NCBI GenBank assembly: GCA_049997875.1
Contig: JBEKRC010000004.1
Span: 8,928-72,927, forward strand
From: Minisyncoccia bacterium
Lineage (GTDB): Bacteria > Patescibacteriota > Minisyncoccia > UBA6257 > 2-01-FULL-56-20
Reading direction: 5' to 3'
Length of the DNA: 64,000 bases
Shown here: positions 1 through 64,000 of the stretch, piece by piece
How the letters are laid out: the number at the start of each line of letters is the position of its first letter
How positions within the stretch are numbered: the first letter of the stretch is position 1
Translations under genes and position numbers: made by a program
Notes under the pieces: model-generated
Database searches by the model: none
What the model was told of the DNA's origin: nothing
What the model saw: the letters and a program-made list of their open reading frames with translations, nothing else

Positions 1-110
1 AAAAATGGGACTCAAGCACCTCGTACGGCGCCCCGTCCATAATAAAAAGAATCCCCTTAGTGAGATCAGTATAGGCCAGCGACATATTGGATAGGATTGT
101 AAACCAAAAA

Positions 111-135
111 CCGCCGGGATGCAACTCCTCGGCGG
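111..135. terminator. GC hairpin (CCGCCG/CGGCGG) flanked by an A-run and a T-run; bidirectional intrinsic terminator, downstream of the minus-strand KH/rpsP genes
   Basis: Sequence shows inverted repeat ccgccg...cggcgg with aaaccaaaaa upstream and ctttt downstream; on the minus strand the stem is followed by TTTTTGG. Confidence 0.55.
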
Positions 136-171
136 CTTTTGTGCGAAAGTGTTATACGTTGCGCGTATAGC

Positions 172-501
172 TTAGTACCCGTCGCGAGTCGCTTCCGGTC
201 TTCCTTCGCCTCTCGGTCGTTCGGTCCTCGGAGGCCTTGTGCTCCCTTCCGGCTCTTCAATCTTCAGATTCACGCGGGCGTTGTTCTTGACGCCGACGAT
301 CCTCAAAAGCGAGCGGATGGCCTTCGCGGTCGCGCCCTGACGGCCGACCACCTGGCCCATGTCCATCGCGTTCACGCGAAGGGAGAGCAAAACGCCCATT
401 TCGTCAACCTTTCGGTCAACCTTCACGTCCTCCGGATGGTCCACGAGAGACTTCACCAGATACTCAAGGAATTCCTGATCTGCAGTAGATGAATTCGCCA
501 T
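172..501 (-). CDS. KH-domain RNA-binding protein (KhpA/YlqC-like) with Arg/Glu-rich C-terminal tail
   Basis: 109-aa ORF; the VGxxIGRQGxTAKAIR-like KH motif (VVGRQGATAKAIRSLL) is present; it lies immediately downstream of rpsP, the conserved rpsP-KH arrangement. Confidence 0.75.
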   Translation of the reverse strand: MANSSTADQEFLEYLVKSLVDHPEDVKVDRKVDEMGVLLSLRVNAMDMGQVVGRQGATAKAIRSLLRIVGVKNNARVNLKIEEPEGSTRPPRTERPRGEGRPEATRDGY

Positions 502-531
502 TGAACTTCTGTTTGTGCTTTCGACCTTTCG

Positions 532-888
532 CTATTGTGCCGCCGCAGCGGTTCCGGCCATTTTCTCTTTGTCTGCAGAAGCTGCCGCAGCGCCGACTGC
601 CGCCCCTTCCCCCGCTTTTGCTTTCTTTCTCGTCTTCACCGTCTTCTTCGGAAGGGAAAGCGCCCCGTGCGCCACAAGCAAATTATGCACCGTAAGCGTC
701 GGCTGCGCGCCCATTTTCACCCAATGCGCAACACGCTCCTTGTTCAACGCTGCCACTTTTGTAAGCGGATGGTACGAGCCAAGGTCTTCCACGGGCGGTG
801 CCGCCATTTTGGACCGCTTCTCGGCAACAACCAACCGATAGCTTGGATGATGCTTCTTGCCGATACGCTGCAACTTGATCGCCAACAT
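532..888 (-). CDS. rpsP: 30S ribosomal protein S16
   Basis: MLAIKLQRIGKKHHPSYRLVVAEKRSKMAAP...VKLNKERVAHWVKMGAQPT matches the S16 N-terminal signature. The ATG at 888 is preferred; the track's TTG at 912 lies inside the upstream terminator hairpin. There is an A/G/K-rich C-terminal extension. Confidence 0.85.
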   Translation of the reverse strand: MLAIKLQRIGKKHHPSYRLVVAEKRSKMAAPPVEDLGSYHPLTKVAALNKERVAHWVKMGAQPTLTVHNLLVAHGALSLPKKTVKTRKKAKAGEGAAVGAAAASADKEKMAGTAAAAQ

Positions 889-910
889 AGGGAACAGTGT
901 AGCAAAATCC

Positions 911-935
911 AAAACCCCGCGTCAAGCGGGGTTTT
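911..935. terminator. Perfect 10-bp hairpin AAAACCCCGC-gtcaa-GCGGGGTTTT with A/T flanks; intrinsic terminator usable on either strand
   Basis: Seen directly in the sequence; it sits between the membrane-protein gene (999..1703) and rpsP. Confidence 0.7.
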
Positions 936-998
936 AGATGCTACGCACATAAATTTGGTTTTTGCCTCGCTGCCAAATTTAGAATCTTTTCACAAACT

Positions 999-1703
999 CT
1001 ATCGCGCTTCCGTGCGATCGCGCAACTTTCCCAAAAGGTATGTCGCGTATTCCCTCCCGCCAAGGCCGAAGGCCAAACCGCCCGCCAGGGCAAGCATCGC
1101 GATGAATCCCGTCACAATGCTTTGGATGATAGAAACCGCAATCTCTAGCTGCGTAAGCGCCGCAAGGAACCCGAAGATCACGATCGCCCACCACGTGAGC
1201 GTCCCCAAGAAGTGCGCCGCGTGGAGCTTTGCGCTCAAAACCGACGCCATCACGACCCGCCGCATGAAATGCCCCACGACCACCGCCGCGAGCATGATGA
1301 GCACCGCCGCGATCACGTTCGGAATATACGTGAGCACCGCGCCCAAGAAGTTTGAGAGTGCGTAGAGGCCCAGGCTGCCGCACACCGCAAGCAGAAACGC
1401 AATCACAATGAACCAGTAGACCAGGCGGCCGAGGAAATACGATCCCCGAAGGCGCAGGCCGGCGCGTTCAAAATAGGGCCTCAGACCAAGCTTTTGAAGA
1501 AACGTGTCCAGGCGAAGCGCTTCAAAGATCTTTTCCACGAGCGCTCCCAGCGCTGCGGCGACGATAAGGCCGAGGATAAGAACGATGATTGCTCCGATCA
1601 GGTTCGGCACAAAGCTCGCGAATTGGAGCCATACGCTCTGGAGCGACACCACCACAAACTCCGTCCAACTCTGTATTATCATTATTTCATGACAAACCCC
1701 CAA
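999..1703 (-). CDS. Polytopic membrane protein, conserved-TM-helix-repeat / small mechanosensitive channel-like
   Basis: 234 aa with multiple hydrophobic helices (IGAIIVLILGLIVAAALGALVEKIF...) and repeated helix modules; no catalytic motifs. Confidence 0.5.
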   Translation of the reverse strand: MGVCHEIMIIQSWTEFVVVSLQSVWLQFASFVPNLIGAIIVLILGLIVAAALGALVEKIFEALRLDTFLQKLGLRPYFERAGLRLRGSYFLGRLVYWFIVIAFLLAVCGSLGLYALSNFLGAVLTYIPNVIAAVLIMLAAVVVGHFMRRVVMASVLSAKLHAAHFLGTLTWWAIVIFGFLAALTQLEIAVSIIQSIVTGFIAMLALAGGLAFGLGGREYATYLLGKLRDRTEAR

Positions 1704-1747
1704 AACTGTCGACCTTTAGGCTACCCTATTATTATAACCGATTCAGC

Positions 1748-2440
1748 CTAGCCGGCTGTGGATGACGCAAGGGCTCGGTCAATCACCGCTTTAAAGTCAT
1801 CAAAGCCGTTCGGATTCGGAATCTGCGTCCGATTTAGGAAGAAGGTCGGTGTGTGGTCAATGGAAGCAGCGTTCCCGCTTGCCACATCGGCAGCAATCTT
1901 ATCCGTCACCTTGGTTGTATTGATGTCCTGGTTAAACTTATTCACGTCCAAACCGAGCGAGGCAGCGTAGCCGTCAAAATATTGGCCCACGACTGCGTCC
2001 GGCGATGCGGCCACCCACTCGCTTTGTTTTTGATACAGCACGCCGTGCATCTCCCAATATTTTCCCTGAAGCCCTGCCGCTTCCGCCGCCTGTGAGGAAA
2101 TCTGCGCATCGGGGTGAATGGAATACAATGGAAAATTCCTGAATGCGAAAAGGACCGTGCTGCTGAAATTCTGCACAAGCTGGCTCATGATCGGCGCCCA
2201 TTCGGCACATGCCGGGCATTCATAGTCGGCATATTCAATCACGGTCACGCTTGCTTTCGGATTGCCGCGCGTCCAGTCGGAAGACGCGATCGCGGGCACC
2301 GTGGTCGCCACGAATCCCTTGGGAGTTGAACTGCTGTTTGATCCCGTAGAAAATCCGCCGGACAAGACACCCGCCACAATCACGACCGCTACCGCGAGCG
2401 CCACAAACCCAATGATGAACCAAAGTGTGATTTTATCCAT
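1748..2440 (-). CDS. DsbA-like thiol:disulfide oxidoreductase, membrane-anchored
   Basis: N-terminal TM segment (ITLWFIIGFVALAVAVVIVAGVL), thioredoxin-fold CPAC active site (YECPACAEW) and DsbA-like C-terminal region; the ATG at 2440 is chosen (MDKITLW). Confidence 0.75.
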   Translation of the reverse strand: MDKITLWFIIGFVALAVAVVIVAGVLSGGFSTGSNSSSTPKGFVATTVPAIASSDWTRGNPKASVTVIEYADYECPACAEWAPIMSQLVQNFSSTVLFAFRNFPLYSIHPDAQISSQAAEAAGLQGKYWEMHGVLYQKQSEWVAASPDAVVGQYFDGYAASLGLDVNKFNQDINTTKVTDKIAADVASGNAASIDHTPTFFLNRTQIPNPNGFDDFKAVIDRALASSTAG

Positions 2441-2444
2441 AGGA

Positions 2445-2660
2445 TTACGGCCGGTTATGCCGCAAATTGTCCATCGCCCAGCAATATTCAATAAATAGAA
2501 ACGCAATCCACTGCGGGTCGTGCATCGCAATAAGGATCCAGGTACCGAAAACAAGCGCCACTGTTTCAATCACCCAAAAAATCGCATCAAAGATCTCCTC
2601 GTGCCGCGATTTCTCCTCGTTATTCGTGATGTATTTCAGAAATTTCCACACGATTTTCAT
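2445..2660 (-). CDS. Small hypothetical membrane protein (71 aa)
   Basis: ORF from the ATG at 2660 (MKIVWKFLKY...) with one hydrophobic helix; AT-rich; no recognisable motif. Confidence 0.35.
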   Translation of the reverse strand: MKIVWKFLKYITNNEEKSRHEEIFDAIFWVIETVALVFGTWILIAMHDPQWIAFLFIEYCWAMDNLRHNRP

Positions 2661-2668
2661 GTTACGCG

Positions 2669-2980
2669 TTATTGCAGCAATAGCACAATCACCACTCCGA
2701 TAAGGAACAAAATCAACCATGCGAGCGTGGCAAAGAGCAGAACAAATGCTTCCTTTTTAAGGCCGTTCAAATATAGGTAAATGGGTCTTCCCAGAACCAA
2801 TAGTCCCGTTATGGAAGCCGATACGACGAACAGCAGCAACGCGAACAACGGCGTAAGAAAACTGGTCGTCCTGCCGAAGATCGCCTGGCTATTGAAACCA
2901 AGCCAGGCAACCGCAGCGACATATAAAAACGTACCGACCGCGCTTATCAAACTTTTTGAGACATACTCTGACTTTTTCAT
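2669..2980 (-). CDS. Hypothetical 3-TM membrane protein (103 aa)
   Basis: Three hydrophobic helices; AT-rich islet adjacent to DsbA. Confidence 0.4.
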   Translation of the reverse strand: MKKSEYVSKSLISAVGTFLYVAAVAWLGFNSQAIFGRTTSFLTPLFALLLFVVSASITGLLVLGRPIYLYLNGLKKEAFVLLFATLAWLILFLIGVVIVLLLQ

Positions 2981-3115
2981 AGATTTCGTTTTCCTTGTGG
3001 ACTCAGCGAGAATCGGACTCGCGTCTCCGCAATGCGAATGCGGCGTATTACCACTATACTATGAGCCCCTGTTTCTCTTTAGAAGATAATAGCACCTAAC
3101 AAAAAGTTTTTCAAT

Positions 3116-4012
3116 TCATTTCAGGAAATTATAGGGAAAGTTGCTGAATCTTCTCTTCGCGAACATCGGTACGGAATGAAAGAACTGGATCCATGCCCTA
3201 AGGTAGTGTTTTTTAACATAGATGTCCTCATTGTGCTCAACGAGCAGCTTGAATATCGCCAAAATTGTTTCTTGATAATACTCGTGGCTATTTGTGCGCA
3301 GAGTCTTTCGCCATAGATTGATTATTCTTTCGTTCTCGGGGGCGTTGATAAACGTTTCTACGGAGAAGAGAGACCTCGTCCCCAATATGCTGAATATTTC
3401 ATGTGCATCCGGATCGCCAATGGTTAGATATTTCCCTTTGTATGCATAAAGGATCCTCGGGAAGGGATCGTATCCGGTCTTGTCCTCTATCAAAAATGGG
3501 AGGCGGACGTTGCGCTCATCCAACTCTCTCTTTAGACGTTTGATCTGTTTCTTTCCATAATAATCGACGACGAAATGCTTCGGGTGCGGGACGATGATCA
3601 TCATTTCCCGTTTGTGAGCGACATACTCTAAAAACTCTTCTTCGGTGAGATTAGCAAAGATCTCTTCGTTAGGCAGAATTCGGTAATGAAGCTTCTCGGT
3701 GTAGCCCCTCAGATCGTCATGATTGCCGAAAGTCAGGAGTTCCCTTCTTGCAACTAGCTTTAAAACGGCGTCGGTCATCCTTTTTTTTATTTTCCACTGG
3801 ATGCCCGGGATGACCAGTACCTTTTCGGTGGAAAAACTTATCGCTTGGCTTACCAATAATGGAATTACGTTATGGTCCGATACGCCTAAAACCGCATATT
3901 CTTTTTCTTTCAGGGTTTTTTCCAAGTATGCCACATATTCGCGAATTGTGGTCGAGCTATCATGGGATCTTTCCGAATGGACGTGAAAAAGGAAAAAGAG
4001 GCGCGGGCTCAC
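3116..4012 (-). CDS. PHP-domain metal-dependent phosphoesterase
   Basis: PHP motifs HVHSERSHDS (HxH..S.D) and VSDHN; 298 aa; AT-rich relative to flanks. Confidence 0.6.
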   Translation of the reverse strand: MSPRLFFLFHVHSERSHDSSTTIREYVAYLEKTLKEKEYAVLGVSDHNVIPLLVSQAISFSTEKVLVIPGIQWKIKKRMTDAVLKLVARRELLTFGNHDDLRGYTEKLHYRILPNEEIFANLTEEEFLEYVAHKREMMIIVPHPKHFVVDYYGKKQIKRLKRELDERNVRLPFLIEDKTGYDPFPRILYAYKGKYLTIGDPDAHEIFSILGTRSLFSVETFINAPENERIINLWRKTLRTNSHEYYQETILAIFKLLVEHNEDIYVKKHYLRAWIQFFHSVPMFAKRRFSNFPYNFLK

Positions 4013-4031
4013 AAGATAATGTTAACACGGC

Positions 4032-6254
4032 TCACGCCGCAGCCGGTTCCAGCTTCAGGGAAACGATCTTTGACGTCCCGTCCTCGCCAAGCGTCACGCC
4101 ATAGAGGATGTCCGCCACCTCCATCGTCGCGCGGTTGTGGGTCACGATGATAAATTGCGTCCGCTTTGAAAAATCTTTGAGCATGTCGCCGAAGCGGCGG
4201 GCATTGCGCTCGTCAAGAGGCGCGTCAACCTCGTCCAGCACAAGAAACGGCGGCGGACTTACGGCCACCATCGCGAAAAGCGCGGCGATGCCGACCAAGC
4301 TCCGCTCGCCGCCCGAGAGCATGTCAAGCGTCGTAACCTTCTTCCGCGGCAGGCGGATGTCAATGTCCACGCCGCCGTCTTTTTCTATCGCCATTTCCTC
4401 CTCGGCCTTCTCTCCCTCGTCACGCATCGCTCCCTCGCCAGCATCGCCTTCCTCCGCGTCGCCCGCCTCCACTTTTGCCACCCTTGGCTTTTCCACCTTC
4501 AACTTTGCCATGCCGCCGCCGAACATAAGCGCGAAGAATTTGCCGAATTCCTCATTGATCTTCGTAAGCGATTTATCAAATTCCGTTTTTATCTTTTCGC
4601 TCAATTCCTGCATGAGGCGCGTGAGGTCCGCAACTGCTTTTTCAAGGTCTTCGGATTCCTTTGTAAGGAAGGCGTACCGCGTTTCGGTGTCGCGCGCTTC
4701 TTTCATAAGTGCTTGATCAATCTCACCGATGGATGCAAGATCGCCACGCAGTCGGAAAATCCGCTGCTCCATTGCATGAAGATCGCCCTCGTGCATGGCT
4801 TCCGGAACCTCCGCGTGCGCGAATTCCTCCGCGCGCCGCCCCGCCTGCTCAATTTGGTGCAATACCTCGCCGCGCCGCAAATCCACCCGCTCTTTCTGGA
4901 GCACATGCTCCCGATGCTCGTTTTCCCATTCCCCTATCCGGTCCTTCGCCGCCTGCACATCCGCAACCGCGGCCTTGAAAACCTTGTAAAAACTTTCCTG
5001 GCTTTGCTCAAAGGATTTTTCTTTTTCCCGAAGCCCAAGAACTTCTTTCTCCAGAGAAACGAGGTCGCGGGATATTTTCTCAAATTGCGCCTTAAGCCCG
5101 CCCTCCGCGTCTTTCGATTTTCCGCCTTCCTTTTCTTTCTCTACGAGGACATCCTTAATTTCCTCCAGGATATTTTCTGCCGTCGCATGCAGTTCAAGCG
5201 CATCTTCCTCAAGCGCGCGTTCCAGCTCTTCCTTCACCATACGCACCAGGTTCAAAAGGCGCTCTGCGGAGGGACTGCTGCTTGTGACGCCAGTTTCTCC
5301 CGATTCTCTGAGCTCAATCTGCGCCTCCAAGCGCCCGAGATCTTTCTGCAGGGCACTTCGTTTCTCCCCCAACGACCCGATCTCGGCGCGGATCGCCGCA
5401 AGGTTCTTCTGCTCCGCCGGCTGGCTCGCTTCAATCTCCGCCTGCCGCGTTTCCGCCTCGCGCCGCGCGCGGTCCAAAATCTCCCGCTGTTTCTCGTTTA
5501 CCGCAATCTTTTCTTCCACTTCCCCGCTCTGCCGCGCGAGCTCCTTCAATCGGAAGCCGAAAAAGATCGCCTCCAGCCCGCGCAATTCCTCCTCAAGCGC
5601 GCCGCGCTTTTCCCACCGGTTCGTCTGCCGCTTCAGTGACCGCAAGTGCGGCAGGATTTCTTCAACCAGCGCTTTCGTTTTATCCAAATTGATCCGGCTA
5701 TTCTTCAACCGCCGCTCCGCATCCGCCTTTTTGAGCTGATATTCGCGGAGACCTAAAAGTTCCTCTATCATCTCGCGGCGCTCCATGGGCGTTGAGCGGA
5801 CAAAAAGATCGCTGTCGCCCTGGCCTATAATGATGAGCCCGCGCGAGCCCATGCGCGCCTTTGCAAAGAAATCAACAAGGTCGCGGAGAAGCACCTCCGC
5901 CTTATTCAAAAAATACTTGCTGTCGCCGCCGCGCGAAACCTGCCGCGTGATCATAACCTCCTCAAAATCCACCGGGAAAAACTTGTTCCGGTTCTCAAAG
6001 TGCAAACTGGCGTTCGCCATACCCACGCGCGGACGCTTCTGGGTCCCGGCGAAAATAAGGTCTTCCACTTTACCGCCGCGCAGATTTTTCGCATCCCGCT
6101 CGCCGAGAAGCCATCGCATGGCGTCCACCAAGTTTGATTTCCCTGACCCATTCGGCCCCACGATCGCCACAATCCCCGCCGGAAATTCCAAAACCGTCTT
6201 CCCCGCGAAGGATTTGAATCCGTTCAATTCAAGCCGCTTCAAAAAATGTGCCAT
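4032..6254 (-). CDS. smc: SMC-like chromosome segregation ATPase, short form with no recognisable hinge
   Basis: N-terminal Walker A FKSFAGKTVLEFPAGIVAIVGPNGSGKSNLVDAM; C-terminal signature LSGGERSLVGIAALFAM and Walker B FLVLDEVDAPLDE; the middle is a long Glu/Arg/Lys-rich coiled coil. ATG at 6254 (MAHFLKRLELNGF), 5 nt downstream of the rnc stop. About 740 aa versus ~1150-1200 for canonical SMC. Confidence 0.75.
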   Translation of the reverse strand: MAHFLKRLELNGFKSFAGKTVLEFPAGIVAIVGPNGSGKSNLVDAMRWLLGERDAKNLRGGKVEDLIFAGTQKRPRVGMANASLHFENRNKFFPVDFEEVMITRQVSRGGDSKYFLNKAEVLLRDLVDFFAKARMGSRGLIIIGQGDSDLFVRSTPMERREMIEELLGLREYQLKKADAERRLKNSRINLDKTKALVEEILPHLRSLKRQTNRWEKRGALEEELRGLEAIFFGFRLKELARQSGEVEEKIAVNEKQREILDRARREAETRQAEIEASQPAEQKNLAAIRAEIGSLGEKRSALQKDLGRLEAQIELRESGETGVTSSSPSAERLLNLVRMVKEELERALEEDALELHATAENILEEIKDVLVEKEKEGGKSKDAEGGLKAQFEKISRDLVSLEKEVLGLREKEKSFEQSQESFYKVFKAAVADVQAAKDRIGEWENEHREHVLQKERVDLRRGEVLHQIEQAGRRAEEFAHAEVPEAMHEGDLHAMEQRIFRLRGDLASIGEIDQALMKEARDTETRYAFLTKESEDLEKAVADLTRLMQELSEKIKTEFDKSLTKINEEFGKFFALMFGGGMAKLKVEKPRVAKVEAGDAEEGDAGEGAMRDEGEKAEEEMAIEKDGGVDIDIRLPRKKVTTLDMLSGGERSLVGIAALFAMVAVSPPPFLVLDEVDAPLDERNARRFGDMLKDFSKRTQFIIVTHNRATMEVADILYGVTLGEDGTSKIVSLKLEPAAA

Positions 6255-6258
6255 TGCG

Positions 6259-6948
6259 TTACGGGAGACGTTTTTGGAGCGCGTGCTTCGCTGCGTCAAG
6301 TTCTGCTTCCTGTTTGGATGCTCCCTCGCCGTCCGCCACAAACTTGTCCCCGAAATAAACGCCCATTTTGAAGACACGCTGGTGCGCGGGACCCGTTTCT
6401 TCCATCACGCGATAGGTAGGGGTGATGCGCAATCTTTCCTGGATCAATTCCTGCAGTTCGCTCTTCGCGTCCCGGTAGCTTTTCGTCTTCATCACATCCT
6501 CCAGGTTACTCACAATGTTCTTTTTCACGAACGCGTGAACTTTTTCAATCCCCTGGTCAAGGTACATCGCACCGATCACCGCCTCAATCGCGTTCGCGAG
6601 GATAACCTCGCGCGCCTTGCCGGTATCTTTCCGTTCGCCGCGCGACATCAGAATGAAACCATCCAAACCGATGGACTCCGCGATGCGCGCCAAAATTTGG
6701 TAGTTCACAAGCGCCGCGCGGAGCACGGTCAATTTTCCTTCGGGATAATCGGGAAATTTTGCGAAAAGCGCTTCCGAAACGAGCAATTCCAAAACCGCGT
6801 CGCCGAGATACTCCAGGCGCTCGTTGTGCGGCAACCGCCATCTCGGGAACTCATTCAAGTACGAACGGTGGGTCAGCGCTTCGGTCAATAGGTCTTCGTT
6901 CTTGAATGAAATTCCGAGTTTTTTCTGTAATGGTGTGGTATCCATCAT
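6259..6948 (-). CDS. rnc: Ribonuclease III
   Basis: RNase III signature HRSYLNE...[13 protein letters not shown] plus a C-terminal dsRBD ([18 protein letters not shown]). Confidence 0.9.
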
Positions 6949-7403
6949 TTTTTTTGCGTGGAACGTTCTACGTCCGCCGCCTTCCGCTCTCCTACTTCGC
7001 GGTAGATCGTTCCCAAAACGCCGTTCACGAACCGCGCCGCGTTCGGTCCCCCGTAATTCTTCGCAAGCTCAATCGCTTCGTTGATGGCCACCTTCGGCGG
7101 CACTTCTTCGGGATCGGCGTACAAAAGCTCGTAGAGGCCGATGCGCAGGATGTTGCGGTCAATGATGGCGATCTTGTCCAGCGGCCACTCGGGAGCGGCT
7201 TTCGTGATCACATTGTCAATGTGTTTCGTGTGCTCCACGACGCCCTTCAAAATTTTCCACGCGAACTCCGGCTCATCAATGCTGGGCGCGAATTCGGCGA
7301 GGTTCCGCTCCAGAATCTCCGTCACGTCCTTTTTGCGACCGTAAAAATCCCACTCATAGAGGGTTTGGAGAATCACGGTCCGAATTAAGTGTCTGGTTGC
7401 CAT
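6945..7403 (-). CDS. nusB: Transcription antitermination factor NusB
   Basis: 152 aa; [22 protein letters not shown]...[20 protein letters not shown] is the typical NusB fold sequence. Confidence 0.85.
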
Positions 7404-7444
7404 TGTGTTTCTAAAGAACTGACCGCCCCGCTATCCGCGCGCCT

Positions 7445-7597
7445 TCATTTTGCTCCGCATTGCGCGCAGGCGCGGTGCGCCAATTTCGGCGCGCCGCAAT
7501 TTTTACAGACAAACAGGCGCTGTTTTTTCATCGCCAAATGCGAACGCCGCCGACCCACTTTCCCTTTTGAGTGATGTTTGACTGGTACGCCTCCCAT
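7445..7597 (-). CDS. rpmF: 50S ribosomal protein L32 (50 aa; below the 60-aa cutoff of the ORF track)
   Basis: Translating the minus strand gives MGGVPVKHHSKGKVGRRRSHLAMKKQRLFVCKNCGAPKLAHRACAQCGAK*, matching the L32 pattern (basic N-terminus, RRSH, CxxC..CxxC zinc ribbon). ATG at 7597, TGA at 7445. Confidence 0.8.
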   Translation of the reverse strand: MGGVPVKHHSKGKVGRRRSHLAMKKQRLFVCKNCGAPKLAHRACAQCGAK

Positions 7598-7612
7598 TGC
7601 CTTGCCGCGTGT

Positions 7613-8212
7613 CTATGCGTCCATGATAGATGATTTTGCGACGAACGTCAAACGGTGCGCGGGGCAGGGGCCGTGCGTTTGGATCGCCTTCCGATGCGCT
7701 TTCGTTCCGTATCCTTTGTGGATTTCAAAACCGTATGCCGGGTATCGCTTCGCAAGCCGCCGCATCAGGCGGTCGCGATGAACCTTCGCCACAACCGAGG
7801 CAATCTTTACGGCGTTTATCTTTTCGTCGCCCCTCACGATTGTCTTTGCACCCGTAGGCTGCTCGCCATTGCCCAAAAAAAGGCCGCCATCAAGGAAAAC
7901 GCGGCAGTTCCTTATCCCCGTCAATCTTCCAAAAGCCCGCGCTGCCGCAAGATTGGCGGCTTTTGAAATGTTCCGCTTCTCTATCTGTCGCGGATACACA
8001 CGCGCTAAAGCGAATTCTACAATCTGATGTTCGTTCCAATACGCGCACCACGCTTCGCGCTTCTTCGCGCTCAACTTCTTGGAATCTTTTAATATGCCGA
8101 GTATGCGATTGTGCGGTTTAAATCCGGCGGGCACTGCTGCGGCAGCAACCACGACCGGTCCCGCAAGCGCGCCGCGGCCAACTTCATCCACCCCCACAAT
8201 CCATTTCGTCAT
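7613..8212 (-). CDS. rnhB: Ribonuclease HII
   Basis: GVDEVGRGALAGPVVVAAA N-terminal RNase HII motif and conserved catalytic region; 199 aa. Confidence 0.85.
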   Translation of the reverse strand: MTKWIVGVDEVGRGALAGPVVVAAAAVPAGFKPHNRILGILKDSKKLSAKKREAWCAYWNEHQIVEFALARVYPRQIEKRNISKAANLAAARAFGRLTGIRNCRVFLDGGLFLGNGEQPTGAKTIVRGDEKINAVKIASVVAKVHRDRLMRRLAKRYPAYGFEIHKGYGTKAHRKAIQTHGPCPAHRLTFVAKSSIMDA

Positions 8213-8223
8213 TGAAAAGCTTT

Positions 8224-8634
8224 TTAGAGCCCTCCCCCAAAATTCCCCAAATTCCCCACCTCATTTAATGACGACTGGACCAGCTGCTGCGTCCACACGA
8301 TCAAAAGCCACATCATGACAACCGTTGAGATTCCCATAAGCACGGAGGCGATGATGCCGATCTGTTTCGCATTTTCATCGTCGGATCTGATATATTTGAC
8401 CCCCGGCCAATAATGTAACGCCAGGAACGCGATCCACGGCATAACAATGCTCAACGCATAAATCCATGCCTGCGTTGCCGCCGTCGTGGAAAGTGGTTTC
8501 TCTTTGAGCGCCCCTCCGCAGTTCGGACAAAAATAAAATTCCGGCTGCACCGGCTGATGGCACGCGGGACAGATAGACAGGCGTGCATCTGGTGCTTGCG
8601 TCACCGGAGAAATTGGCACAGGGATGTTCTCCAT
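8224..8634 (-). CDS. Hypothetical zinc-ribbon membrane protein
   Basis: N-terminal CPACHQP...CPNCGG zinc-ribbon followed by two TM helices. Confidence 0.45.
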   Translation of the reverse strand: MENIPVPISPVTQAPDARLSICPACHQPVQPEFYFCPNCGGALKEKPLSTTAATQAWIYALSIVMPWIAFLALHYWPGVKYIRSDDENAKQIGIIASVLMGISTVVMMWLLIVWTQQLVQSSLNEVGNLGNFGGGL

Positions 8635-8643
8635 ACCTTTATT

Positions 8644-9486
8644 TTAGCATCTGTAGGAATTTATCAACCTTTCCAATATTTCCTTTTTCTCCAAAGATTC
8701 TTTCCAAACACTGTTTGAACGTAATCCATTTATACAAACGCCGTCCGAAAAATTTATGACATCTCTAAATCTCAAAAGATCGGCTCTCCGTGAAATACAG
8801 AGTTCATAAAATCGCGCTTCCATCCGGCTCGCGATGCCGAGGTCGGCAAGCAATTCCTTCACTAACTGCAAAATTTCTAAAGAATGCTGGTATCCGCGGA
8901 CGATCCGTTTTCTTGGAGTAAACGTAACGTTGCCTTCGTCGTCATAAAAGGCTTTCAAAAATGCGGTCTTCTCCTCATAAGAACCGCCACGGATATAACT
9001 TAAAAGTTCTCTGACTTTCTGTCTCAAAAACGCTGCAATTTCAACATGATGATAGCTCACCCTCAACACGCCATCTGGCTTCCTGAGCAATTTATAATCA
9101 GAAACTCCCAGGACTGTATCCATAAGCGAGATGACGTTATTTACCAGTGTTCGGCTCCGATTGTTGTAAATAGATGAAACCCGCGAAATTTCTCCATCAA
9201 ACATAAAATGAGCCACCAAACCAACAAAGGCCGCATTCCATTCCAATGGCACCCGGTAAGAATACGGCTTTACAGATTTACCACGCCTCCCGTCGGTTAA
9301 TGTTTTCTGCTTGGCGCGATTGATGGCGAGGAGTCTTCCTTTAAGATAGTTGGACTTTGCTAAATTTTTTATGTGATAAAATGCGGTTGACTTGGGAATG
9401 TTCGTTTCGGTGATAATTTCACCCAAGGTGAAACCTTGCTGCCGAAGTAATTTTATTCTTTCAATGGTTTCAGCGCTCTGCTTCAT
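8644..9486 (-). CDS. LAGLIDADG-type homing-endonuclease-like protein with N-terminal HTH domain
   Basis: Two LAGLIDADG-like motifs (FVGLVAHFMFDGEIS and FLKAFYDDEGNV) and an N-terminal HTH (GFTLGEIITETNIPKSTAFYHIKNL). The ATG at 9486 is 1 nt from the tRNA-Lys 3' end; lower GC than the backbone. Confidence 0.55.
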   Translation of the reverse strand: MKQSAETIERIKLLRQQGFTLGEIITETNIPKSTAFYHIKNLAKSNYLKGRLLAINRAKQKTLTDGRRGKSVKPYSYRVPLEWNAAFVGLVAHFMFDGEISRVSSIYNNRSRTLVNNVISLMDTVLGVSDYKLLRKPDGVLRVSYHHVEIAAFLRQKVRELLSYIRGGSYEEKTAFLKAFYDDEGNVTFTPRKRIVRGYQHSLEILQLVKELLADLGIASRMEARFYELCISRRADLLRFRDVINFSDGVCINGLRSNSVWKESLEKKEILERLINSYRC

Positions 9487-9487
9487 G

Positions 9488-9560
9488 TGCCCCCACTAGG
9501 ACTCGAACCTAGGACCATCTCGTTAAAAGCGAGCTGCTCTGCCAACTGAGCTATGGGGGC
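9488..9560 (-). tRNA. tRNA-Lys (anticodon UUU)
   Basis: Hand-folded cloverleaf: acceptor GCCCCCA/TGGGGGC, D-arm GCTC-AGTTGGCA-GAGC, anticodon loop CTTTTAA, T-arm CTAGG-TTCGAGT-CCTAG, discriminator A; 73 nt; CCA not encoded. Confidence 0.85.
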
Positions 9561-9658
9561 GATCACATTAAATCATTCGTTATTATAAAGAAAAACAGTG
9601 CGGATTTCAATGTGTGGAGCACGGACGACATTTTGTATCGCACTATTCATGCCGCCCC

Positions 9659-10408
9659 TTAGACATCAATCTCAAGCAGAATCGGCAGATGGTCGGAATA
9701 TTTTGTCTTAGGAATGCGGGAGGAGAGGACTTTTACGTCCTTTGTGGCAAAAACATAATCAAGGCGCCAGCGGAGTTTGGTTTCCCTGAATCCGCGGTAG
9801 TCAAACGGCTTCGTCGTCCATGTGTTCTCGCGGAAATCCGGACCACAGTGCTTGAGGTATCTTTGAATGTTCTCAATGGTATAAGAACGAGGGGATGCAT
9901 TGAGATCTCCCGTGAAAATAAAATTCCTTTTCTTCCGCCTAAGGATGCTGAGAAGCGCATCGGCTTCTTTCCGCTTTGCGGGTGTTGTGACGAAACGTTT
10001 TGTATAAGAGGTATGCGTCGTGCCCACGACAAGCGCGCGCTTTCCCGGCACGGCAACCCTCACTTCTCCATATATTCGTCCCAAGGTTGAATAATTTCCT
10101 GTATAGGGCATTTCCTTTTGGACATGTCGGGAAAATACGGCTTTAATTGGGAACCGACTGAAAATCCCATTGCCGAACGGAAATTGTTCTCCTTTTTCGT
10201 TCGGCTGTTTTTGAGCAGGAAAGAAGGCGTAATAAAAATGCAGTTCATTCGCTATTTTTTTCGGAACATCTTCGTACTTGTTCCATTTTCCGCCCACCAC
10301 AAGCTCCTGAAAACAAGCAATGTCGGGATTCACTTTCTTGACGAATCGTATAATGTTTCCTACACCTTCCTCATTCCAAACATTCCACTGCAATATCTTT
10401 ATATGCAT
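9659..10408 (-). CDS. Endonuclease/exonuclease/phosphatase (EEP) family protein
   Basis: N-terminal IKILQWNVW and C-terminal SDHLPI motifs typical of the EEP fold; 249 aa. Confidence 0.7.
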   Translation of the reverse strand: MHIKILQWNVWNEEGVGNIIRFVKKVNPDIACFQELVVGGKWNKYEDVPKKIANELHFYYAFFPAQKQPNEKGEQFPFGNGIFSRFPIKAVFSRHVQKEMPYTGNYSTLGRIYGEVRVAVPGKRALVVGTTHTSYTKRFVTTPAKRKEADALLSILRRKKRNFIFTGDLNASPRSYTIENIQRYLKHCGPDFRENTWTTKPFDYRGFRETKLRWRLDYVFATKDVKVLSSRIPKTKYSDHLPILLEIDV

Positions 10409-10462
10409 GAGAAAATAATATCACGTTCGTACTGGTTCCGATATCCAGAAATCCGGACATTG

Positions 10463-11023
10463 TCAGCGCAACCAATACTCATATAAAATCACCAGCGAAA
10501 AAAGAAATACTAAAAACTCTGCAATTGCGTAAGGGTGAAATCTTAGGTAAATGTTTTTAATCCAATCTTTATCGCCGTAGTGCACTGAGAGACGCCGGAC
10601 ATCTTCCCCGCTCCATACGTAGAGTGTTTTTGCGGGTAGTTTGTTTCTTGAAATATCGTACTGATAGAAAAACGCATAGTAGTTTTGTGACAATGGATAG
10701 AACCACCGAACGCCCCATCCGAGCCCGATTGAATCATGAAGAAAATGCAAAAATGTCGTTATCGCAAATAGTGCGGCCCATCGGTAATCAAAAAAAGAAA
10801 TGATGATCGTTCCAATGGGAATGAATAACAGCGGATAATGAAACAAATCGCGATGTTCATGCGCCCTTGCGGTAGTCCCCTTTTTCAGTGTGAAGAGAAA
10901 ATCAAAGTCGGGCAGGAGGGAAAATAAAATGCCGCCTGCGAGAAAAATCGGCGTGAACGCGATTCCAAAAAATCGGCCTAAGAAAACTGATGCGAAAATG
11001 CCTACCCCTATGTCCAGCGGCAC
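10463..11023 (-). CDS. Membrane-bound metal-dependent hydrolase (YdjM/DUF457-like)
   Basis: Polytopic membrane protein with HEHRDLFHYP and FLHFLHDS histidine clusters characteristic of the family. Confidence 0.5.
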   Translation of the reverse strand: MPLDIGVGIFASVFLGRFFGIAFTPIFLAGGILFSLLPDFDFLFTLKKGTTARAHEHRDLFHYPLLFIPIGTIIISFFDYRWAALFAITTFLHFLHDSIGLGWGVRWFYPLSQNYYAFFYQYDISRNKLPAKTLYVWSGEDVRRLSVHYGDKDWIKNIYLRFHPYAIAEFLVFLFSLVILYEYWLR

Positions 11024-11050
11024 GGTTTTATTATAGATCCTTTTAACGTC

Positions 11051-12157
11051 CTATCCTCCCTCCTCCAAATCCTCCAGTAATTTCTTCGCATTCGCACTTA
11101 GCTTCTTTGGCGCCTTGATAATGAAATTCACGAAAAGATCGCCGCGGCCATACGAACCGAACCGCGGCATGCCTTCGCCCGGGATACGCAAATTGTCTTT
11201 CAGGTTGAAGTGCGCGGGGATCTCCACGGCGATCTTGCCGCCCGAGATGGTCGGAACCTCAATTTTCTTTCCAAGGAGAAGATGGATGACGTTCAATTCC
11301 CGCGCGACGACGAGGTCATTCCCGTTGCGTTCAAAAAGGTGATGCGGCTTCACGCGCACGCGGATGTAAAGATCGCCCGCCGCCGTACCGCGCTCGCCCG
11401 CCTCGCCCATCCCCTTCACCTTGATCAATTGGTTGTCCTCAATGCCCGGCAAGAGTTCCACGTTTACCTCGCGCGCGGCCTCCATCCGGCCCGCTCCCTT
11501 GCACGTGCTGCATGATTTTTTCGGCACTTCTCCCGTGCCGTGGCACTTCTCACAGATCTTTACCTGCGAGAAACTGCCGAAGAACGTCCGGCGCTGCTCG
11601 CGGATCTCGCCGCGCCCGTCGCAGGTGGAACATTTTTCAAAACCGCTCCCTGCCTCGGCGCCCTTGCCGCCGCACTTCGCGCATTGCACGAACGTACGCA
11701 AGTGCAGGGTTTTCGTCACGCCGCGGAACGCTTCCTCAAGCGTGATTTCCTCGTGCATTTCAAGATCCGAACCGCGCTCGTACGTTTTTCGCGCGGGACG
11801 CACGCCCATCCCTTCAAAAAAGCTCTCAAAAATGTCGCCGAGGTCGCCCATATCGCCGAAATTTTGCGGATCAAAACCGAATCCGAACCCTTCCCAATTT
11901 GGCGCTCCTCCCGGAAAACCGCCCCATTGGGTACCGCCGAACCCCACTCCCGGCTCCGCCGTGCCGAAACGGTCGTACTGGGCGCGCTTCGTCCTATCCG
12001 AAAGCACCTGGTACGCTTCGTTGATCTCCTTGAACCTGCTTTCGTCGCCGCCCGGCTTGTCCGGGTGGTACTGATGCGCGAGCTTGCGGTACGCCTTTTT
12101 CACTTCCTCGTCGGAAGCGTTTTTTGCAACCCCCAAAATATGATAATAATCTTTCAT
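11051..12157 (-). CDS. dnaJ: Molecular chaperone DnaJ
   Basis: J-domain with HPD (YHPDKPGG), Gly/Phe region and four CxxCxGxG zinc-finger repeats. Confidence 0.95.
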
Positions 12158-12202
12158 GGCATTTCCTATGATACTACGCGGACATTAAAAATCCATTAAA
12201 TA

Positions 12203-13246
12203 TTAATACGTAATGACCTCTTGGGTCTGCGTAATCTTATCTATATGCATGAATCCGGTTGCGAGCAAGATCTCGTAGACAATAAGCGATGCGAACTCAG
12301 CAACCCAAACGAATGCAATGCCGATACTGCGGAGGATGAAAAATAAAATGATGGCCCACACCGCAATAAATTGGGTTTGAAAATGGTCCCGCAACCCGAC
12401 GAGTGTGGCGACGAGGTAGTCGTACGCCACGTCGCTCACCGTTTCATCGGGTGCCGGCGCTATTTTGGTCGTCTGCGCCACGCTCGCCGTCAATTGCGCC
12501 GCGGCCTGCGCGACCGTCTTATTCTGCTCCGATTGGTTTAGCGATCCGAACGCCGGATTTTGCGCGAGCTCCGTCCTCGCAATGTTCTCCGCAAATGTCC
12601 CGAAGGAACCCGCGAGCGGAACATTGGGGTAGAAACCATTCACCACGCCCGCGGCCCAATCAAAGAATACGTGAAAATCCCCGCGCGCCACGAATACCGG
12701 TTGCCCCTGACTCTCCGCCTGCGGCACGTACACAAGAATCATGACCAAAACGAGGGCTGTCACCACCTTCCCCAACACGCTTCGCGCTATCCTAAAGAAT
12801 TGGACCTCAATGCTGCCGCGCAGCGCCGAACGGCTCGCGAAATATCCCCAGAGGAGCACCGCGAACGCGACGAGTCCCGCGATGCCGGCGATCAACCAGC
12901 TGTCGTAAAACAAAAAGCACGCGATAAGCGCCACTGATTCCCCAAAAATAACGAGTGTCCGCCGCCCAATTCCCTTTGCAAGAAAAACCTGCAATGCGGA
13001 ACATGCGGAGAAAAGGAGAAACGCGGCGAAGAGATACCACGGCGAGGAAGCGACGGAAAGATAACGGAAATAGAACCAGCCGAAACAGAGCGCGGAGGCG
13101 ATGCTCAAGAAATCAATTACAATGGACCGCCAAAATCCTTCCGTTCCCGCAGAGGACGATACCTTATTGGGATTGATCAGGTTTTGGCTCTGGTTTTGGC
13201 TCTGGGTTCTCGGTCCCGTGAGCGTCGCCGGATTGATTTCCATCAT
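12203..13246 (-). CDS. Hypothetical polytopic membrane protein inserted between dnaK and dnaJ
   Basis: 347-aa ORF with 6 or more TM helices. The track ORF overlaps the dnaK 3' end by 83 nt, so the true start is probably downstream at a non-ATG codon; N-terminal QSQNQSQN low-complexity stretch. Confidence 0.5.
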
Positions 13247-15062
13247 TCTTATTATAGAACGCCTGGCCGATTTTTTGAATCTCGGCCGAAAGCGACGCTG
13301 TGGCCGACTGGATCGCCGCCATGTCTTCCCCCTCCTCTGCCTTTTTGAGTGCCGTGAGCTTTTCCGCCACGCCGCCTTTCACATCGGCCGGCAATTTATC
13401 GCCCGCGTCCTTCAATGCTTTCTCCGTCGTGTAGATGAGCGATTCTGCCTGGTTGCGCGCCTCAACTAATTCCCTCTTTTTGGCATCCTCGGCTGCGTGC
13501 TCGGTTGCTTCTTTCTTTAATTTCTCAATTTCGTCCTTTGAAAGGTTTGTGGACGCCTGGATCTTCACCGATTGCGTCTTGCCGGTCGCTTTGTCCTTAG
13601 CGGAGACGTTCAGAATGCCGTTCGCGTCAATATCAAACGTGACCTCAATCTGCGGCATGCCGCGCGGGGAAGGCGGAATGCCATCCAGCATGAAGCGCGC
13701 GAGTGTTTTGTTATCTCCCGCCATCGGGCGTTCGCCTTGCACCACGTGCACTTCCACGGATGTCTGATTGTCCGCGGCTGTGCTGAAAATCTGCGTCTTC
13801 GCGGTCGGCACCGTCGTATTCTTTTGGATCATGGGCGTCGCGACCGCGCCGTACGTTTCAATTGCGAGCGTGAGCGGCGTCACGTCCAAGAGCAAAATAT
13901 CTTTCACGTCGCCCTGCAGAATGCCTGCCTGTACCGCCGCCCCTGCTGCCACTACTTCGTCAGGATTGATCCCTTGGTGCGGATCCTTCCCAAAAAGTTT
14001 TTTCACCGCATCCTGCATTGCGGGCATCCGCGTCTGCCCGCCCACCAAAATCACTTCGTTGATGTCCCCCATTTTGAACCCGGCGCCCTTCGGCGCGGGC
14101 GATGTGACGGTCTCATTTGTCAACTGGATGGACCGGTCAATATACTTCTGTACGAGCGATTCCAGTTTCGCGCGCGAAAGTTTCATCAGGAAGTGCTTCG
14201 GGCCGTTCGCATCGGAGCTGATATACGGCAGATTGATCTCGGTTTCCACCGCCGTTGAAAGTTCGTGTTTCGCCTTTTCGGCCGCCTCCTTCAGGCGCTG
14301 GAGCGCAAGCGGGTCCTTTGAAATATCAATCCCCTCCTGCTTTTTATATTCCACGACGAGATATTGCTGGATTTCTTTGTCAAAATCGTCGCCGCCCAAG
14401 TGCGTGTCGCCACCGGTCGCTTTCACCTCCACAACATCGTCGCCCACCTCAAGCACGGAAATATCAAATGTCCCGCCGCCAAAATCGTAGACGACGATCT
14501 TTTCGCTTTTCTGCTTGTTCAAACCATACGCAAGCGCCGCCGCCGTCGGCTCGTTGATGATGCGGCGCACCTTGAGGCCCGCAATCTCGCCCGCATTCTT
14601 CGTTGCTTGCCGCTGCGAGTCGTCAAAATACGCCGGCACCGTGATCACGGCCTCTTCTACCTTCTCGCCAAGCTTCGCTTCCGCGTCGGCTTTCAATTTG
14701 CCAAGGATAAACGCGGAGATCTCTTCCGGCGAATACCACTTGTCGCCCATTTTCACTTCCACGCCGCCGGTCGCACTCGCCTGGATATCGTACGGAAGCC
14801 ACGCCTTATCCCGTTGCACCTCGGGGTCGGTAAATTTCCGTCCCATCAGGCGCTTCACCGAAAAGATGGTATTCTTCGGGTTCGTCACCGATTGCCGCTT
14901 CGCGAGCAACCCCACCAATCGTTCGTTTGATTTTGAGAGCGCCACGATGGAGGGCGTCGTCCGATTTCCTTCCACATTTTCCAGAATGCGCGGCTCGCCG
15001 CCCTCGGTCACCGCGACCGCGGAGTTCGTCGTCCCCAAGTCAATTCCCAAAATTTTCGCCAT
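13164..15062 (-). CDS. dnaK: Molecular chaperone DnaK (Hsp70)
   Basis: [26 protein letters not shown] and the remaining Hsp70 signatures; 632 aa. Confidence 0.97.
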
Positions 15063-15068
15063 TGTTTT

Positions 15069-15764
15069 TTATTTTATTAATTTTTTCAAATAGTTAATGG
15101 GCCGACAAATACCCATATTGGCGGGGATATCTGCAAATTTGGATTGGTTAGCGGGATCAGTTTGCACTCGGCTAGAGATTCTTCCACTCACAATACCGAT
15201 AACTTCGCCGGTTGATTTCGAAAATAACGGCGATCCGCTTGAGCCACTGTTAGTGTGTGTGTCAATCATAAAGAAATGCAACGACTTATCTTGCATCCGC
15301 CTTTTTATCGAACTGACTATGCAATGGTTCGCACTCATTGTGATTCCAAATCCCATTGCTAAAAGCTCTGTGGCTAAGGGATATCCCATAAACAGAAGCT
15401 CATCGCCCTCTCTAACTTTTTCCGAATCACCGATTTTCTCTACTGGGATGAAGTTGTCTTTTCCCTTTATTTTCATAACAGCAATGTCGTTTTCTTCGTC
15501 GAGCCTAACGACCTCAATGTCAACCTTCTTATAATAAGTAATTGCGTCTTCTACTCGATCTATCACTTGTGCACTCAAATACTGCCGCTGATTTTCAGGG
15601 ATCTCTTTGTAAACATGTGCATTAGTAATGAACGTACCATCCTTCAAAACAATGAAACCAGTTCCGCGGATACTCAGCTGGGCTTGGTTATTCGAACCCG
15701 GAATAACTAACTGCAGAAGGATGATTGCCTTGCTATTATTTTCGATAATTTTTGAGTTTTCCAT
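15069..15764 (-). CDS. Cytoplasmic trypsin-like (S1/Trypsin_2) serine protease
   Basis: Catalytic triad in order: His (TNAHV), Asp (NDIAVMKI), Ser (TNSGSSGSPLF, GDSGGP-like); no signal peptide; strongly AT-rich versus the flanking dnaK and grpE. Confidence 0.65.
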   Translation of the reverse strand: MENSKIIENNSKAIILLQLVIPGSNNQAQLSIRGTGFIVLKDGTFITNAHVYKEIPENQRQYLSAQVIDRVEDAITYYKKVDIEVVRLDEENDIAVMKIKGKDNFIPVEKIGDSEKVREGDELLFMGYPLATELLAMGFGITMSANHCIVSSIKRRMQDKSLHFFMIDTHTNSGSSGSPLFSKSTGEVIGIVSGRISSRVQTDPANQSKFADIPANMGICRPINYLKKLIK

Positions 15765-15769
15765 AGTTT

Positions 15770-16387
15770 TTACGTTTTATTTCTTATTTTCAATTTATTT
15801 CTCGACCTAGTAAGTAATTCCCTTTTTGTCCAGCCAACGAAGCCTTCGGGACCGTATCTTTCAATCTTCACAACTTGCTGAGAATCTAGTAAAAACAGGA
15901 ATGGGGCTGGTTTATTATTGTTATTGTTCAAAAAATTATTGGCAATCTCATCAAAATCGGAAAGAAGAGCAAATACCCCCAAATTTATTGCTATGCTAGA
16001 AGGGAAAAAATCAGTCAGTTTATCAATATAGGCATTAGTGCTCGAACCGGTATCTACAATCTGTATTGATTTTCCTATAAAGCTTTCTTTTATCGTACCA
16101 GCATGAATTTCTTTAATATTTGGCGCAGGAATAAAAAATTTTGCGTTGCTGCTAAGTTGGAATCTTAGGGTTGATGTGTGGATTCTATCAAAATAGGGGG
16201 TTGAAAGCACGCCCGAGTGGTTCTCGGCCGCTAATAAAGGCAAACAATCGATCGTGTACCCTGCCGCGGGGATGCAACGAAGACAATATTCGCTACTTGA
16301 ATCAAAATTACGTTCAAACGAGCCTAACCGCAGTTGCGTTACATACTTTTCTACAATTTTTAATTTTCTCTGACGAAAATCTTCCAT
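15770..16387 (-). CDS. Hypothetical CxxC protein, possibly thioredoxin-fold
   Basis: 205 aa; an N-terminal YCLRC (CxxC) motif preceded by F-x-SSSE, and a C-terminal FLFLLDSQQVVKIERYGPEGFVGW resembling the redoxin beta-strand region; AT-rich; abuts the protease gene. Confidence 0.35.
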   Translation of the reverse strand: MEDFRQRKLKIVEKYVTQLRLGSFERNFDSSSEYCLRCIPAAGYTIDCLPLLAAENHSGVLSTPYFDRIHTSTLRFQLSSNAKFFIPAPNIKEIHAGTIKESFIGKSIQIVDTGSSTNAYIDKLTDFFPSSIAINLGVFALLSDFDEIANNFLNNNNNKPAPFLFLLDSQQVVKIERYGPEGFVGWTKRELLTRSRNKLKIRNKT

Positions 16388-16388
16388 A

Positions 16389-16946
16389 TTATTTCTGCTT
16401 GCTTATAATCACGCGCGCGGCCCGCAATACCTTGTCATGTAATTTGTATCCGGGCTCTATCTCTTCCACGATCGCCCCGGGCGATTGTTCCGATTCCACT
16501 TCGGTCATCGCCTCGGCGACCGCCGGGTCAAACGGATCGCCCGGCTTAATAATTATCTTCGTAAGTCCGCGCTTTTTCAGAATGTCTTCTATCTGCGACC
16601 GAATAAGATACACTCCCTTATCCACCGTCCCATTCTTTTCCAGCGCACGGAGCCCGAGGTCAAAATTATCCAGCACCGTAATAAAGTCTCTTATAAGATC
16701 TATACTTCCGTACTGCGCCACTTCCTGCAGATGCGCGAATTCCTCTTTTTTGTAATTGATAAAGTCCGCCTTCGCGCGCTGCCATCCGGCAAGATATTCA
16801 TTCTTTTCATCATTACATTTTTGTAACTGTTCTTTGTAAAACTCATTAACAACTTCCCATTCCTCTTTTCCTTCTTTGGGGATTGAGCTGCAATTTTGTT
16901 TATAAAACTCAGCAAATGTTAACTTATCTTTGTTCTCTTCCGCCAT
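16389..16946 (-). CDS. grpE: Nucleotide exchange factor GrpE
   Basis: 185 aa with GrpE core LAGWQRAKADFINYKKE...VLDNFDLGL...IEPGYKLHDKVLRAARV. Confidence 0.85.
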   Translation of the reverse strand: MAEENKDKLTFAEFYKQNCSSIPKEGKEEWEVVNEFYKEQLQKCNDEKNEYLAGWQRAKADFINYKKEEFAHLQEVAQYGSIDLIRDFITVLDNFDLGLRALEKNGTVDKGVYLIRSQIEDILKKRGLTKIIIKPGDPFDPAVAEAMTEVESEQSPGAIVEEIEPGYKLHDKVLRAARVIISKQK

Positions 16947-16954
16947 GTTCTTTA

Positions 16955-17635
16955 TTATAAGCTTTTAAAAACTCGTATGACCTTTTTATAATCCATCCGC
17001 TTCGGGCCGATGGCAAAAATGGAAATGGTGGTACCGTCCATGCGGTAATTCCCGCCGACCACGGAAAGGTTCTCGCTTTTCGTGAGCGGGCTCTTCCTGC
17101 CAATGAAGACCTTCGGCGCTTCGCCCGCCGGGCCGACTTTCTCCGCTGCCCGCGGCAGACGCTCGTCCACATCTTCAAAATCGCGGATCACCGAGCGGAT
17201 CTCGCCGCGATTTTCCCAATCCAGGCAATCCACAAGCTCCTCAAGGCCGGTTTTATACACCGCTTCGTGCGCAAGGTCCGCCGCCACGCTCACGAGCCGC
17301 AATTCAGCAGAAAGATGGCCCAAAAGATCCGGCCACGCACGCTCATGAAAAAGTCCGGCAAGGGTCGGTTCGCGGGATTCCGGAACGGTGCCCAAAAGCC
17401 GCTTTGCGAAAAATTCGTAACCCGCATCCGTGGGCACGCGTCCGGCCGAATGATGCGGCTGCTCCAAATATTCCGCGTCTTCCAGCGCGTCAAGCTCCAG
17501 CCGAATCGTCGCCGGCTTGATGCCGAAATCGTAATGGTCAAAAAGCCAGCCCGAGCTTACGGGCTCTCCTGTCGCAATGAAACCCTGCACCGCCGCTTCA
17601 AGGATTTGCAACGTCCGCTCGTTCATCAAGGCCAT
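16955..17635 (-). CDS. hrcA: Heat-inducible transcription repressor HrcA (short form)
   Basis: N-terminal winged helix (ERTLQILEAAVQGFIATGEPVSSGWL...ATIRLELDALEDAEYLEQPHHSAGRVPTDAGY). The track start at 17656 overlaps CIRCE, so the ATG at 17635 or 17626 is preferred. Confidence 0.75.
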   Translation of the reverse strand: MALMNERTLQILEAAVQGFIATGEPVSSGWLFDHYDFGIKPATIRLELDALEDAEYLEQPHHSAGRVPTDAGYEFFAKRLLGTVPESREPTLAGLFHERAWPDLLGHLSAELRLVSVAADLAHEAVYKTGLEELVDCLDWENRGEIRSVIRDFEDVDERLPRAAEKVGPAGEAPKVFIGRKSPLTKSENLSVVGGNYRMDGTTISIFAIGPKRMDYKKVIRVFKSL

Positions 17636-17645
17636 TATAGCGCGA

Positions 17646-17672
17646 TTAGCAATCATGTCAAGAGAGTGCTAA
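17646..17672. promoter_or_regulatory. CIRCE operator (HrcA binding site) upstream of hrcA-grpE-dnaK-dnaJ
   Basis: TTAGCAATC-N9-GAGTGCTAA matches the CIRCE consensus TTAGCACTC-N9-GAGTGCTAA with one mismatch. Confidence 0.8.
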
Positions 17673-17699
17673 TACGCGCGGTATGGTACAATATTTTCA

Positions 17700-18581
17700 A
17701 TGGATACCGAAAGGAACACGCACGTGGAATGGATTGACATCGCGCGGCCGACGAGAAGCGATCTTGCATGGCTCAAGAAGAAATTCGGATTGCATCCGGT
17801 CATCGTGGATGAGCTTAAAGGGCCCTCCGCGCGGGCGCACGCGGAGGCCTACAAGGACTATCTCTTTTTCATTTATTACTTCCCGAAGTACGATACGGAC
17901 GATGAAACGTCGGTGCGGACAGAAATAGATTTCATCGTCGCAAAGGATACCGTCGCTACTATCCATTACGAACCGATCACGGAAGCACTGGATCACTTTG
18001 CAGTGCGGCACGAAAAAAATTCTCTGGAGCTCATGTGCCACATCGTGGAACACTTGATCGCCTATGAAGAACGGCAGCTGCGCCACATCCGGGAAAAAGT
18101 GGAAGATGTCGGCCGGAACATCTTCAAAGGGAAAGAGCAGGAAGTCCTCGCCCGCATCATGTACCTGAAGCGCGACGTGTCGGAATACCGCATCGTCGTG
18201 CGCCTTCAGGAGCCGATCCTCCGCTCGCTCCTTGCCAAAGGAAGAAAATTCTGGGGAGACGATGCGGAAATATACCTGAACGACCTCATTGGGGACCAAC
18301 TGAAAGTGGTGAACCAGCTGGAAGACTATCGCGAGACCATCGTTGATTTTGAAGAGACCAACAACCAACTGATGAACTTGAAAATTTCAAACGTGATGAA
18401 AACGTTCACCGCGCTCTCGTTCCTCACCTTCCCGTTCGTGCTCCTCGCCGGGCTCTTCAGCATGAGAACGGTGGACACTCCCATCATTGGCCTGCCGGGC
18501 GCCTTTTGGATCGTGGCTGGCGCCATGGCCGCCGCGATGATAATTCTCGCAATCTATTTCAAGCGGAAGGGATGGTTTTAA
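17700..18581 (+). CDS. corA: CorA-family divalent-cation transporter with a non-canonical GMN motif; apparently leaderless
   Basis: Typical CorA cytoplasmic domain and two C-terminal TM helices; the loop motif reads LFSMRT instead of YGMN; extended -10 TGgTACAAT at 17684..17692 puts the transcription start at about the ATG. Confidence 0.75.
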   Translation: MDTERNTHVEWIDIARPTRSDLAWLKKKFGLHPVIVDELKGPSARAHAEAYKDYLFFIYYFPKYDTDDETSVRTEIDFIVAKDTVATIHYEPITEALDHFAVRHEKNSLELMCHIVEHLIAYEERQLRHIREKVEDVGRNIFKGKEQEVLARIMYLKRDVSEYRIVVRLQEPILRSLLAKGRKFWGDDAEIYLNDLIGDQLKVVNQLEDYRETIVDFEETNNQLMNLKISNVMKTFTALSFLTFPFVLLAGLFSMRTVDTPIIGLPGAFWIVAGAMAAAMIILAIYFKRKGWF

Positions 18582-18593
18582 ACGTTGTAAGCC

Positions 18594-20015
18594 ATGCTCC
18601 GGCTTTTTAATACGCTCACGCGAGAAAAGGAAACGCTAACGCCGATCCACAAAGAATGGGTTGGCCTCTATACCTGCGGACCAACGGTCTACAACTTCGC
18701 ACATATCGGGAATTTGCGGACCTATATCTTTGAAGATATTCTCCAACGCACGCTGGAATACGATCACTATGCCGTCCGGCGCGTGATGAATATAACGGAC
18801 GTGGGTCATTTAACCGGCGATTCAGACGCAGGTGAGGACAAACTTGATAAAGAAGCGCGCACCGAAAAGAAATCGGTTGAAGAAATCGCACAATTCTACA
18901 CGAAGGCTTTCCTTGATGATCTAGAAAAATTGAACATAAAGAGGCCTGACATTATCGCTCCTGCCACCAAATTCATTAATGACCAGATCGCATTGATTGA
19001 AACCTTATTTGAAAGAGGGTTTGCCTACGACACCCCGACCGCGGTCTATTTTAATGTCAGCAAGGACAAAACATATGGCAAACTCTCCGGCCAATCGCTT
19101 GCCGAAAAAATAACCGGTGCGCGCGACGAGGTGATTGTAGATAAAGGAAAACGTAATGCAGCAGATTTTGCATTATGGTTCAAGCTCACCGGAAAATTCA
19201 AAAAGCACCTGCTCCACTGGCCGTCACCGTGGGGCGAAGGATTCCCGGGGTGGCATATAGAGTGCTCTGCGATCTCGCGCCATTTTCTCGGGCAACCATT
19301 TGATATCCACACTGGTGGCGTGGACCACATCGGCACCCATCACGAGAACGAGATCGCACAGTCGGAAGCGGCGTACGGTGTGCCGCTTGCGCACGTATGG
19401 ATGCATGGAGAGTTTCTTCTTATGAACGCAGAGAAGATGGCCAAATCAGAAAAAAATTTCTTCACGCTGAAAGACATTGAAGAAAGAGGTATCAATCCCC
19501 TCGCATTTCGGTATCTGGTTTTAGGAACCCATTACCGGTCAAAAATGAATTTCACCTGGGAGAGTCTGGAGGCGGCACAGAATGGGTTGTGGAAGTTTTA
19601 TGCTGCACATTACCAACTGCTTGATGCCGCAAGAGGGGTTGGAGATCTTGCGACTGTGAAACTTTCGAGGGATGGCCAGGAAATCCTCCGGAACTTCAAG
19701 GATGCTTTGAATGACGACTTAAATACCCCAAGGAGCCTCGCAATCCTTCATGAGGCGATGGGAAGCGATATCCTTGCCGCAGAAAAAGCGCATCTTATCG
19801 GTGAATTTGATGAAATATTGGGTATTTTGATGGGGTCCCGACCGGTCATCCCCAAAAAGGTTCAAGAACTCCTAACGAAACGCGAGCAATCCAGAGATAA
19901 TAAACAGTTTGAGCAGGCGGACCGCTTGCGTAAAGAGATAAACGACCTAGGATATGAGGTTGAGGACACCCCTCAAGGACCGTTCCTATGGCCGCAACAA
20001 AAAAATCACAACTAA
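18594..20015 (+). CDS. cysS: Cysteine--tRNA ligase
   Basis: Class I aaRS HIGH motif (FAHIGNLRTY), KMAKS (KMSKS variant), CysRS zinc-binding Cys. Confidence 0.92.
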   Translation: MLRLFNTLTREKETLTPIHKEWVGLYTCGPTVYNFAHIGNLRTYIFEDILQRTLEYDHYAVRRVMNITDVGHLTGDSDAGEDKLDKEARTEKKSVEEIAQFYTKAFLDDLEKLNIKRPDIIAPATKFINDQIALIETLFERGFAYDTPTAVYFNVSKDKTYGKLSGQSLAEKITGARDEVIVDKGKRNAADFALWFKLTGKFKKHLLHWPSPWGEGFPGWHIECSAISRHFLGQPFDIHTGGVDHIGTHHENEIAQSEAAYGVPLAHVWMHGEFLLMNAEKMAKSEKNFFTLKDIEERGINPLAFRYLVLGTHYRSKMNFTWESLEAAQNGLWKFYAAHYQLLDAARGVGDLATVKLSRDGQEILRNFKDALNDDLNTPRSLAILHEAMGSDILAAEKAHLIGEFDEILGILMGSRPVIPKKVQELLTKREQSRDNKQFEQADRLRKEINDLGYEVEDTPQGPFLWPQQKNHN

Positions 20016-21385
20016 AAATCCCGCCGCAGAACCTTGAAGCTGAACAGGCGGTTTTGGGAAGCATCCTGATAGATAAGAATGCGATCTTCCGCGTGGCGGA
20101 CATAATCGTACCGGATGATTTCTATTCGCCTGCCCATGAAAAGATCTACGAAGCGATCCTCACCCTCTATCAAAAGCAGCAGCCGATTGACGTCTTGAGC
20201 CTGACGAACTTTCTCAAAGAAAGGGACCTGCTCGCGCAAATCGGCGGCTCAAGCTATCTTGCCGAACTCACGAACCAGGTGACGACAGCATCGCACGTGC
20301 AGCACTATGCGGGCATCGTGAAGGAGAAAAAAGTGCTGCGCGATTTGATCAGGGCATCGGCCGAGATTACCGAAGATGCATTCGGCGCGCCGCAAGAACT
20401 GGAAGATCTCCTTGATAACATTGAACAGAAAATCCTTTCCATCTCCCAAAAATCAATCCCACAGAATTTTCTCGCCGTAAAAGATGAGCTGAAAACCGCT
20501 TACGAGCGAATGGCGAAACTTCATGACGGCGGCGAAAAGCTCCGCGGGGTTCCCACCGGCTTTACCGCACTTGACAACAAACTCTCCGGACTCCAGAAAT
20601 CCGATCTCATCATTCTCGGCGGGCGGCCGTCAACCGGCAAAACCGCATTCGCCTTGGACATTGCGCGCCATGCCGCGCTCGCGGGCCATACCGTAGGCGC
20701 TTTCTCGCTTGAAATGTCGCGCGAACAGGTCATTGACCGCGTGATCTCCGCCGAATCGCAGGTGCCGCTCTGGAACATTTTGACCGGCCGCATCAAAAGC
20801 GACACGGAATTCGGCATGATCCAAGGAGCATTGGACCGCCTTTCCGGCACGAAACTTTTTATTGACGACAGTCCGTCATTGAACATCATGCAAATGCGTT
20901 CCATGGCGCGGCGCCTGCAGGTGGAACACGGCCTGGATCTTTTGATCGTGGATTATCTCCAGCTCATCCGCCCGCGCACGAATTCCGATAACATGGTCCA
21001 GCAAGTCACGGAAATCTCGCGGGGACTGAAGGCACTTTCGCGCGAACTTAAAGTCCCCATCCTCGCCGTCTCGCAGCTCTCGCGCGGCGTGGAACAGCGC
21101 GATCGCAAAGTCCCCCGGCTCTCCGACCTCCGCGATTCCGGCTCCATTGAACAGGACGCGGACGTCGTGATGTTCATCTATCGCAAAGACCGCAGCGCGG
21201 AATCATTTGACATCGGCGGCGAGAGCAATGCGAGCAGCGGGAGCGGCGACACCCAGAACGTTACGCAGATTCTCATCGCAAAGCACCGCAATGGCCCTAT
21301 CGGCGAGGTGGAGGTCGCCTTTGATCCGGAACGGGTTACCTTCAGGAGCGTTGAAAAGCGGTACAGCGAACTTCCGGCATTGTAG
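19988..21385 (+). CDS. dnaB: Replicative DNA helicase DnaB
   Basis: N-terminal PPQNLEAEQAVLGSIL, Walker A GGRPSTGKTAF, RecA-like C-domain; overlaps cysS by 28 nt. Confidence 0.92.
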   Translation: MAATKKSQLKIPPQNLEAEQAVLGSILIDKNAIFRVADIIVPDDFYSPAHEKIYEAILTLYQKQQPIDVLSLTNFLKERDLLAQIGGSSYLAELTNQVTTASHVQHYAGIVKEKKVLRDLIRASAEITEDAFGAPQELEDLLDNIEQKILSISQKSIPQNFLAVKDELKTAYERMAKLHDGGEKLRGVPTGFTALDNKLSGLQKSDLIILGGRPSTGKTAFALDIARHAALAGHTVGAFSLEMSREQVIDRVISAESQVPLWNILTGRIKSDTEFGMIQGALDRLSGTKLFIDDSPSLNIMQMRSMARRLQVEHGLDLLIVDYLQLIRPRTNSDNMVQQVTEISRGLKALSRELKVPILAVSQLSRGVEQRDRKVPRLSDLRDSGSIEQDADVVMFIYRKDRSAESFDIGGESNASSGSGDTQNVTQILIAKHRNGPIGEVEVAFDPERVTFRSVEKRYSELPAL

Positions 21386-21464
21386 AATCGCAGAAGCATC
21401 GCGGAGCCCCGCGCCCGCCACTACCGCCCGCCACACCGCGCCGAAATCGTGCTACAATCTCTGC

Positions 21465-22079
21465 ATGAAGCTTCCCGCGCCGATCCAAAAGGTTGTTGAC
21501 GAACTTTCCGAGTTGCCGTCCATTGGGCCACGCCAGGCGATCCGGCTCGCATTTCACTTAATTAACGAAGGAAGGCAAAATATCCGCGGTCTTGCGACGA
21601 GCATCGCCGAACTCGGGGACATAAAAATCTGCGAGCGCTGCTTTTTCATCCATCAAAACGATGGCGCGCTCTGCGACATCTGCAAAAACCCGCACCGCGC
21701 GCAGGACATTATTATGATAGTGGAAAAAGAAACCGATCTTATTTCTCTGGAAAATACCGGCAAATTCTCCGGCCGCTATTTCGTCATTGGCGAAATTCCC
21801 AAGACCGGATTTCTTGAGGATTGGCAGAAGCTGCGCCTCCAAAGCTTGAAAAGTTTTATTGAAAAGAAGCCGTCCGCCGGTCTGGGCGGCAAGGCGGAGG
21901 AGATCATCCTCGCCTTTAATCCCACTTCGCTCGGCGACCTCCAGGCATCGCTCCTTATGAAAGAACTCGCGCCGCTTACAAAAAAAACCACCAGGTTGGG
22001 GCGAGGGCTCCCAACCGGCGGTGAAATAGAGTTCGCGGACGATGAAACCCTCGCGTCCGCATTGGAGGGAAGGTCCTAA
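21465..22079 (+). CDS. recR: Recombination protein RecR
   Basis: HhH (LPSIGPRQAIRLAFHL), C4 zinc finger (CERC...CDIC) and Toprim; the ATG at 21465 is preferred over the upstream track start. A TGcTACAAT -10 immediately upstream suggests a leaderless transcript. Confidence 0.85.
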   Translation: MKLPAPIQKVVDELSELPSIGPRQAIRLAFHLINEGRQNIRGLATSIAELGDIKICERCFFIHQNDGALCDICKNPHRAQDIIMIVEKETDLISLENTGKFSGRYFVIGEIPKTGFLEDWQKLRLQSLKSFIEKKPSAGLGGKAEEIILAFNPTSLGDLQASLLMKELAPLTKKTTRLGRGLPTGGEIEFADDETLASALEGRS

Positions 22080-22534
22080 ACGGAGCCTGCCAGCATATCC
22101 AGGAGCTTCTTTGCTCCTTGATAAGGAGCGATTCCCTCCTGCACCGAACGAACCACTCCTCTCGTCCAGGTTATCCTCTCAGAGAGTTTGCAAAGATCAT
22201 CCTCTCCCTTCAAGCACGCATGCTTGATGAGAAGCTCGATCAGGTCCCTCTCGCGGTGCGGGAAAGAACCAGCATCCCCCAACGCATCGGAGATGGTAAT
22301 CATCTTGGTTGGGGCGTAAAGAGATTTAATTCCCTCTTCAATCCTCTTCTCAGCGTTCTCGAGACAGGAACTGATTGCCCCGAGTTGCTCCGCAAAGTGA
22401 TCATCACTCTCGCCGCCGGGAGCGTAATGGGCAAGATAAATCGCAACTTCGGTAAGAACCTTACCCCACGCTTTCCCTCCCCTGAACGTTTCGCGCTCGC
22501 TCCTCCGAACCACAATCGTGTCACTGCTGTTCAT
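22076..22534 (-). CDS. Hypothetical protein (152 aa)
   Basis: No recognisable motif; convergent with recR, overlapping it by 4 nt. Confidence 0.35.
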   Translation of the reverse strand: MNSSDTIVVRRSERETFRGGKAWGKVLTEVAIYLAHYAPGGESDDHFAEQLGAISSCLENAEKRIEEGIKSLYAPTKMITISDALGDAGSFPHRERDLIELLIKHACLKGEDDLCKLSERITWTRGVVRSVQEGIAPYQGAKKLLDMLAGSV

Positions 22535-22627
22535 TTGATCCTCCCCGTGTCATATTCTGGGATCTGACGCAAAACCCACTCCCAGTTCTAGTTCCATATA
22601 GTACCATCAAAAATTACTTCTGTACAG

Positions 22628-23644
22628 CTACCCGTGGCGGACCACAAGGACGTCGCCATCTTTTACCTCATACTCCTTCCCTTCTATCCGTATCCATCCT
22701 TTTTGTTTTGCCTGGTTCCAACCGCCGGCTTCCATCAGTTTGTCGTAGCTGACCACTTCAAGCCGAATGAACTTCTCCTCAAAATCGGTGTGGATGACGC
22801 CCGCCGCCTGCGGGGCCTTCGTGCCGCGCACGATCGTCCACGCGCGCGTCTCGTCCTCCCCGGTCGTGAAAAAGCTCACGAGACCGAGCACTTCGTACGC
22901 TTTCTTGATAAGCTCCGGCACCGCCTCCGCGCTCGCAAGATCGGCGATGAGATAATCGGCGCCGAGCGATTTTATTTTTGCCACGAGCTCCTGCGGCACG
23001 TCGCTTCCCTTGCCGTTCAAAAGATAGATCTGGCGCTTCAATGTCAAAGGGTTGAGGTCGTTCAGGCGACCATCGGCGCGGAGATCGTGCGCGAGCGCAG
23101 CATCGCCGATGGGCAGGTTTCCGTCCTCCAAGCATTTCTTGAGCCGCGCGAGGAGTTCTTTGTCCTGCGCCGCTTCTTTTTTTCCAGCCCGCGTTTCGGC
23201 TTCGGCCTTCGTAAAGCGTTTATCAACCGATTCCAGATCTTTCAAAATCAATTCGGAATTTATAATCTCCAAGTCGCGCAACGCGTCCACAGAATTTTCC
23301 ACATGGATAATCTCCGGATTTTGGAACGCGCGGAGCACCGTGACGATCGCCTGCGTGTCGCGAATGTGCGAAAGGAACTGGTTGCCAAGTCCCTCGCCCT
23401 TGTAGGCGCCCTTCACGAGCCCCGCAATATCATAAAATTCCACCACTGCGGGAATTTTCTTTTTTGATTTTGACAACGCGTCCAGTTTCTCCAACCGTTC
23501 GTCGGGAACCGCAACGACGCCCACGTTCGGATCAATCGTCGCGAAGGGATAATTCGCAATCACAATGTCCTGTTTCGTCAAAACCTTGAACAGTGTTGAT
23601 TTGCCGACGTTCGGAAGCCCCACGATGCCGATGGATAGTTTCAT
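22628..23644 (-). CDS. ychF: Ribosome-binding ATPase YchF (Obg-like)
   Basis: G1 GIVGLPNVGKSTLF, NYPFATIDPNVG, TGS-like C-terminus; 338 aa. Confidence 0.9.
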   Translation of the reverse strand: MKLSIGIVGLPNVGKSTLFKVLTKQDIVIANYPFATIDPNVGVVAVPDERLEKLDALSKSKKKIPAVVEFYDIAGLVKGAYKGEGLGNQFLSHIRDTQAIVTVLRAFQNPEIIHVENSVDALRDLEIINSELILKDLESVDKRFTKAEAETRAGKKEAAQDKELLARLKKCLEDGNLPIGDAALAHDLRADGRLNDLNPLTLKRQIYLLNGKGSDVPQELVAKIKSLGADYLIADLASAEAVPELIKKAYEVLGLVSFFTTGEDETRAWTIVRGTKAPQAAGVIHTDFEEKFIRLEVVSYDKLMEAGGWNQAKQKGWIRIEGKEYEVKDGDVLVVRHG

Positions 23645-23693
23645 GAGAAGAGTAACAAATAAGCCGCGCGCTCGTTCTATATAATATAAGAAT

Positions 23694-25217
23694 ATGAAAA
23701 GAATTGCGATATTTGCGGCAATCGGTCAAATTGCGGTGGTCACGGCACTCATGGTGCCGCTCGCGGGCGCGCAATCGGTGGGCGCGAGCGCAAGTGCAGG
23801 CGTCGGCCAGAGCGGTGGAGGTCAGACCTCACCAGCCATCATTGTCTCACCGCCGATGCCGATTGCCCCGCCGCCAACGACCGAATCCGGCTTCATTCAA
23901 TTCAACGACTTGACCGTGGAGAGCGTTTCGGCGACCAATCCGCCGGCGGAGATTCTCGCGACATATCCCACTCCCGTGGTCGTTCCGATGATATACAACG
24001 GCGCGGCGGGGGCGAGCGCTCCCGGGAGCGCAGGCACGAACGCGGGTTCCGCACCTATGGCTCCGTCCGCGGTCCCCTCTGCGGCTTCGGCATCTTCAGA
24101 AACCTGCTACCGGTTTGATTCCGAGAATTCCGCGACCGGCAAGGCCATCACGTGTCCTGTCCCTTCCACCGCTGTCCCTCCCGCGGTTACTTCCCCCACA
24201 TTGTCCAACACGGGACCGTCCGCTATGACGCCGTCTGCGGCAACCAATATGCCTATGATACCGGCGAGCGCCACACCAGGCACGAGCGGCTCCGTGCCGA
24301 ACATTTATCTTTATCCCCATCCCGTCCAAACCCAGGCGTACCGGATTGAAGTTGACGCCTCCACAGAACTTTATCTGCGCGACCGGACGCCCGCAACCTT
24401 GAGCGATTTTGCCGCAGGAGATCAGATCAACCTTTATGGCTATTACAACGCGGACGGCAGCATCCAGGCCTACCTCGTCCGCGATCTTTCAAAACCCTCG
24501 GAGAGCGAATTCATACAATTGAACAACGTTGACCTTGTATCCATCTCCGCCGCAACGACGCCCGCCACGCTCGTGGTCGCGCAACAGTCCATGTATCCTT
24601 GCTACGGTTTCGGAGCGAGCGGCAACGCGAAGCAATCTATCGCTTGCCCAATGGGCGTGCAGTCCTCCCCGTCCTCCGTGTCCAACTCCGCGCTGCAAAA
24701 CGTCCAAGTTCCGTCGGCGCTCATGCCGATATGGAACACCGCGCGAAAATACGTGGTGAATGTTGACGCGCAGACCATTCTTTTGGACAGCAATCGGACC
24801 AATCTTCAGCTCTCCGATCTCCGGGTCGGCGATGAACTGAATGTGTACGGCGAAACGACCGATAACGGGCAAACGCTGAATGCCGACATCGTGCGCGATC
24901 TTTCCATCCCGGCAACGCCACAGACCTATAGCGGCACCGTGACGCAAGTGAACAGCGACGGCTCGTTCGTTTTTCATACGAACGACAACCGCGACATCAC
25001 CGTACAAAACATTGTCCAACCCGGTGCCTTATTGCAACTCACCGGCCTCCTTAATCGCCTGCAGAACGCCCTCTCGCAAGTGACGAGTATCACAATCGCA
25101 CCGGATGTTTATCCGCCCCCTGCGCCGGTGCCAATGCAAATCCCCGGCATGCTCCGCATACAGGGTGGCAATGTGCTTCCGCCGACCGCAAGCGGCACGC
25201 CGAATACCGCGAACTAG
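23694..25217 (+). CDS. Secreted Ala/Ser/Pro/Thr-rich protein with two internal domain repeats
   Basis: Signal peptide (MKRIAIFAAIGQIAVVTALMVPLAGAQS). Repeat A (FIQFNDLTVESVSATNPP...CYRF...ITCP) parallels repeat B (FIQLNNVDLVSISAATTP...CYGF...IACP), each followed by a related L-x-D-x-x-GD-x-N-Y-G...VRDLS segment. Confidence 0.55.
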   Translation: MKRIAIFAAIGQIAVVTALMVPLAGAQSVGASASAGVGQSGGGQTSPAIIVSPPMPIAPPPTTESGFIQFNDLTVESVSATNPPAEILATYPTPVVVPMIYNGAAGASAPGSAGTNAGSAPMAPSAVPSAASASSETCYRFDSENSATGKAITCPVPSTAVPPAVTSPTLSNTGPSAMTPSAATNMPMIPASATPGTSGSVPNIYLYPHPVQTQAYRIEVDASTELYLRDRTPATLSDFAAGDQINLYGYYNADGSIQAYLVRDLSKPSESEFIQLNNVDLVSISAATTPATLVVAQQSMYPCYGFGASGNAKQSIACPMGVQSSPSSVSNSALQNVQVPSALMPIWNTARKYVVNVDAQTILLDSNRTNLQLSDLRVGDELNVYGETTDNGQTLNADIVRDLSIPATPQTYSGTVTQVNSDGSFVFHTNDNRDITVQNIVQPGALLQLTGLLNRLQNALSQVTSITIAPDVYPPPAPVPMQIPGMLRIQGGNVLPPTASGTPNTAN

Positions 25218-25231
25218 AATAAAAATGGTCA

Positions 25232-25259
25232 GGGGCGGGAATCAGACACGATTCCCGCC
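25232..25259 (+). terminator. Hairpin GGGCGGGAAT-cagacacg-ATTCCCGCCC 15 nt after the stop of the secreted-protein gene (no U-tract)
   Basis: Perfect 10-bp inverted repeat seen in the sequence. Confidence 0.45.
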
Positions 25260-25516
25260 CGCGAAACTTATCCTCCTCCGCAGGGACTTTCCAAGTCCTC
25301 TGCGTGGTTTCGATTTGGAAGATATCTTTCAATATATCTCCCCTCCAGGCATTTCAACCATAGTCCCACCAAACAATATAACAACAACCGCATAGGAACC
25401 TCCTTTGGGAACAAAGAGCTATTTCAGACCAGTGGCTTTTCCCTCTGGCCTGAAAATTGGTTATTGCTCCTCTCGCCCCTCTGCTTTTCCCAACAACCAA
25501 TTTTCAGACCGGATGA

Positions 25517-25545
25517 CCAAAAAACCTCCCTTGGCGGGGAGGTTT
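25517..25545 (-). terminator. Intrinsic terminator on the minus strand (AACCTCCC-loop-GGGAGGTT followed by TTTTTT)
   Basis: Seen directly; there is no annotated minus-strand gene upstream of it within the 25546..25756 gap. Confidence 0.45.
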
Positions 25546-25756
25546 CGGTGTCTATAGTTTGGTTCTTTTTCTCTACTTTTTCCTTATTTTTCCATATACG
25601 ACACTTCCCCGCCTTTTTGTTGAAAGGATAAGCAAAAGCCCGAGGAGAAGACCAAGGGAGAGTGTCAAAACTTCTTGTCCAAATACTGTCATTGCTTCCA
25701 GTATGGGGCGAGAGCGCGGGTTTGTCAATCCACAGAGCATGCCGTAAGATTTTCAT

Positions 25757-26635
25757 ATGGAAAAGCGTTGTCTGCCGGTGACGATCGTCACGCCGAAGAA
25801 ATATCTCCTAAATGGTCTCTGGTTCGGTGGTGACCGGCCACGGAGCGCGATCGTATTCGTGCATGGATTGAGCCCGTCGTCATCGGTGTTTTCCCATCAA
25901 AATTTCCTTGTCCCTCTCGCATCCGAGGACACCGCAGTTATCTTTTTCAACAATCGCGGCCATGACAAAGTAACAAGGATACGCAAAAAAAGCGGGCAGG
26001 GGGAAACCGCGGGCGGCGCACACGAGGTATTTACCGAATGCGCCGACGACCTGGAAGGGGTCGTGCGCCTGCTCCGAAGAAAAAAGGTGAAGGAGATCTA
26101 CCTGGTCGGCCATTCCACCGGTTCCCAAAAAATCGCGTATTATCTTAGCCGAAATAATAACCAGAGAAGGATCGCGGGCGCGGCGCTGCTTGTTCCGATA
26201 AGCGACTACGCGAGCAACAAAAAATTCGCCGAGCCCCGAAAATTCAGGCGGGCGCACGCATACGCCGCAAAGCTTGTAGCGCAAAAGAGGCCGCACGAAC
26301 TGCTCCCTGCATCCGTCTGGCCGGACCTCGTTGATGCACAGCGATTTTTGAGCTTGAATACGCCAAACAGCAAGGAAGAGATCTTCAGCTACGCACAGCC
26401 GCGGAAAATACCCCGGACACTCCGGAAAATAAAAATTCCGCTGCTTGTCGTTTTTGCGGGAAACGACGAATATGCCGATCGGCCAGCACGGGAGATGGCG
26501 GAATGGTTCGGAAAAAACATCAAATCAAAGCGAAGCAAGATTATCATCGTTCCGCGTGCGCGCCATGGCTTCCGAGAGAAAGAAGAGCGTGTCGCGAGCC
26601 TGGTGAAAAAATTTATTGCGACGGCAGGGCGGTGA
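25757..26635 (+). CDS. Alpha/beta-fold serine hydrolase
   Basis: GHSTG nucleophile elbow (GxSxG) in a core of about 290 aa; the VFVHGL N-terminal strand is typical. Confidence 0.6.
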   Translation: MEKRCLPVTIVTPKKYLLNGLWFGGDRPRSAIVFVHGLSPSSSVFSHQNFLVPLASEDTAVIFFNNRGHDKVTRIRKKSGQGETAGGAHEVFTECADDLEGVVRLLRRKKVKEIYLVGHSTGSQKIAYYLSRNNNQRRIAGAALLVPISDYASNKKFAEPRKFRRAHAYAAKLVAQKRPHELLPASVWPDLVDAQRFLSLNTPNSKEEIFSYAQPRKIPRTLRKIKIPLLVVFAGNDEYADRPAREMAEWFGKNIKSKRSKIIIVPRARHGFREKEERVASLVKKFIATAGR

Positions 26636-27482
26636 CGTACGCCGGCAGTTTCGTGAGATCTATCCCCGCGACGCCGGTCCTGCCGTCAATCGTAAACGTG
26701 AATCCGAACGGATCCTGCGGCACCGCGGGGATGATTCCTTTCGCGACGAGTTCGTCGGTAGACGTTGGATACGCGCCGTACTTCTGCTTATACGCCGCCG
26801 CCGCCGCCTCAAGATAATCAAAGTCGTTCAGCCGCGTGACGTACGCTGCGGCGCGGGCCTTCGTGTCGGGATCATTCGAGCTCTCGTACACCGTCGCCCA
26901 AAGGTTCCGCACACGATCGCGCTCTTTTTGGTCAATACCGAAGTTCAACGCGAAGCGCTCGGCGTACGAAGGAACCCCCGGGGTATTCGCGGCCACATTA
27001 AAATACCATGTGGCGTCTTTCAAATCCTTGAGCTCCAGATAATAATTGAGCGCCATGTAGTACGGAATGCGCCAATCGGGATCGGCGTTCGCGATGCCTT
27101 CTTGTCCTATTGCCTGCGCCTGCGCTACCGCGTCGGGAAGCAACTGTCTTGGTATCGCCGGAAGCGTAAGCACCGAGAACGCATAAGGATAGCTCAGCTT
27201 GGGATCCACGCCATTCAGAAAAGCGAGGTCCGGGAAATATTCCGATCGCCCATGGAAAAAATCCAAAATTTCCGGCATCGTCCCGGCCCAGAGGAACGAC
27301 CCCACCGCCGCGTGGAAGCCCATATCCACCATCCGCACCATCTCCGGCGAGGACGTCCCGGGAATCGCGGCGGAAGGCGCGACGCGCGTCGCATCATACG
27401 CATATTGGGCAACGATCACCAAGCCGAGCATTACAAGCAGAAAGGATATTTTGGGAGTCGCGCCGGATCGTAACAATCGCAT
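26613..27482 (-). CDS. Hypothetical secreted/membrane-anchored protein, likely the first gene of an ABC-transporter operon
   Basis: N-terminal hydrophobic anchor; no catalytic motifs; ends 3 nt before the ABC-2 permease gene. Confidence 0.45.
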   Translation of the reverse strand: MRLLRSGATPKISFLLVMLGLVIVAQYAYDATRVAPSAAIPGTSSPEMVRMVDMGFHAAVGSFLWAGTMPEILDFFHGRSEYFPDLAFLNGVDPKLSYPYAFSVLTLPAIPRQLLPDAVAQAQAIGQEGIANADPDWRIPYYMALNYYLELKDLKDATWYFNVAANTPGVPSYAERFALNFGIDQKERDRVRNLWATVYESSNDPDTKARAAAYVTRLNDFDYLEAAAAAYKQKYGAYPTSTDELVAKGIIPAVPQDPFGFTFTIDGRTGVAGIDLTKLPAYVTALPSQ

Positions 27483-27484
27483 TG

Positions 27485-28249
27485 CTAGATTTCCTTTTTA
27501 GTAAAGATCCAGACAGAGGCCGCAAGGAGAAACGCCACGTACACCACCGCATAGGTGAGCGCAAACGCGAAGGACGTAAGGGGTACCGCAACGTTGTGAA
27601 TCGCAAGCGCGCGGACGTCAAACTTTTCCAGGTTCGGGAATATGTAATAAAACACCTGGACAAACCGGTATTGTATGCCCGTGATACCGATTACCTGTGC
27701 GTCGGCGACCAAGGAACTCACGATGTGGCCGAGGAAGAACACGGCGGACGTGTACACGATGGAGAGCAACGAGCTGGAGAACGTGGAAACGAAAAGTGCG
27801 AATGCGATGAAGAGCGCCATTTCAAGGTATTGCATAACGATAGCGAGAAGGCCAAGTGCGTCAAACCCGCCGTGATTGTAGGCGATGAGGCCGAGGTACG
27901 CAACGCCAAGGATGGCGGTTGTGAGCAGGAGCACCGCGCAGAGTCCCACGAACTTGCCGAGCAGGAACTGCGCCCGCGAGACCGGCTTTGAAAGGATGAA
28001 ATAGACCACCTTGCGGTCCACATCTTTGAAGAACGACGTGGTGCCGAGGAAAAGCGCGATGATAGCGTTGAAGAAATAGATGCCGGTGAGGCCGAAGCTT
28101 TTCACCATCGGGAGCTCTTTGAGCACGAGATCCGCGAGGAAAAGTTCAAAAAAAATATAAAGCAGGGCGAACACGATGATGCCGTAAAGTATCTTGTCGC
28201 GGAGCTCAAGCTTGAACGTATTTTTTGCGACGATAAAAATGTTCCTCAT
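27485..28249 (-). CDS. ABC-2 family transporter permease
   Basis: 254 aa, six TM helices, conserved N-terminal IVAKNTFKLELRDK. Confidence 0.7.
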   Translation of the reverse strand: MRNIFIVAKNTFKLELRDKILYGIIVFALLYIFFELFLADLVLKELPMVKSFGLTGIYFFNAIIALFLGTTSFFKDVDRKVVYFILSKPVSRAQFLLGKFVGLCAVLLLTTAILGVAYLGLIAYNHGGFDALGLLAIVMQYLEMALFIAFALFVSTFSSSLLSIVYTSAVFFLGHIVSSLVADAQVIGITGIQYRFVQVFYYIFPNLEKFDVRALAIHNVAVPLTSFAFALTYAVVYVAFLLAASVWIFTKKEI

Positions 28250-28956
28250 GTCTTCCCTTGTGCAATAACGGTCGCGACGAATTGTTCTTCAAGCGGCTTC
28301 CCGGCGCAGAACTTCTTCACCGACCCCGCGTAGAGCAGCCTCCCCTCGTGGATCACGCCCATCTCGTCGCACACCTCCTCAACGTCATAGAGGATATGCG
28401 TGTTCAAAAAGATCTTTCTCCCCTCTTTTTTGAGCGTGAGCATCACCTCTTTCATCTCGCGCCGGCCGAGAGGGTCAAGCCCGTCCAGCGGCTCGTCCAA
28501 AAAAAGATATTCTGGATCGCCCACCAGTGCCTGCGCAAAGCCAAGCCGCTGGCGCATGCCCTTTGAATACGTCCGCACTTCCGCGTTCCTCGCCTCGTAG
28601 ATGCCCGTGCGCTTGAGGAGCGCTTCATAGTGCGCCGTGCGATTTCCCCCGCGCGCGCCCACAAGCTCGTCGCAAAAGCGCATGAACGCGAGCCCCGTCA
28701 TCCGTTCGTAAAAATATGGCGTCTCCGGCATATAGCCCATCCGCCGCTTTGAGGCCACATCGCACGAGGCCTTCCCGTCCAGCATGATCGCCCCTGCGGT
28801 CGGCTGGAGCAATCCCACGATCATTTTCATGACCGTCGTCTTCCCCGCCCCGTTCTGGCCGAGAAATCCGAAAATAGGCACGTCCACCGCGAGCGAAAAA
28901 TCGTCCACTACGTTCCGCTTTTTGTAGGTCTTTGTGAGATGGGAAAATTCAACCAT
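28246..28956 (-). CDS. ABC transporter ATP-binding protein
   Basis: Walker A GQNGAGKTT, signature-region LSGG-like segment, Walker B LFLDEP; ATG at 28956 (MVEFSHLTKTY). Confidence 0.85.
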   Translation of the reverse strand: MVEFSHLTKTYKKRNVVDDFSLAVDVPIFGFLGQNGAGKTTVMKMIVGLLQPTAGAIMLDGKASCDVASKRRMGYMPETPYFYERMTGLAFMRFCDELVGARGGNRTAHYEALLKRTGIYEARNAEVRTYSKGMRQRLGFAQALVGDPEYLFLDEPLDGLDPLGRREMKEVMLTLKKEGRKIFLNTHILYDVEEVCDEMGVIHEGRLLYAGSVKKFCAGKPLEEQFVATVIAQGKT

Positions 28957-29725
28957 ATTCCGCCGGGATGCTTTCGTATTTGGTTTTTGTGACAATCACG
29001 TGATCCAGCAAGCTGATGCCGATGATCTTCCCCGCTTCCACGATCTGGCGCGTGATCGCAAGGTCGGCCTCGGAGGGTTTTGACACGCCCGACGGATGGT
29101 TGTGTGCAAGGATTACTGCGGAGGCGGAATACTCAATCGCGGGACGGAACACCTCGCGCGGATGGATAATATTGGAGGTCAAACTGCCAATGGAAATCAC
29201 TTCGTCGTGAACCAGCTGATAGTGGCTATCAAGATAAAGTCCCCGCAGATGCTCCTTCGGCAGGTCGCGCATATCCTTCAAATATTCGTACACCTGATTT
29301 GCGGTCCGGATGATGACCGGCTTTTTCCCGTCGGCTCGGAAAAATCTCCGTCCGAGCTCAAAGCACGCCACCACCTGGCACGCTTTCACGAGCGGGATGC
29401 CGAGGGCTTCCTGTATTTTCTTCGGGTCTTTTTGGTGCACAATGGCGCTCTCACCATATTCCTTAAGAAGCCGGCGCGACATGGCAAGTACACCCTCCTT
29501 TGTGGTGCCTACGTTTAACACTATGGTAAGAAGCTCTGTGACTGACAATGCGCCTGCTCCATACTTCAACAGCTTCTCGCGCGGCTTTTCTTCTGTGGGA
29601 AGGTCGCGTAACCGAAGCACGTATTGTTTCTCTCCCCCATCCAAAATCAAATCGTCCGCACGCTGAACGTAGAGATTGCCGCGCAGTCCAGTGGAAGTGG
29701 TCATGGTTTTACGCCTTGGTTTCAT
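28949..29725 (-). CDS. radC: RadC-like JAB-domain protein (UPF0758)
   Basis: HhH N-terminus and JAMM-like HNHPSG motif. Confidence 0.8.
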   Translation of the reverse strand: MKPRRKTMTTSTGLRGNLYVQRADDLILDGGEKQYVLRLRDLPTEEKPREKLLKYGAGALSVTELLTIVLNVGTTKEGVLAMSRRLLKEYGESAIVHQKDPKKIQEALGIPLVKACQVVACFELGRRFFRADGKKPVIIRTANQVYEYLKDMRDLPKEHLRGLYLDSHYQLVHDEVISIGSLTSNIIHPREVFRPAIEYSASAVILAHNHPSGVSKPSEADLAITRQIVEAGKIIGISLLDHVIVTKTKYESIPAEYG

Positions 29726-29752
29726 TATAGCAAATAGTTATGCTTCATGCCC

Positions 29753-31861
29753 TCACGGTCGGAGCGCGGGCAGAGAAACTACGAACCGGCTGCCCCTTGA
29801 AAGTTCGCTCTCTGCACGGACGGTGCCGCCGTGCGCTTCTATAATCTGCCGACAGATGTCCAATCCAAGGCCCGTGCCGGAAGTGCCGTCCGTTTTGATC
29901 CGATAAAAACGCTCAAAAATATGCGGTAGGTTCTCCGGCGCGACGCCCGAGCCGGTGTCTTCAACAACAATCAGAACATTGCCGCCGTCCGCTTTTCCCA
30001 AAAGCGCTATCCGCCCGCCGCGCGGCGTGTGCTTAAGCGCGTTGCTCACGAAGTTCAGAATCACCTCTTTGAGCTTGTCCCTGTCGCCCGCAACGCGCGC
30101 GGGATCGCTCGCATAGGAAAGAAGTACTCCTTTATTTTCTGCGAGGACAATGCAGTCGTCGTACGCCTCTCCCAAAAGATCTTCCACTATAATTTCCTGT
30201 TTGTGAAGTTTCTCTTTAGAAGAATTTAATCTCACGATGGTAAGAAGGTTATCGGTCGCCCGCGACATCCGTTCAATGGTCTTTGACATCACTCCGAGCG
30301 CCGTCTTGCGATTCCCCTTCCGACTCCCTTCCAAAATCTCCATGTTGCCCTTGAGGATGGCAACTGGGGTCTGCAGTTCATGCGACGCGTCGGTGATAAA
30401 CTTGGCTTGCGCTTCCTGCATGACGCGTACCTCTTCCGTGCGCTCCGCGACGCGCATCTCCATCTCCTCGCCATAACGCCGCGCCTCTTCGTAAAGGCGT
30501 GCGTTTTCTATCGCCATCCCCGCCTGATGGGCAAGGACCCCAAGAAGCTCAATATCCTTTGACCTGAAAATATCGCCGGAGAGCTTCTTCCCCAAGAGCA
30601 TCACGGCCGCCGTCTTACCTCGCACCATAAACGGTACGGCTGCGCCAATTTTGAGCTTCTCCGCACACGCGAGCGTGGTGCGACGCTCGGTCTCCGACAC
30701 ACCTTGCCCACTCTCCCATCTCCCCTCCCATTCCTGGAGAAGAAACTGATCCGTTTTTTTCTCAAAAATATTCACGCAAACATCTTCGTACTCCCGCTCA
30801 AGAAACGACTCATCGACCCCGTGAAAAAACGCACGGACCTTCCGCTTATCGGGGGCATCGTATGAAAATACGCTTCTTTCCGGTTTTATCGTCCGCATAA
30901 GGAACGTGTCCAAGGATTGCAAGAGGACCGCAAGGTCAATGGTTGAATGCAAGAGCCGCCCGAGCTCCCGGACCGCGGCCGTATAATCGTAATCATTGCG
31001 GAAAAAGAAACGATCGGTCACGCGCTCAAAGAAACGCCGGAACCAGACGAAGCCGAACGCGCCCACGATGGCCGCCGCGACGTCGTCGGCCCATCCCTCG
31101 GTTTGCGTGAACATCCTCACTATAAAATCTATCCCGAAGAAAATGCACGCAATGAGGCCGATGGAAAACGCGTACAGGAGCCCGCGCTGGACAACGATGC
31201 GGATATCCATGAACTGATGCCGCACGATGGCATACGCCGTGCTTGCAATAAAGACGATGGAAAAGAGCGGGCCGAGAAGATTGAATTCCACGATACCAAA
31301 AAGAGGAAGAAATGTATTGGAAAGGAACGCGAGGAAAAGGAATGCGCACGCGCCCGCCGCGAAATAGCGCATCTGCACGCGATGGATGCCGCGGAGGCAG
31401 CGGTACTTCCGAACCATCGTAACGATGCTCCATGCGATGTAAGCGCCGACCACGAACCCGAAAAGCGGGAAGAGCGGGCCATGCTGAGGTTCCAGATATC
31501 CCGCAGCATTGAACCGAGCGGCGCGAATGAACGCGCCGAACGGCGTAAGCAATACGAGGCCGAACCACGGCAAGAGCAAAAACAAGAAGCGCTTACGAAG
31601 AGGCCTGCTTTCGGGGAAAACTTCCGCAAGTAAAACAAAACCCAGGACCACGATCTCGCCGCTCCAGAATGCGGCGATCGCGGGCCAAAATTGTCCCGTG
31701 AGAGGAACGAGCATCATGCTCGCGCTCCACCCCACGATGCCGAGCGTGAAAACGAAGAATGAGCGATGGACGATCCCCCGCGGATTTTTCAGGAACACAT
31801 ATATGCCGATGCCGAGATTGAGGCCGTCTATGACGATGTGCGTGACAAGTTCCAAAAGCAT
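29753..31861 (-). CDS. Sensor histidine kinase with 7-8 TM N-terminal domain, GAF-like region, HisKA and HATPase
   Basis: H-box ASHELQTPVAILKGNMEIL, N/G1/G2 boxes (NALKHT, DTGSGV, GTGLGL); 702 aa. Confidence 0.85.
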   Translation of the reverse strand: MLLELVTHIVIDGLNLGIGIYVFLKNPRGIVHRSFFVFTLGIVGWSASMMLVPLTGQFWPAIAAFWSGEIVVLGFVLLAEVFPESRPLRKRFLFLLLPWFGLVLLTPFGAFIRAARFNAAGYLEPQHGPLFPLFGFVVGAYIAWSIVTMVRKYRCLRGIHRVQMRYFAAGACAFLFLAFLSNTFLPLFGIVEFNLLGPLFSIVFIASTAYAIVRHQFMDIRIVVQRGLLYAFSIGLIACIFFGIDFIVRMFTQTEGWADDVAAAIVGAFGFVWFRRFFERVTDRFFFRNDYDYTAAVRELGRLLHSTIDLAVLLQSLDTFLMRTIKPERSVFSYDAPDKRKVRAFFHGVDESFLEREYEDVCVNIFEKKTDQFLLQEWEGRWESGQGVSETERRTTLACAEKLKIGAAVPFMVRGKTAAVMLLGKKLSGDIFRSKDIELLGVLAHQAGMAIENARLYEEARRYGEEMEMRVAERTEEVRVMQEAQAKFITDASHELQTPVAILKGNMEILEGSRKGNRKTALGVMSKTIERMSRATDNLLTIVRLNSSKEKLHKQEIIVEDLLGEAYDDCIVLAENKGVLLSYASDPARVAGDRDKLKEVILNFVSNALKHTPRGGRIALLGKADGGNVLIVVEDTGSGVAPENLPHIFERFYRIKTDGTSGTGLGLDICRQIIEAHGGTVRAESELSRGSRFVVSLPALRP

Positions 31862-31924
31862 TGTATTAAAGATACCAAATTGATTGGCAAATCGGCTCCG
31901 ACATGTGCCGGAGCCGATTGATCA

Positions 31925-32506
31925 TTATGGCGGAGAAAAACGAACCTTCCCTTGCGCGATAAGCGTTTCCGTCCTCCCGCGAAGTACGCGTTCGGCGGAA
32001 AGGAGCGCAATGGCGGCAGGGATAGGAGCGGGAGGCAGAAGATAGTAAGGACGAACACTTTTGGGAATTCGCTCCAAAACGGGCCTCCCCGAAAGCCTGA
32101 AGATCCGGATGCCCATGCGCGAGAATCGCCGCGCAACCTGCGGTTTGATCTCCCCTATGCCCCATTCGCGGCCTTTACAGATGGCGTACTGAATTGCGGT
32201 ATATACGAGTGCCTCGGAAAGCTCCGGTACCGTGGTGACCCAGCGCCCCAATTGCGCAACTTTCGCGCGATCGAACACGCCCGGGAATGATCCGTAATCC
32301 AGCGTGTATGTTTCTTCAAGAGGAAGCGGCTCCCCCGCGCTCAAGGAAAGCGCCATGGCTCCCACAAGTTCGCCATCACGCCATCCCACGAACACAAGCT
32401 CCGGCAATTCGTGAGGATCGCAACGATATTGTATATGCATCGCTTGCTGGACGAACAAGGCAACCTTGTTTCTTTCATATTCGTTCATTCGGCGTATCAT
32501 AATCAC
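31925..32506 (-). CDS. GNAT-fold N-acyltransferase of the N-acyl-amino-acid-synthase / thermostable-hemolysin-like type (Acetyltransf_5-like)
   Basis: Segment VGWRDGELVGAMALSL...AKVAQLGRWVT...ALVYTAIQYAICKGREWGIGEI...RFSRMGIRIFRL resembles the NAS family pattern (W.DGELVG..RL ... vaElsRlav ... qya). The start abuts the E1-like stop, suggesting translational coupling. Confidence 0.45.
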   Translation of the reverse strand: MIMIRRMNEYERNKVALFVQQAMHIQYRCDPHELPELVFVGWRDGELVGAMALSLSAGEPLPLEETYTLDYGSFPGVFDRAKVAQLGRWVTTVPELSEALVYTAIQYAICKGREWGIGEIKPQVARRFSRMGIRIFRLSGRPVLERIPKSVRPYYLLPPAPIPAAIALLSAERVLRGRTETLIAQGKVRFSPP

Positions 32507-33487
32507 TTACCACCACCTCCCTTTTACAACCTTTGTTTCCATCTTTGCGGCATCGAAATAACAGTAGCCCGGCATCTCGGGAATTTCTGCGATAACGCGC
32601 CTTATCCCGGAATTCGCAATGAGAGCGAGCAGCGCGCGATTGGCAGCGAAGCCGCAGGCGAACGGCGGGTTGGTTGCAATGACCGAGCCGCATCCCTCTT
32701 CACGCAACCGCCTTTCCGTGAAATCGCGGTTTTTTATCGGCGAATCGTCCGCGCAATACTCCGGCCATTCAGAGCAGAAGCTCCGCGTGACCGCGCGCAT
32801 AACTCGCATTACTTCTTCCGGTCGCGCATTCCGGCTTCGCATCTTCCGCTCAAGATCAACCGCCTCCTCGTACTCAAAACCGAGACATTCTTCCACGGTC
32901 ATGCTGCGCGGCGTGAAAAGGAAAAGCTGCGCGCCGAAGCCGACGGCGCTGCAAACGAAGACGGGGATGCCGAGCTCCCGCGCGGCCCGGTGCAACAATA
33001 TCCGCGAACCGATGCACCAAAATTCAATTTCGTCGCAGAGCGCGTGACAGCCGTGCAGAAAATCAAAAACGGTGTTCTCGGAAATACCCGTGGGATACGC
33101 AACCACGATTGTGTCGTCGGCAATCGCGCGCATCATCTTCGCCGTTTCAAGCGCTTTTGATTTTCCGATGGTAAACCGAGTTGCCCCAGACTGCCTGTTG
33201 ATGTTTGAGATTTCGAAAACCTCGTTGTCGGCAATGCGAATCTCTCCCACGCCGAGGCGCAGGAACGCTTCCGCAAGTTCGCCACCCATGCCGCCGCAGC
33301 CCGCGATGGCGATGGCGGAACTCCGGACGATATCTTGTTCGTCCTGCGTGATCCATCCAATGTTGCGATCCGTACGTTCGTGATAGTAGCTTTCATTGAA
33401 TTGCCTTGGTAAAAGCCGGTATGCAATCCCTTTGTACGCTGCCTCCGGAATATCGTGACAATCTATTGTGCTTGTTTGATTTGCCAT
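32507..33487 (-). CDS. E1-like ThiF/MoeB/HesA-family adenylyltransferase
   Basis: Rossmann nucleotide motif IAIAGCGGMGGELAEAFLRLGVGEIRIADNEVFEISNINRQ, plus four C-terminal Cys (CSEWPEYC...C...C). The ATG at 33487 has AAGGAGA 6 nt upstream; alternatively a GTG at 33550 with GGGAGG 10 nt upstream. Confidence 0.7.
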   Translation of the reverse strand: MANQTSTIDCHDIPEAAYKGIAYRLLPRQFNESYYHERTDRNIGWITQDEQDIVRSSAIAIAGCGGMGGELAEAFLRLGVGEIRIADNEVFEISNINRQSGATRFTIGKSKALETAKMMRAIADDTIVVAYPTGISENTVFDFLHGCHALCDEIEFWCIGSRILLHRAARELGIPVFVCSAVGFGAQLFLFTPRSMTVEECLGFEYEEAVDLERKMRSRNARPEEVMRVMRAVTRSFCSEWPEYCADDSPIKNRDFTERRLREEGCGSVIATNPPFACGFAANRALLALIANSGIRRVIAEIPEMPGYCYFDAAKMETKVVKGRWW

Positions 33488-33603
33488 ACGTTTCTCCTTT
33501 TTTGACATACACCCGAACTTCAAGGTGCTCCTCGGAGGATGGCACAACACCCATTAAAATCCTCCCAAATAAAGATTAAATTTTTATTAAAAGAAATTTG
33601 CGG

Positions 33604-33635
33604 TTAACAATTATTTAATGTTCAGTGAGTATAAT
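33604..33635 (+). promoter_or_regulatory. Putative sigma70-like promoter: perfect -10 TATAAT (33630..33635) with a weak -35 (TTAACA)
   Basis: Sequence only; the -10 lies 7 nt upstream of the in-frame ATG at 33642, implying a leaderless hicB-like mRNA. Confidence 0.4.
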
Positions 33636-33641
33636 ATCCCC

Positions 33642-33878
33642 ATGACGATAGCAATTGAAAACAAGGTCGGTCTGCCGCATATTCAAAGTATGCCGAAGCG
33701 GGAATACACAGCGGTATATAAAAAAGAGGGGCGTTGGATCATCGCCTGGATTGAAGAAGTGCCGGGAGCGCACACTCAAGGACGCACTATGGAGGAGGCA
33801 AAAGAAAACCTCCGTGAAGCGCTTACGCTTATCCTTGAGGAGAACAAAAAGATGGCATCTTCAAAAACGCACCTATAA
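33642..33878 (+). CDS. hicB: HicB-family (UPF0150) antitoxin-like protein with no adjacent HicA
   Basis: EYTAVYKKEGRWIIAWIEEVPGAHTQGRTMEEAKENLREALTLILEE matches the HicB/UPF0150 core. Possible starts are 33618 (track), 33642 (leaderless, preferred) or 33690. Confidence 0.6.
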   Translation: MTIAIENKVGLPHIQSMPKREYTAVYKKEGRWIIAWIEEVPGAHTQGRTMEEAKENLREALTLILEENKKMASSKTHL

Positions 33879-33895
33879 TTGATATCCTTAACTCA

Positions 33896-34432
33896 ATGCC
33901 TGGTCTTACCATTAACATTAGTTGGGAATATTTCCTCGGCATAATGGCGGCCTTAATTTTGGGCGCATGGTATACGAATGGACGTTTTACTGCCATAGAA
34001 ACGTCTATTCAATGGCTCAAAGATACAATCAACAACTTGAAGACGGCTAGCGACAATGCGAGCATTCCCGCCTATAGCTCTCGTTCCCCCGTGAGGCTTA
34101 ATGCGACGGGAGAAAGCTGGTTGCAAGAAAGTGGGTTAAAAGAATATATAGGCACTCATAAGAAAGATTTAACAAACATTTGCGAAGAAAAAAGAGAAAG
34201 CAACCCCTACGAAGTACAGGAGCATATTTTTAAAATGTTTGATACGATGGTGCTTGAACAAACTTTTGAGAATAAATTAAAGAAATTTGCTTTTGAAAAA
34301 GGGACAACTTTGAACGTCTTGAGGAGAGTAGGAGCTATTTATTTTCGTGATTTGTGTTTAAGCGAATTTGGGATGAAACAAGAGGATATTGATAAAAATG
34401 ATCCAGAAAAAGGTAGCGGTGCAAAAAAGTGA
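33896..34432 (+). CDS. Hypothetical protein with N-terminal TM helix (178 aa), AT-rich
   Basis: Single N-terminal hydrophobic helix then a charged globular region; no known motif; 18 nt downstream of the HicB-like gene. Confidence 0.4.
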   Translation: MPGLTINISWEYFLGIMAALILGAWYTNGRFTAIETSIQWLKDTINNLKTASDNASIPAYSSRSPVRLNATGESWLQESGLKEYIGTHKKDLTNICEEKRESNPYEVQEHIFKMFDTMVLEQTFENKLKKFAFEKGTTLNVLRRVGAIYFRDLCLSEFGMKQEDIDKNDPEKGSGAKK

Positions 34433-34510
34433 CGGCGGTACCAAGGCATCCGGAAATCAATATCTTCCTCTCCAAAAAAATCTGTAAAGATATTCAAATT
34501 CCCGATCTCC

Positions 34511-35485
34511 CTACCGCCCGATGAGCTTCTTAAACTCCTCCACCATCGGCACCTCGTCGGGTTCAACGCCGTAGAGCTTCGCGGTGTAATACGCCGTCCA
34601 GTCGGCGAGGTTGAGCGCGGTGAATATCTTATGGAGCTCGTTTTTGCCCTGGAGGAGGACAACTTCCACCTTGAAGCCGCGGTCTTTGTAGAGCTTCTCC
34701 AAAACACTCATGCGCTTTGTGATGCGCCGGTCGTCGCCGCCGTCTTTCAGGAATACAAAGTGGAAATGGCGCGAAAGCGGCGCGGTGCGTTCCTTCGCGT
34801 CAAAACCGGTCATTTCGTTATGGTTCAGTTCGGGAACCACATTGCAAAATGCGGGAATTTTTCCCGTTTCGTTGAACTTTATCTTCCAGTTATACGCGAC
34901 CGTGGCATTGCGGAGCGACGCATAGATCACCGGCACCGATCCGTGCAGCCGCTTCGCGAGCTCGCGGCCACGATACTCTTCCCGTACGGGATGCAGCGTG
35001 GTCGCAAGTTCCCGCGCTTCCCATAGCCAGGTCTTCTCTCCTATAAGCGCGAGGGTTCCCATGAGCATAAGCCCCGTGGACATCCGTGGCTGTGCGTGGA
35101 AATCGGGGACCTGCACATAGGGCAGCTTAAGCTTCTGCGCAAGCGCGATCAATTTCCCGCGCGTGGCGATCACGGCCAAAGGAAGATGTTTTGCCCGCGT
35201 CATGTTGAATGCATCAATCGGCTCCTCGGTATTCCCGGAGTATGAACTTGCGATGACGAGCCGCTCTTTAAGATCCTTCTCATGGAGCGGCGGAAGACCG
35301 TAATTTGACCAACTAACGATATCCAACCCCGGGTGCCACGCCCTTATGATATCTGCCGCAAGGTGCGACCCGCCCATGCCAACTACTACGAACTTGGTGA
35401 ATTTCCGTTTCAGTTTTGCGGCATTTTCTACCTTCGGCTCATATGCGAACTGCTTCGCACAATTTTTGATATCGTCCAGCATCAT
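34511..35485 (-). CDS. Bifunctional phosphoglucose/phosphomannose isomerase (archaeal-type PGI/PMI, SIS domain)
   Basis: VVVGMGGSHLAADI SIS nucleotide loop, the family's characteristic length (324 aa) and conserved C-terminal region. Confidence 0.7.
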   Translation of the reverse strand: MMLDDIKNCAKQFAYEPKVENAAKLKRKFTKFVVVGMGGSHLAADIIRAWHPGLDIVSWSNYGLPPLHEKDLKERLVIASSYSGNTEEPIDAFNMTRAKHLPLAVIATRGKLIALAQKLKLPYVQVPDFHAQPRMSTGLMLMGTLALIGEKTWLWEARELATTLHPVREEYRGRELAKRLHGSVPVIYASLRNATVAYNWKIKFNETGKIPAFCNVVPELNHNEMTGFDAKERTAPLSRHFHFVFLKDGGDDRRITKRMSVLEKLYKDRGFKVEVVLLQGKNELHKIFTALNLADWTAYYTAKLYGVEPDEVPMVEEFKKLIGR

Positions 35486-35522
35486 GCTTCCAGTATAAAT
35501 CTTTCTGGGTTACACTGAAAGC

Positions 35523-36650
35523 ATGAAACGGTGCATTCTTGTGGTCTTCGGCGGCATATCGGCGGAGCATGAAGTTTCGGTCGTGACGGGTCTCCAGGCC
35601 CTGGAAAACGTTGACACGGGCGTTTATGAGCCGCTTGCGGTGTACATAGACAAGGCAGGGAAATTCCTCTGCCTCCCCGGCCTCCGGGACCGCCGCAAGT
35701 TTCTCACTGCGGCGCGGAGGGCCTTCACGTTCGGCAGGGACGCGAACGGCGGTTTCATAAAAATAAAAGGTACGTTGCGGAAGATCTATCCCTATGCCGC
35801 ATACCTCGCGCTGCACGGCGGACAGGGGGAATCCGGCCCCGTGCAAGGGCTGCTTGAAGCCGTGGGCATCCCCTTCACCTCCCCTGACCAGGAAGCATCG
35901 GTCGTCATGATGAACAAGGAACTCACGAAGGAGACGGCGAGCAGGGCCGGCATTGACGTCGTGCCGGGGATGGACCTTTTTTCGTCCGAGATCAAAGCGG
36001 GCTCCGAGCAGTGCGCAAAAAAAATTGCTGCCCGCGTTGGCCTTCCTGTCATCGTGAAGCCCGTGCATCTCGGTTCAAGCATCGGCATCAAAATCGCCCG
36101 CACGGAGGTGGAGTTGGAAAAATCCCTCCTTGAAGCGGCCCTGATGGACAAGGAGATCCTTGTGGAAAAATGCTTGTCTTCTTTTGTGGAATACAACTGC
36201 GCGGTGCGGCTCCTGCACGGCAATATTGAGGCGAGCGAAGTGGAACGGCCTCTTCCAAAGGAGGAAATCTTGAGCTTTGCGGACAAATACGAGCGCGGAG
36301 GAAAAAAGATGCAGGGAGGCATGGCGTCGCAGAACCGCGAACTTCCCGCAATAATTGAGGACGTCTTGAAGCAAAAAATACAGGAACTGGCGAAGAAGGC
36401 GTTCGTCGCGTGCCGCGGCAAAGGCATGATCCGGGCGGACTTCATGTACACGAGCGACCACAAACTCTACCTTACGGAATTGAATCCCATCCCGGGCTCT
36501 ATGGCGTTCCACCTTTGGGAAGCGAGCGGGATCCCCTTCAAACAGCAGATTTCCGACCTCATTGAGCAAGCGGTGGAAGATGCGGAACGCGCAAGCCACC
36601 TGCATCTTGATTACAAGACCGACATCGTGGAACGGTTCGTCGATCAGTAA
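35523..36650 (+). CDS. ddl: D-alanine--D-alanine ligase
   Basis: ATP-grasp; N-terminal ILVVFGGISAEHEVS, C-terminal LTELNPIPGS. Confidence 0.9.
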   Translation: MKRCILVVFGGISAEHEVSVVTGLQALENVDTGVYEPLAVYIDKAGKFLCLPGLRDRRKFLTAARRAFTFGRDANGGFIKIKGTLRKIYPYAAYLALHGGQGESGPVQGLLEAVGIPFTSPDQEASVVMMNKELTKETASRAGIDVVPGMDLFSSEIKAGSEQCAKKIAARVGLPVIVKPVHLGSSIGIKIARTEVELEKSLLEAALMDKEILVEKCLSSFVEYNCAVRLLHGNIEASEVERPLPKEEILSFADKYERGGKKMQGGMASQNRELPAIIEDVLKQKIQELAKKAFVACRGKGMIRADFMYTSDHKLYLTELNPIPGSMAFHLWEASGIPFKQQISDLIEQAVEDAERASHLHLDYKTDIVERFVDQ

Positions 36651-38029
36651 TAGAGGTCGGTGAGCTCCGGTTCCAATAAAAGCGCCCACCGCTCCGGCGG
36701 AAAGCGCTTCGGGGCCATTTCAATACATGCAGTGAGGTTTGCGACGACCGTGTATTTTTCTTTATCCGGAATGCCGCGGACGATGTCCCGTACGAATATG
36801 CTTTTGAGTACCACGATGTGATCGGCTTTCCCCGCAAGCAACATCCCCAAGCGTTCGTTCCCGTTCTTGTCCGCCGGCCCGAGCTCCGGAATCCCTGCAG
36901 TGACCGCAAGAAGTTTTTTCCCTTTTTTGCGCGCCAACGATTCAGCGGCTGCGATTCCCGCCTGCGCGGTCGGGAAGCTGATATTATAGGAATCGTCAAT
37001 GCAGTCGTAACCATGCCACACGGTCGCCTTTTGGCGGCGGTCGGGCAGTGTGAGCTTTTGGGCGGCATCGTTAATGAATCTTTCCGGCGCGCCCAAGAGT
37101 TCCGCAGCCCGTGCGGCAAGCGCAAGGTCGGAACGGGCCGATGCAGAGAGGTGCGCGCCCGTATCCGCCACGTCCTCCTCGCCGACCATGATCGTTTGTC
37201 GCCCGCCGAGCAAGGGATCCACCATGCGCGCAACGTCCGGCGGTGCGAGCAGTTTTGCTCTCGGCTTCGCGTAGATGAAAACCTCGCCGAGCGCCGCGGC
37301 CAGGCGCGGAACGCTCCCGAAACGTTCCATGTGTTGATGCCCGATGCTTGTAAGAATGGCGACGTCGGGAGGTACGATGCGGCAACTTTCCCTTATCTCG
37401 CCCGCCCGATAGGCATCTACCTCCGCGATCAGAATCTCCGTATCGGGACGCAAATGTTCCATGATCCATCCCGCAATGCCCAATGGCGTGTTCACGTTCC
37501 CCGCTATCATCTGGACCGCCGCATGATGCCGCACAAGTTCGTACAGGAAATTCTTCGTTGTCGTCTTACCGAAGCTTCCCGCGATCGTCACAATGCGCAG
37601 GCCATTCACCGCGCGCACCTTTTCCGCGGCCCGGCGTATGCGCGCGTACCTCACCGGCAGATAGAAAGGGATAAAAACAATATTCGCTGCGAGTACAAAT
37701 AGCGGCACCGCAAGCAACCACACTATTGCCGCGGCCGTCCACGCGAACCAAGCATGCTGGTTGAAAAACACGCCCGCAAGCGACGCAAGCCAAAGCGCAA
37801 GAGCGATCGCAAGGACCGCGCCGGCGCGTGCCGTGTAGCGCAGGCGATCCCGCGCCTGGATGTTGCGCCGCAGAAAAAACCGCGGCAGCCATTTTAAATA
37901 CCGACGACTGCTATAATCCTCCTGCTGGAGAATATAGAGAAAATCCCCGAAGGGAAAAAGGATATTAAAGGCCTTCAATGAAACGTTTGACGATGCCATA
38001 GAACAAATGGGGATTTTTGAGATGGGCAT
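36644..38029 (-). CDS. murF: MurF-like Mur ligase with an unusual N-terminal membrane-helix extension (start uncertain)
   Basis: Mur ligase P-loop AGSFGKTTTKNFL and MurF-type IDDSYN motif. Two predicted TM helices replace the usual N-terminal domain; the track start overlaps the upstream hydrolase gene by 65 nt. Confidence 0.7.
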   Translation of the reverse strand: MPISKIPICSMASSNVSLKAFNILFPFGDFLYILQQEDYSSRRYLKWLPRFFLRRNIQARDRLRYTARAGAVLAIALALWLASLAGVFFNQHAWFAWTAAAIVWLLAVPLFVLAANIVFIPFYLPVRYARIRRAAEKVRAVNGLRIVTIAGSFGKTTTKNFLYELVRHHAAVQMIAGNVNTPLGIAGWIMEHLRPDTEILIAEVDAYRAGEIRESCRIVPPDVAILTSIGHQHMERFGSVPRLAAALGEVFIYAKPRAKLLAPPDVARMVDPLLGGRQTIMVGEEDVADTGAHLSASARSDLALAARAAELLGAPERFINDAAQKLTLPDRRQKATVWHGYDCIDDSYNISFPTAQAGIAAAESLARKKGKKLLAVTAGIPELGPADKNGNERLGMLLAGKADHIVVLKSIFVRDIVRGIPDKEKYTVVANLTACIEMAPKRFPPERWALLLEPELTDLYY

Positions 38030-38633
38030 TGTGCCCCGCCCTTTCTATTGTTGTGAGCTTGCTATTGGGAATCAAGCGCTGCATCTCACGCGCGATGCTT
38101 AAGGGAACCACGTCATCTCTATCCCCCCATATAAGGAGCGTGGGAACTGTAATCTTCTTCAAAAGGGCAGTTTGATCAAAAGAAACCGCTTTCCGAAAAA
38201 GTTCTCCCATTCCTTTTTGCTCGGCCTCCCGCAACTCCGGATTACCCCCTCGCCCGCGCACGCCAAGCGTTTTCAAAACGTGCGCGCCTGCAATCTTGAG
38301 GCGTGTAGAAAACTTCGGCCGCCGTATGGACGGCGCGGCATAGAGGATCAGTCCCTTAAGCCAACGGGGATCCTTACTCGCGATATAACTTGCGATCCTT
38401 CCGCCGAAGGAGTGGCCAAGGAGCACAATGTCATTCCCTTCTGGGGGAATGCTTTCAATTTTTGACGTTACCCATTCGGCATATTCCGGGACGCCCCAAT
38501 CCGGGACCGTGTGCGGCTCGCTCCCGAAGCCGGGGAGATCAAATACCACCACGTCCCCCTTCCGAAAAGGAGCGGCGAAAGTGTCCCAGAATCTTTTATC
38601 CTGTCCCCAACCGTGCAATATGACGATCTTCAT
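37965..38633 (-). CDS. Alpha/beta hydrolase (small esterase-like)
   Basis: VILHGWG...LLGHSFGG nucleophile elbow; 222 aa. Confidence 0.65.
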   Translation of the reverse strand: MKIVILHGWGQDKRFWDTFAAPFRKGDVVVFDLPGFGSEPHTVPDWGVPEYAEWVTSKIESIPPEGNDIVLLGHSFGGRIASYIASKDPRWLKGLILYAAPSIRRPKFSTRLKIAGAHVLKTLGVRGRGGNPELREAEQKGMGELFRKAVSFDQTALLKKITVPTLLIWGDRDDVVPLSIAREMQRLIPNSKLTTIERAGHNAHLKNPHLFYGIVKRFIEGL

Positions 38634-38854
38634 TTTTTTGTTTTTATAAGCCTGAACCTTGGTACTTTTTTCCCGTTGACCCTAATCCTTTCCGCAAACA
38701 TCGCGAGCGGGCGCACCCACATCTTCCTCTTTCCATATAGCGCCTGATACACCACCATTTTCTCGCCCGTTTCGCTGTGTGTTGCGATTACGATCACCTT
38801 ATATCTATTACCTTTATAGTGTTGGTAAATTCCTGTCTTCGGCTTGCGATCCAT
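38630..38854 (-). CDS. DUF1653 domain protein
   Basis: YQHYKGNRYKVI...ETGE..VVYQALYG...WVRPLAMF matches the DUF1653 pattern; ATG at 38854. Confidence 0.6.
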   Translation of the reverse strand: MDRKPKTGIYQHYKGNRYKVIVIATHSETGEKMVVYQALYGKRKMWVRPLAMFAERIRVNGKKVPRFRLIKTKK

Positions 38855-38861
38855 ATTGCTA

Positions 38862-41282
38862 TTATACTTCCTTCTTTCTCTCCCCCACCGAATGACCGCC
38901 GAAGCGGCTGCGGAGCGCGGAGAGGATTCGACCCGTATAGCTCGGCGCTTTTCGGGAACGCATGCGGAATTTGAACGCATCTTCTATCGCCGGCAGTTTC
39001 ACGCGCCACTTGCGGCCGGTCTTTAGGGTCCATTCACCCTCGCCGGTCGCGGCGACCGTGCCAGATACCGCATGTAGCTCCTTGCCATAAATGCGGAACG
39101 CGTCTTCCATCCAGCCAACGAGGCGCGATTCAATGACGCTGCCACGGTTGTATACGCGCGCAATCTTCTCAAGATCAAACTTGAATGGCGATTTTTTCAT
39201 GAGCGCGAAACCTTCCGCCAAGGACTGCATCATGCCGTATTCAATGCCGTTGTGGACCATCTTTACGAAATGGCCTGCGCCCGCATCGCCGAAATACGCG
39301 TAGCCCAAGGGCACGGAGAGGTCGGCGAAGAGCGGCTCCAGATATTCAAATGTTTTGCGGTCGCCGCCGATCATGAGCGAGCCGCCGTAGCGCGCGCCGT
39401 GCGGGCCGCCCGAGAAGCCCACATCCACAAACCGAATGCCGCGCTTGCCGAGAAGCTTCGCCCGCCGCACGCTGTCCTCAAAGAACGAATTGCCGGCGTC
39501 TATCACGATGTCGCCTTTTTGGAGGTGCGTCACAATGCCATTCCTGCTCCGTCCCGCGCCGAAGAGAAATTCGTCCACTCCTTTTCCGGCGGTGATCATG
39601 AGCCAGATCACGCGCGGCGAATGTCTTCGCGGCACCGCGAGCTCCGCCGCGAGTTCTGCGAGAGAATACGCCGCCTCAAAACCTTCTCCCTCCAGCTGTT
39701 GCAAGGACTCCGGCGAGCGATTGGCTGCGATGACGCGCCATCCTTTATCGCGCAGCTGCCATGCCACGTTCGCACCCATCTTCCCGAGCCCGAAAATGCC
39801 TATTTCCTTCGGAAGCGCCGAGGTCCCATTTCTTTCCGCCGCGTCATCAAATGCCGCCGCTTCGGCGACAATCTTACGGCCGCCCGGCGCGTAGTGCCGC
39901 AGCGGGACCAAGTTCTTTTTCCACGCAATGATGAACGGGTCTATGAACTTCCACATCGCGGCGATCTCCTCGCTTGAGACAAAGAGCGTCTGGTCGCCCG
40001 CGATGCAGTCCAAAATCAGTTTTTCGTATTCCTCGGTATATTGAGCATGAAGAACGGTTTTCCGAAAATCAAAATTAAATGTCCGTTCTTCAAACTCAAA
40101 CTTGTGTCCCGGCTTTTTGGAATGAAACTTGATGGTGATCCCCTCGGTCGGTTCAAGGTGAATGAAAATGCGGTTATGATGATGTTCGTTCCCTATGCAA
40201 AGGCAGGGCTGTTCGTGGCGCAGCACAATCTCTATCTCTTTGATCGGCTCGCCGAGGCGCTTCCCGCTTTCCATGACGAGCGGCATTCCCTCCCACCGCG
40301 CGCCGGTGAGGAATCCTTTGATACGAAAGTACGTTTCGGTTCTTGAACGGGGAGAAACGCCGGGTACGGAACGGTAGCCGTCGTATTGCGCGCGGAACGA
40401 GTTCTTTGCGGCTTCGCGGGGCGTCTGAATGACGAGGCGCCTCAAAAGCTCCGCGCGGAGCGGACGGATCGCTTGGGCGTCGTACCGCGCGGGCCGTTCC
40501 ATGGCAACGAGCGCGAGCATCTGCAGAAGATGGTTCTGTCCCACATCTTGTAGAGCGCCCACGTGGTCGTAGAATGGGCCGCGTCCCTCGACGCCGATTT
40601 TCTCAAACAGGCGGATGTGCACGCGCGCTATCGTACGGCTCGTCCATTCGTTTTCAAAAAGATCGTTCGCGAACCGGAACATCAGAATATTCTGCAACAT
40701 CTCCTTCGCCAGATAATGGTCTATCCGATACACTTGTTCCTCCCGAAAGAGCTTTGTCAGTTGGGCATCAAGCGCCTTCGCACTCTTCTCATTGTTGCCG
40801 AACGGCTTTTCCACAATTACGCGCGTCCATCCCTCGTTCGGACCGCAGCCGTCGGTCAGATGGCTGCGGTGCAGGTGGGCAAGGATGAGCGAATAAAACT
40901 GCGGCGGGACCGAAAGATAAAAAAGTTTGTTCGCGCACATGCCCCACGCATCGTCAATATTTTTCAAAAGATCGTTGAGCGCCAGGTAGTCCTCCGGAGA
41001 ATCAAACGCCAACCGATGGTACGCGGCAAGGTCAAGGAACGATCGTACGGTTGCGGCGGGCGCGTGCGATGTCCTCTCTTTAAGAATGGTGCGGAGGTGC
41101 GTACGGAGATCGTCGTCGCCCCACGCGCGCCTTGAAACGCCTACGAGTTTGAACTTTGGCGGCAGCTGCTTTTTTGCATGCAAATTAAAAAGCGCCGGCA
41201 CGATCTTTTTCGCCATAAGGTCGCCCGTGGCGCCCAAGACCACGAGAATGGTAGGAATGGTTTGTTTCCGCTCATCTATCAT
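38862..41282 (-). CDS. zwf: Fusion protein: glucose-6-phosphate dehydrogenase (N-terminal ~480 aa) + 6-phosphogluconate dehydrogenase-like NAD(P)-binding enzyme (C-terminal ~300 aa)
   Basis: N-terminal GATGDLMAKKIVPALF and Zwf active-site segment RIDHYLAKE. The C-terminal half has the 6PGDH Rossmann GIFGLGKMGANVAWQL plus ...GDAGAGHFVKMVHNGIEYGMMQ; 806 aa. Confidence 0.8.
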   Translation of the reverse strand: MIDERKQTIPTILVVLGATGDLMAKKIVPALFNLHAKKQLPPKFKLVGVSRRAWGDDDLRTHLRTILKERTSHAPAATVRSFLDLAAYHRLAFDSPEDYLALNDLLKNIDDAWGMCANKLFYLSVPPQFYSLILAHLHRSHLTDGCGPNEGWTRVIVEKPFGNNEKSAKALDAQLTKLFREEQVYRIDHYLAKEMLQNILMFRFANDLFENEWTSRTIARVHIRLFEKIGVEGRGPFYDHVGALQDVGQNHLLQMLALVAMERPARYDAQAIRPLRAELLRRLVIQTPREAAKNSFRAQYDGYRSVPGVSPRSRTETYFRIKGFLTGARWEGMPLVMESGKRLGEPIKEIEIVLRHEQPCLCIGNEHHHNRIFIHLEPTEGITIKFHSKKPGHKFEFEERTFNFDFRKTVLHAQYTEEYEKLILDCIAGDQTLFVSSEEIAAMWKFIDPFIIAWKKNLVPLRHYAPGGRKIVAEAAAFDDAAERNGTSALPKEIGIFGLGKMGANVAWQLRDKGWRVIAANRSPESLQQLEGEGFEAAYSLAELAAELAVPRRHSPRVIWLMITAGKGVDEFLFGAGRSRNGIVTHLQKGDIVIDAGNSFFEDSVRRAKLLGKRGIRFVDVGFSGGPHGARYGGSLMIGGDRKTFEYLEPLFADLSVPLGYAYFGDAGAGHFVKMVHNGIEYGMMQSLAEGFALMKKSPFKFDLEKIARVYNRGSVIESRLVGWMEDAFRIYGKELHAVSGTVAATGEGEWTLKTGRKWRVKLPAIEDAFKFRMRSRKAPSYTGRILSALRSRFGGHSVGERKKEV

Positions 41283-41325
41283 AAGACTATAAGCATGTAC
41301 CGTGCTTTAATATTATATACGAACC

Positions 41326-41952
41326 ATGCGAAAAGCACTCACCAAATCATTCTACGACAGGCCGACGCTTGCGGTCGCGAAGACGCTCCTCGGCAAGTAC
41401 CTCGTGCGACGCTATCGCGGGAAAACGATCGCGCTCATGGTGACCGAGGTGGAAGCATACGACGGACCGCGCGATATGGCCTCGCACGCGAGCCGCGGCC
41501 GCACGCCGCGCAACCACCTGATGTTCGGCGAGGCCGGCCGTTTCTATGTGTATTTCACTTACGGGATGCACTGGCTTGCGAATATCGTGACGGGGCCGGG
41601 CGGCTATCCCGCAGCCGTCCTCATCCGCGCCGGTGTCTCTAAAGATCCTCGGACAGGCGCGCTGCGTGAGGTGCACGGCCCCGCACGCGTCACAAAATTT
41701 TTACACATCGGCACCGCTGAGAACGGCAAACACGCTTCAAAAAGAAACGGCCTCTGGTTTGAGGACCGAAGCGTAATAATTCCCCGCAAAGCAATCGTCG
41801 CCCGAAAGCGCGTCGGCGTGGATTACGCCGGTCCCGTCTGGGCAAACAAAAAATATAACTTCGCGTTACGGGACTCCACGCTTCGCCGCATGCTTATTTT
41901 TTCTGCTCGTCCTTCTTCCCGTGCTTCCCGTCCTCGCAGTCGCACTCGCTAA
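41326..41952 (+). CDS. mpg: DNA-3-methyladenine glycosylase (Mpg/AAG family)
   Basis: FYDRPTLAVAKTLLGKYLV...VEAYDGPRDMASHASRGRTPRN..MFGEAGRFYVYFTYGMHW matches the family. The R/S-rich C-terminal tail overlaps a convergent small ORF and may not be translated. Confidence 0.8.
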   Translation: MRKALTKSFYDRPTLAVAKTLLGKYLVRRYRGKTIALMVTEVEAYDGPRDMASHASRGRTPRNHLMFGEAGRFYVYFTYGMHWLANIVTGPGGYPAAVLIRAGVSKDPRTGALREVHGPARVTKFLHIGTAENGKHASKRNGLWFEDRSVIIPRKAIVARKRVGVDYAGPVWANKKYNFALRDSTLRRMLIFSARPSSRASRPRSRTR

Positions 41953-42046
41953 GCAGCTCGCCATGCTTTGAACACGTGGGCGTTTGGCACGTTCCCGGCT
42001 TTTCCGAAACTCCGGCGCACTCACCGGTGCAAATGTAGTGTTTCAT
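41894..42046 (-). CDS. Small Cys-rich peptide (50 aa, 6 Cys, acidic/lysine tail)
   Basis: Own translation: MKHYICTGECAGVSEKPGTCQTPTCSKHGELLSECDCEDGKHGKKDEQKK*. It lies 15 nt downstream of the RsbW-like kinase gene on the same strand and is absent from the ORF track. Confidence 0.4.
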   Translation of the reverse strand: MKHYICTGECAGVSEKPGTCQTPTCSKHGELLSECDCEDGKHGKKDEQKK

Positions 42047-42061
42047 AAAAATTAACTTATG

Positions 42062-42538
42062 TTAAGATTCTCGCCTCTTTATCAAGGTTACCTTGCACCC
42101 CTTTCCGCCTTCTCCCTCTGAAACATTCACCTCGCTGCAATATTTCCTCATGAGAAAAAGGCCTCGACCGCTTCCCTTAAGCAGGTTCTCTTGAGCAATA
42201 GGGTCGGGAACCTCACTAATATTGAATCCTTTCCCTTTGTCCTCAACGGCGACTTCGGCTTCTTTTCTCCCAAGATTCCAGGTGACCGTTATCTTCTTTC
42301 CCCTTTTTTCCTCTGCGGCACTGCCCTCGTTGCCATGCTGTACCGCATTTATAAACGCTTCGTGCCCGGCATCCACGAATTCCTGCGTTTCTTTCTCGCT
42401 CCAGTCTAAACCGCGCTGCAACTCCCCCCCGACAGCAGTCCACAGCTCGCTATCTGCCCCCGCAACGCTTTCGAAAACTTGATGTCCCGTTCTGGGAAAA
42501 CTCTCCGCCAGATTCATTTGAGGATCACCTTTCACCAT
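42062..42538 (-). CDS. RsbW/SpoIIAB-like anti-sigma-factor serine kinase (HATPase_c_2)
   Basis: GHEAFINAVQHG (N-box) and GRGLFLMRKYCSEVNV (G2) align with the RsbW motifs SEACTNAVQHA / GLGLYLMETLMDEVRV; 158 aa. Confidence 0.65.
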   Translation of the reverse strand: MVKGDPQMNLAESFPRTGHQVFESVAGADSELWTAVGGELQRGLDWSEKETQEFVDAGHEAFINAVQHGNEGSAAEEKRGKKITVTWNLGRKEAEVAVEDKGKGFNISEVPDPIAQENLLKGSGRGLFLMRKYCSEVNVSEGEGGKGCKVTLIKRRES

Positions 42539-42545
42539 TTGGATC

Positions 42546-43013
42546 CTATTTGAAGTTCACCGGCACGCGAAGTTCCTCGGCGTTCTGCGGCAGGCCAGAT
42601 GGGTTGTCTTTGGCGAGCACAACGGTTCCCGTCGCATATTTGGGCGTGGTAAATGGAATGCTCACCGCGAAGGGTACCGTGCCGGTCGTCGTCCAATCGC
42701 TTTGCGCCTGTGCGGGACCCCCGCCAAGCTCCGTACCGTCACCATCTAAAATCCGTACTGGAAACGATGCCTCAAAGAACCATCCGCCGCCGGTCACGGT
42801 TCCCGCGACCGCGAGAGGCGAAGAGATAAGCACGTTCGGGAGTGGCGACGTTACAACGACGCGCCCATCGGGCGAGGTGGCCGGTGCGGAGTTCTTGCCC
42901 GTGGGCACCGTGGGTCCCTGGACCGGCTTCACAAATACAAGCACACTGAGAAGAACCACGATGATAACCGCGAAAGCGACCACGATTATTTTCAATTTCT
43001 TGAGCGTCGGCAT
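42546..43013 (-). CDS. Membrane-anchored Gmad2-like immunoglobulin-fold protein
   Basis: N-terminal TM anchor and a Gly/Thr-rich beta-sandwich-like region (ASFPVRILDGDGTELGG...) typical of Gmad2 domains. Confidence 0.5.
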   Translation of the reverse strand: MPTLKKLKIIVVAFAVIIVVLLSVLVFVKPVQGPTVPTGKNSAPATSPDGRVVVTSPLPNVLISSPLAVAGTVTGGGWFFEASFPVRILDGDGTELGGGPAQAQSDWTTTGTVPFAVSIPFTTPKYATGTVVLAKDNPSGLPQNAEELRVPVNFK

Positions 43014-43022
43014 GTTATTTCC

Positions 43023-43289
43023 CTACGGGAGCGCCCCTTCGCGCCGCAACATCATTATCTTCTTTTTGCGGCCCCATGCAAATCCGCCCGGATCGCCGTC
43101 CGAGCGCACTACGCGATGGCACGGCACCTTGGGATTCCGGTTCTTATTCAAGATATTCCCGACCGCACGGTATGCCCGCGGGCTCCCCGCCCGCCGCGCG
43201 ACCTCCTTATAGGTGAGCGTCTGCCCGCGCGGAATCTTCGCAACAACCGCGTATACTTTTTCAGAAAAAGATTTTTGGGAGGTCTTCAT
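43023..43289 (-). CDS. MGMT-family DNA-binding domain protein (6-O-methylguanine-DNA methyltransferase C-terminal domain only)
   Basis: IPRGQTLTYKEVA...PCHRVV active-site motif; 88 aa, lacking the N-terminal Ogt domain. Confidence 0.75.
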   Translation of the reverse strand: MKTSQKSFSEKVYAVVAKIPRGQTLTYKEVARRAGSPRAYRAVGNILNKNRNPKVPCHRVVRSDGDPGGFAWGRKKKIMMLRREGALP

Positions 43290-43293
43290 AAAA

Positions 43294-43596
43294 TTAAGAT
43301 TCGTCTAGGATGATCCTCTTCTTGAACCGTCCCCGCTCTTCCGCTTTTTTCTCTCCCATCTTCACTATTCTTTTCCAATTAAACTTTTTGTAATCCGCAA
43401 TGGCACCAATTACTTCGAGAAGATCGGCGAATTCCTCGGGACTTTCGTTATGCTCAAATTCTTTGATCTCTTCATACAGCTTCTCCTTCAACTTCTTCCA
43501 ATATTCCGCCCGAGTTGCCACATGATAAACCGGCTTCCCGCCCCTTTTGCGGATGTGTTCGGGGATCTTGTCGCGTACGAGCTTGTTATATTTCAT
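43294..43596 (-). CDS. MazG-like nucleotide pyrophosphohydrolase (small, all-alpha)
   Basis: KLVRDKIPE ... EExxE ... EEFADLLEV pattern of small MazG/PRA-PH-like NTP-PPases; AT-rich. Confidence 0.5.
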   Translation of the reverse strand: MKYNKLVRDKIPEHIRKRGGKPVYHVATRAEYWKKLKEKLYEEIKEFEHNESPEEFADLLEVIGAIADYKKFNWKRIVKMGEKKAEERGRFKKRIILDES

Positions 43597-43720
43597 CCGT
43601 TTCTTTCCTAGGATACCATAAAAATAGATTGTTATGGCCGCAATTCAGCCATCGGAGCACCCAGCTTGAGTATCGGACTGAGAGGCATCTAATTTTTCTT
43701 AATCTGATAGAATTGAGGTA

Positions 43721-45388
43721 ATGGAGCGGGAAACGCGGGCGTGTGAGGACTGCAAAAACCAGTTCGCAATTGAGCCGGAGGATTTTGATTTTTATAAGAA
43801 AATGGGGGCTCAACCTCCAAGCATCTGTCCGAACTGTCGCTTTAAATGGCGAGCGCTCTATCGCAACGAACGTACTTTGTATAACTCCAGGTGCGGTCTA
43901 TGCGGGAAAACCATCATCTCCGCGTATAATCCCCGATCACCATACACGGCGTACTGCACGAAGTGCTTTGATTCAGACAATTGGGACCGATTCTCGTTCA
44001 ACGTCGATTTCGATTTCAAAAAGCCATTCTTTGAGCAACTCGGAGAACTTTTCAGAAAAACACCAAAGCAAGCCCTCTACATCACCCACAGCCCCACGAA
44101 CGTAAACAGCGAGTACATCAACTACGCCGGGCCATATGAAAAAAACTGCTATCTCGTCTCCAACTCCGGCGAAGGAGAAGAGGTGCTCTACTCCCGTGGT
44201 ATGCGGCATTGTAAATATGCTTCGGACCTTTACTACGCAACGTTTTTGGAAGATTGCTACGAATGCATCAATGGCCATCATTCCTCGCGCGTGTATCACG
44301 GGCAAAACGTAAGCGGCAGCATTGACTGCGCCTATGTCGCGAATTGCAGCGGGTGCACCCACTGCTTCGGGTGCGTGAATTTACGCAATCAAAAATATCA
44401 CTTTTTCAACGAACAACTTTCCAGGGAAGAATACGAGAGGAAGGTGCGTGAGATCTTGGGGAGTTACTCAAAAATGCAAGAGGCCGAGCAACGCTTTGAG
44501 CAATTTGCACTACAATTTCCGCAACGCGAGAATCAAAATCTGAAATCGGTGAATTGCATCGGTGACTATCTCACTGAATCGAAAAATACGAAGTATTCGT
44601 TCGAAGACACGAACTGTGAAGATTGCAAGCATGCCTTTTTCAGCAAGAATATGAAGGACTCTTACGACACCACTGGCTACGGATACAGTAGCGAGCTATT
44701 GCTCTCCGTCGCGGCGGCGGGATACTCCAACCGCGTTATTGGATCGGCGCTCATCTCCGCCAGCCACGATATTGATTACTCACTCGCGCTCAATACCTGC
44801 AATAACTGCATCGGCTGCGACGGCCTCAAAAACGCGGAATTTTGTTTGTTGAACAAGAAATATCCAGAAGTGGAATATAAGCGCATCAGAGAACACATTA
44901 TTAAAGAATTGAAGGGAAAGAACAGTTATGGTCTCCCGTTGCCTCCGGAGATCGGTCTCTTCGCCTACAACGAAACGATTGGGCAAGACAATTTGCCAAT
45001 GACCAAGGAAGAAGCGCTCGCACAGGGACTTGGATGGCAGGACGACGTGCAAACGACAAAGGGAAAGGAAACTATGCCGCTCGAAAAGATTCCGGACCAT
45101 ATCCGTGACGTTTCCGAATCTATTATCAAAGAAATTCTTGCATGTGCGGAGTGCGGCAGAAATTACCGCATCATTCCGCAGGAGCTACTCCTCTATAAAC
45201 GGCTTATCATCCCAATACCGCGAAAATGTTTCAACTGCCGTCACATGGCGAGGATCAAGAAGCGGGGACCGTTTACCCTCTACGATCGTCGGTGTGGTCG
45301 GTGCGGAAAAGATATCAAAACAAACTTTGCGCCGGAGAGGCCCGAAATCGTCTATTGTGAGCAGTGTTATCAGGCAGAGGTGATATAA
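43721..45388 (+). CDS. Large cysteine-rich protein (~40 Cys) with a duplicated ~80-aa double-zinc-ribbon module at both termini and a Cys/His-rich core
   Basis: The N-terminal module (CEDC..FAIEPEDFDFYKKM..CPNCR..LYNSRCGLCGK..YCTKCF) is repeated at the C-terminus (CAEC..YRIIPQELLLYKRL..CFNCR..LYDRRCGRCGK..YCEQCY). The core has repeated C-x2-C-x-G-C-x2-L-x-N motifs (NCSGCTHCFGCVNLRN / CNNCIGCDGLKN); AT-rich islet; it is the only plus-strand gene in a minus-strand block. Confidence 0.55.
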   Translation: MERETRACEDCKNQFAIEPEDFDFYKKMGAQPPSICPNCRFKWRALYRNERTLYNSRCGLCGKTIISAYNPRSPYTAYCTKCFDSDNWDRFSFNVDFDFKKPFFEQLGELFRKTPKQALYITHSPTNVNSEYINYAGPYEKNCYLVSNSGEGEEVLYSRGMRHCKYASDLYYATFLEDCYECINGHHSSRVYHGQNVSGSIDCAYVANCSGCTHCFGCVNLRNQKYHFFNEQLSREEYERKVREILGSYSKMQEAEQRFEQFALQFPQRENQNLKSVNCIGDYLTESKNTKYSFEDTNCEDCKHAFFSKNMKDSYDTTGYGYSSELLLSVAAAGYSNRVIGSALISASHDIDYSLALNTCNNCIGCDGLKNAEFCLLNKKYPEVEYKRIREHIIKELKGKNSYGLPLPPEIGLFAYNETIGQDNLPMTKEEALAQGLGWQDDVQTTKGKETMPLEKIPDHIRDVSESIIKEILACAECGRNYRIIPQELLLYKRLIIPIPRKCFNCRHMARIKKRGPFTLYDRRCGRCGKDIKTNFAPERPEIVYCEQCYQAEVI

Positions 45389-45399
45389 CCCCCGACAAC

Positions 45400-45810
45400 T
45401 TATACCTCGTACAAGCCGTCGAAATCGGCGAAGATAAGCCGGACGTTAAGGCCGGGAATGCGATTGCGAATGATCTCTCCCGCCTTTTTGAGCATGTCCT
45501 CATAGAACGCGCGGTCGTTGTTCCCGTCGCATGCGGCACAGTTCATATGCGCCATTGCGTAGAGCGTGGTGAAACCGTGTCCCATGAGCACTTCAATCTG
45601 CTCAAGGACAAACTCACGATCGCGCGGCTCTTTCGGTGTTACGAGCGGCTTCACTCCGCCCGGCACAAGGATAGGGTCGGGCATGTGGAAGGTGCCAGCC
45701 TGCGCGAACGTATGGCGCACTTCTTCGAACCTCTGATCGCAACACCAGAGAAACGCCTCGCTGTTATGATAATGCTCACTCGGCGATCGGTAATCAAAAA
45801 TCTTCTTCAT
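45400..45810 (-). CDS. Small hypothetical protein with beta-carbonic-anhydrase-like CxDxR and HxxC motifs (uncertain)
   Basis: WCCDQRF and HMNCAACDG motifs; only 136 aa from the ATG at 45810; 2 nt downstream of the atpC stop. Confidence 0.3.
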   Translation of the reverse strand: MKKIFDYRSPSEHYHNSEAFLWCCDQRFEEVRHTFAQAGTFHMPDPILVPGGVKPLVTPKEPRDREFVLEQIEVLMGHGFTTLYAMAHMNCAACDGNNDRAFYEDMLKKAGEIIRNRIPGLNVRLIFADFDGLYEV

Positions 45811-45811
45811 C

Positions 45812-46060
45812 CTATTTGCCCTCCTCAACGAGAAATCTCGCTTCATTCCCCGAGCGGACTTCCAAAAAACCGGAGCTCACGGGAATATAGTGCTCTTTTT
45901 GGTTATTATCAACAATTTTCATCGTTCCCTTGCTCAAAACGGAGATGAGCGGCCGGTGGTGGTTCAAAATGGTGATCTCGCCTATCCGCGTGCGGCAATT
46001 CACCAAAGACGCCTCGCCCTGAAACAACACCTTTTGCAATGAATAGACGCCGATTCTCAT
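45812..46060 (-). CDS. atpC: ATP synthase epsilon chain (short, beta-sandwich domain only)
   Basis: 82 aa; the pattern LVNCRTRIGEITILNHHRPLISVL...YIPVSSGFLEV matches the epsilon N-domain. Confidence 0.75.
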   Translation of the reverse strand: MRIGVYSLQKVLFQGEASLVNCRTRIGEITILNHHRPLISVLSKGTMKIVDNNQKEHYIPVSSGFLEVRSGNEARFLVEEGK

Positions 46061-46065
46061 GATTG

Positions 46066-47460
<1,395 letters not shown>

Positions 47461-47463
47461 TTA

Positions 47464-48396
47464 TTACGATGCCTGCGTGCCAGACGTGATCTCAATGATC
47501 TCCCGCGTGATGTTTGCCTGGCGTGATTTATTGTATTCCATGTTGAGGTCCTCCGAAAGTTCGGAGGCGTTATCCGAAGCGTTCTTCATCGCCACGCGCC
47601 GCGCGGAATGCTCCGAGGCGTTCGCCTCCAAAATCGCGTGGTAGATACGGATTCTCAACAGCTCTGGCGCAAGTTCCGCAAGTACTTCTTTCGGCGACGG
47701 CTCGATAAGATATTCCCGTTCTTTTTCCTCAAGGAACGATTCCGATCTTGCATACTGGGAATACCGCCCGGCGCGCGGAATGGTCTCTTCAATGGATTGC
47801 TTGATCACCTCGTACCCGATGGGCAAGAACTCACGCGCGACGGCGTCCTGCCGCAGCGCGGTCACGAATGTGGTGAAGAACACGACCACACTGTCAAAAT
47901 CGTGCCTTAAAAATCCTTCAATCAAAAAATTGGAAATGGGCTCCACCTCTTCCCGCTTCGTATAATCGCCCACGCGCGTGAAGGTCCCAACCACATTGAG
48001 TTTTCGCCGCTCAAGATAGCTCTTCGCTTTCTGGCCAACCGCAACAAAAGCATATTGCGGATTGTGCGGATCAATATGTTCTGATCGGAGAAAATGTTCA
48101 AATCTTCTGATAACAGCGCTGTTGAACGAGCCCGCAAGCCCTTTATCGGAGGTCACAATCATGAATGCCGTTTTTATGACCGGCCGCGCAACGAGAAGCT
48201 CCGGCATTGGCACGTCTTTAAGTTCGGAAAGAATACCCAAAAGTTCCAGCGCGGTATAGGCATACGGCCGTGAAGTGAGCGCAAGTTCCTGCGCACGGCG
48301 CATCTTTGTGGCCGCCACAAGTTCCATCGCCTTCGTAATCTGCCCGATATTCTGGACGCTCTTTATGCGCCGCTTGAGATTCTGTGCCGATTCCAT
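47464..48396 (-). CDS. atpG: ATP synthase F1 gamma subunit
   Basis: 310 aa; N-terminal IKSVQNIGQITKAMELVAATKMRRAQ and C-terminal ITREIIEI match gamma. Confidence 0.9.
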   Translation of the reverse strand: MESAQNLKRRIKSVQNIGQITKAMELVAATKMRRAQELALTSRPYAYTALELLGILSELKDVPMPELLVARPVIKTAFMIVTSDKGLAGSFNSAVIRRFEHFLRSEHIDPHNPQYAFVAVGQKAKSYLERRKLNVVGTFTRVGDYTKREEVEPISNFLIEGFLRHDFDSVVVFFTTFVTALRQDAVAREFLPIGYEVIKQSIEETIPRAGRYSQYARSESFLEEKEREYLIEPSPKEVLAELAPELLRIRIYHAILEANASEHSARRVAMKNASDNASELSEDLNMEYNKSRQANITREIIEITSGTQAS

Positions 48397-49923
48397 TTAT
48401 TTGGTGAGAAAGCGCATGATGGCTTCTTTTAATTTCGCTTCCGTTGCGTCGGAGAAATCGCCTGTATCGCGGATCGGTTTTAAAATGTCGTTCTCGTGGA
48501 GCTTCGCTAAATAGTCCAGCAAGCCGTATTCGGTTTTTTTGATATCTTCCACTGCGACGTTCTCAAAATAGTTGTTGAGCACCGCGTAGAAGACGCATAC
48601 CTGCTTCTCGAACGGCACAGGCGCAAGGTCTTCCTGCTTCAAAACCTCGTTGATTTTCTGGCCTTGCGCGATTTTCTTTTTCGTCGCTTCGTCCACGTCG
48701 GTCGCGAACTGCACGAATGCCTGGAGCTCGCGGAATTGCGCGTGGGCAAGGCGCAGCTTGCCGGCCACTTTTTTCATCGCTTTCGTCTGCGCGGTAGAAC
48801 CCACGCGCGAAACGGAGATACCGACGTTCAGTGCCGGGCGCAAGCCCTGGTAAAAGAGGTCGGATTCCAGATAGATCTGCCCGTCCGTGATGGAAATGAT
48901 GTTGGTCGGAATATATGCCGTCACGTCGCCGAGCTGCGTCTCAACGATCGGCAACGCGGTCAGGGATCCGCCGCCTTTTTCCTTGGAAAGTTTCGCGGCG
49001 CGTTCAAGCAAACGCGAGTGCAAGTAGAAAATGTCGCCCGGATATGCCTCACGGCCTGGCGGGCGCCGGAGCAGGAGTGAAATCTGCCGGTACGCCCACG
49101 CATGTTTTGAAAGATCGTCGTAAATGACGAGCGCATCTTGGCCCTTGTCGCGGAAGTATTCCCCTATCGCGCAGCCGGCATAGGGCGCGAGGTACCATAA
49201 GGCCGCGGGCGAGGATGCCGACGCCGCGATGATAATGGTGTATTTCAATGCATCAAATTTTTTCAGCGTTTCCGCGATCCTCACGATCTTGGATTCTTTC
49301 TGCCCGATCGCCACATAAATACAAATAGGGGTGCGCCGCGTTTTGTCGTTCAATTGATTTAAAATAGCGTCCAGTGCGAGCGCCGTTTTCCCCACCTGCC
49401 GGTCGCCGATGATAAGCTCACGCTGGCCGCGGCCGATCGGAATCATAGAGTCAATGGCCTTGAGGCCGGTATGGAGCGGCGTGTTCACCGATTCTCTTTC
49501 CAAGACCGACGGCGAGTGTCCCTCAAGCGGATTCCTCTGCGGTTTCGCGTTAGTTTTAAAAACGGGTCCACGCCCGTCCAGCGGCACGCCCAACGGATTC
49601 ACCACGCGGCCGATAAGTTCCTCGCCCACCTCAATGGAGAGCACCTGGCCGGTGCGTTTCACCGTATCCCCGACCTCAATCGTCAAAAAGTCGTCAAGTA
49701 CCAAAGCGCCGATGGATTCCTCTTCAAGGTTCAGTGCAAGTGCCGCACGCGTGCCCTGTGTGGTTTCAATTGCCAAAATTTCTTGGCTCACCGCGTTTCG
49801 GAGACCCAGGATCTTCACGATGCCGTCGCCCACCTCAATCACGCGGCCGATTTCCTGCCATTCAAGCTTTTCTTTGTATCCCTCAATCTCCCGTTTTAGT
49901 TTTTCTATTATTTCGTAAGACAT
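48397..49923 (-). CDS. atpA: ATP synthase F1 alpha subunit
   Basis: P-loop [12 protein letters not shown]; 508 aa. Confidence 0.97.
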
Positions 49924-50309
49924 TATTGAAATAACTTGTCCAATTTCCCCTTGAGCGAGCCGTCAAACTGAAGTTCGTCGTTGATCAAGACCCTCACTCC
50001 CGCCACGAGCTCCGGATCTATCTTTTCCTCAATAACGTCGCCCTGTTTCGTGAGCGCCCGGAGCGCTCGCTTCTGCGTTGCGGGAAGCGACCGCGCCGTC
50101 TCTATCGTCATTTTCCGTACCCCGCTTTTTCCCCGCACGAACCGCGCCGCTTCTTCCACAAGCTTCCGCAGATGCGCTTCGTCGCCGTTCTGCCGCACGA
50201 GCGCGATGAACCGCCTGACAATTGCGTCCTGCGCCGCACCACTCTCTCCTTTCGCGGCCACGATCACTTCGGCAAGCGCTTTCGCGTAAATGTGGGCGGG
50301 GTATTTCAT
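49923..50309 (-). CDS. atpH: ATP synthase delta subunit (OSCP), short
   Basis: 128 aa, helical; position between atpF and atpA; YAKALAEV N-terminus. Confidence 0.7.
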
Positions 50310-50809
50310 GCGGTTCGTTTTGCTTCTTCCACCGCCTTCGCGATCAAGGCGTCGTCAATCTTCTCCGGCGACATTTCCACGGTTTTTGCGATGGCGCGCC
50401 GCACGAGCGCCGCGGCTTCCTTGTCCATTGCCTTTCTCGCGTCCTCCTCCTTGGCCCGAACACGCTCGCCCATGTCCCGCATCGCTTCTGCTTCTTTGCG
50501 CTTCGCCTCGGCGAGCATTCTCGTTTCCACCACCTTCGCGTCGGCCTCGGTTTTCTTCAAAATGCCCACTGCCTGCACTTCCGCCTCTTTTATTTTCCCC
50601 TTGCCGATCTCCTCCACTTCCGCGAGGCGCCGGTCGGCCTCGTCGGCTTTCTGAAGTCCCTCTTCAATCCTCGCACGCCGGTCATGCAGAAGCTTCAAAA
50701 GCGGCTTGTAGACAAAAATCCGCAGTACCACGAGGAGCAGGAAAAAATTGACCGCCTGGCTCAAGAGCAGGTGCCAATCTATCCCAAGCTGTGAGAATAA
50801 TTGTTGCAT
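50306..50809 (-). CDS. atpF: ATP synthase Fo subunit b
   Basis: N-terminal TM helix then a long charged coiled coil; 167 aa. Confidence 0.8.
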   Translation of the reverse strand: MQQLFSQLGIDWHLLLSQAVNFFLLLVVLRIFVYKPLLKLLHDRRARIEEGLQKADEADRRLAEVEEIGKGKIKEAEVQAVGILKKTEADAKVVETRMLAEAKRKEAEAMRDMGERVRAKEEDARKAMDKEAAALVRRAIAKTVEMSPEKIDDALIAKAVEEAKRTA

Positions 50810-50842
50810 AAAACCCGACTACCGGTTACTGGTTACTGGTTT

Positions 50843-51073
50843 CTAAGAGACGAACTTGATGATGAGTGCAATGACAAGCGAATAGATCGCGATGGCTTCC
50901 GCGAACGCGATGGCCAGGATCGCCATCGTTTGCACTTTGGTCGCCGCTTCGGGATTCCTTCCGATCGCATCCACTGCCTTTGAACCGATCCAGCCAATCG
51001 CGATTGCGGGCACGATGGTGCCCATGCCGATGGCGCCGAACGTGGCAAGAAGCCGGATACTGTTAACGTCCAT
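50843..51073 (-). CDS. atpE: ATP synthase Fo subunit c
   Basis: Two-helix hairpin with GRNPE loop and the conserved acidic residue in helix 2 (AFAEAIAIY). Confidence 0.9.
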   Translation of the reverse strand: MDVNSIRLLATFGAIGMGTIVPAIAIGWIGSKAVDAIGRNPEAATKVQTMAILAIAFAEAIAIYSLVIALIIKFVS

Positions 51074-51096
51074 GCGTAATTGTTTTTGAATGAAGT

Positions 51097-51858
51097 TTAT
51101 GCGACCTTTTCAATTGCGTGCTCGTCAAAATCTTCGCCGTGCGAAACCGCTATGGCGACAAACACGAGGGTAAGCATCCCGAAGATGAACGCCTGGATGA
51201 ACCCGACGAAAATCTCCAAAAACATAAATGGCAAGGGCGCCAGGTACGGTACCAAAAAGGCCATGATGGCCAGAAGCACCTCCCCCGCAAAAATGTTCCC
51301 GAAGAGCCGGAATGAGAACGAAATAATCTTAGCAAATTCGGAGACAAGTTCAAGGATGCCCACGAAAAAGTCTATGGGCCCCTTGAAGTTGAAGAAAACC
51401 GAAAGGCGTGCCTTTAATCCAACGGCTGCTACGCCGAACGCGTTCGCGAAGGTGACCGCGATGAGCGCGAGCGCTAGCGTAAAGTTAAGGTCGCTCGCGG
51501 GCGAACGCAGGAGCGGGATCGCCCCGCCCCCCTGACGGACCACGATAGAACTCACTCCCGGGAAAAGCCCGAGCCAGTTTGAGCACAAAATGAAAAAGAA
51601 GACCGTGAACACGAGCGGCAGATATTTTTCCGCCTTTTTACGGCTGCCGAGCACGGAACTCATGAGGCCGAGGGCGCCCTCAAGGAGAATCTCTATGACG
51701 CCCTGTGCATTGCCGGGAACAAAAGAAAGTTTGCGCCGCAACGCGATCGCCACCACGGTCAAAAGCACAAAGACAAGCGCGGCCAGGAGGACCGCATTCG
51801 TCACCGGGAAGCTCCCGATGCGAAAAATCTCTTCCGCGCGAAGCGAAATTTGCAGCAT
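51097..51858 (-). CDS. atpB: ATP synthase Fo subunit a
   Basis: Five or six TM helices and the conserved Arg-containing helix (SFSFRLFGNIFAGE). Confidence 0.9.
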   Translation of the reverse strand: MLQISLRAEEIFRIGSFPVTNAVLLAALVFVLLTVVAIALRRKLSFVPGNAQGVIEILLEGALGLMSSVLGSRKKAEKYLPLVFTVFFFILCSNWLGLFPGVSSIVVRQGGGAIPLLRSPASDLNFTLALALIAVTFANAFGVAAVGLKARLSVFFNFKGPIDFFVGILELVSEFAKIISFSFRLFGNIFAGEVLLAIMAFLVPYLAPLPFMFLEIFVGFIQAFIFGMLTLVFVAIAVSHGEDFDEHAIEKVA

Positions 51859-52053
51859 ACGAGGGAATTATAGCAAAAAATTGCGGAATGTAAAAATCCC
51901 GTTGTTTAACGATTTTTTAATAAAACCCGCTTTCTAGTTGTTTTTGCTTTGAGCGTGCTTGTATATTTCCGATATCTAAATTGTGACGCTGTCCGGTATG
52001 CCGGCCGCCCCGGCCGATTCCCCACTTTCGCATAGTTTTTCATTTTATCAAAA

Positions 52054-52446
52054 CTATAAGTTTTGGATCAAAAAACCACTAAGCACTTTCAAGTCTTTTT
52101 TGTCTGGGTCGTAGTAATAGGTTTTTATACCAACGGATCGAGCGCTTTCTACTGCCTTCTGATCGTGTTCAAAATAAATGACGTCGTCCTTGCTTAAGCC
52201 AAAGTGTCCGAGCATCATTGCATAATATTTCGGGTCAGTTTTTTCCGGGTTGTGCTTCAATGTAAAAACTTCGTAGGGCATTTTATCCAAACCAAACTCT
52301 TTGAATTTCTCGTCATCAGCCCCTGTCAAAATAATTTTTCTATTCGGGAAAGTTTCAAGCAAATCATGCATTTCCTTAAAGATCTTGAAAGCGCCTCCTT
52401 CCTTTATTACAAAAGCGTGAACTGCATCAACGAGAATTGTTTTCAT
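52054..52446 (-). CDS. Small HAD-like hydrolase-fold protein (uncertain)
   Basis: 130 aa, AT-rich; N-terminal ILVDAVHAF and GADD resemble HAD motifs I/IV but DxD is not conserved. Confidence 0.35.
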   Translation of the reverse strand: MKTILVDAVHAFVIKEGGAFKIFKEMHDLLETFPNRKIILTGADDEKFKEFGLDKMPYEVFTLKHNPEKTDPKYYAMMLGHFGLSKDDVIYFEHDQKAVESARSVGIKTYYYDPDKKDLKVLSGFLIQNL

Positions 52447-52520
52447 AATTTGATAGTAACAAATCTTACGCTATCTCACTACTCACCATTTCGAAAGAGG
52501 ACGAGCCGCGCCCTACAAAC

Positions 52521-52991
52521 TCAACCAAGCTTTGGCAACGCAAAGGGACTCTTCAGATATTCGCGGTACAGGCAAATGTTTTCCATATGATCAAACGCAA
52601 TCTCACTTTCAGGAGGCAATGCATTCAAGGAGAACCATCGCAATTCACTGTTTTCATCGTCGGGGACGCCGGTTTGTCCCAATGCGGTGCAATAATGTAC
52701 AAAAGAGATATTTTGCCTGTCTTCCCCGGGACGATGAGGACTATCAACGATGCGCAGAAGAACGAGGTCTTTCACCTTGTACCCGGTTTCTTCAAACACC
52801 TCGCGCACCACCGCTTCCTGAATGGTTTCGCCAAGCTCCATATAGCCACCAACGAGCGCCCATTTGCCACCCTCTAAAAACTTTTGCGCGCGCTTTACAA
52901 GTAGAATCTTGTCATTTTTGAGAACGAGGGCATCAATCACTGCATGACGCAACGAAGCCTTGCCCCCGTCTTCAAATATACAAGTAATCAT
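52521..52991 (-). CDS. NUDIX hydrolase
   Basis: Nudix box GGKWALVGGYMELGETIQEAVVREVFEETG. Confidence 0.85.
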   Translation of the reverse strand: MITCIFEDGGKASLRHAVIDALVLKNDKILLVKRAQKFLEGGKWALVGGYMELGETIQEAVVREVFEETGYKVKDLVLLRIVDSPHRPGEDRQNISFVHYCTALGQTGVPDDENSELRWFSLNALPPESEIAFDHMENICLYREYLKSPFALPKLG

Positions 52992-53581
52992 GTTTGAACC
53001 AGTTCCGCCAAAATATCTTCGGTCTTCCGGACGCGCCCCATCCTCGGAAAAATATTTTTGACGGAGTTTTCGTGCTCCTCGCCCGTGCGGCTGGACGTCA
53101 TGGCATCTTCGGCAAAAATCTGCTGATAGCCGTATTCGTACGCGAAGCGGGCAGTGCTTTCCACGCCGATACTCGTAGAGATGCCGCAGAGCACGATCGT
53201 ATCAATGCCGCGCCGCCGCAATTGGAGGTCCAACTCGGTGCCGTAGAACGCGCCCCACTGGCGCTTCGTGATCACGAAATCTCCCGGCTCGGGGCCAAGT
53301 TCGGGAACGATCTCCGCCCAATCCGGCGCCATGTTCGGAGAGGCCGGAAAGGCAGGCGCATCGGCGATCGGCGTGAGACCGTCCTTCCTATCCGGCGACG
53401 GCGTGACCCTCACGAGAAATACCGGCATCCCGTTTTTCCGGAAGGCTCGCGCAAGAGCGGAAGCGTTCTTCACGACCAAGCCCGACTCGTGCGGCCCGCA
53501 CGGCCTCCCCACAATGCCCTTTTGAAGATCAATCACCACCAGTGCCGTCTTGGTTTTGTCGGCAATGATACGATCAGCCAT
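52988..53581 (-). CDS. Isochorismatase-family cysteine hydrolase
   Basis: N-terminal ALVVIDLQKG, catalytic Cys in TIVLCGISTSIGVEST. Confidence 0.8.
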   Translation of the reverse strand: MADRIIADKTKTALVVIDLQKGIVGRPCGPHESGLVVKNASALARAFRKNGMPVFLVRVTPSPDRKDGLTPIADAPAFPASPNMAPDWAEIVPELGPEPGDFVITKRQWGAFYGTELDLQLRRRGIDTIVLCGISTSIGVESTARFAYEYGYQQIFAEDAMTSSRTGEEHENSVKNIFPRMGRVRKTEDILAELVQT

Positions 53582-53712
53582 CGCCTTATTTTACCAAATA
53601 TAAAAATTTCCCGCTCCAGCGGACGGACCCTAACTCGGCATCGTTTTAATATTGGTTTTCCTCGCTCGGAGTTGTTGCTTGACCCGAATTCTATGCCTGA
53701 TTTCACCGCGAA

Positions 53713-53737
53713 GCAGGTTCGAGTCCCGCCACCGGGG
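53713..53737 (+). other. tRNA-like 3' fragment: T-arm (GCAGG-TTCGAGT-CCCGC) plus a 7-nt acceptor-like strand, with no foldable 5' half upstream
   Basis: GGTTCGAGTCC T-loop consensus seen on the plus strand; no complementary acceptor 5' strand or D/anticodon arms were found in the preceding 150 nt. Confidence 0.35.
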
Positions 53738-53802
53738 GTAAGGTAGTACGAGATAGCGCGGTCCAATCTGAATCCGCAAAGGAGTTTGTAAACTCAAATT
53801 GA

Positions 53803-53831
53803 GTGGGCAGGCGCCGAAAGCGTCTGCCCAC
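53803..53831 (-). terminator. Hairpin GTGGGCAG-loop-CTGCCCAC immediately downstream of the isomerase-like gene, followed on the minus strand by a T-rich tract
   Basis: 8-bp perfect stem with a structured 14-nt loop; the gene stop is at 53859. Confidence 0.5.
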
Positions 53832-53858
53832 AAAACGTCATCATGTTGAGATGCGATC

Positions 53859-55064
53859 TCAGAGATGCGCGAACGCTTCACTGAAGGTCGCAATGGTCCA
53901 CCTAGCGGACTTTTCGAGCGCACCGATAGTGTCGGCATACCGACAGAATCGGGCGTCGAACTCCACTGCGAAAGGATGACCAGTCTGGGCAGACCACTTG
54001 GCGCCGAGTTTAATCGTGTCGAGCTGGTCCTTCACCCACTCCGCGACACCTTCTCCGGGCAGAAAGTCGTTATCAACGTACTGCTGGAACTCCGAGGCAG
54101 GCGTGCCGCCCGGCTTGGACAGCAGCTCTGTGAAGCTCACAGTACCCAGTCCACCGGAGTTGAGATGTATCGCGCCGCCGAAGACACCTGCGTCGATTGC
54201 TTGTTGCATCGCAGCGGCGAACTTCTGGCCACCGCCACGACTGTGGCAGAATTCTCCTTGCCACTCGGCGACCATGGCTCCGGCCACCTTATTGATTTGC
54301 CGAACGCATTCAATCTCGAGCGAAGTGTCCGTGAATACGTCGAGATAGCAAGGATCGCCGGCAGGTTTGCCCTCGATTTTCAGCTTTGTGTTGGTAAACC
54401 CCCTTTCCCGAGCCATCTTCACGGCGTTGCCCACGCCGTTCACGATCAGACTCCACTCCTCGAGTTGCGGATTGAAATCGTGTCCGAGGAGCACGTCGTG
54501 ACCCTGGACGAGCCTCTTCCACCGAATGCCGTCCGGCCCTGTCCAAAAGATTACATCACCTTCGCTGCCTGCCATCTTGACACGGTCCGACCACTTGAAG
54601 CTGTAGATCAACATGTCGCTGGCTAGCTTTCGACGGATCGGATCTGGATTGATGAATGCTCCGTCATCGCTTCCGGGAAGACCGAACCCGGGAGGAACGA
54701 TGCGTCCGATCAGCGGGTAGTGGCCGCACAATGCGCCATCCATCCATTGATCGAGGGAGATACCCCGTGGATTGTTCCACTGGGCGCTGTAGCCAACTTC
54801 TGGCGCGTCATCGGGAACGCGCAGCTCGTGCCACCAGTGACCCGACACTGCGATCTCGATGCCGTGCTCGGCCATCAAGCGCTTGTTCAGTTGAGCAACC
54901 GCCCAGAGCGCTTCGGCCATAGTTGTATAACCACCGGCAGTCGGGTTCCCGAAGGCCATAATCTGCCTCAGGAGATGCCAGCTACCGACCAGTAACTTCA
55001 ACGTAGGCGCGTGTTTCATGCTGTACCATCCTTTTTGTGTCAGTCTTATTACGGTTGTGAACAA
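53859..55064 (-). CDS. Sugar isomerase of the L-rhamnose-isomerase (RhaA)-like TIM-barrel type
   Basis: 401 aa; IAVSGHWWHELRVPDD and LLGHDFNP resemble the E. coli RhaA motifs VSMHCWQGDD and GLDFNP; the assignment is tentative. Confidence 0.4.
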   Translation of the reverse strand: MFTTVIRLTQKGWYSMKHAPTLKLLVGSWHLLRQIMAFGNPTAGGYTTMAEALWAVAQLNKRLMAEHGIEIAVSGHWWHELRVPDDAPEVGYSAQWNNPRGISLDQWMDGALCGHYPLIGRIVPPGFGLPGSDDGAFINPDPIRRKLASDMLIYSFKWSDRVKMAGSEGDVIFWTGPDGIRWKRLVQGHDVLLGHDFNPQLEEWSLIVNGVGNAVKMARERGFTNTKLKIEGKPAGDPCYLDVFTDTSLEIECVRQINKVAGAMVAEWQGEFCHSRGGGQKFAAAMQQAIDAGVFGGAIHLNSGGLGTVSFTELLSKPGGTPASEFQQYVDNDFLPGEGVAEWVKDQLDTIKLGAKWSAQTGHPFAVEFDARFCRYADTIGALEKSARWTIATFSEAFAHL

Positions 55065-55612
55065 CCTCCGTTACATTAGTACGAATTAAGTTCTTGTCAA
55101 GAAATTCGGCCACACCCGTCAGTTCCGATTTCTGCCGCTGGTAGCAGTTCCGGACAAAAAACGAAAACGTAGCACACTCTGCGAGCGGCATTTTTCTTAG
55201 GGTCTTATTAACCCTGGGTAGGTCACTTTCACCAAAACTGTCTGCTCTGGCAGTTGGAATCGAAACGCAATAGAGCCACATTCAATACCCTCGCATGAGA
55301 TTTTTATAGACCATGTTGAAAACGGCCGTACCGTGGAGCCGCCGGGATTTGCGCCCGATTCTTCGCTTTCCAAAGACGATATTCTAACTGTAATAAACTA
55401 CGGCCCCGTCTCCACGGCGCGCTTACCATAGCAAAAACACGATTAAAATTATTTAAAATGCAAACGGCCACAAAAGTGGTCGTTGCACGGAAAGCGAAGA
55501 ATTAATCCGTAGTCATACAGACTAATACCGTCTTCCTAAAAAGGATAGCGCTCCCGAGCAAAAAGTCAAACATCGTTTAATAAAAATTTAATGTCCCCGA
55601 GAACAACGAAGC

Positions 55613-55754
55613 GCCGCAGTGCTTTTGAGAGGATCGCGCAGCCCCGTTCGGCTTGGTCCGAAATGCCGTTGCGTGCATTTCGGCGAACGGGGCGAGCGGC
55701 AAGAAAAATTTCTCGCCGGAAGAAATTTATTCTGGCTCTCAAAAGCACTGTGGC
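55613..55754. repeat. ~140-nt nested inverted-repeat (long-stem hairpin) element immediately 3' of ftsX
   Basis: The outer 15-19 bp arms (gCCGCAGTGCTTTTGAGAG ... CTCTCAAAAGCACTGtGGC) enclose the inner inverted repeats CCCCGTTCG/CGAACGGGG, CCGAAATGC/GCATTTCGG and GGCGAG/CTCGCC. Confidence 0.6.
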
Positions 55755-55760
55755 GCGAGC

Positions 55761-56672
55761 CTAGTTTCGTAGGTACCGCCTGACCGCAATAAAACTGGAA
55801 AGTCCGCCGATCACAACACCGAAGAGAAGTTCGTAAAGGAAAAATTGCAGGAGATGGACATAGAAATATCGAAAAATGCTCAAGCCGGGGATGAACACAT
55901 CAAGATACGGCGAAACGAAATAAAGCATGGGCGCGATCAGGATCAGGCTGACGACCGTTGAAATCGCGCCGCAGAGCACGCCCTCCACCACGTACGGCCC
56001 GCGTACGAGGGCATTGGAAGCGCCCACCACGCGCATGACGCCGATCTCCTCGCGGTTGGAATAGATGGCGAGGCGGATCGTATTGAAAGCCACGAGCCCG
56101 GCGATGAGCGCGAGAAGCAGCGCGACGACAAATCCGCCGGTCTCCACCGTTTTAACGATCTTTGCGAGCCTTTCAATCACGGTCTGGTTATTGTAATAGC
56201 TCGGCTGGCCATCAAGGTACTGCGTGATGTCGGGCGAGCTCAAGTATTGCGCGATCGCCGCGTACTGGCTCGGATCCTTCGCTTTGATATTGAGCGACGC
56301 TTCCAGCGGATTCGTATCAAGTTCGTTGATCGCCTGGCTCACGGTCGCATCGCTCGCGTGGTTTTGCTTGAAGATCGCGAGCGCCTGATCGCGCGAAATA
56401 TAACTCACGCTCTGCACCTCCGATAATCCCTCAAGCGACTGCTGGATGTTCAAAATCTGGTCCTCGGAGGTGTTCGTATTGAAGTACACGCTGATGTCAA
56501 TCTTGTCTTGGATGGAGGCAGCGGCGCGGTCGGTGATCACGCCGAAAATGATGAGCGAACCGAATACGAAAAGCGCAACGGTCATGATGGCCATCGTCGC
56601 CATGGAAAGCCACCCGTTCCGCCGGAAGTTCTTCAGCCCGAATTGGAAGATGCGCGAAATGACCGTGATCAT
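55761..56672 (-). CDS. ftsX: Cell division permease-like protein FtsX
   Basis: 303 aa; N-terminal TM, large periplasmic loop, three C-terminal TM helices; follows ftsE. Confidence 0.85.
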   Translation of the reverse strand: MITVISRIFQFGLKNFRRNGWLSMATMAIMTVALFVFGSLIIFGVITDRAAASIQDKIDISVYFNTNTSEDQILNIQQSLEGLSEVQSVSYISRDQALAIFKQNHASDATVSQAINELDTNPLEASLNIKAKDPSQYAAIAQYLSSPDITQYLDGQPSYYNNQTVIERLAKIVKTVETGGFVVALLLALIAGLVAFNTIRLAIYSNREEIGVMRVVGASNALVRGPYVVEGVLCGAISTVVSLILIAPMLYFVSPYLDVFIPGLSIFRYFYVHLLQFFLYELLFGVVIGGLSSFIAVRRYLRN

Positions 56673-56674
56673 GG

Positions 56675-57358
56675 TTACACCAGAATATATTTTCCTTTTT
56701 GCTCGTCGCGAATGAGCCGTCCGCGGTCCAGCGTGATCACTCTTTTCTCCAGACTGTTGATCACTTCTTTGTCGTGGGTCGCAAGCACGACCGTCGTACC
56801 GAGCTGGTTGATCTTCTCCAAAAGCTTCACGATCTCAAACGTATGAAACGGATCAAGGTTGCCCGTCGGCTCGTCGGCGATCACGACTTCCGGCCGGTGG
56901 ATCATCGCCCGCGCGATCGCCACGCGCTGCCGTTCGCCGCCCGAAAGTTCGCTCGGAAAATTTCTCATCTTGTCCCCCAATCCTACCATGTCCAGCACTT
57001 GAGGAACGAGCTCCGCGATCTCCCGCTGCGGCCGCCCTGCCACCTCAAGCGCGAATGCCACGTTTTCATACGCGTTTTTAGTCGGGAGGAGCCGAAAGTC
57101 CTGGAATACGACGCCAATGTGCCGCCGGAAGGCAGGCAATTCCTTATCCACCAATTTGTTCACTTCGTACTGCCCAAAAAATACCCGCCCCTTCGTGGGT
57201 TTTTCCTCGCCGATCAGAAGCTTGACGACGGTGGACTTTCCCGCGCCCGATCTGCCCGCGAGAGACACGAATTCCCCGGGATCAATCTGGAACGATACTT
57301 CCTCCAGCGCCGTGGCTTCGTGATTGTAATGCTTGGAAACTGTCTGGAAAACGATCAT
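56675..57358 (-). CDS. ftsE: Cell division ATP-binding protein FtsE
   Basis: Walker [25 protein letters not shown], Walker [13 protein letters not shown]; 227 aa. Confidence 0.9.
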
Positions 57359-57381
57359 GAAATTCGCTGTTAATTTGTATT

Positions 57382-58432
57382 CTATAACATTTCAAGCTCC
57401 GCTTCAATGAACAGGTCTAGGTCGCCCGCGAGCACTGCGTCCACTTTCGCCGTTTCCGCCTCCGTGCGGTGGTCCTTCACCATTTGGTAAGGGTTCAGAA
57501 CATACGAACGGATCTGGTTTCCCCACTCGGGCTTTACCTTCACGCGCAACGCGCCGATCTCGCTCACCTTTTCCTTCTCCATCAGATTAAAAAGCTTCGC
57601 CTTGAGGAGCTTGAGCGCATACGCGCGGTTCTGCGCCTGCGAGCGCTGCGCTTGCGAACTTACGGCGAGCCCGGTCGGGAGATGCACCACGCGCACTGCC
57701 GTTTCCACCTTGTTCACATTCTGTCCGCCCGGACCGCCCGAGCGATAGAATTCAAATTTAAGGTCTTTTTCCGGGATCTGCAGTTTTGATTCTTCAAGCG
57801 GCGGCAAATCCGGAATCACTTCCACGAGCGCGAACGACGTGTGTCGCAGCTTTTTAGGCGAAAACGGCGAAATACGCACAAGGCGGTGGACGCCGGATTC
57901 TTTCTTCAAATATCCGTAGGCGTAATCCCCTTTTATTTCCACTGTCCGCGAGCGGATGTTGTCGTCAATCACCCGCAGCTTCCATCCGCGCCGCTTCGCG
58001 TAACTTTCATACATAACGCCCAGCATCCGCGCCCAGTCCTCTGCATCCTCGCCGCCCGCGCCGGGATAAACCGCGAGCACTGCCGCCTGTATGTCATAGC
58101 GCCCGACAAACAGCTGCTTCAGTTCAAACTCCTTGAATTTCTTTTTCAGTTCGTAAAATTTCGCTTCGTCAAAACTCTCGCCGCCTGCCGCGGCCATGAG
58201 TGCCGCGATGCCACTTTCAATTTCGCGGTACTGTACCACGAGATCATTCAGAACTCCCAGCTCTTTGATTGCTTCATCTGCCGCTGCGCGGTTTTTCCAA
58301 AACGCCCCGTCGGCCATCTCGGCCGTGAGTTCCTTTATTCTCTTTTCACTTGCGGCCAAGTCAAAGCCGCCCGCCTAACCGGCGGGCATCGGTCGCAAGC
58401 TCATCTAATTCTTTTCTTGTGTTTGTATCCAT
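57382..58432 (-). CDS. prfB: Peptide chain release factor 2, with the programmed +1 ribosomal frameshift (CTT TGA C at 58360..58366)
   Basis: Frame 0 (ATG 58432) encodes [23 protein letters not shown] and stops at an in-frame TGA within CTTTGAC; the +1 frame continues [12 protein letters not shown]... through SPF (RISPFSPKK) and GGQ ([11 protein letters not shown]). An SD-like GGCGGGCGG precedes the shift site. Confidence 0.9.
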
Positions 58433-58544
58433 CTTCGTTTCGTCGGATTCGCGGCGCAGCAGCGGCAGGAACGCGCGCTCTCCGACGGCGCGCCGCTGCT
58501 TTTTGCCATACATTCAATATACCATAACCCTTTGAGCCGGAGAG

Positions 58545-58616
58545 AGGAGTCGAACCTCCAACCTCTGCTTTACGAAAGCATTGCTCTGCCATTGAGCTAC
58601 TCCGGCGACAATGAAA
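58545..58616 (-). tRNA. tRNA-Thr (anticodon CGU)
   Basis: Hand-folded: acceptor GCCGGAG/CTCCGGC, D-arm GCTC-AATGGCA-GAGC, anticodon loop TTCGTAA, T-arm GGAGG-TTCGACT-CCTCT (one G-U), discriminator U; 72 nt. Confidence 0.8.
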
Positions 58617-58690
58617 ATCTAGCAAATTTTTCCGAATATGAAAAGGGTGCGATTGACGGAAGCGCCGCGCTCGTGCTACCATGCGCAGGT

Positions 58691-58939
58691 ATGAAAAAGG
58701 ACATTCACCCGACGTATTTCCCCCAAGCCCATGTCGTCTGCGCATGCGGCAACACGTTCACCGTGGGCGCAACGAAGGCCGAGATCAAAGTTGAGATCTG
58801 TTCCCATTGCCACCCGTTCTACACGGGCGAAGAGAAGCTGATAGACACCGCTGGCCGCGTGGAGAAGTTCAAGACGCGCCGCGCGAAAGCCGTTCGCAAG
58901 CCGAAACCGAAGAAGGTGCGGGCTAAAAAAACGCGTTAA
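58691..58939 (+). CDS. rpmE: 50S ribosomal protein L31 (type A, zinc-binding)
   Basis: [26 protein letters not shown]...[11 protein letters not shown]; the ATG at 58691 is preferred, because the track ORF start lies antisense to the tRNA. Confidence 0.85.
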
Positions 58940-58972
58940 CGGGCGCCGGCAACAAAAGGCGATCTCCATCCG

Positions 58973-59722
58973 TCATATCGTTGGAATACTGAACGAGAAA
59001 GCGGATCCCTTGCCCTCGCCTTCGGACGATACCGAAATTTTCCCGTTATGGGCTTCCACGAACATCTTCGCGACGTGGAGGCCAAGGCCGCTGCCGCGGA
59101 TCTCGCCCTTCACGCGCTCGTCGCGGACGAACTCCTCAAACAAAAACGGCTGGACTCCCTCCGAGATGCCGATCCCGGAATCCGCGACCGAAAGCACGAC
59201 ATTTCCGTCCTTCTCTTCCACGTTCACCTTTACAAAACCTTTTTCGGTGTACTTCACGGCGTTGTCAACCAAATTTTTTATCACGTGCTGCAGCTTTTGC
59301 TCATCGCCATAGATCATGATCTCTTTTTGCGGCGCCTGGAATTCCAAATTCAGGCCTTTGCTTGACGCAAGATGGCCCAGTTCCTCCGCCGCCTGTCGCG
59401 CGAGTTTCACGAAATCAATGTTCGCCATTTGATATTCAATCCTCCCCTCTTCAATCTTGCGAAGATCTATCACATTGTCCACAAGGTTCACGAGGTCTTC
59501 GGCTGCAAACTCAATTTTTGCCATGACTTCTCTCGCGCGGTTGTCTATTTCGCCGTAATAGCCGTCACGCAAGAGCGCCGCGTAGCCGCGGATAATGCCC
59601 AATGGCGCCTTCATCTGATGCGACGTGAGCGCCAAAAGATGCGTCTTGAAATGGTTCAGGTCATTGAGCTTTCTGTTGTCCTCCTCAAGCTTCTTGCGAA
59701 GCTCGTCAGCATCGGCGCTCAT
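58973..59722 (-). CDS. Cytoplasmic histidine kinase (HisKA + HATPase)
   Basis: H-box LTSHQMKAPLGIIRGYAALL, N-box NLVDNAVKYT, G-boxes DSGIGI / GSGLGL; ATG at 59722. Confidence 0.8.
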   Translation of the reverse strand: MSADADELRKKLEEDNRKLNDLNHFKTHLLALTSHQMKAPLGIIRGYAALLRDGYYGEIDNRAREVMAKIEFAAEDLVNLVDNVIDLRKIEEGRIEYQMANIDFVKLARQAAEELGHLASSKGLNLEFQAPQKEIMIYGDEQKLQHVIKNLVDNAVKYTEKGFVKVNVEEKDGNVVLSVADSGIGISEGVQPFLFEEFVRDERVKGEIRGSGLGLHVAKMFVEAHNGKISVSSEGEGKGSAFSFSIPTI

Positions 59723-59768
59723 GCTTATATGATACCAAGCCGTTTTAACTCTCGCTCTGCAACGAGGG

Positions 59769-60167
59769 TCACTTTTTTGCGAGCATTTCCCGCACCCTTG
59801 CCACAATCACATTCAGGTCCGCGGTCTTATCAATGTAATCCTCCATGCCCAATCCCTTCGCGAGCCTATCGCGGTCGCCCTGGGTCGCGGGCCATGGATC
59901 TTTCAGGTTGCTCAGAAACGCGATTTTTATGTCTTTTGTCTCCGGATTCTGTTTGATCGCAAGCGCCGCATCGGTACCGGTCTCCCCGCCGGGCATGCGG
60001 ACGTCCATAAGAACAAGGTCGGGGTGCAATTTCGCCGCGGCATCAACTCCCTCTTTGGCATTGTAGGCCACCACGGGATCAAAGCCGGATGCCCCAAGCT
60101 TCACGGACATAATTTCCAGAAGTTCGTGCTCGTCGTCAACAATGAGGACAAGCGGTTTTTCCCTCAT
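59769..60167 (-). CDS. Single-domain response regulator (CheY-like receiver)
   Basis: LIVDDE, phospho-acceptor Asp in LVLMDVRMP, conserved Lys; 132 aa. Confidence 0.85.
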   Translation of the reverse strand: MREKPLVLIVDDEHELLEIMSVKLGASGFDPVVAYNAKEGVDAAAKLHPDLVLMDVRMPGGETGTDAALAIKQNPETKDIKIAFLSNLKDPWPATQGDRDRLAKGLGMEDYIDKTADLNVIVARVREMLAKK

Positions 60168-60553
60168 GAAAGCAGTGCCGTTATCTTTTCCGCAAGCACG
60201 TCAAGGTCGTCGGTCTTTTTGAGGTACCCCTGCGCGCCGAATTCTTCGGAGAATTTCCTGTTGATGTCCTGCATGTCCAAGCGCGGGTCGCCCAGGCTCG
60301 TAAGAAATGCCACCTTGATGTCTTTCAATGCCGGGTCTTCCTTCATTTTGAGCACCGCCGTCGCGCCGTCCATCACCGGCATCTTGACATCCATAAGGAC
60401 AAGGTCGGGCTTTGCTTTCGCCATCTTAAGGAGCGCCGCTTGTCCGTCCTCCGCGGTATCCACGCGATAGCCCATCGCCAAAAGTTTGGTTTGGAAAATC
60501 TCGCGGAAATCCGGCTCGTCGTCAACAATCAGTATGAATGGTTGCCCTGCCAT
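60164..60553 (-). CDS. Single-domain response regulator (CheY-like receiver), tandem paralog
   Basis: LIVDDEPDFREI, LVLMDVKMP; 129 aa; overlaps the upstream receiver gene by 4 nt. Confidence 0.85.
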   Translation of the reverse strand: MAGQPFILIVDDEPDFREIFQTKLLAMGYRVDTAEDGQAALLKMAKAKPDLVLMDVKMPVMDGATAVLKMKEDPALKDIKVAFLTSLGDPRLDMQDINRKFSEEFGAQGYLKKTDDLDVLAEKITALLS

Positions 60554-60583
60554 TGATGTACTATTATTATATCATACGAAGCG

Positions 60584-61318
60584 ATGACAACGGATAAAAT
60601 AATTCTTGAAATACGGGCTGGCGCGGGCGGTGACGAAGCCGCCATTTTCGCGGGCGATCTCGCGCGCATGTACCAGCGCTACGCGATGAGGCGCAGGTGG
60701 GTGTTTTCCGTACTTGATTCCAGTGCGACCTCGCTCCAAGGATTCAAATCGCTCGTGGCCGAAGTGCAAGGCGCGGGATGCTACGAGGCGCTTCGGAACG
60801 AATCCGGCGTGCACCGCGTGCAGCGAATCCCGGCAACGGAAAAATCGGGGCGCGTGCACACCTCCACTGCCTCGGTGGCCGTGTTACCAATCGTGGAAGC
60901 GCGCGAGGTAAGCATCGCACCTGGCGACATTGAGGCGACATTCTCTCGCGCCGGCGGTCCGGGAGGGCAGAACGTGAACAAGGTAGAAACGGCCGTACGG
61001 ATCCTCCATAAACCGACCGGCATTGTCGTTTCCTCGCGCGAGGAACGCTCCCAGCACGCGAACCGCGAAAAAGCGATGGATGTCCTCCGCGCGAAACTGT
61101 ACGAAATGGAACAGCGCAAGGCAGTGGGATCCGTGACTGACCTCCGCCGCGAACAGGTCGGCAGCGCCGACCGCTCGGAAAAGATCCGCACCTACAATTT
61201 TCCCGATGACCGCATCACCGACCATCGCATTGGGAAAAAATGGCACAATATTGAAAAGATCATGGACGGCGACATGGACCCGATCGTGAAGGCGTTCACA
61301 AAAAATACCACGAATTAA
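60584..61318 (+). CDS. prfA: Class-I release factor of the RF1 type (PxT + GGQ) lacking the N-terminal domain 1
   Basis: PAT tripeptide ([14 protein letters not shown]) and GGQ ([17 protein letters not shown]) are present; the protein starts at the domain-2 region ([20 protein letters not shown]). 244 aa versus ~360 for RF1; there is no upstream coding space on this strand. Confidence 0.7.
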
Positions 61319-61336
61319 AAATTCATTAAAAATAAT

Positions 61337-61364
61337 TTGACAAGGCGTGTTGCAAAGCTATACT
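61337..61364 (+). promoter_or_regulatory. Near-consensus sigma70 promoter TTGACA-N16-TATACT
   Basis: Seen directly in the sequence; there is no protein-coding gene downstream on the plus strand. Confidence 0.5.
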
Positions 61365-61370
61365 GAATAA

Positions 61371-61498
61371 AATCCATTATCTCATGGGGCAGAAAGCCAG
61401 AAAGACGGCTTTGCTGCGGGGTGGGATTTCTCAATGGAATCCCATTACGATGGAGGAATCGCGCCGCCCTCCCTGCTCCATATGATAGTGGACTTTTT
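61371..61498 (+). ncRNA. Candidate small structured RNA transcribed from the consensus promoter; function unknown
   Basis: Nested hairpins predicted by eye: GCAGAAAGCC/GGCTTTGCTGC, TGGGATT-loop-AATCCCA, GGAGG-loop-CCTCC, ATGGAG..CTCCAT. It ends with a TTTTT run at 61494..61498 and lies antisense to the 3' end of ORF 61445..61906. Confidence 0.35.
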
Positions 61499-61906
61499 GA
61501 TATATGAGGGTCTGGTAGGAAAAAATGTGACGCAGAAGGGAACTTCTCCATAGTCCTTTACGCAAATCTCAAGCGGGCACGCCAAAAATTTCCTTTCGCG
61601 GAACTTTCTGAAAAATATAAAATCGCCCCGGTCGCCGAATCTCGGCAATGAAATATAATCGGGTTTTTGAAAAACTGCAGAAAGGTCACTGAGATAATTT
61701 ATTGTGAACTCCGGTCGCTGATCATACGCGTGTTTCAAGCTCCAGGTTGAAGTGTATACATTTGGCGAGGAGAATTTACTGTGCAAGCGGAGAAAACTGT
61801 ATACCTCCATTGGAATACGACTGATCAGTACGTCGTATAAAGCTATGGGAGCTTTCGGCGGGGTACCCAAAATCTGCTCCGCGAAAATACGTTTATATTT
61901 CTCCAT
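61445..61906 (-). CDS. Hypothetical protein (153 aa), AT-rich
   Basis: Non-repetitive ORF with no motifs. A palindromic hairpin GAGCTACC-ccat-GGTAGCTC lies directly upstream of its ATG; an alternative-frame ORF (61315..61551) overlaps its 3' end, so a frameshifted or longer gene is possible. Confidence 0.35.
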   Translation of the reverse strand: MEKYKRIFAEQILGTPPKAPIALYDVLISRIPMEVYSFLRLHSKFSSPNVYTSTWSLKHAYDQRPEFTINYLSDLSAVFQKPDYISLPRFGDRGDFIFFRKFRERKFLACPLEICVKDYGEVPFCVTFFPTRPSYIKKSTIIWSREGGAIPPS

Positions 61907-61933
61907 GAGCTACCCCATGGTAGCTCAACAAGA

Positions 61934-62443
61934 TTAAAAAAATCTTAAATTATCTTCCCTAATCTCGTACCTCGCAATCGTTTTCCCGTCGTCGCTAAAA
62001 TAGAATTTTCCCGCAATCAATTTCCCTTGCAATACCTCGGGCAGCCAAAGCCGGTCGTCCGGCCACATGGCATCAAACGGGATCTCGCTGAACTTGAACC
62101 ACTGCGGCCGCATTTCCTCAGACTCGGTCGGTTCGCCCACCCATCGCTTCACAAAAAAGATGTGTACGCGCTGGTTCCAGTCAGGTTTATGTTCAAAAAA
62201 GAAATCCAGAACGGCGTACTTTTTGAGGTCGCCCATAGAAATCTTTAGGCCAATTTCTTCTTCCAATTCCCGTACCGCAGCAGCTTCAATGGACTCCCCT
62301 TCCTTCGGTTTTCCGCCAATGCCATTCCAACGGCCAGCGCCGAACCCGCGCTTTTTCATGCCGAGAAGTATGGAAACCTCCGTAAGCGGCAGGCAAAGGG
62401 TCGTGTCCAGCATATCTCGGGACGTAAAATGTTCCACGCTCAC
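61934..62443 (-). CDS. NUDIX hydrolase (MutT-like)
   Basis: Nudix box GGKPKEGESIEAAAVRELEEEIG. Confidence 0.85.
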   Translation of the reverse strand: MSVEHFTSRDMLDTTLCLPLTEVSILLGMKKRGFGAGRWNGIGGKPKEGESIEAAAVRELEEEIGLKISMGDLKKYAVLDFFFEHKPDWNQRVHIFFVKRWVGEPTESEEMRPQWFKFSEIPFDAMWPDDRLWLPEVLQGKLIAGKFYFSDDGKTIARYEIREDNLRFF

Positions 62444-63510
62444 ACAAGGATCTTCGCGGTCTGTTTAATGAGCGACAACGCCACCGGCGCGGGCAACAAA
62501 CTATACGAGGGCACACCGTCAGCATCAACGATCCAAGGAGTTTCAATGATCTTGATCTTCTTCGTTTTTTCGTCTCTCTCGTACCCGTACACGGGCGTGA
62601 CCTCATAGTCGTCCACAAAATTGGCCGCCTTATCCACCGGCACCGAGTTTCTTAACAACACTTTGGGAACCCCGGTGAGCGTGAAGAGCTGCCGGAATAT
62701 TTTCTCGTCGGCCGTGAGGCGGGCGCGGATCGGTTCAATCCCGAGTTCATCGCCCTCCTTCGGCAACATCCGCGCTCCGTGGCACGACGGAGTATCGCAC
62801 ATCAGATAAAACACCTTTTTTTCTTCGTCGTAGCCGATCTCTTTCGTGGGAGCCAATTTCGTATTGCGGGGAACCTTGCAGATGGGGCACACCACGCGCG
62901 TTTTGATACGCTCGTCAATGACGGCGTTCGGAACGTCAATAAACACAAAGAAGTCCGGCTCGCCATGATACCCCAAAAGTTCCCTCAAAAAAATTGAATA
63001 ATGGATTTGATCAAGCCCGCGCGGGAACCCGTCAATGAAGATCGCCTGCCGTGGACGCTTGCTCACCTCGTATTTCAAAAGAGCGATGATAAGCTCGGTG
63101 GATACGAGCGTGGACTGGCTCCGTCCTTCAATCAAGCCGTCTATTTCCTTCAATGAGTGGAAACCGCGATAATGTTTCTCCAAGAACATAGAAAGTTCTT
63201 TTTTCTTTTTGGGATCCGAAAGTCCCGCGTGCACGTCGCGGACGATATCCCCCACCGCCACGTGGCCGACATGGGTGCTGCCCACTGCTTCCATAAAAAG
63301 CTTGGAGTAAGTCCCTTTCCCGGAATTCTTTTTTCCCAAAAGATATGCCACGAACGCTTTCCCGCTTTCAAGATATTTCCTTATCGCCGCAATTTCCTTT
63401 CCCGCTTTCAGCGAAAAATACTCTCGGCGATCGTCCAAGTCGTTCAAGTTGAATTTTTTGGTGACGTCCTGAACTTTGGTTTTGAAAACGGGGAATTCCA
63501 GATCTTTCAT
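62440..63510 (-). CDS. adk: Adenylate-kinase-family protein, long variant with Zn-lid and N- and C-terminal extensions
   Basis: P-loop GKKNSGKGT, FIDGFPR NMP-binding motif, Cys4 lid (CPICK...CDTPSC); 356 aa versus ~215 for canonical Adk. Confidence 0.55.
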   Translation of the reverse strand: MKDLEFPVFKTKVQDVTKKFNLNDLDDRREYFSLKAGKEIAAIRKYLESGKAFVAYLLGKKNSGKGTYSKLFMEAVGSTHVGHVAVGDIVRDVHAGLSDPKKKKELSMFLEKHYRGFHSLKEIDGLIEGRSQSTLVSTELIIALLKYEVSKRPRQAIFIDGFPRGLDQIHYSIFLRELLGYHGEPDFFVFIDVPNAVIDERIKTRVVCPICKVPRNTKLAPTKEIGYDEEKKVFYLMCDTPSCHGARMLPKEGDELGIEPIRARLTADEKIFRQLFTLTGVPKVLLRNSVPVDKAANFVDDYEVTPVYGYERDEKTKKIKIIETPWIVDADGVPSYSLLPAPVALSLIKQTAKILV

Positions 63511-64000
63511 TTCTTTTTCTTAATTTCCAATCCTAGCTCGTCCAATTGCTTCTTGTCCACCGCGGACGGCGCGGTCACGACGGCGGTCTGTCCGCCGGAA
63601 CTCGCGGGGAAGGCGATCACCTCGCGGATGCTCCTTTCCCCAAGCGCGGCGTAGAGGAATCGGTCCAGTCCCGGCGCGATGCCGCCGTGCGGAGGCACTC
63701 CGTATGTGAACGCGTTCAAGAAATAATCAAACTGTTCCTTTTGCCCGCGGCTGAACCCAATCAGGTCAAACACTTTCTCCTGAATTTCCCTCTGATGGAT
63801 ACGAATGCTGCCGCCGCCTACTTCAAAACCGTTCAGTACCATATCATGCTGCAAGCCGCGGACTTTCGTCGGATCGGTATCCAAAAGCGAAATATCGTCC
63901 GGGTGCGGCGCGGTGAACATATGGTGGGACGGCGCGAATTTCGCGCTGCCGGAGCCGTGGAAAAAATCCTCTTTGGTCTGTTCCGTGAAAAGCGGGAAGT
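63507..64000 (-). CDS. aspS: Aspartate--tRNA ligase, C-terminal part (gene continues past the window end)
   Basis: Class II aaRS motif 3 region NGFEVGGGSIRIH...GVPPHGGIAPGLDRFLYAALGERSIREVIAFP; there is no start within the window. Confidence 0.8.
   Translation of the reverse strand, partial: FPLFTEQTKEDFFHGSGSAKFAPSHHMFTAPHPDDISLLDTDPTKVRGLQHDMVLNGFEVGGGSIRIHQREIQEKVFDLIGFSRGQKEQFDYFLNAFTYGVPPHGGIAPGLDRFLYAALGERSIREVIAFPASSGGQTAVVTAPSAVDKKQLDELGLEIKKKK

Follow-up and report, generated by a model that had tools for sequence, protein, structure and literature searches.

How does a gene whose start codon stands a single nucleotide beyond a tRNA come to lie there, and how is it expressed? The question is raised by a locus in a Minisyncoccia bacterium, of which a stretch of 64,000 nt (GCA_049997875.1 JBEKRC010000004.1:8928-72927) was analysed; this whole stretch is called the window, and positions are numbered from its first letter. 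The following features make up the locus.

9582..9610, minus strand: sigma-70-type promoter, TTGAAA-17 nt-TATAAT, ending 21 nt upstream of the tRNA; 11/12 consensus matches, the best of the region
9488..9560, minus strand: tRNA-Lys(UUU), 73 nt, intronless, no encoded CCA, discriminator A at 9488; Rfam RF00005, 69.3 bits
9487..9487, minus strand: single C between discriminator and ATG, a C74-like position; the proposed 3'-processing cut lies before or after this C
8644..9486, minus strand: gene for a free-standing endonuclease with a helix-turn-helix (HTH) and a double LAGLIDADG motif, 280 aa, stop codon TAA at 8644..8646

ARAGORN placed the tRNA-Lys(UUU) at 9487..9560 (minus strand). Together with Rfam and a direct reading of the sequence, it confirmed what had been claimed from the sequence alone, namely that the ATG of the endonuclease gene lies 1 nt past the discriminator on the same strand. 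The junction read, 5' to 3', ...TGGGGGC-A(9488, the discriminator)-C(9487)-ATG(9486..9484), and the acceptor stem of this tRNA had 7 bp (GCCCCCA/TGGGGGC). With a spacer of 1 nt there was no space for a ribosome-binding site before the ATG, as the same reading had stated. The base after the discriminator was a C in 56/69 tRNA-Lys genes, as it was in the majority of the other tRNAs that these genomes encode, and a full CCA was encoded in only 8/46 other tRNAs. A later start of the ORF was ruled out: the next ATG did not occur before codon 95, and M1 and the N-terminal 20 residues were conserved. The gene callers of public assemblies called the same 280-aa ORF in 19 contigs, peat and bog samples being sources of this species (contigs Ga0187885_10000105 and Ga0427942_001464, for example), and an in-frame TAG stood inside the tRNA-Lys (9496..9498).

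The encoded protein carried one recognizable domain at its N-terminus and two motifs.

9340..9456, minus strand: N-terminal HTH domain, aa 11-49; weak matches to several HTH Pfam models, PDB 2lvs HTH repeat at E 1.2e-4, three helices at aa 5-39 in the structural model
9193..9219, minus strand: LAGLIDADG motif 1, L90-G98, LVAHFMFDG, with the D97 codon at 9196..9198
8932..8961, minus strand: LAGLIDADG motif 2, F176-G185, FLKAFYDDEG, with the E184 codon at 8935..8937

Both motifs, described as LAGLIDADG-like by the sequence-only reading, were found to be LAGLIDADG motifs with the catalytic Asp and Glu in place. D97 and G98 were each present in 78/79 homologues, and E184, G185 and Q200 each in 79/79. 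Pfam LAGLIDADG_3 matched aa 171-244 of the 280-aa protein (6.1e-8; 33.2 bits against a cut-off of 22.5), and E184 was aligned with E117 of I-DmoI in a profile match. In the AlphaFold model (pLDDT 90.8), D97 was the last residue of helix 85-97 and E184 ended helix 170-184. By Foldseek, both halves of the model matched I-DmoI and intein endonucleases (E 1e-7 to 1e-8); the alignment to I-DmoI had about 180 columns, covered the whole target and showed an alpha-beta-beta-alpha-beta-beta-alpha fold repeated twice. From its motifs and its modelled fold, the ORF is predicted to encode a monomeric, double-motif member of the LAGLIDADG superfamily. That reading had held that activity could not be told from the sequence; since both catalytic acids were essentially invariant, the sequence may tell more on this point than was assumed.

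The protein resembled I-DmoI and the LAGLIDADG_3 intein and intron endonucleases (PI-PfuI, the TliVMA intein endonuclease) in being monomeric, in having two LAGLIDADG helices with acid-Gly at the end of each (D97-G98, E184-G185), and, as modelled, in having the same two-domain fold (TM of about 0.65-0.70 on the target). However, the window gene lay outside any intron or intein, its product had an extra N-terminal HTH and a conserved C-terminal tail (NxRxNSxWK in the family), and sequence identity to I-DmoI was only 16-20%. The family to which it belongs is small and uncurated and joins an N-terminal HTH to an I-DmoI-like double-LAGLIDADG core; 93 clusters were found at E<=1e-30 among 1.84 billion representatives, and NCBIfam had no family model for this tRNA-Lys-linked family.

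A double-LAGLIDADG scaffold with an HTH has a precedent in WhiA (DUF199), the product of a core gene and a domesticated transcription factor, and WhiA structures (3hyi, 8dy7) were among the fold matches. The window protein could thus be a domesticated DNA-binding protein, either a WhiA-like host regulator or a tRNA-locus factor, no longer mobile and kept by its dependence on the tRNA promoter. The stable length of the homologues (about 280 aa), their conserved HTH and the strong purifying selection on the gene (dN/dS 0.06-0.2) are consistent with this reading, which we nevertheless consider unlikely. The published WhiA structure is said to have a C-terminal HTH and to have lost the catalytic acids, whereas the HTH of the window protein is N-terminal and both acids, with the neighbouring Gln and Arg, were invariant; its gene, unlike whiA, is accessory and patchy. 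Nonsense codons were present in 3/79 copies, and the family is tiny against the diversity of the phylum.

Linkage to tRNA-Lys(UUU) was universal in Patescibacteria and Omnitrophota-type genomes. This tRNA gene lay beside the endonuclease gene in 79/79 informative related loci. In 68 of the 80 genome loci an intact tRNA-Lys(UUU) was located at most 86 nt upstream on the same strand, and in one more (L029) the tRNA-Lys was 887 nt upstream. ARAGORN detected an upstream, same-strand (intronless) tRNA-Lys in 69 related genomic loci; of these, 35 had the 1-nt spacing of the window and 47 a spacing of <=4 nt, or 36/70 and 48/70 junctions with the window included; some family members had U-rich spacers of 6-14 nt instead. 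The position beside tRNA-Lys(UUU) in all informative loci, 35 of them with 1-nt spacing, indicates a family trait and not chance, in a family spread over two or three bacterial phyla.

Ten related loci had an intron-containing tRNA-Lys beside the endonuclease gene, the intron being without an ORF. These tRNA genes were resolved by constrained in-silico splicing, and the Rfam intron model was matched in full, outside the endonuclease ORF. The intron-containing tRNA lay 9-11 nt upstream of the gene in L041 and L076, in divergent orientation to it in L077 and immediately downstream of it in seven loci labelled Omnitrophota/Planctomycetota. The arrangement of collaborative (trans) homing was thus seen in these ten loci but not in the window, where Rfam detected no intron in the tRNA-Lys; nor was the window ORF surrounded by an intron, as an intron-encoded homing endonuclease is. 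With ORF-less introns next door in ten relatives and the LAGLIDADG maturase bI3 among the fold matches, the protein might be taken for a splicing maturase of a tRNA-Lys group I intron and not a DNA endonuclease. However, the tRNA-Lys was intronless in the window and in 68 other loci, and the catalytic residues were invariant, which makes a maturase extremely improbable.

Published work on Patescibacteria has described LAGLIDADG endonucleases carried by rRNA insertion sequences, as well as tRNA genes interrupted by group I introns (PMC11270868, PMC13011429). The phylum and the enzyme superfamily are those of the window gene, and tRNA anticodon loops again serve as intron sites, but the known endonucleases are encoded inside the rRNA insertions. 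The tRNA-intron survey treats tRNA-Asn and tRNA-Asp introns and HNH genes, and neither 'tRNALys' nor 'Lys' occurs in its text (PMC11270868, PMC13011429). A search of the searchable papers returned nothing on a link between tRNA-Lys and LAGLIDADG proteins, though such work may exist elsewhere.

Regarding expression, the promoter at 9582..9610 was the only promoter-like site that the tRNA-Lys and the endonuclease ORF could use; promoter, tRNA and ORF followed each other on one strand with no -10 box between. A promoter within the tRNA 3' end that starts transcription at the ATG was ruled out: positions -12 to -7 read TAGTGG and were GC-rich, with no TAnnnT. When the spacer was 22-34 nt long, a TAnnnT -10 box was observed 6-9 nt before the start in 8/10 loci, with TAyAAT in six. 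Within the window, TAnnnT stood 5-9 nt before the start in 21/63 genes, vs 2.4% of control ATGs (p ~1e-18), and the -10 boxes before leaderless-type starts of the window genome were 6-8 nt from the start codon. Shine-Dalgarno (SD) cores were not enriched (6/63 genes vs 11.6%). The -10 boxes in the longer-spacer loci and before a third of the window starts, together with the lack of SD enrichment, suggest that tRNA 3' processing would yield a leaderless or near-leaderless mRNA.

In CCA-less bacterial tRNAs, the 3' end is matured by the established RNase Z pathway. Because the window tRNA-Lys encodes no CCA, an endonucleolytic cut at its 3' end is to be expected by this pathway, and a cut at this very position is needed anyway for a functional tRNA. 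We propose that the endonuclease gene, having no promoter or ribosome-binding site of its own, would be transcribed from the tRNA-Lys promoter (9582..9610), and that RNase Z-type endonucleolytic 3' maturation of the tRNA would cut at or next to C9487. The cut would release an mRNA that begins with (C)AUG and carries a 5' phosphate, and this message would be translated as leaderless, in what appears to be the normal mode in this genome. On these sequence features we infer a leaderless mRNA produced from a tRNA-mRNA precursor by tRNA 3' processing. A search for an RNase Z gene gave no HxHxDH motif in any ORF of at least 150 aa within the window, 64 kb being too little to be informative.

Alternatively, the precursor might not be cut to make the message at all: translation could start by SD-independent internal initiation at the AUG, or tRNA maturation and translation could draw on separate transcripts. 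Since SD motifs were not enriched anywhere in the window, genes within operons must be able to start translation internally without an SD, and the U-rich spacers of 6-14 nt, in place of 0-4 nt, in some members fit such a start. However, in the window the AUG is 1 nt from a stable, GC-rich 7-bp acceptor helix that would hinder the 30S subunit on an uncut precursor; most loci with room for it carried a -10 box at leaderless distance; and the tRNA, with no CCA encoded, must be cut at the same position to function. Internal initiation or separate transcripts therefore seem improbable to us.

The layout was not restricted to the endonuclease. The genes for bL25 and peptidyl-tRNA hydrolase (Pth) started 0-4 nt after tRNA genes in other contigs with the same tRNA-Lys type, and the Pfam profiles of these tRNA-abutting proteins began at residues 2 and 8. 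If the processing model holds, both gene calling and operon models would have to be adapted for these genomes, as bL25 and peptidyl-tRNA hydrolase have the same layout. Leaderless mRNAs produced by tRNA punctuation are known from mitochondria (PMC12242768, PMC6924987). There, as here, a tRNA abuts a same-strand ORF at 0-1 nt, so that tRNA excision would create an mRNA 5' end at the AUG. Unlike the mitochondrial case, the present one is read from sequence, in a genome that otherwise makes its leaderless mRNAs by way of -10 boxes 6-8 nt before starts. No description of tRNA punctuation for bacteria was found in the searchable papers, nor did these report leaderless mRNAs for Patescibacteria, or bacterial tRNA processing as a source of such mRNAs; work of this kind may exist elsewhere.

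The endonuclease gene is an accessory gene, patchy among close relatives. Only 6/80 unbiased tRNA-Lys loci contained it, and 32/34 dnaJ-linked tRNA-Lys loci were without it, including lineages as near to the window as the closest genome, L001 (DnaJ 71-75%). It was present in the window and in L001 and absent, at comparable DnaJ/DnaK identity, from L125, L133/L081, L083, L092, L088/L118/L138 and L122. A gene order common to all relatives, which had been named as grounds for giving up the insertion idea, was thus not observed: relatives with the same dnaJ-tRNA-Lys synteny mostly lacked the gene, supporting mobility and arguing against the domesticated protein. When L119 (with the gene) was compared with L115 (without it), the tRNAs were identical, the dnaJ ends were 99% identical and homology ended right after the tRNA end, so the left boundary of the insertion was exactly the tRNA 3' end. 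Immunity through a variant tRNA allele was ruled out by these identical tRNAs; the tRNA-Lys genes of L121 and L088 differed by 2 nt only. The sequence-only reading had offered a leaderless mRNA or a homing-type insertion as alternatives. The comparative data speak for the two at once and not for a choice between them.

A low GC content was consistent in the family, the endonuclease gene being below its flanks in 79/79 loci. This offset from the host speaks against domestication, but it does not mark recent transfer: it is family-wide, and grpE, the gene for a trypsin-like peptidase and others were equally low in the window. A phage origin was rejected, since a scan of viral contigs gave no homologue. 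The nonsense codons in 3/79 copies, the sporadic distribution and the spread over two or three phyla would suit a homing cycle of invasion, decay and loss with horizontal transfer, yet pairwise divergence of the endonuclease tracked that of DnaK (r=0.63, Mantel p ~0.001), indicating that most of its history may be vertical. With the same arrangement in 19 contigs of the window species, where it is fixed, the data also fit an old, mainly vertical gene with many losses, and the fixation and the correlation with DnaK are points in favour of domestication.

On another reading the tRNA-Lys would be the attB of tyrosine-integrase elements and the endonuclease gene passive cargo, the first gene of an island and not self-mobile. 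The downstream neighbour in the window is as follows.

8224..8634, minus strand: zinc-ribbon membrane protein gene, not part of the element; TAAAAT at 8641..8646, 6 nt before its ATG

The -10-like TAAAAT of this gene overlapped the endonuclease stop codon, and the zinc-ribbon gene followed the endonuclease gene in L001 too. Core genes continued from there in both genomes (the Zn-ribbon protein, rnhB, rpmF, nusB, rnc, smc), which does not suit an island. Relatives without the endonuclease gene carried tRNA-Lys 3'-half remnants starting in the anticodon loop, in L133/L081 with an HTH_17 excisionase-like ORF besides them; the L119 locus had an IS200-like transposase and a GIY-YIG ORF, and in L041 17 nt of the tRNA 3' end were repeated beyond the endonuclease gene, all of which would fit integrase elements. 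However, direct repeats of the tRNA 3' end, proposed earlier as a mark to look for, were absent from the window, so an att-flanked, integrase-mediated tRNA-gene island was rejected there, and in 69 loci the sequence following the gene had no such repeat above the level of shuffled controls. No integrase gene was noticed among the ORFs listed beside the endonuclease gene in the loci inspected; the endonuclease gene alone was conserved across loci while its downstream neighbours were not, and its distance to the tRNA was fixed to the nucleotide. We consider passive cargo very unlikely.

On balance we favour, with moderate confidence, a free-standing homing-endonuclease gene that is bound to tRNA-Lys, expressed through the tRNA promoter and 3' processing, and spread by intronless homing; it is probably a selfish gene using tRNA-Lys as its landing place and its means of expression. 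The protein would cut tRNA-Lys loci without the gene, and recombinational repair would copy the gene in; between homing events it would be inherited vertically and frequently lost. Since tRNA-Lys alleles with and without the gene were identical, a target confined to the tRNA would make the gene self-destructive wherever the tRNA is intronless, as it is in most loci, and our guess is a cleavage target spanning the junction. A broader version is put forward only tentatively: in Patescibacteria, and perhaps Omnitrophota, tRNA excision might be a regular route to leaderless mRNAs, and a LAGLIDADG lineage might have specialised on tRNA-Lys(UUU) as a universal homing address, with half-tRNA copies as portable homology arms in some lineages and the tRNA promoter and 3' processing as its sole expression signals.

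To our knowledge, few studies have dealt with LAGLIDADG homing endonucleases that stand free in the genomes of cellular bacteria, and we know of none that keeps to a single tRNA gene in different phyla. Free-standing homing endonucleases are known to use intronless homing, as in the phage T4 Seg/Mob type, or collaborative (trans) homing, as for F-CphI with the psbA intron and mobE with I-TevIII (PMC3984707, PMC2790892, PMC6083498). The window gene is like them in adjoining a highly conserved gene without lying inside it, and in being patchy among close relatives. The known cases belong to phage genomes and are GIY-YIG, HNH or Endo VII-like enzymes (PMC3984707, PMC2790892, PMC6083498). In contrast, the window family is LAGLIDADG, resides in cellular genomes of ultra-small bacteria with putative mobility, and stays with one and the same tRNA gene from phylum to phylum, with the tRNA end fused to its start codon. 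If the favoured reading is true, the locus would be a clean natural case of a selfish gene stripped of its own expression signals and reliant on tRNA transcription and maturation, and tRNA-punctuated leaderless expression would occur in a large uncultured bacterial phylum. The related loci would then offer intermediate stages for the debated union of free-standing endonucleases with ORF-less group I introns (an intact tRNA ahead of the gene, a tRNA with an intron ahead of it, and the gene flanked by a half-tRNA and a tRNA with an intron), and the family would supply new long-site nucleases with a predictable, conserved target class.

Two further genes lie upstream of the tRNA-Lys.

9659..10408, minus strand: EEP-family (Exo_endo_phos) gene between dnaJ and the tRNA; Pfam 1.2e-24; a TATTAT of its own, 6 nt ahead of the start codon ATG
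10463..11023, minus strand: YdjM-family membrane protein gene; Pfam 3.8e-11; a TATAAT of its own, 6 nt ahead of the start codon GTG

Their family identities agreed with those first described, and so did the composition: GC was 0.42 in the endonuclease gene, 0.45 in EEP and 0.43 in YdjM, vs 0.55 in rnhB and 0.575 in dnaJ. The single islet of endonuclease, EEP and YdjM that had been drawn from these values did not survive comparison, because EEP and YdjM had no homologues in 80 related loci, the closest genome included, and each had its own -10 box. They are a separate insertion specific to the window species. In the closest genome a GNAT gene was found at their place.

The layout described in the sequence-only reading, with the endonuclease ATG 1 nt past tRNA-Lys, was right in every detail when checked with ARAGORN, Rfam, ORF prediction, Pfam, AlphaFold and Foldseek.

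9582..9610: near-consensus promoter TTGAAA-17-TATAAT, 21 nt upstream of the tRNA
9487/9488..9560, minus strand: tRNA-Lys(UUU), found by ARAGORN and Rfam
8644..9486, minus strand: endonuclease gene

The acceptor strand TGGGGGC was followed by the discriminator A (9488), a single C (9487) and the ATG (9486..9484). The ORF ended at 8644 and encoded 280 aa; a stop codon was in frame within the tRNA, and the next ATG was codon 95. The source genome is patescibacterial, and an identical protein in NCBI is named 'LAGLIDADG family homing endonuclease [Minisyncoccia bacterium]'. LAGLIDADG_3 matched the second half of the protein only (6.1e-8, above the gathering score), and the HTH matches in Pfam (aa 11-49) were weak. 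The AlphaFold model, built with 24 homologues as input, had a pLDDT of 90.8 and predicted an N-terminal domain of three helices, followed by a flexible linker (aa 67-72) and a pair of alpha-beta-beta-alpha-beta-beta-alpha units. Foldseek matched it to the TliVMA intein endonuclease, I-DmoI and PI-PfuI, with WhiA and the bI3 maturase ranking lower. The LAGLIDADG helices ended in D97 and E184, the canonical catalytic position, and the catalytic residues were invariant among homologues. A profile search of PDB sequences also found I-DmoI, aligning E184 with its catalytic E117.

A protein search returned 198 relatives, nearly all of about 280 aa and all from Patescibacteria-type sources. A scan limited to a single genome for each species gave 105 relatives, from which 80 loci were kept. 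tRNA-Lys(UUU) was directly upstream on the same strand in 68 of the 80. With the window included, the spacer from discriminator to start codon was 0 nt in one case, 1 nt in 36 (a C in 34 of these), 2-4 nt in 11, 6-14 nt in 10 (mostly U-rich), 22-34 nt in 10, and 52, 86 and 887 nt in one case each. All twelve apparent exceptions were accounted for. The tRNA was 887 nt upstream in L029; in L041 and L076 the gene began 9-11 nt past a tRNA-Lys(UUU) split after position 34 by a group I intron; and an intron-containing tRNA-Lys(UUU) was divergent to the gene in L077. The order rpsB-tsf-pyrH-frr, endonuclease gene, tRNA-Lys(UUU) was shared by seven loci with Omnitrophota or Planctomycetota labels, of which one came from a single-cell genome. 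L080 was truncated by a contig end and was not informative. Thus, tRNA-Lys(UUU) lay beside the endonuclease gene in 79 of 79 informative loci, and this universal linkage suggests that the tRNA-Lys locus is the address of the endonuclease. These tRNA-Lys(UUU)-linked, free-standing HTH-LAGLIDADG endonucleases with intact predicted active sites form a previously undescribed family, which extends at least to Patescibacteria and Omnitrophota and is small: 1.84 billion representative proteins gave just 93 clusters at E<=1e-30. Many tRNA-Lys genes in L014-L074 had C1-G72 as the first acceptor pair (CCGCCC...GGGCGG), and several had an unusual T-loop, GGATCGT, with A rather than T at position 54.

Intron-containing tRNA-Lys(UUU) genes, missed by ARAGORN, were found in Omnitrophota- and Planctomycetota-labelled genomes and in Patescibacteria.

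L028, L038, L043, L058, L069, L073, L078: intron-containing tRNA-Lys(UUU) about 50 nt past the endonuclease gene
L041, 4090..4360: intron-containing tRNA-Lys(UUU)
L076, 1413..1700: intron-containing tRNA-Lys(UUU)
L077, minus strand: intron-containing tRNA-Lys(UUU)

In-silico splicing placed a group I intron of 258-316 nt after position 33 in six of the seven Omnitrophota- or Planctomycetota-labelled loci; the splicing script missed the seventh, L038, in which Rfam matched a group I intron at 101.7 bits. Introns after position 34 were 197-244 nt long. A 2026 paper surveying patescibacterial tRNA introns makes no mention of one in tRNA-Lys. In all ten intron-bearing loci the intron had no ORF and the endonuclease gene was close by, outside the tRNA. 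This layout matches the definition of collaborative homing, where alleles lacking the intron are cut, at the position where it inserts, by a free-standing enzyme (PMC3984707). In three Omnitrophota-type loci, the ORF was preceded by a copy, 28-34 nt long, of the tRNA 5' half; its end in the anticodon loop is compatible with a break at the position where the intron inserts, and this copy could have served as a left homology arm.

At most loci, including that of the window, the tRNA has no intron, and identical alleles of it occurred with and without the endonuclease gene, so a target wholly within the tRNA would expose the host's own copy to cleavage. A putative target at these loci would instead span the tRNA 3' end and downstream sequence and be interrupted by the gene's own ORF, with the HTH perhaps anchoring the enzyme on the conserved tRNA side. 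In L041, the tRNA-Lys 3' end recurred just past the endonuclease stop codon as a 17-nt sequence with 1 mismatch, GATCCCC(G/T)CCAGGCCCT, so in this one lineage tRNA 3'-end repeats flank the gene on both sides. Relatives without the gene (L133/L081, L083, L092, L099, L122, L125 and L138) carried partial tRNA-Lys copies within about 100-400 nt of the intact tRNA gene; the anticodon loop was where the 3' halves began and where one 5' half ended. L133/L081 also had an HTH_17 excisionase-like ORF at the locus. The 3'-half remnants may have been left behind either by integrase elements or by breaks that the endonuclease induced. The tRNA-Lys locus is a recombination hot spot.

Comparison of related tRNA-Lys loci revealed presence/absence polymorphism, in line with the earlier suggestion of an insertion. 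When metagenomes were scanned by pattern for the 5' part of the window's tRNA-Lys type, with no selection for the endonuclease, the gene was present in 6 of 80 loci, representing 3 sequence types. It was absent from 32 of the 34 loci with dnaJ upstream, 27 of these 32 having at least 300 nt of downstream sequence. Lineages without the gene (L125, L133/L081, L083 and L088/L118/L138) were 71-75% identical to the window in DnaJ and about 82% in DnaK, and thus as near to it as L001, the closest gene-bearing genome, for which the values were 70 and 86%. The dnaJ end was 99% and the tRNA 100% identical between L119, which has the gene, and L115/L127, which lack it, and homology stopped immediately beyond the tRNA 3'-end 'AC'. 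The sister contig L115 lacked the endonuclease and both additional L119 features.

L119 (oriented copy), 133..390: GIY-YIG nuclease ORF, dnaJ-tRNA-Lys interval
L119 (oriented copy), 1565..2239: IS200-like Y1 transposase, past the endonuclease gene

Several samples held the window species with the same tRNA-Lys/endonuclease arrangement, in 19 contigs altogether. Endonuclease dN/dS was 0.06-0.2 wherever dS was unsaturated, and pairwise identities of the endonuclease and of its neighbour DnaK were correlated (r=0.63, Mantel p ~0.001). Like the invariant catalytic residues, these results speak for a functional gene of long residence. At every one of 79 loci the endonuclease gene was poorer in GC than its flanks (mean -9.4 points), yet its GC tracked host GC. 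A nonsense codon interrupted 3 of the 79 copies (in L025 a TGA in place of the invariant Trp83, in L073 TAG, in L074 TAA), possibly marking decaying copies or sequencing errors. An accessory, mobile-type gene is what the patchy presence, low GC, nonsense codons, small family size and spread over at least Patescibacteria and Omnitrophota point to. Taken together, the data fit a homing-endonuclease gene that would be mostly vertically inherited, often lost and occasionally gained.

The endonuclease gene lacks its own expression signals; no -10-like box was present in the GC-rich acceptor arm ahead of its ATG. Among the loci with 22-34 nt spacers, 8 of 10 had a TAnnnT -10 box 6-9 nt ahead of the start (TAyAAT in six), and L029 had TGATATAAT 6 nt ahead, a geometry that corresponds to transcription-initiated leaderless mRNAs. 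Within the window, TAnnnT lay 5-9 nt ahead of the start in 21 of 63 candidate genes; the rate at internal ATGs taken as controls was 2.4% (binomial p ~1e-18). The box was exactly 6 nt ahead of each of the EEP, YdjM and zinc-ribbon genes. Shine-Dalgarno cores were not enriched (6/63 vs 11.6%). Initiation in this genome appears largely leaderless or SD-independent.

Example TAnnnT sites in the window: 11030..11035, 10415..10420 and 8641..8646; others upstream of 16946, 17700, 34511/35485 and 35523

Since CCA was rarely encoded in the tRNA genes of these genomes (8/46; C or CA after the discriminator was usual), their 3' ends need a cut at the discriminator junction followed by CCA addition. In bacteria, CCA-less tRNAs are matured by RNase Z, the trailer retains a 5' phosphate, and a terminal AUG with a 5' phosphate is competent for leaderless initiation. 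The cut completing the tRNA-Lys 3' end would also release a (C)AUG... endonuclease message. The endonuclease is most likely expressed as a leaderless or near-leaderless mRNA freed by tRNA 3' maturation. Mitochondrial tRNA punctuation, with its leaderless mRNAs, is the nearest analogue known (PMC12242768, PMC6924987); no bacterial account of tRNA-punctuated leaderless mRNAs was found in the searchable literature. Confirmation by transcript mapping would open the way to a reading as tRNA-punctuated gene expression in bacteria. The family is a variant of free-standing homing endonucleases, collaborative homing and leaderless mRNAs.

Other ORFs also abutted tRNAs. Among metagenome contigs sharing the window's tRNA-Lys type, the gene for ribosomal protein bL25 began 0-4 nt past tRNA-Lys (L114, L160, L082) or 27 nt past its discriminator (L152), and peptidyl-tRNA hydrolase (Pth) began 3 nt past tRNA-Phe (L082, L101); the Pfam profiles started at residue 2 of bL25 and residue 8 of Pth. 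Such ORFs may reflect a general expression layout in these bacteria. In L134, from another lineage, an EEP-family gene 22% identical to that of the window began 3 nt past tRNA-Lys, and EEP genes may be recurrent at this tRNA.

The interpretation in the sequence-only reading was partly supported and can be made sharper. The family, its tRNA linkage and patchiness, and the genome's leaderless character are demonstrated; the RNA cut and the enzyme's activity, target and mobility are predictions. EEP and YdjM do not belong to the endonuclease element. Both genes belong to their Pfam families, and none of the 80 related loci carried a homologue of either, separating them from the endonuclease with which they had been grouped in one islet. 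The dnaJ-tRNA interval held a GNAT acetyltransferase gene in L001 and L125 and the GIY-YIG ORF in L119; these differing genes indicate that the spacer is a second variable spot, of which EEP and YdjM are a species-specific filling. Nor was low GC special to these three genes, being equally low elsewhere.

Window 15069..16946, hrcA-grpE-dnaK cluster: grpE, GC 0.45; trypsin-like peptidase gene, 0.41; unknown 205-aa ORF, 0.38

grpE and dnaK were separated by two low-GC genes, placing low-GC patches within the core chaperone cluster. Read from its first ATG, a 347-aa membrane-protein ORF (12203..13246) overlapped the stop region of dnaK (gene at 13164..15062) by 83 nt; since some public gene calls give 301 aa, its start is probably further downstream.

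Follow-up and report, generated by a model that had tools for sequence, protein, structure and literature searches.

Two AT-rich genes, one encoding a serine protease and the other a protein of 205 amino acids, stand between grpE and dnaK in a bacterial heat-shock operon. Their position raises the question of whether they were inserted into the operon or belong to it, and what they would do there. The earlier note on this DNA took them for an inserted cassette. We find that the segment is part of a heat-shock operon typical of the Parcubacteria (class Minisyncoccia/Paceibacteria, CPR). The best explanation of the whole, which we hold to be probable, is a Parcubacterial HrcA/CIRCE operon carrying a cytosolic quality-control protease and an accessory protein, here called X. 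The genomes of CPR bacteria are tiny, and few studies have dealt with how these organisms control protein quality. In model bacteria, the HtrA proteases work in the envelope, and protein breakdown in the cytosol depends on ATP.

The window, that is, the whole 64-kb stretch of DNA analysed, contains the following features of the operon.

11051..12157, minus strand: dnaJ, a 368-aa ORF with a J-domain and CxxCxGxG repeats, matching DnaJ-annotated genes in related loci
12203..13246, minus strand: ORF347, a multi-pass membrane protein in the variable dnaK-dnaJ slot (Y family)
13164..15062, minus strand: dnaK, a 632-aa ORF
15069..15764, minus strand: PDZ-less, signal-less HtrA-type (S1C) serine protease, 231 aa, with catalytic H50, D93 and S176
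15770..16387, minus strand: ORF205, 205 aa, a member of the X family probably bearing a PIN-like domain, in the grpE-protease slot
16389..16946, minus strand: grpE (Pfam GrpE, 2.8e-34)
16955..17656, minus strand: hrcA, short form of about 223-233 aa (Pfam HrcA, 4.1e-13)
17634..17672, minus strand: operon control region, a sigma-70 promoter overlapped by the CIRCE inverted repeat

The two minus-strand ORFs between dnaK and grpE (15069-15764, 231 aa, and 15770-16387, 205 aa) are as originally described. The dnaK product is 60-77% identical to the products of HSP70-annotated genes found downstream of the protease in related loci. ORF347 has seven TM-like segments and no Pfam match; its homologues occupy the same dnaK-dnaJ slot in 8 of 34 loci, and it shares 23% identity with its counterpart in one of the nearest relatives (L001). 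Its listed start overlaps the 3' end of dnaK by 83 nt, and the true start may lie further downstream.

The operon is headed by a sigma-70 promoter (TTGACA-16-TATAAT, 17661..17634) that scores 12/12 against the consensus. It is overlapped by a CIRCE element at 17646-17672 with one mismatch, where 0.02 matches would be expected by chance, in keeping with the CIRCE control proposed before. The window thus displays the arrangement that defines an HrcA/CIRCE operon, with CIRCE at a promoter upstream of hrcA, grpE, dnaK and dnaJ, and CIRCE also precedes hrcA in 29 related loci. The listed ATG of hrcA (17656) falls within the -35 box, and the real start is therefore probably the in-frame ATG at 17626, which would make the transcript leaderless.

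Spacers between the genes are short. The 6 nt given earlier for the protease and dnaK is correct, while ORF205 and the protease are separated by 5 nt instead of 6, and grpE and ORF205 by 1 nt instead of 2. Because the spacers measure only 1-6 nt, no terminator-like site is found on the coding strand within 15069-16946 and the promoter overlaps CIRCE, co-transcription of the protease and ORF205 under CIRCE control is likely, in agreement with the initial reading. The gene order is P(sigma-70)/CIRCE - hrcA - grpE - [X] - protease - dnaK - [Y] - dnaJ. The HrcA-repressed promoter would drive the protease gene together with those of the chaperones, which should make the protease heat-induced like them.

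Conservation of this order was assessed on 67 different protease sequences gathered by scanning genomes and metagenomes. In all 41 loci whose upstream flank reaches 1.5 kb or more, grpE precedes the protease; dnaK follows it in all 39 loci with enough flank, and hrcA is present in 31 of the 34 loci having at least 3 kb upstream. The gap between protease and dnaK has a median of 76 nt across loci. Lineages with the arrangement span several candidate phyla and include Giovannoni-, Nealson-, Staskawicz-, Wildermuth- and Falkowbacteria. Given the invariable presence of grpE upstream and dnaK downstream, the protease is a conserved member of the operon and not an insert. The literature searched has no account of a CPR dnaK operon that includes a protease gene.

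The protease also appears to share much of its history with the operon. Whether protease or DnaK is compared, the window's two nearest relatives are L001 and L006. The pairwise identities of protease and GrpE correlate about as well as those of DnaK and GrpE (r = 0.60 and 0.64). The correlation of protease with DnaK is weak overall (r = 0.28), most identities lying within a narrow range; occasional replacement of the protease between related lineages may therefore have taken place.

The compositional contrast that first suggested horizontal acquisition is real. The protease gene has a GC content of 0.405 (GC3 0.43) and ORF205 of 0.375 (GC3 0.35), against 0.558 (0.69) for dnaK and 0.566 (0.65) for hrcA. 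The mean over the 65 ORFs of the window is 0.524 (sd 0.056), which places the pair about 2-3 sd below the GC and GC3 of the window's genes. The contrast extends beyond the two genes: grpE also lies below the window mean, at 0.452, and about 12 of the 65 ORFs fall below 0.46. Moreover, the protease has a lower GC3 than dnaK in 39 of 45 lineages. Recurring in this way, the deficit is a trait of the gene family and no evidence of transfer, contrary to what had been argued from composition. The case shows that low GC within an operon can belong to a gene family instead of signalling a recent transfer.

These data bear directly on the proposal that the pair is a horizontally acquired cassette, selfish or defensive, inserted to exploit the strong heat-inducible expression of the operon. 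Beyond its low GC, the proposal draws on the near lack of detectable relatives of ORF205 and on the true variability of the grpE-protease slot, which in other lineages holds unrelated genes, including a 3.2-kb insert in one locus (L015). For the protease, however, it is largely refuted by the conserved position, and the coincidence of nearest relatives with those of DnaK speaks the same way. Of the marks of a horizontal island, only atypical composition is present, and that is family-wide; we found neither flanking repeats nor mobility genes around the pair. ORF205 homologues fill the same slot in 29 of the 67 loci. A PADLOC search gave no credible match for the X family and nothing for ORF205 itself, the one hit among 25 members being to CARF_TM at E 0.024, and so offers nothing to the idea of a parasitic or defence element. 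The earlier note had named the presence of the same genes at this position in relatives, with native composition, as one observation that would speak against its reading, and this is largely what the synteny reveals. We consider an inserted cassette highly improbable.

The protease itself fits the description of a signal-less S1 enzyme with an intact triad. It matches Pfam Trypsin_2 at 2.3e-24, as well as Pfam Trypsin, and H50, D93 and S176 (in GSSGSP) are invariant in 21 diverse homologues (alignment A1). A profile search of the PDB matches HTRA1 at 1.3e-15. The AlphaFold2 model (pLDDT 85.6) finds its best Foldseek matches (E 4e-14) in HTRA1, MucD, DegP, DegQ, DegS and Deg5. More than 400 homologues of 227-249 aa, at 50-74% identity, occur in Parcubacteria. 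The chymotrypsin-fold domain with its His-Asp-Ser triad is that of the HtrA (S1C) family. Other hallmarks of the family are missing: Pfam detects no PDZ domain, the chain stopping about 55 aa past the catalytic serine, and a Kyte-Doolittle scan reveals no TM-like segment or signal peptide of the kind that targets bacterial HtrA proteins out of the cytoplasm. None of the curated NCBIfam cutoffs for HtrA, DegP, DegQ and DegS is reached (best score 80.5 bits against the 416.2 required by the Do-family model TIGR02037), and the scores with the other models fall far short as well. Judged by sequence and predicted fold, the protease is an HtrA-family (S1C) domain in which PDZ domain and export signal were either lost or never present.

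Lacking an export signal, the protease is most likely cytosolic. One might object that all characterised bacterial HtrA homologues are envelope proteins and that the cell biology of CPR bacteria is poorly known. The protease could then be exported or surface-associated by way of an unrecognised signal, its place in the operon reflecting shared heat regulation only. This would have to be reconciled with the absence of a hydrophobic N-terminal segment, with a modelled fold that begins at residue 3, and with an N-terminus that belongs to the conserved domain throughout the alignment of 21 homologues. We regard export as very unlikely.

A cytosolic protease encoded among chaperones most likely acts as an ATP-independent quality-control endopeptidase alongside the DnaK system, and we adopt the stress-linked proteolysis suggested at the outset as the best explanation. 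The protease would clear unfolded proteins that DnaK, DnaJ and GrpE fail to refold, as DegP/HtrA does in the periplasm, and it may interact with DnaK or with X. No Lon, Clp or FtsH is found among the large ORFs of the 64-kb window, a result that holds for this stretch and is not informative on the genome. To our knowledge, the bacterial HtrA proteases characterised so far all act outside the cytoplasm, in the envelope, and are regulated through PDZ domains; a free protease domain in the cytosol would accordingly need another mechanism of control.

The same features allow a narrower role, regulation or processing, in which the protease would be dedicated to cleaving, for example, HrcA or a chaperone cofactor and would thereby tune or reset the heat-shock response. 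Its fixed place within the hrcA operon, its small single domain devoid of a substrate-tethering PDZ, and a level of identity about as high as that of DnaK would suit a specific and conserved target. Other bacteria have feedback factors that act on HrcA and are specific to their lineage, according to one report (PMC12154930). Yet no candidate cleavage target was found, and the closest relatives by sequence and by fold are quality-control proteases of broad specificity, which makes this role rather unlikely and leaves general quality control as the preferred function.

The other gene of the pair, ORF205, had been described as a thioredoxin-like CxxC protein and a redox partner of the protease. 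A CxxC motif is indeed present (C35-L-R-C38), but the thioredoxin or redoxin reading does not hold: ORF205 has no Pfam match, C35 is found in only 4 of 25 family members and C38 in 1, and the closest homologues (L001-X and P0123) are devoid of the motif. On this evidence ORF205 is not a redox protein. It belongs instead to the fast-evolving X family of 170-213 aa, whose members immediately precede the protease gene in 29 of the 67 loci (about 40% of lineages). The family emerged as a 29-member single-linkage cluster among the ORFs of the grpE-protease slot, and a leave-one-out HMM of the family gives ORF205 a score of 55.8 bits, compared with 10.6 bits for the best of 2000 shuffled sequences. 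Two sub-alignments of four sequences (A2 and A3) were paired by hhalign at a probability of 31%; clustering and HMMs later joined both groups. The other ORF groups of the slot (g2, g3 and g4) are unrelated to X by hhalign.

Homologues of ORF205 elsewhere are rare. A word-index search of 5.8 billion proteins returned only ORF205 itself, and a profile of 25 X sequences recovered three proteins by the same means, two of them apparently metagenome copies of known members. An exhaustive HMMER search of 1.8 billion representatives with ORF205 yielded a single remote homologue (P0123, E 5e-5), which is likewise encoded directly upstream of a Trypsin_2 protease. A 1005-aa repeat protein from the HMMER search (P0122) was judged to be a low-complexity artefact.

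The profile of the X family (A4) has one significant match in the PDB, the PbHARP structure 7e8k (E = 4.6e-5). The match comprises two colinear stretches, which take in the VIDTS and E motifs and the D-x3-D...TAD motif, and such significant colinear profile similarity, albeit from one match, is what assignment to the PIN superfamily calls for. The sub-threshold matches obtained with single X members are without exception to PIN-type families (PIN_5, TIGR03875, PRK12496 and PRK13764). The PbHARP match was not reproduced with the four-sequence sub-alignments or the family consensus, nor did a Pfam search with the consensus return anything. The single-sequence AlphaFold2 model of ORF205 has a pLDDT of 34, too low to be used.

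The catalytic residues of PbHARP are D151, D155 and D173 (PMC9051087), and ORF205 keeps their equivalents D122, D126 and D144. Among 25 X sequences, the acidic residue at position 93 is conserved in 24 (E93), that at 126 in 23 (D126), and position 144 holds D in 17 and N in 5. The first aspartate of the PIN motifs is kept in only 8 of the 25, being replaced by C in 8 and by S in 6, and ORF205 has S62 at this place; no member of the family keeps the full acidic set. ORF205 belongs to a fast-diverging family whose fold is probably PIN-like and HARP-related. X would be an accessory, translationally coupled partner of the protease, either an RNA-binding protein or RNase or a degenerate adaptor.

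The stop codon of X overlaps the start of the protease in about 15 of 26 loci. This coupling, the recurrent adjacency of the two genes, the same pairing in the sole remote homologue, and the retention of the acidic residues and of all three HARP aspartates in ORF205 could suggest a closer bond. X and protease would then form a two-component stress module. In one version, a heat-induced RNase lightens the burden of translation and is controlled by the protease in the manner of toxin-antitoxin systems; in another, X takes the place of the lacking PDZ domain, as a subunit that regulates the protease or serves as its adaptor. The protease is, however, present with no X in more than half of the lineages, which means that it functions alone, and the first PIN aspartate has given way to C or S in the majority of X proteins. 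Such a module is unlikely, and we favour an accessory role for X beside a quality-control protease.

A conserved and probably cytosolic HtrA-type protease whose gene is fixed between grpE and dnaK in many lineages suggests a proteostasis arrangement different from that of model bacteria, relative to which the arrangement is, as had been stated, not canonical. It provides a testable candidate for the triage of damaged proteins in CPR bacteria, and the grpE-protease-dnaK order could serve as a synteny marker of the group. The PIN-like partner, with its fast evolution, and the slots that vary in an otherwise rigid operon are further leads. A bolder proposal, which we put forward as speculative and unlikely, is that the only chaperone operon of Parcubacteria contains a compact stress module made of a cytosolic PDZ-less HtrA-type protease and an often translationally coupled PIN/HARP-like nuclease. 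If so, a single HrcA-controlled transcript would provide refolding by DnaK, DnaJ and GrpE and degradation by the protease, X would bring shutdown at the RNA level or the processing of tRNA, and the protease might also stand in for ATP-dependent cytosolic proteases lost in genome reduction.

Among known systems, the protease is closest in sequence and fold to the HtrA, DegP, DegQ and DegS proteins (MEROPS S1C, including human HTRA1 and Thermotoga HtrA), with which it shares the chymotrypsin-fold H-D-S domain. Members of this family form trimer-based oligomers, their activity is regulated by loops L1, L2, L3 and LD, and their role is ATP-independent, heat-shock-linked quality control. The Parcubacterial protease differs in having no PDZ domain, signal peptide or membrane anchor, in its length of only 231 aa, and in the location of its gene within the hrcA-grpE-dnaK-dnaJ operon instead of at a separate envelope-stress locus. 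Deg5 of the chloroplast lumen (PDB 4ic5), recovered by both sequence and fold searches, is another naturally PDZ-less stand-alone HtrA domain, but it is eukaryotic and organelle-targeted. Deg5 forms its working hetero-oligomer with Deg8, which does carry a PDZ domain, whereas no such partner is evident for the protease.

HARP, the protein-only RNase P of Aquifex and its relatives (Pfam PIN_5, PDB 7e8k), resembles the ORF205 family colinearly over the PIN motifs. X differs from it in falling short of the Pfam PIN_5 threshold (best E 0.076), in the frequent loss of the first PIN aspartate, and in a spacing between the E and D motifs of about 33 aa, compared with about 60 aa in PbHARP. In the profile match, the two halves are separated by no more than a few profile positions on the X side. 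The tRNA-binding arginines of HARP reside in a helical insertion domain (PMC9051087). Given the shorter spacing, this insertion appears to be absent from X, which does not qualify as a HARP. The patchy distribution of X argues against an essential RNase P role; an Rfam scan of the 64-kb window, as distinct from the whole genome, found four tRNAs only and no RNase P RNA.

The operon as a whole compares with the canonical HrcA/CIRCE dnaK operon of Firmicutes and Chlamydia. Both have the same regulator, the same operator placed across a sigma-70 promoter, and the four core genes in identical order. The Parcubacterial operon differs by its short HrcA of about 230 aa and by up to three added genes, namely the PIN-like X, the protease and the membrane protein Y.

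The window belongs, by database names, to a metagenome-assembled genome of Minisyncoccia (Parcubacteria, CPR). Its ORF listing holds seven consecutive minus-strand genes:

16955-17656, minus strand, hrcA (start as listed by the ORF finder)
16389-16946, minus strand, grpE
15770-16387, minus strand, ORF205 (205 aa)
15069-15764, minus strand, the protease ORF (231 aa)
13164-15062, minus strand, dnaK
12203-13246, minus strand, ORF347 (347 aa)
11051-12157, minus strand, dnaJ

The spacers read from the DNA measure 1 nt between grpE and ORF205, 5 nt between ORF205 and the protease, and 6 nt between the protease and dnaK, close to the values in the earlier note, whose description of tight gene boundaries they bear out. 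A CIRCE element with one mismatch at 17646-17672 (chance expectation 0.02 matches) overlaps a sigma-70 promoter that matches the consensus perfectly (TTGACA-16-TATAAT; 17661-17634, minus strand), and the -35 box of this promoter falls within the CIRCE repeat. No terminator-like sites were found on the coding strand from grpE to dnaK. Given this promoter and the absence of such sites, co-transcription of grpE, ORF205, the protease and dnaK from the HrcA-controlled promoter is the simplest reading. The listed start of hrcA sits within the -35 box; the gene probably starts at the in-frame ATG at 17626, with a leaderless message. HrcA is short here, about 223-233 aa against 240-242 aa in relatives, and its Pfam match covers the C-terminal part of the model only.

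The earlier note took ORF205 and the protease for a horizontally acquired cassette inserted into the hrcA-grpE-dnaK-dnaJ operon. The protease is not such an insertion, as it occupies the same site in related operons. In each of the first three contexts inspected, hrcA or grpE preceded the protease and dnaK-dnaJ followed it. Loci collected from one genome per GTDB species and from JGI metagenomes yielded 67 distinct protease sequences, with named hosts including Giovannoni-, Nealson-, Staskawicz-, Wildermuth- and Falkowbacteria. Where at least 1.5 kb of flank is available on the relevant side, grpE lies upstream of the protease in 41/41 loci and dnaK downstream in 39/39. The median gap from protease to dnaK is 76 nt. 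With at least 3 kb of upstream flank, hrcA is present in 31 of 34 loci; CIRCE precedes hrcA in 29 loci. No flanking repeats marking an insertion surround the gene pair. Whether ranked by protease identity (71% and 63%) or by DnaK identity (73% and 75%), the same two relatives come out closest to the window. Pairwise identities of the protease correlate with those of GrpE (r = 0.60) about as those of DnaK do (r = 0.64); the protease-DnaK correlation is weak (r = 0.28, reached by 4 of 2000 Mantel permutations), probably because the identities cover a narrow range.

The AT-rich contrast that suggested acquisition is real, but it is not restricted to the gene pair, as grpE is also low.

Base composition of the operon genes and of the reference set of 65 window ORFs
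protease: GC 0.405, GC3 0.43
ORF205: GC 0.375, GC3 0.35
grpE: GC 0.452, GC3 0.52
dnaK: GC 0.558, GC3 0.69
hrcA: GC 0.566, GC3 0.65
mean of 65 window ORFs: GC 0.524 (sd 0.056), GC3 0.614 (sd 0.090)

About a dozen other window ORFs are comparably low in GC. One of them, a LAGLIDADG_3 ORF (GC 0.42) in the 8644-9560 minus-strand region, ends at the base adjoining the tRNA-Lys(UUU) gene at 9487-9560, and may be a mobile homing-endonuclease element lying beside that gene or associated with it. Elsewhere in the window, an 806-aa ORF (38862-41282, minus strand; domains G6PD_N, G6PD_C, NAD_binding_2 and 6PGD) fuses glucose-6-phosphate dehydrogenase and 6-phosphogluconate dehydrogenase in one polypeptide. 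Among related operons, 39 of 45 distinct loci have a lower GC3 in the protease gene than in the dnaK next to it (mean difference -0.077, Wilcoxon p = 5e-7), while grpE shows no GC3 bias relative to dnaK in the same comparison. Protease GC3 regresses on dnaK GC3 with a slope of 0.55, and the gap is greatest in GC-rich genomes, for example 0.28 against 0.59 in locus L003. AT-richness is thus a recurrent trait of the protease gene family and no marker of recent arrival in this genome.

The protease matches Pfam Trypsin_2 (2.3e-24) and Trypsin (5.5e-15); the Pfam scan finds no PDZ domain. A profile of 21 homologues matches the PDB protease domains of HTRA1, HtrA, DegQ, DegP, HTRA2 and Deg5 (best E 1.3e-15), and a confident AlphaFold model from the same alignment (pLDDT 85.6) has HTRA1, MucD, Thermotoga HtrA, DegP, DegQ, DegS and Deg5 as its best Foldseek matches. 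The triad H50, D93 and S176 is invariant in the homologue alignment, with the serine motif N-x-GSSGSP. An exported enzyme is one alternative; the fold begins at residue 3, however, and no TM-like segment is present. The earlier description of a signal-less S1 protease with an intact triad holds. The protein reaches none of the curated NCBIfam HtrA thresholds (80 bits against 416), and on these matches is assigned as an HtrA-type protease domain rather than a canonical HtrA. Its family comprises more than 400 homologues, each about 230 aa long, with identities of 50-74%.

ORF205 has no Pfam match, and in a word-index search of 5.8 billion proteins it retrieves only itself. Exhaustive HMMER against 1.8 billion representatives gives one true relative, P0123 (200 aa, E 5e-5), encoded directly upstream of a Trypsin_2 protease with an 8-nt overlap of the protease start; a second match, to a repeat protein, was dismissed as an artefact. 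In the closest genome, a weakly similar 198-aa ORF without the CxxC takes the position of ORF205. From every locus, the ORF ending where the protease begins was taken, and phmmer clustering of this set delineates a family, X, of 29 members of 170-213 aa including ORF205. Against an X HMM built without it, ORF205 scores 55.8 bits (best of 2000 shuffles 10.6), and it scores 25.7 bits when its entire subgroup is left out of the HMM (best of 2000 shuffles 12.0). ORF205 is, by these scores, a real, fast-evolving gene. The thioredoxin-like reading of its CxxC was dropped, as the two cysteines are kept in only 4/25 and 1/25 members and Pfam gives no match. PADLOC returns no credible defence-system match for X.

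In the PDB, the X profile (25 aligned sequences) matches one structure significantly, that of the PIN_5 protein PbHARP (7e8k, 'RNA-free ribonuclease P'; E = 4.6e-5), and a second HARP structure, 7e8j, is also in its short match list. The match runs over two colinear stretches: the VLD/C/S-TS strand and E motif of X align with VIDTS...EEL of PbHARP, and 'nknD...ivltaD' with 'IIDSKEDVD...ILVTAD'. The catalytic residues of PbHARP, D151, D155 and D173 in the published numbering (PMC9051087), correspond to D122, D126 and D144 of ORF205. Across the 25 members, E93 is retained in 24 and D126 in 23; at D144, 17 members have D and 5 have N, whereas D122 is restricted to the ORF205 subgroup (4 members). 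At the position of the first PIN aspartate, 8 members have D, 8 have C and 6 have S (S62 in ORF205). Single members give only sub-threshold matches, all PIN-type (PIN_5, TIGR03875, PRK12496, PRK13764), TIGR03875 being the HARP family 'RNA ligase partner'. Smaller sub-alignments or a consensus sequence do not regain the PbHARP match. On balance we lean towards a PIN-like fold for X, which may act on RNA, by binding or by cleavage, or be an adaptor. Membership of HARP proper was rejected, because the tRNA-binding helical insertion is apparently missing and an essential enzyme would not be expected to occur as patchily as X does.

In about 15 of 26 loci the X stop codon and the start of the protease gene overlap, and X, where present, is probably co-translated with the protease. 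This overlap would suit a two-component module of X and protease, one of the rival readings. The slot itself varies. The grpE-to-protease interval (median 404 nt) is below 60 nt in 7 loci and above 900 nt in 4, and besides X it can hold an Hsp20 gene, small membrane proteins or members of two further groups of small proteins that are not related to X. Hsp20 (alpha-crystallin) genes occur in the operons of L015, L016, L019, L026, L039, L052, L054, L064, L073 and others; 4 distinct loci have the gene in the grpE-to-protease interval, and 5 have it after the protease and ahead of dnaK. A 3.2-kb stretch of unrelated genes separates grpE from the X-protease pair in L015 (511-3736; by eye, Hsp20, ORFs resembling a DUF559 endonuclease and a P-loop kinase, other small ORFs and a masked N run), which suggests that the slot tolerates larger insertions. 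In the metagenome locus L035 (523-1023), a 166-aa non-X protein lies directly upstream of the protease; by eye, its 'CGPASL...' motif looks like that of a C39-type cysteine peptidase. The dnaK-to-dnaJ interval is bimodal and similarly variable. ORF347 has no Pfam match and seven TM-like segments; its homologues (family Y) occupy this slot in 8 of 34 loci, dnaK and dnaJ being adjacent elsewhere. The listed start of ORF347 overlaps the 3' end of dnaK by 83 nt, and a promoter-like site (10/12) lies at 13279-13251. The protease is the fixed extra element of the operon, and X and Y are lineage-variable accessories.

The conserved operon, the CIRCE-overlapped promoter and the intact HtrA-type domain without export signal are established. 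Once HrcA repression is lifted, the protease would most likely be made in the cytosol alongside GrpE, DnaK and DnaJ, and there, as an endopeptidase independent of ATP, would cleave unfolded proteins and so serve chaperone triage as its degradative arm. Its family is very highly conserved, nearly as much as DnaK, which fits a core housekeeping role of this kind; a specific regulatory protease is an alternative. The conserved operon is a more solid and more general finding than a single-genome insertion.

We found no literature on a protease gene within a CPR dnaK operon, in a search of incomplete coverage, and an earlier description is possible. The closest known systems are the canonical HrcA/CIRCE dnaK operon, HtrA/DegP, with which the protease shares fold and triad but from which it differs in having neither PDZ domain nor targeting, the naturally PDZ-less Deg5 and, for ORF205, HARP/PIN_5. 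Compared with these, the arrangement is conserved and lineage-specific, an elaborated heat-shock operon that includes a probably cytosolic HtrA-like protease.

Follow-up and report, generated by a model that had tools for sequence, protein, structure and literature searches.

On the minus strand of the window, the whole 64-kb stretch of Patescibacteria DNA that was analysed, a gene for a ThiF-type, E1-like adenylating enzyme (E1) is followed by genes for a GNAT-fold protein and a sensor histidine kinase (Table 1). The E1 reading frame, found where the original prediction had put a ThiF-type protein, matches Pfam ThiF PF00899 with an E value of 2.8e-29 in a Pfam profile search. Its start is most likely ATG 33487 (MANQTS...), because the 326-aa call in a relative and the N-termini of homologues agree on it; AAGGAG lies 5 nt upstream. 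The GTG at 33550, which had been considered as the initiation codon, is probably not used. The E1 stop directly abuts the GNAT start, as had been described: the junction reads ...GGGAGGTGGTGG TAA GTG ATT ATG..., with the E1 stop at 32507-32509 and the GNAT GTG start at 32506. This GTG is supported by the N-terminus MIxxRxM, which is conserved in homologues, and by the E1-to-GNAT distance, whose median is 0 nt in 41 related loci.

Table 1. Features around the E1-GNAT junction (positions in the window)
Feature	Position	Strand	Remarks
Multi-TM (HisKA_7TM)-GAF-HisKA-HATPase sensor histidine kinase, 702 aa	29753..31861	minus	Domains from Pfam; immediately downstream of GNAT
Stable 13-bp stem-loop	31890..31919	minus	Within the 63-nt spacer ahead of the kinase gene; begins 5 nt past the GNAT stop
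LuxI/FeeM-fold GNAT, 193 aa	31925..32506	minus	Predicted N-acyl amino acid synthase; GTG start abuts E1 stop
ThiF/E1-like adenylating enzyme, 326 aa	32507..33487	minus	Predicted ATP-dependent carboxylate activator/cyclase; longest ORF reaches GTG 33550
53-aa out-of-frame ORF	33393..33554	minus	Overlaps E1 start; judged non-coding
E1 upstream leader/promoter region	33488..33625	minus	Contains GGGAGG-N6-ATG

The small ORF and the region upstream of E1

The 53-aa ORF with its GGGAGG-N6-ATG is present as described. The suggestion that it encodes a substrate peptide does not agree with a comparison to the 87%-identical relative of the window, which reveals no coding signature. Differences fall on the three codon positions as 6/8/4, and 14 of the 18 changed codons are non-synonymous (4 synonymous); the corresponding counts by codon position in the genuine genes are 22/21/60 and 21/12/42. 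In the relative, Gly-Asp replaces the internal Gly-Gly. The ORF has no counterpart in the 45 other loci and no family match. Across the 47 loci no conserved small ORF was found; the gap between regulator and E1 measures 72-170 nt, and many loci have no ORF of 15 or more residues there. The 140 nt upstream of E1 are 90.7% identical to the relative, compared with 89.5% for the E1 coding sequence, and by eye the ~70 nt ahead of the small ORF's ATG are ~95% identical. A scan for promoter and terminator consensus around the genes scored no better than shuffled sequence.

These observations bear on the peptide analogy that the original prediction drew. In a RiPP-type pathway like those of MccB and PaaA, the E1 would adenylate a ribosomal peptide, possibly the product of the 53-aa ORF, at its C-terminus or on a side chain, and the GNAT would acylate it. 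MccB and PaaA share the E1-like Rossmann core and need no Ubl, E2 or sulfur carrier. However, they require an N-terminal peptide-clamp domain of ~100 residues and a precursor peptide gene, both of which are absent here. In the structural model, all that E1 has ahead of its Rossmann fold is a beta-hairpin of 25 residues, and the alignment to MccB starts at chain residue 76. In addition, MccB/PaaA sequences score weakest among the E1 classes. We consider this peptide route extremely unlikely.

The E1-like enzyme and its relatives

Databases annotate the E1 as a 'molybdopterin/thiamine biosynthesis adenylyltransferase'. Like the Pfam match, this label would suit an ordinary ThiF/MoeB sulfur-carrier adenylyltransferase with its carrier gene elsewhere and the GNAT as an unrelated neighbour. 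All equivalog models, however, score far below their cut-offs: adenyl_thiF gives 63.2 bits (cut-off 275), the MoeB models 26-52 bits (cut-offs 266-633) and the TcdA model 36.9 bits (cut-off 304). The model for the family of Rv1355c (TrzS), at 54.6 bits, does no better than the ThiF models. The two Cys pairs pointed out earlier do not correspond to the CxxC pairs that bind zinc in ThiF/MoeB. No CxxC motif occurs in the 28-sequence alignment of the family, in which only C64, C147, C151 and C179 are conserved; the position of ThiF C169/C172 reads VEEC in the window E1, and a single Cys is present there in 18 of the 28 sequences. Neither a conserved crossover-loop Cys nor a zinc site was found in the E1 family, which fits direct adenylate chemistry. 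None of the ThiS/MoaD/Ubl, E2, JAB, YcaO or nitroreductase families is represented in the genes called over 10 kb to either side, whether on a JGI contig identical to the window or on the 87%-identical relative. The earlier statements that such partners (apart from nitroreductases, which it did not mention) are lacking nearby, and that the E1 does not activate a ubiquitin-like protein or sulfur carrier, are upheld. A GNAT that is a neighbour by chance is disfavoured because E1-GNAT fusions exist and the two genes are strictly adjacent in 41 loci. A sulfur-carrier enzyme with a bystander GNAT is hardly credible.

A place in CBASS (Cap2) or bacterial E1-E2 defence was considered and rejected, as E2/JAB domains and a whole-model match are absent. 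The PADLOC matches of E1 do not exceed 43 bits and are confined to the nucleotide-binding segment; neither the GNAT nor the kinase has a match.

The E1 retains an intact adenylation site. D87, NRQ97-99, K111, D152 and E155 are invariant in 28 of 28 sequences. E155 aligns with ThiF D127 and with the Asp of a ThiF-nitroreductase fusion of OxzB type, although it is Glu and not Asp. In TrzS, Asp217 occupies the equivalent position and is essential for cyclisation (PMC12856293). The top structural neighbour of E1 is AclA (PDB 9egb), and the best solved-structure match by profile is TcdA (E 3.4e-16). TcdA/CsdL, the tRNA t6A cyclodehydratase, is a ThiF-like enzyme that activates an N-carbamoyl amino acid by adenylation of its carboxylate and then forms an oxazolone-type ring. 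Unlike the window pair, TcdA acts on a tRNA nucleoside and has no GNAT partner.

In an exhaustive search, the nearest relatives beyond the E1 family include ThiF-nitroreductase, FeeM-ThiF, methyltransferase-ThiF and ThiF-glycosyltransferase fusions, which score ~113-141 bits versus 39 bits for E. coli ThiF. One ThiF-nitroreductase fusion with the OxzB architecture, P0213, reaches 123.2 bits, and fusions of this architecture are 39% identical to E1 over 171 residues. The alignment to OxzB-type proteins, in which these fusions stood for the TyzB, OxzB and TrzS sequences, is limited to the Rossmann half of E1 (residues 33-205), and the C-terminal 120 residues have counterparts only within the E1 family and in the FeeM-ThiF fusions. 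Therefore, substrate and outcome may differ from those of the OxzB-type enzymes. A profile built from the GNAT alignment also matched a FeeM-ThiF fusion, but not through the GNAT: the match came from E1 columns that fused sequences had brought into the alignment, and it bears on the E1 only. The NCBIfam models PRK08223, PRK14851, PRK14852 and NF006077, all named 'hypothetical protein', may be of TyzB/OxzB type, a guess based in part on the fusion architectures seen here.

The GNAT protein and the conserved gene cassette

The original prediction likened the GNAT to N-acyl amino acid synthases and hemolysin-type acyltransferases. In the profile search, FeeM PF21926 is matched with an E value of 6e-4, and T_hemolysin PF12261 gives 26.6 bits, slightly below its cut-off of 27. 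The fold is that of AHL synthases and FeeM, with TofI, RpaI, MesI, LasI and FeeM as the best structural matches. A RimI-type acetyltransferase, which had been named as the alternative, is rejected on this fold. The strand motif Q-L-G-R-W (Q/E in the first position) resembles E-x-S-R of LuxI. Gln, however, usually takes the place of the catalytic Glu of LuxI enzymes, which counts against the predicted synthase activity. A C-terminal RPYYLxPP motif with a helix is specific to the family. Autoind_synth has no Pfam match in the window GNAT, and no curated family threshold is reached by it. LuxI and FeeM enzymes make diffusible acylated amino-acid derivatives. LuxI closes its ring by SAM lactonisation, whereas ring closure here, if any, would fall to the separate ATP-dependent E1.

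In four cassette loci, a FeeM/Acetyltransf_5-type GNAT (type B) occupies the same position as the window type (type A). Type B also occurs in Bacillales loci and in some fusions, and matches Autoind_synth weakly. Its members resemble the FeeM-like family TIGR03694 (PEP-CTERM/exosortase-associated acyltransferase) at 54-70 bits, but these scores stay below the cut-off of 112 and come with no exosortase context, and the window GNAT does not match the model.

Among the 47 closest species-level loci, E1 and GNAT are paired in 41, and a multi-TM histidine kinase of the same family as in the window follows the pair in 37. The order regulator-E1-GNAT-kinase, with an OmpR-type regulator ahead of the pair, was observed in 29 loci; a further 8 show E1-GNAT-kinase. 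This cassette is spread over many Patescibacteria lineages with otherwise differing flanking genes. Four loci (L024, L026, L028 and L031) keep the E1-GNAT pair and have no kinase; kinase-free pairs occur in Legionella, among others. [quoted passage not shown] The expectation that the pairing would be conserved in related genomes thus held, but the original prediction had missed the regulator-E1-GNAT-kinase cassette, the most distinctive feature of the locus. A methyltransferase is inserted into the cassette in some loci, and in stieleriacine clusters it is likewise an occasional accessory gene (PMC12479983). In six Bacillales loci, a GNAT and a short E1 adjoin a membrane HD-GYP-type protein.

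The kinase has ~8 hydrophobic segments with short loops in its first 252 residues, so that its sensor part is almost wholly membrane-embedded and has no extracytoplasmic domain. The stem-loop ahead of its gene has an MFE of -29.3 kcal/mol (z -5.8), and none of 200 shuffled sequences was as stable. Most related loci have a stable stem-loop in this spacer: of the 34 spacers of sufficient length for folding, 22 reach z ≤ -3. No OmpR-type regulator adjoins the pair in the window or its closest relative, which counts against the reading favoured below; across the window, the search for one returned only an unrelated group of genes at 58973-60553, for a small soluble kinase and two receiver-only proteins. 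The gene layout suggests that the pair is co-transcribed with the membrane histidine kinase and, in most relatives, with the OmpR-type regulator too.

Such tight linkage to signalling proteins could mean that the E1 and the GNAT act on a protein and not on a small molecule: they might, for example, adenylate or acylate the kinase, the regulator or some other protein at its C-terminus or on a side chain. Most E1-like enzymes target the C-termini of proteins or peptides (PMC12596934). The GNAT fold, however, is nearest to small-molecule N-acyl synthases, the nearest E1 relatives are fused to small-molecule tailoring domains (nitroreductase, methyltransferase, glycosyltransferase), and the pair also occurs where there is no kinase. 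Protein modification is very unlikely.

Predicted chemistry and a possible link to signalling

We favour, with a probability of roughly 0.55, the reading that the locus encodes a compact synthase whose product derives from an N-acyl amino acid, coupled to a two-component sensor of its own. A two-enzyme route to a small molecule involving an N-acyltransferase had been proposed originally, and it gains support from the conserved pairing, the fusions and the AHL-synthase/FeeM fold. The two enzymes probably act in turn on an N-acyl-amino-acid-type molecule. The GNAT would N-acylate an amino acid or related amino-carboxylate from acyl-CoA or acyl-ACP, and the ThiF-like enzyme would then adenylate the free carboxylate of this product with ATP. 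The acyl-adenylate may collapse by intramolecular attack of the amide oxygen to a saturated 5(4H)-oxazolone, or be captured by another nucleophile. The chemistry would follow that of TyzA/TyzB, OxzA/OxzB and TrzA/TrzS, minus the flavin oxidase that desaturates their products. The acyl donor is uncertain, as no fatty-acid synthesis is expected in this organism. The assignment of the product as an oxazolone, made by analogy, is possible but less likely than not. The absence of the oxidase and the hydrolytic lability of a saturated oxazolone count against it.

A precedent for the pair that the original prediction did not mention is found in the oxazolone synthetases OxzAB, TyzACB and TrzAS, in which an N-acyl amino acid synthase with the FeeM/LuxI fold supplies the substrate of an ATP-dependent, ThiF-like cyclase (PMC10404671, PMC12856293). 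They comprise OxzA/OxzB of Pseudoalteromonas rubra and TyzA/TyzB/TyzC and TrzA/TrzS of Mycobacterium tuberculosis, with related NAS-ThiF-nitroreductase clusters for stieleriacines, thalassotalic acids and kyonggic acids. As in the window, a gene for an NAS of the FeeM/AHL-synthase fold adjoins a ThiF-like gene with an intact adenylation site. The locus differs from this precedent in two ways: it has no nitroreductase oxidase, and its cassette includes a two-component system. All characterised systems have a nitroreductase-superfamily oxidase, but none is fused or adjacent here, and tblastn with three OxzB-type C-terminal domains gave no match, either in the window or in the other loci retrieved. 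In addition, the C-terminal third of the window E1 is different, the order is E1 then GNAT, sometimes fused, and the hosts are Patescibacteria, while the oxazolone synthetases belong to Proteobacteria, Actinomycetota and Planctomycetota.

The order of the genes and of the fusions, E1 first and GNAT second, would suit a reversed sequence of reactions in which E1 adenylates a free acid (fatty, aromatic or amino) and the GNAT acylates an amine from the acyl-adenylate, bypassing CoA and ACP. Patescibacteria are generally reported to have no fatty-acid synthesis and probably lack CoA and ACP, which speaks for such a bypass. ThiF-like enzymes are, moreover, defined by the nucleotidylation of a carboxylate followed by the attack of varied nucleophiles (PMC12596934). 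The FeeM-ThiF fusions, however, show the opposite domain order, and the GNAT acts first, on acyl-CoA, in every characterised NAS-ThiF system (PMC10404671, PMC12856293). The reversed order appears quite improbable; it would use acyl-adenylate as the donor of a GNAT-fold enzyme, of which no example is known. We keep to acylation by the GNAT followed by activation by E1.

The linkage to a two-component system shows co-regulation; whether the kinase binds the product is a separate matter. That it senses the product is possible, at somewhat less than even odds, and would make the two-component system both sensor and regulator of the product in an autoinducer-like loop. In agrBDCA and comQXPA, which are functional analogies only, signal-production genes likewise share one transcription unit with a polytopic membrane kinase and a response regulator, and the intramembrane kinase sensor likewise has no large external domain. 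Their enzymes are unrelated and their signals are peptides, and the product sensing supposed here is inferred. The same biosynthetic pair could instead be regulated in response to an external cue (contact with a host or envelope stress, for instance) and make a membrane lipid, surfactant or antimicrobial. Pathway-specific two-component regulators are present in many biosynthetic clusters, and four loci have the pair but no kinase. N-acyl tyrosine derivatives, such as the stieleriacines, are antimicrobial or biofilm-active (PMC12479983, PMC12856293), and C12 tyrazolones may sit in membranes (PMC12856293). Two observations weigh, not decisively, against regulation by an external cue, which we hold to be unlikely. 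The synthase genes lie between regulator and kinase in 29 loci, the layout of an autoinducing operon, and the kinase offers no extracytoplasmic domain to an external ligand.

Under the favoured reading, a fuller claim is that the cassette forms a self-contained autoinducer circuit of Patescibacteria, in which an N-acyl-amino-acid-derived, probably cyclised (oxazolone-type) signal would be detected by the co-encoded intramembrane kinase. This claim is less likely than not. In M. tuberculosis, trzAS adjoins c-di-GMP genes, and the study of this system likens oxazolones to AHL signals (PMC12856293). This neighbourhood and the HD-GYP-type neighbour in Bacillales suggest, by analogy, independent parallels to a link with signalling. 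What bacterial N-acyl oxazolones do physiologically is called a major unresolved question by their discoverers, who speculate on signalling and name no receptor (PMC12856293; bioRxiv 10.1101/2020.06.11.147165).

Here, dozens of lineages whose gene neighbourhoods are otherwise unrelated combine what may be a minimal oxazolone-type chemistry with a dedicated two-component sensor. An oxidase-free pair would reveal what a lone ThiF-like small-molecule cyclase does. If the kinase does detect the product, it would be the first receptor, and so would give the first physiological role, for metabolites of oxazolone or N-acyl amino acid cyclases. Patescibacteria have ~1-Mb genomes and depend on hosts, and almost no communication systems are known from them. 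The pair and its kinase point to signalling by a self-made, lipid-like small molecule in these bacteria; if the autoinducer circuit is real, this radiation of tiny episymbionts would gain its first assigned quorum-sensing-type system.

The E1-GNAT pair and its leader

The ThiF/E1-like adenylating enzyme gene (E1), the N-acyl-amino-acid-synthase-like gene that follows it (GNAT) and a histidine kinase gene lie head to tail. A GTG immediately follows the E1 stop codon TAA, with GGGAGG located inside the 3′ end of E1. The GNAT start position is shared by homologues, whose N-terminus reads MIxxRxM, and the median E1-to-GNAT gap is 0 nt in 41 related loci. These features argue that the translational coupling of E1 and GNAT is real. 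The start of E1 is most likely ATG 33487, with AAGGAG 5 nt upstream, because the resulting 326 aa match the length called in the closest relative (87% protein identity) and the N-terminus agrees with those of homologues and fusions. This relative is a complete chromosome of 898,885 bp; the next are Paceibacterota/Parcubacteria bins. The host very probably belongs to the Patescibacteria. Neither the relative nor an identical JGI contig with recorded gene calls has a ThiS/MoaD, ubiquitin-like, E2, JAB, YcaO or nitroreductase family gene within 10 kb. Together with the TAA/GTG junction, this confirms the original prediction of an E1 coupled to a GNAT without a nearby ubiquitin-like or sulfur-carrier partner.

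Features in and around the gene pair
Feature	Position	Strand	Length
RadC-family gene	28949-29725	-	
Histidine kinase	29753-31861	-	702 aa
Perfect stem-loop	31890-31919	-	13-bp stem
GNAT	31925-32506	-	193 aa
E1 (longest ORF)	32507-33550	-	
Small ORF overlapping the E1 start	33393-33554		53 aa
AT-rich leader segment	33555-33625	-	~70 nt
HicB/UPF0150-like gene	33618-33878	+	86 aa
Gene without family match	33896-34432	+	178 aa
Fused dehydrogenase ORF	38862-41282	-	806 aa
Second signalling cluster	58973-60553	-	

The same prediction compared E1 with the peptide-modifying MccB and PaaA and offered the small ORF as a possible substrate peptide. Differences from the relative fall at the three codon positions as 22/21/60 in E1 and 21/12/42 in GNAT, the third-position excess expected of real genes. 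In the small ORF they fall as 6/8/4, 14 of 18 changed codons are non-synonymous, and its Gly-Gly becomes Gly-Asp. A comparable ORF is absent from the other 45 loci, many of which have no ORF of at least 15 aa in the gap upstream of E1. E1 itself lacks an MccB/PaaA-type N-terminal clamp, its Rossmann fold being preceded by only a 25-residue hairpin. We judge the ORF to be non-coding and regard the peptide idea as largely refuted. The leader around it is conserved at least as well as coding sequence and may hold regulatory sites. The segment upstream of the ORF's ATG, AT-rich with TTAAATAAT / TTTAATAAAAATTTAAT repeats, is ~95% identical to the relative (coding sequence, 89.5%) and could be an operator or promoter.

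The stem-loop begins 5 nt past the GNAT stop (MFE -29.3 kcal/mol, z -5.8) and has no canonical U-tract. In the GNAT-to-kinase spacers of related loci L003-L049, a stable hairpin sits at the same place in most cassettes despite differing sequence; of the 34 spacers with enough length for folding, 22 reach z ≤ -3. The element may set the synthase-to-kinase ratio, by intercistronic attenuation or by stabilising the mRNA.

Divergently upstream of E1 lie the HicB/UPF0150-like gene (a sub-threshold Pfam match, not called in the relative) and the gene without family match, whose product has an N-terminal hydrophobic segment. The RadC-family gene comes after the kinase; of 81 analysed loci, 9 have RadC near the cassette, in either orientation. 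The 806-aa ORF joins a glucose-6-phosphate dehydrogenase domain to a 6-phosphogluconate dehydrogenase domain (Pfam recorded for the identical JGI gene).

A conserved regulator-E1-GNAT-kinase cassette

A word-indexed search gave 332 E1 homologues, including fusions of ~500-526 aa in which E1 is N-terminal and the C-terminal half is a window-type or an Acetyltransf_5/Autoind_synth/FeeM-type GNAT. Scanning a single genome per species confirmed 413 relatives, of which the best 80 were analysed with our own ORF calling, clustering and HMMs. In 41 of the 47 closest loci a GNAT directly follows E1 (37 of window type, 4 of FeeM/Acetyltransf_5 type); one further locus is a fusion, and in another the place is taken by a third protein with weak FeeM similarity. 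The pairing is thus conserved, as judged from these sequences.

After GNAT, 37 of the 47 loci encode a kinase of the same family as the window's, with a HisKA_7TM membrane region, GAF, HisKA and HATPase. In 29 of those 37 an OmpR-type response regulator (Response_reg and Trans_reg_C) directly precedes E1. The cassette genes run on one strand, separated by median gaps of 106, 0 and 55 nt; the flanking genes are otherwise unconserved, and many named Patescibacteria lineages are represented among the loci. The window and the relative have E1-GNAT-kinase with no adjacent regulator, and the whole 64 kb window encodes no OmpR-type regulator. The second signalling cluster, a pair of receiver-only proteins of 129 and 132 aa followed by a 277-aa soluble histidine kinase, is unrelated to the cassette's regulator. 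The first 252 residues of the cassette kinase form ~8 hydrophobic segments with short loops, the catalytic core is generic, and the protein is predicted to be an intramembrane-type sensor.

A SAM methyltransferase (Methyltransf_11, 2e-23) lies in or beside the cassette in loci L010, L015, L044 and L045, and a dimethylarginine-dimethylaminohydrolase/arginine-deiminase-fold (DDAH/amidinotransferase) gene in L005, L008 and L010. These accessory genes hint that the product is tailored and perhaps that the substrate is a guanidino amino acid.

Relation to oxazolone synthetases

E1 matches Pfam ThiF (E 2.8e-29) and falls far under the cut-off of every curated NCBIfam model; its best matches there are three 'hypothetical protein' models, PRK08223 (146 bits, cut-off 266), then PRK14851 and PRK14852. 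The adenylation residues D87, N97-R98-Q99, K111, D152 and E155 are invariant in 28 family members, E155 aligning to ThiF D127 and to an Asp of an OxzB-type fusion. The zinc CxxC pairs of ThiF/MoeB are absent, and no crossover-loop Cys is conserved in the family, the only conserved Cys being C64, C147, C151 and C179. GNAT gives borderline T_hemolysin (26.6 bits, cut-off 27) and FeeM (6e-4) matches. Its conserved strand motif, Q/E-L-G-R-W, is similar to E-x-S-R of LuxI, and its C-terminal RPYYLxPP motif is family-specific.

Exhaustive searching of 1.84 billion representatives with phmmer placed ~55 clusters in the full-length E1 family. The next tier (~113-141 bits, 35-43% identity over E1 residues 33-205) includes ThiF-nitroreductase fusions with the architecture of OxzB, FeeM-ThiF fusions of reversed domain order, one methyltransferase-ThiF fusion and one ThiF-glycosyltransferase fusion, whereas E. 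coli ThiF scores 39 bits. One ThiF-nitroreductase fusion is 39% identical to E1 over 171 residues (E 3e-38), and a FeeM-ThiF fusion aligns over 239 E1-domain columns (columns 28-288 of the fusion alignment). These scores would place E1 with the small-molecule-tailoring ThiF-like enzymes associated with N-acyl amino acid synthases (NAS), not with ThiF/MoeB.

Direct precedents are OxzAB (bioRxiv 10.1101/2020.06.11.147165), TyzACB (PMC10404671) and TrzAS (PMC12856293); stieleriacine-type clusters are related (PMC12479983). In these systems, an acyltransferase of the FeeM/AHL-synthase fold uses acyl-CoA to form an N-acyl aromatic amino acid; the ring is then closed to an oxazolone by a ThiF-like enzyme with ATP, and a nitroreductase-superfamily flavin oxidase desaturates the product (PMC10404671, PMC12856293). 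In the TrzS R540A variant, the ThiF domain alone gives the saturated cyclised intermediate (PMC12856293). Unlike these systems, the window and every fetched locus lack the oxidase, and the C-terminal third of E1 also differs. The pair therefore fits the oxazolone synthetase system only in part. Our literature search found no published description of this cassette in Patescibacteria.

More distant E1 relatives of 295 aa, which are 33-35% identical and share the GKWW at the C-terminus (L052, L053, L057, L058, L060, L067, L069, L072, L078), occur in Actinomycetota and Proteobacteria with no adjacent GNAT. The genes around them encode an aspartate/ornithine-carbamoyltransferase-like protein (STRTRLSFE motif), an MFS transporter and an HTH regulator, a grouping that looks like another kind of E1-centred cluster, apparently not yet described.

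A putative product-sensing operon

In the most likely mechanism, GNAT would, by fold and precedent, N-acylate an amino acid. E1, given its intact site and the same precedent, would adenylate the carboxylate of that product, and the adenylate might cyclise to a saturated oxazolone or be captured by another nucleophile. The two-component system, presumably co-transcribed with the synthase pair, may sense the product in an autoinducer-like loop. The main rival is that it merely regulates the making of a lipid or antimicrobial. We read it as a sensor of the pair's product because the synthase genes are interleaved between regulator and kinase, the sensor is membrane-embedded, and NAS and ThiF pairs adjoin signalling proteins in three unrelated lineages. 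These are the Patescibacteria cassette, M. tuberculosis, in which c-di-GMP genes adjoin trzAS (PMC12856293), and Bacillales. In all six Bacillales loci (L063, L070, L076, L077, L079, L081; locus positions ~4000-6750) a FeeM-type GNAT, then a 252-aa E1 of the same superfamily, adjoin a divergently transcribed multi-TM HD_5 (HD-GYP-type) membrane protein, another link of such a pair to membrane signalling.

The original interpretation is supported in part: its general idea of a two-enzyme small-molecule route holds given the conserved pairing and the fusions, but it named the wrong closest analogue, which is to be sought in OxzAB, TyzACB and TrzAS, and the kinase linkage had been missed. In general, the sequences suggest an oxidase-free NAS and ThiF-like cyclase built into a two-component operon that is widespread in Patescibacteria, with putative substrates, product and sensing.
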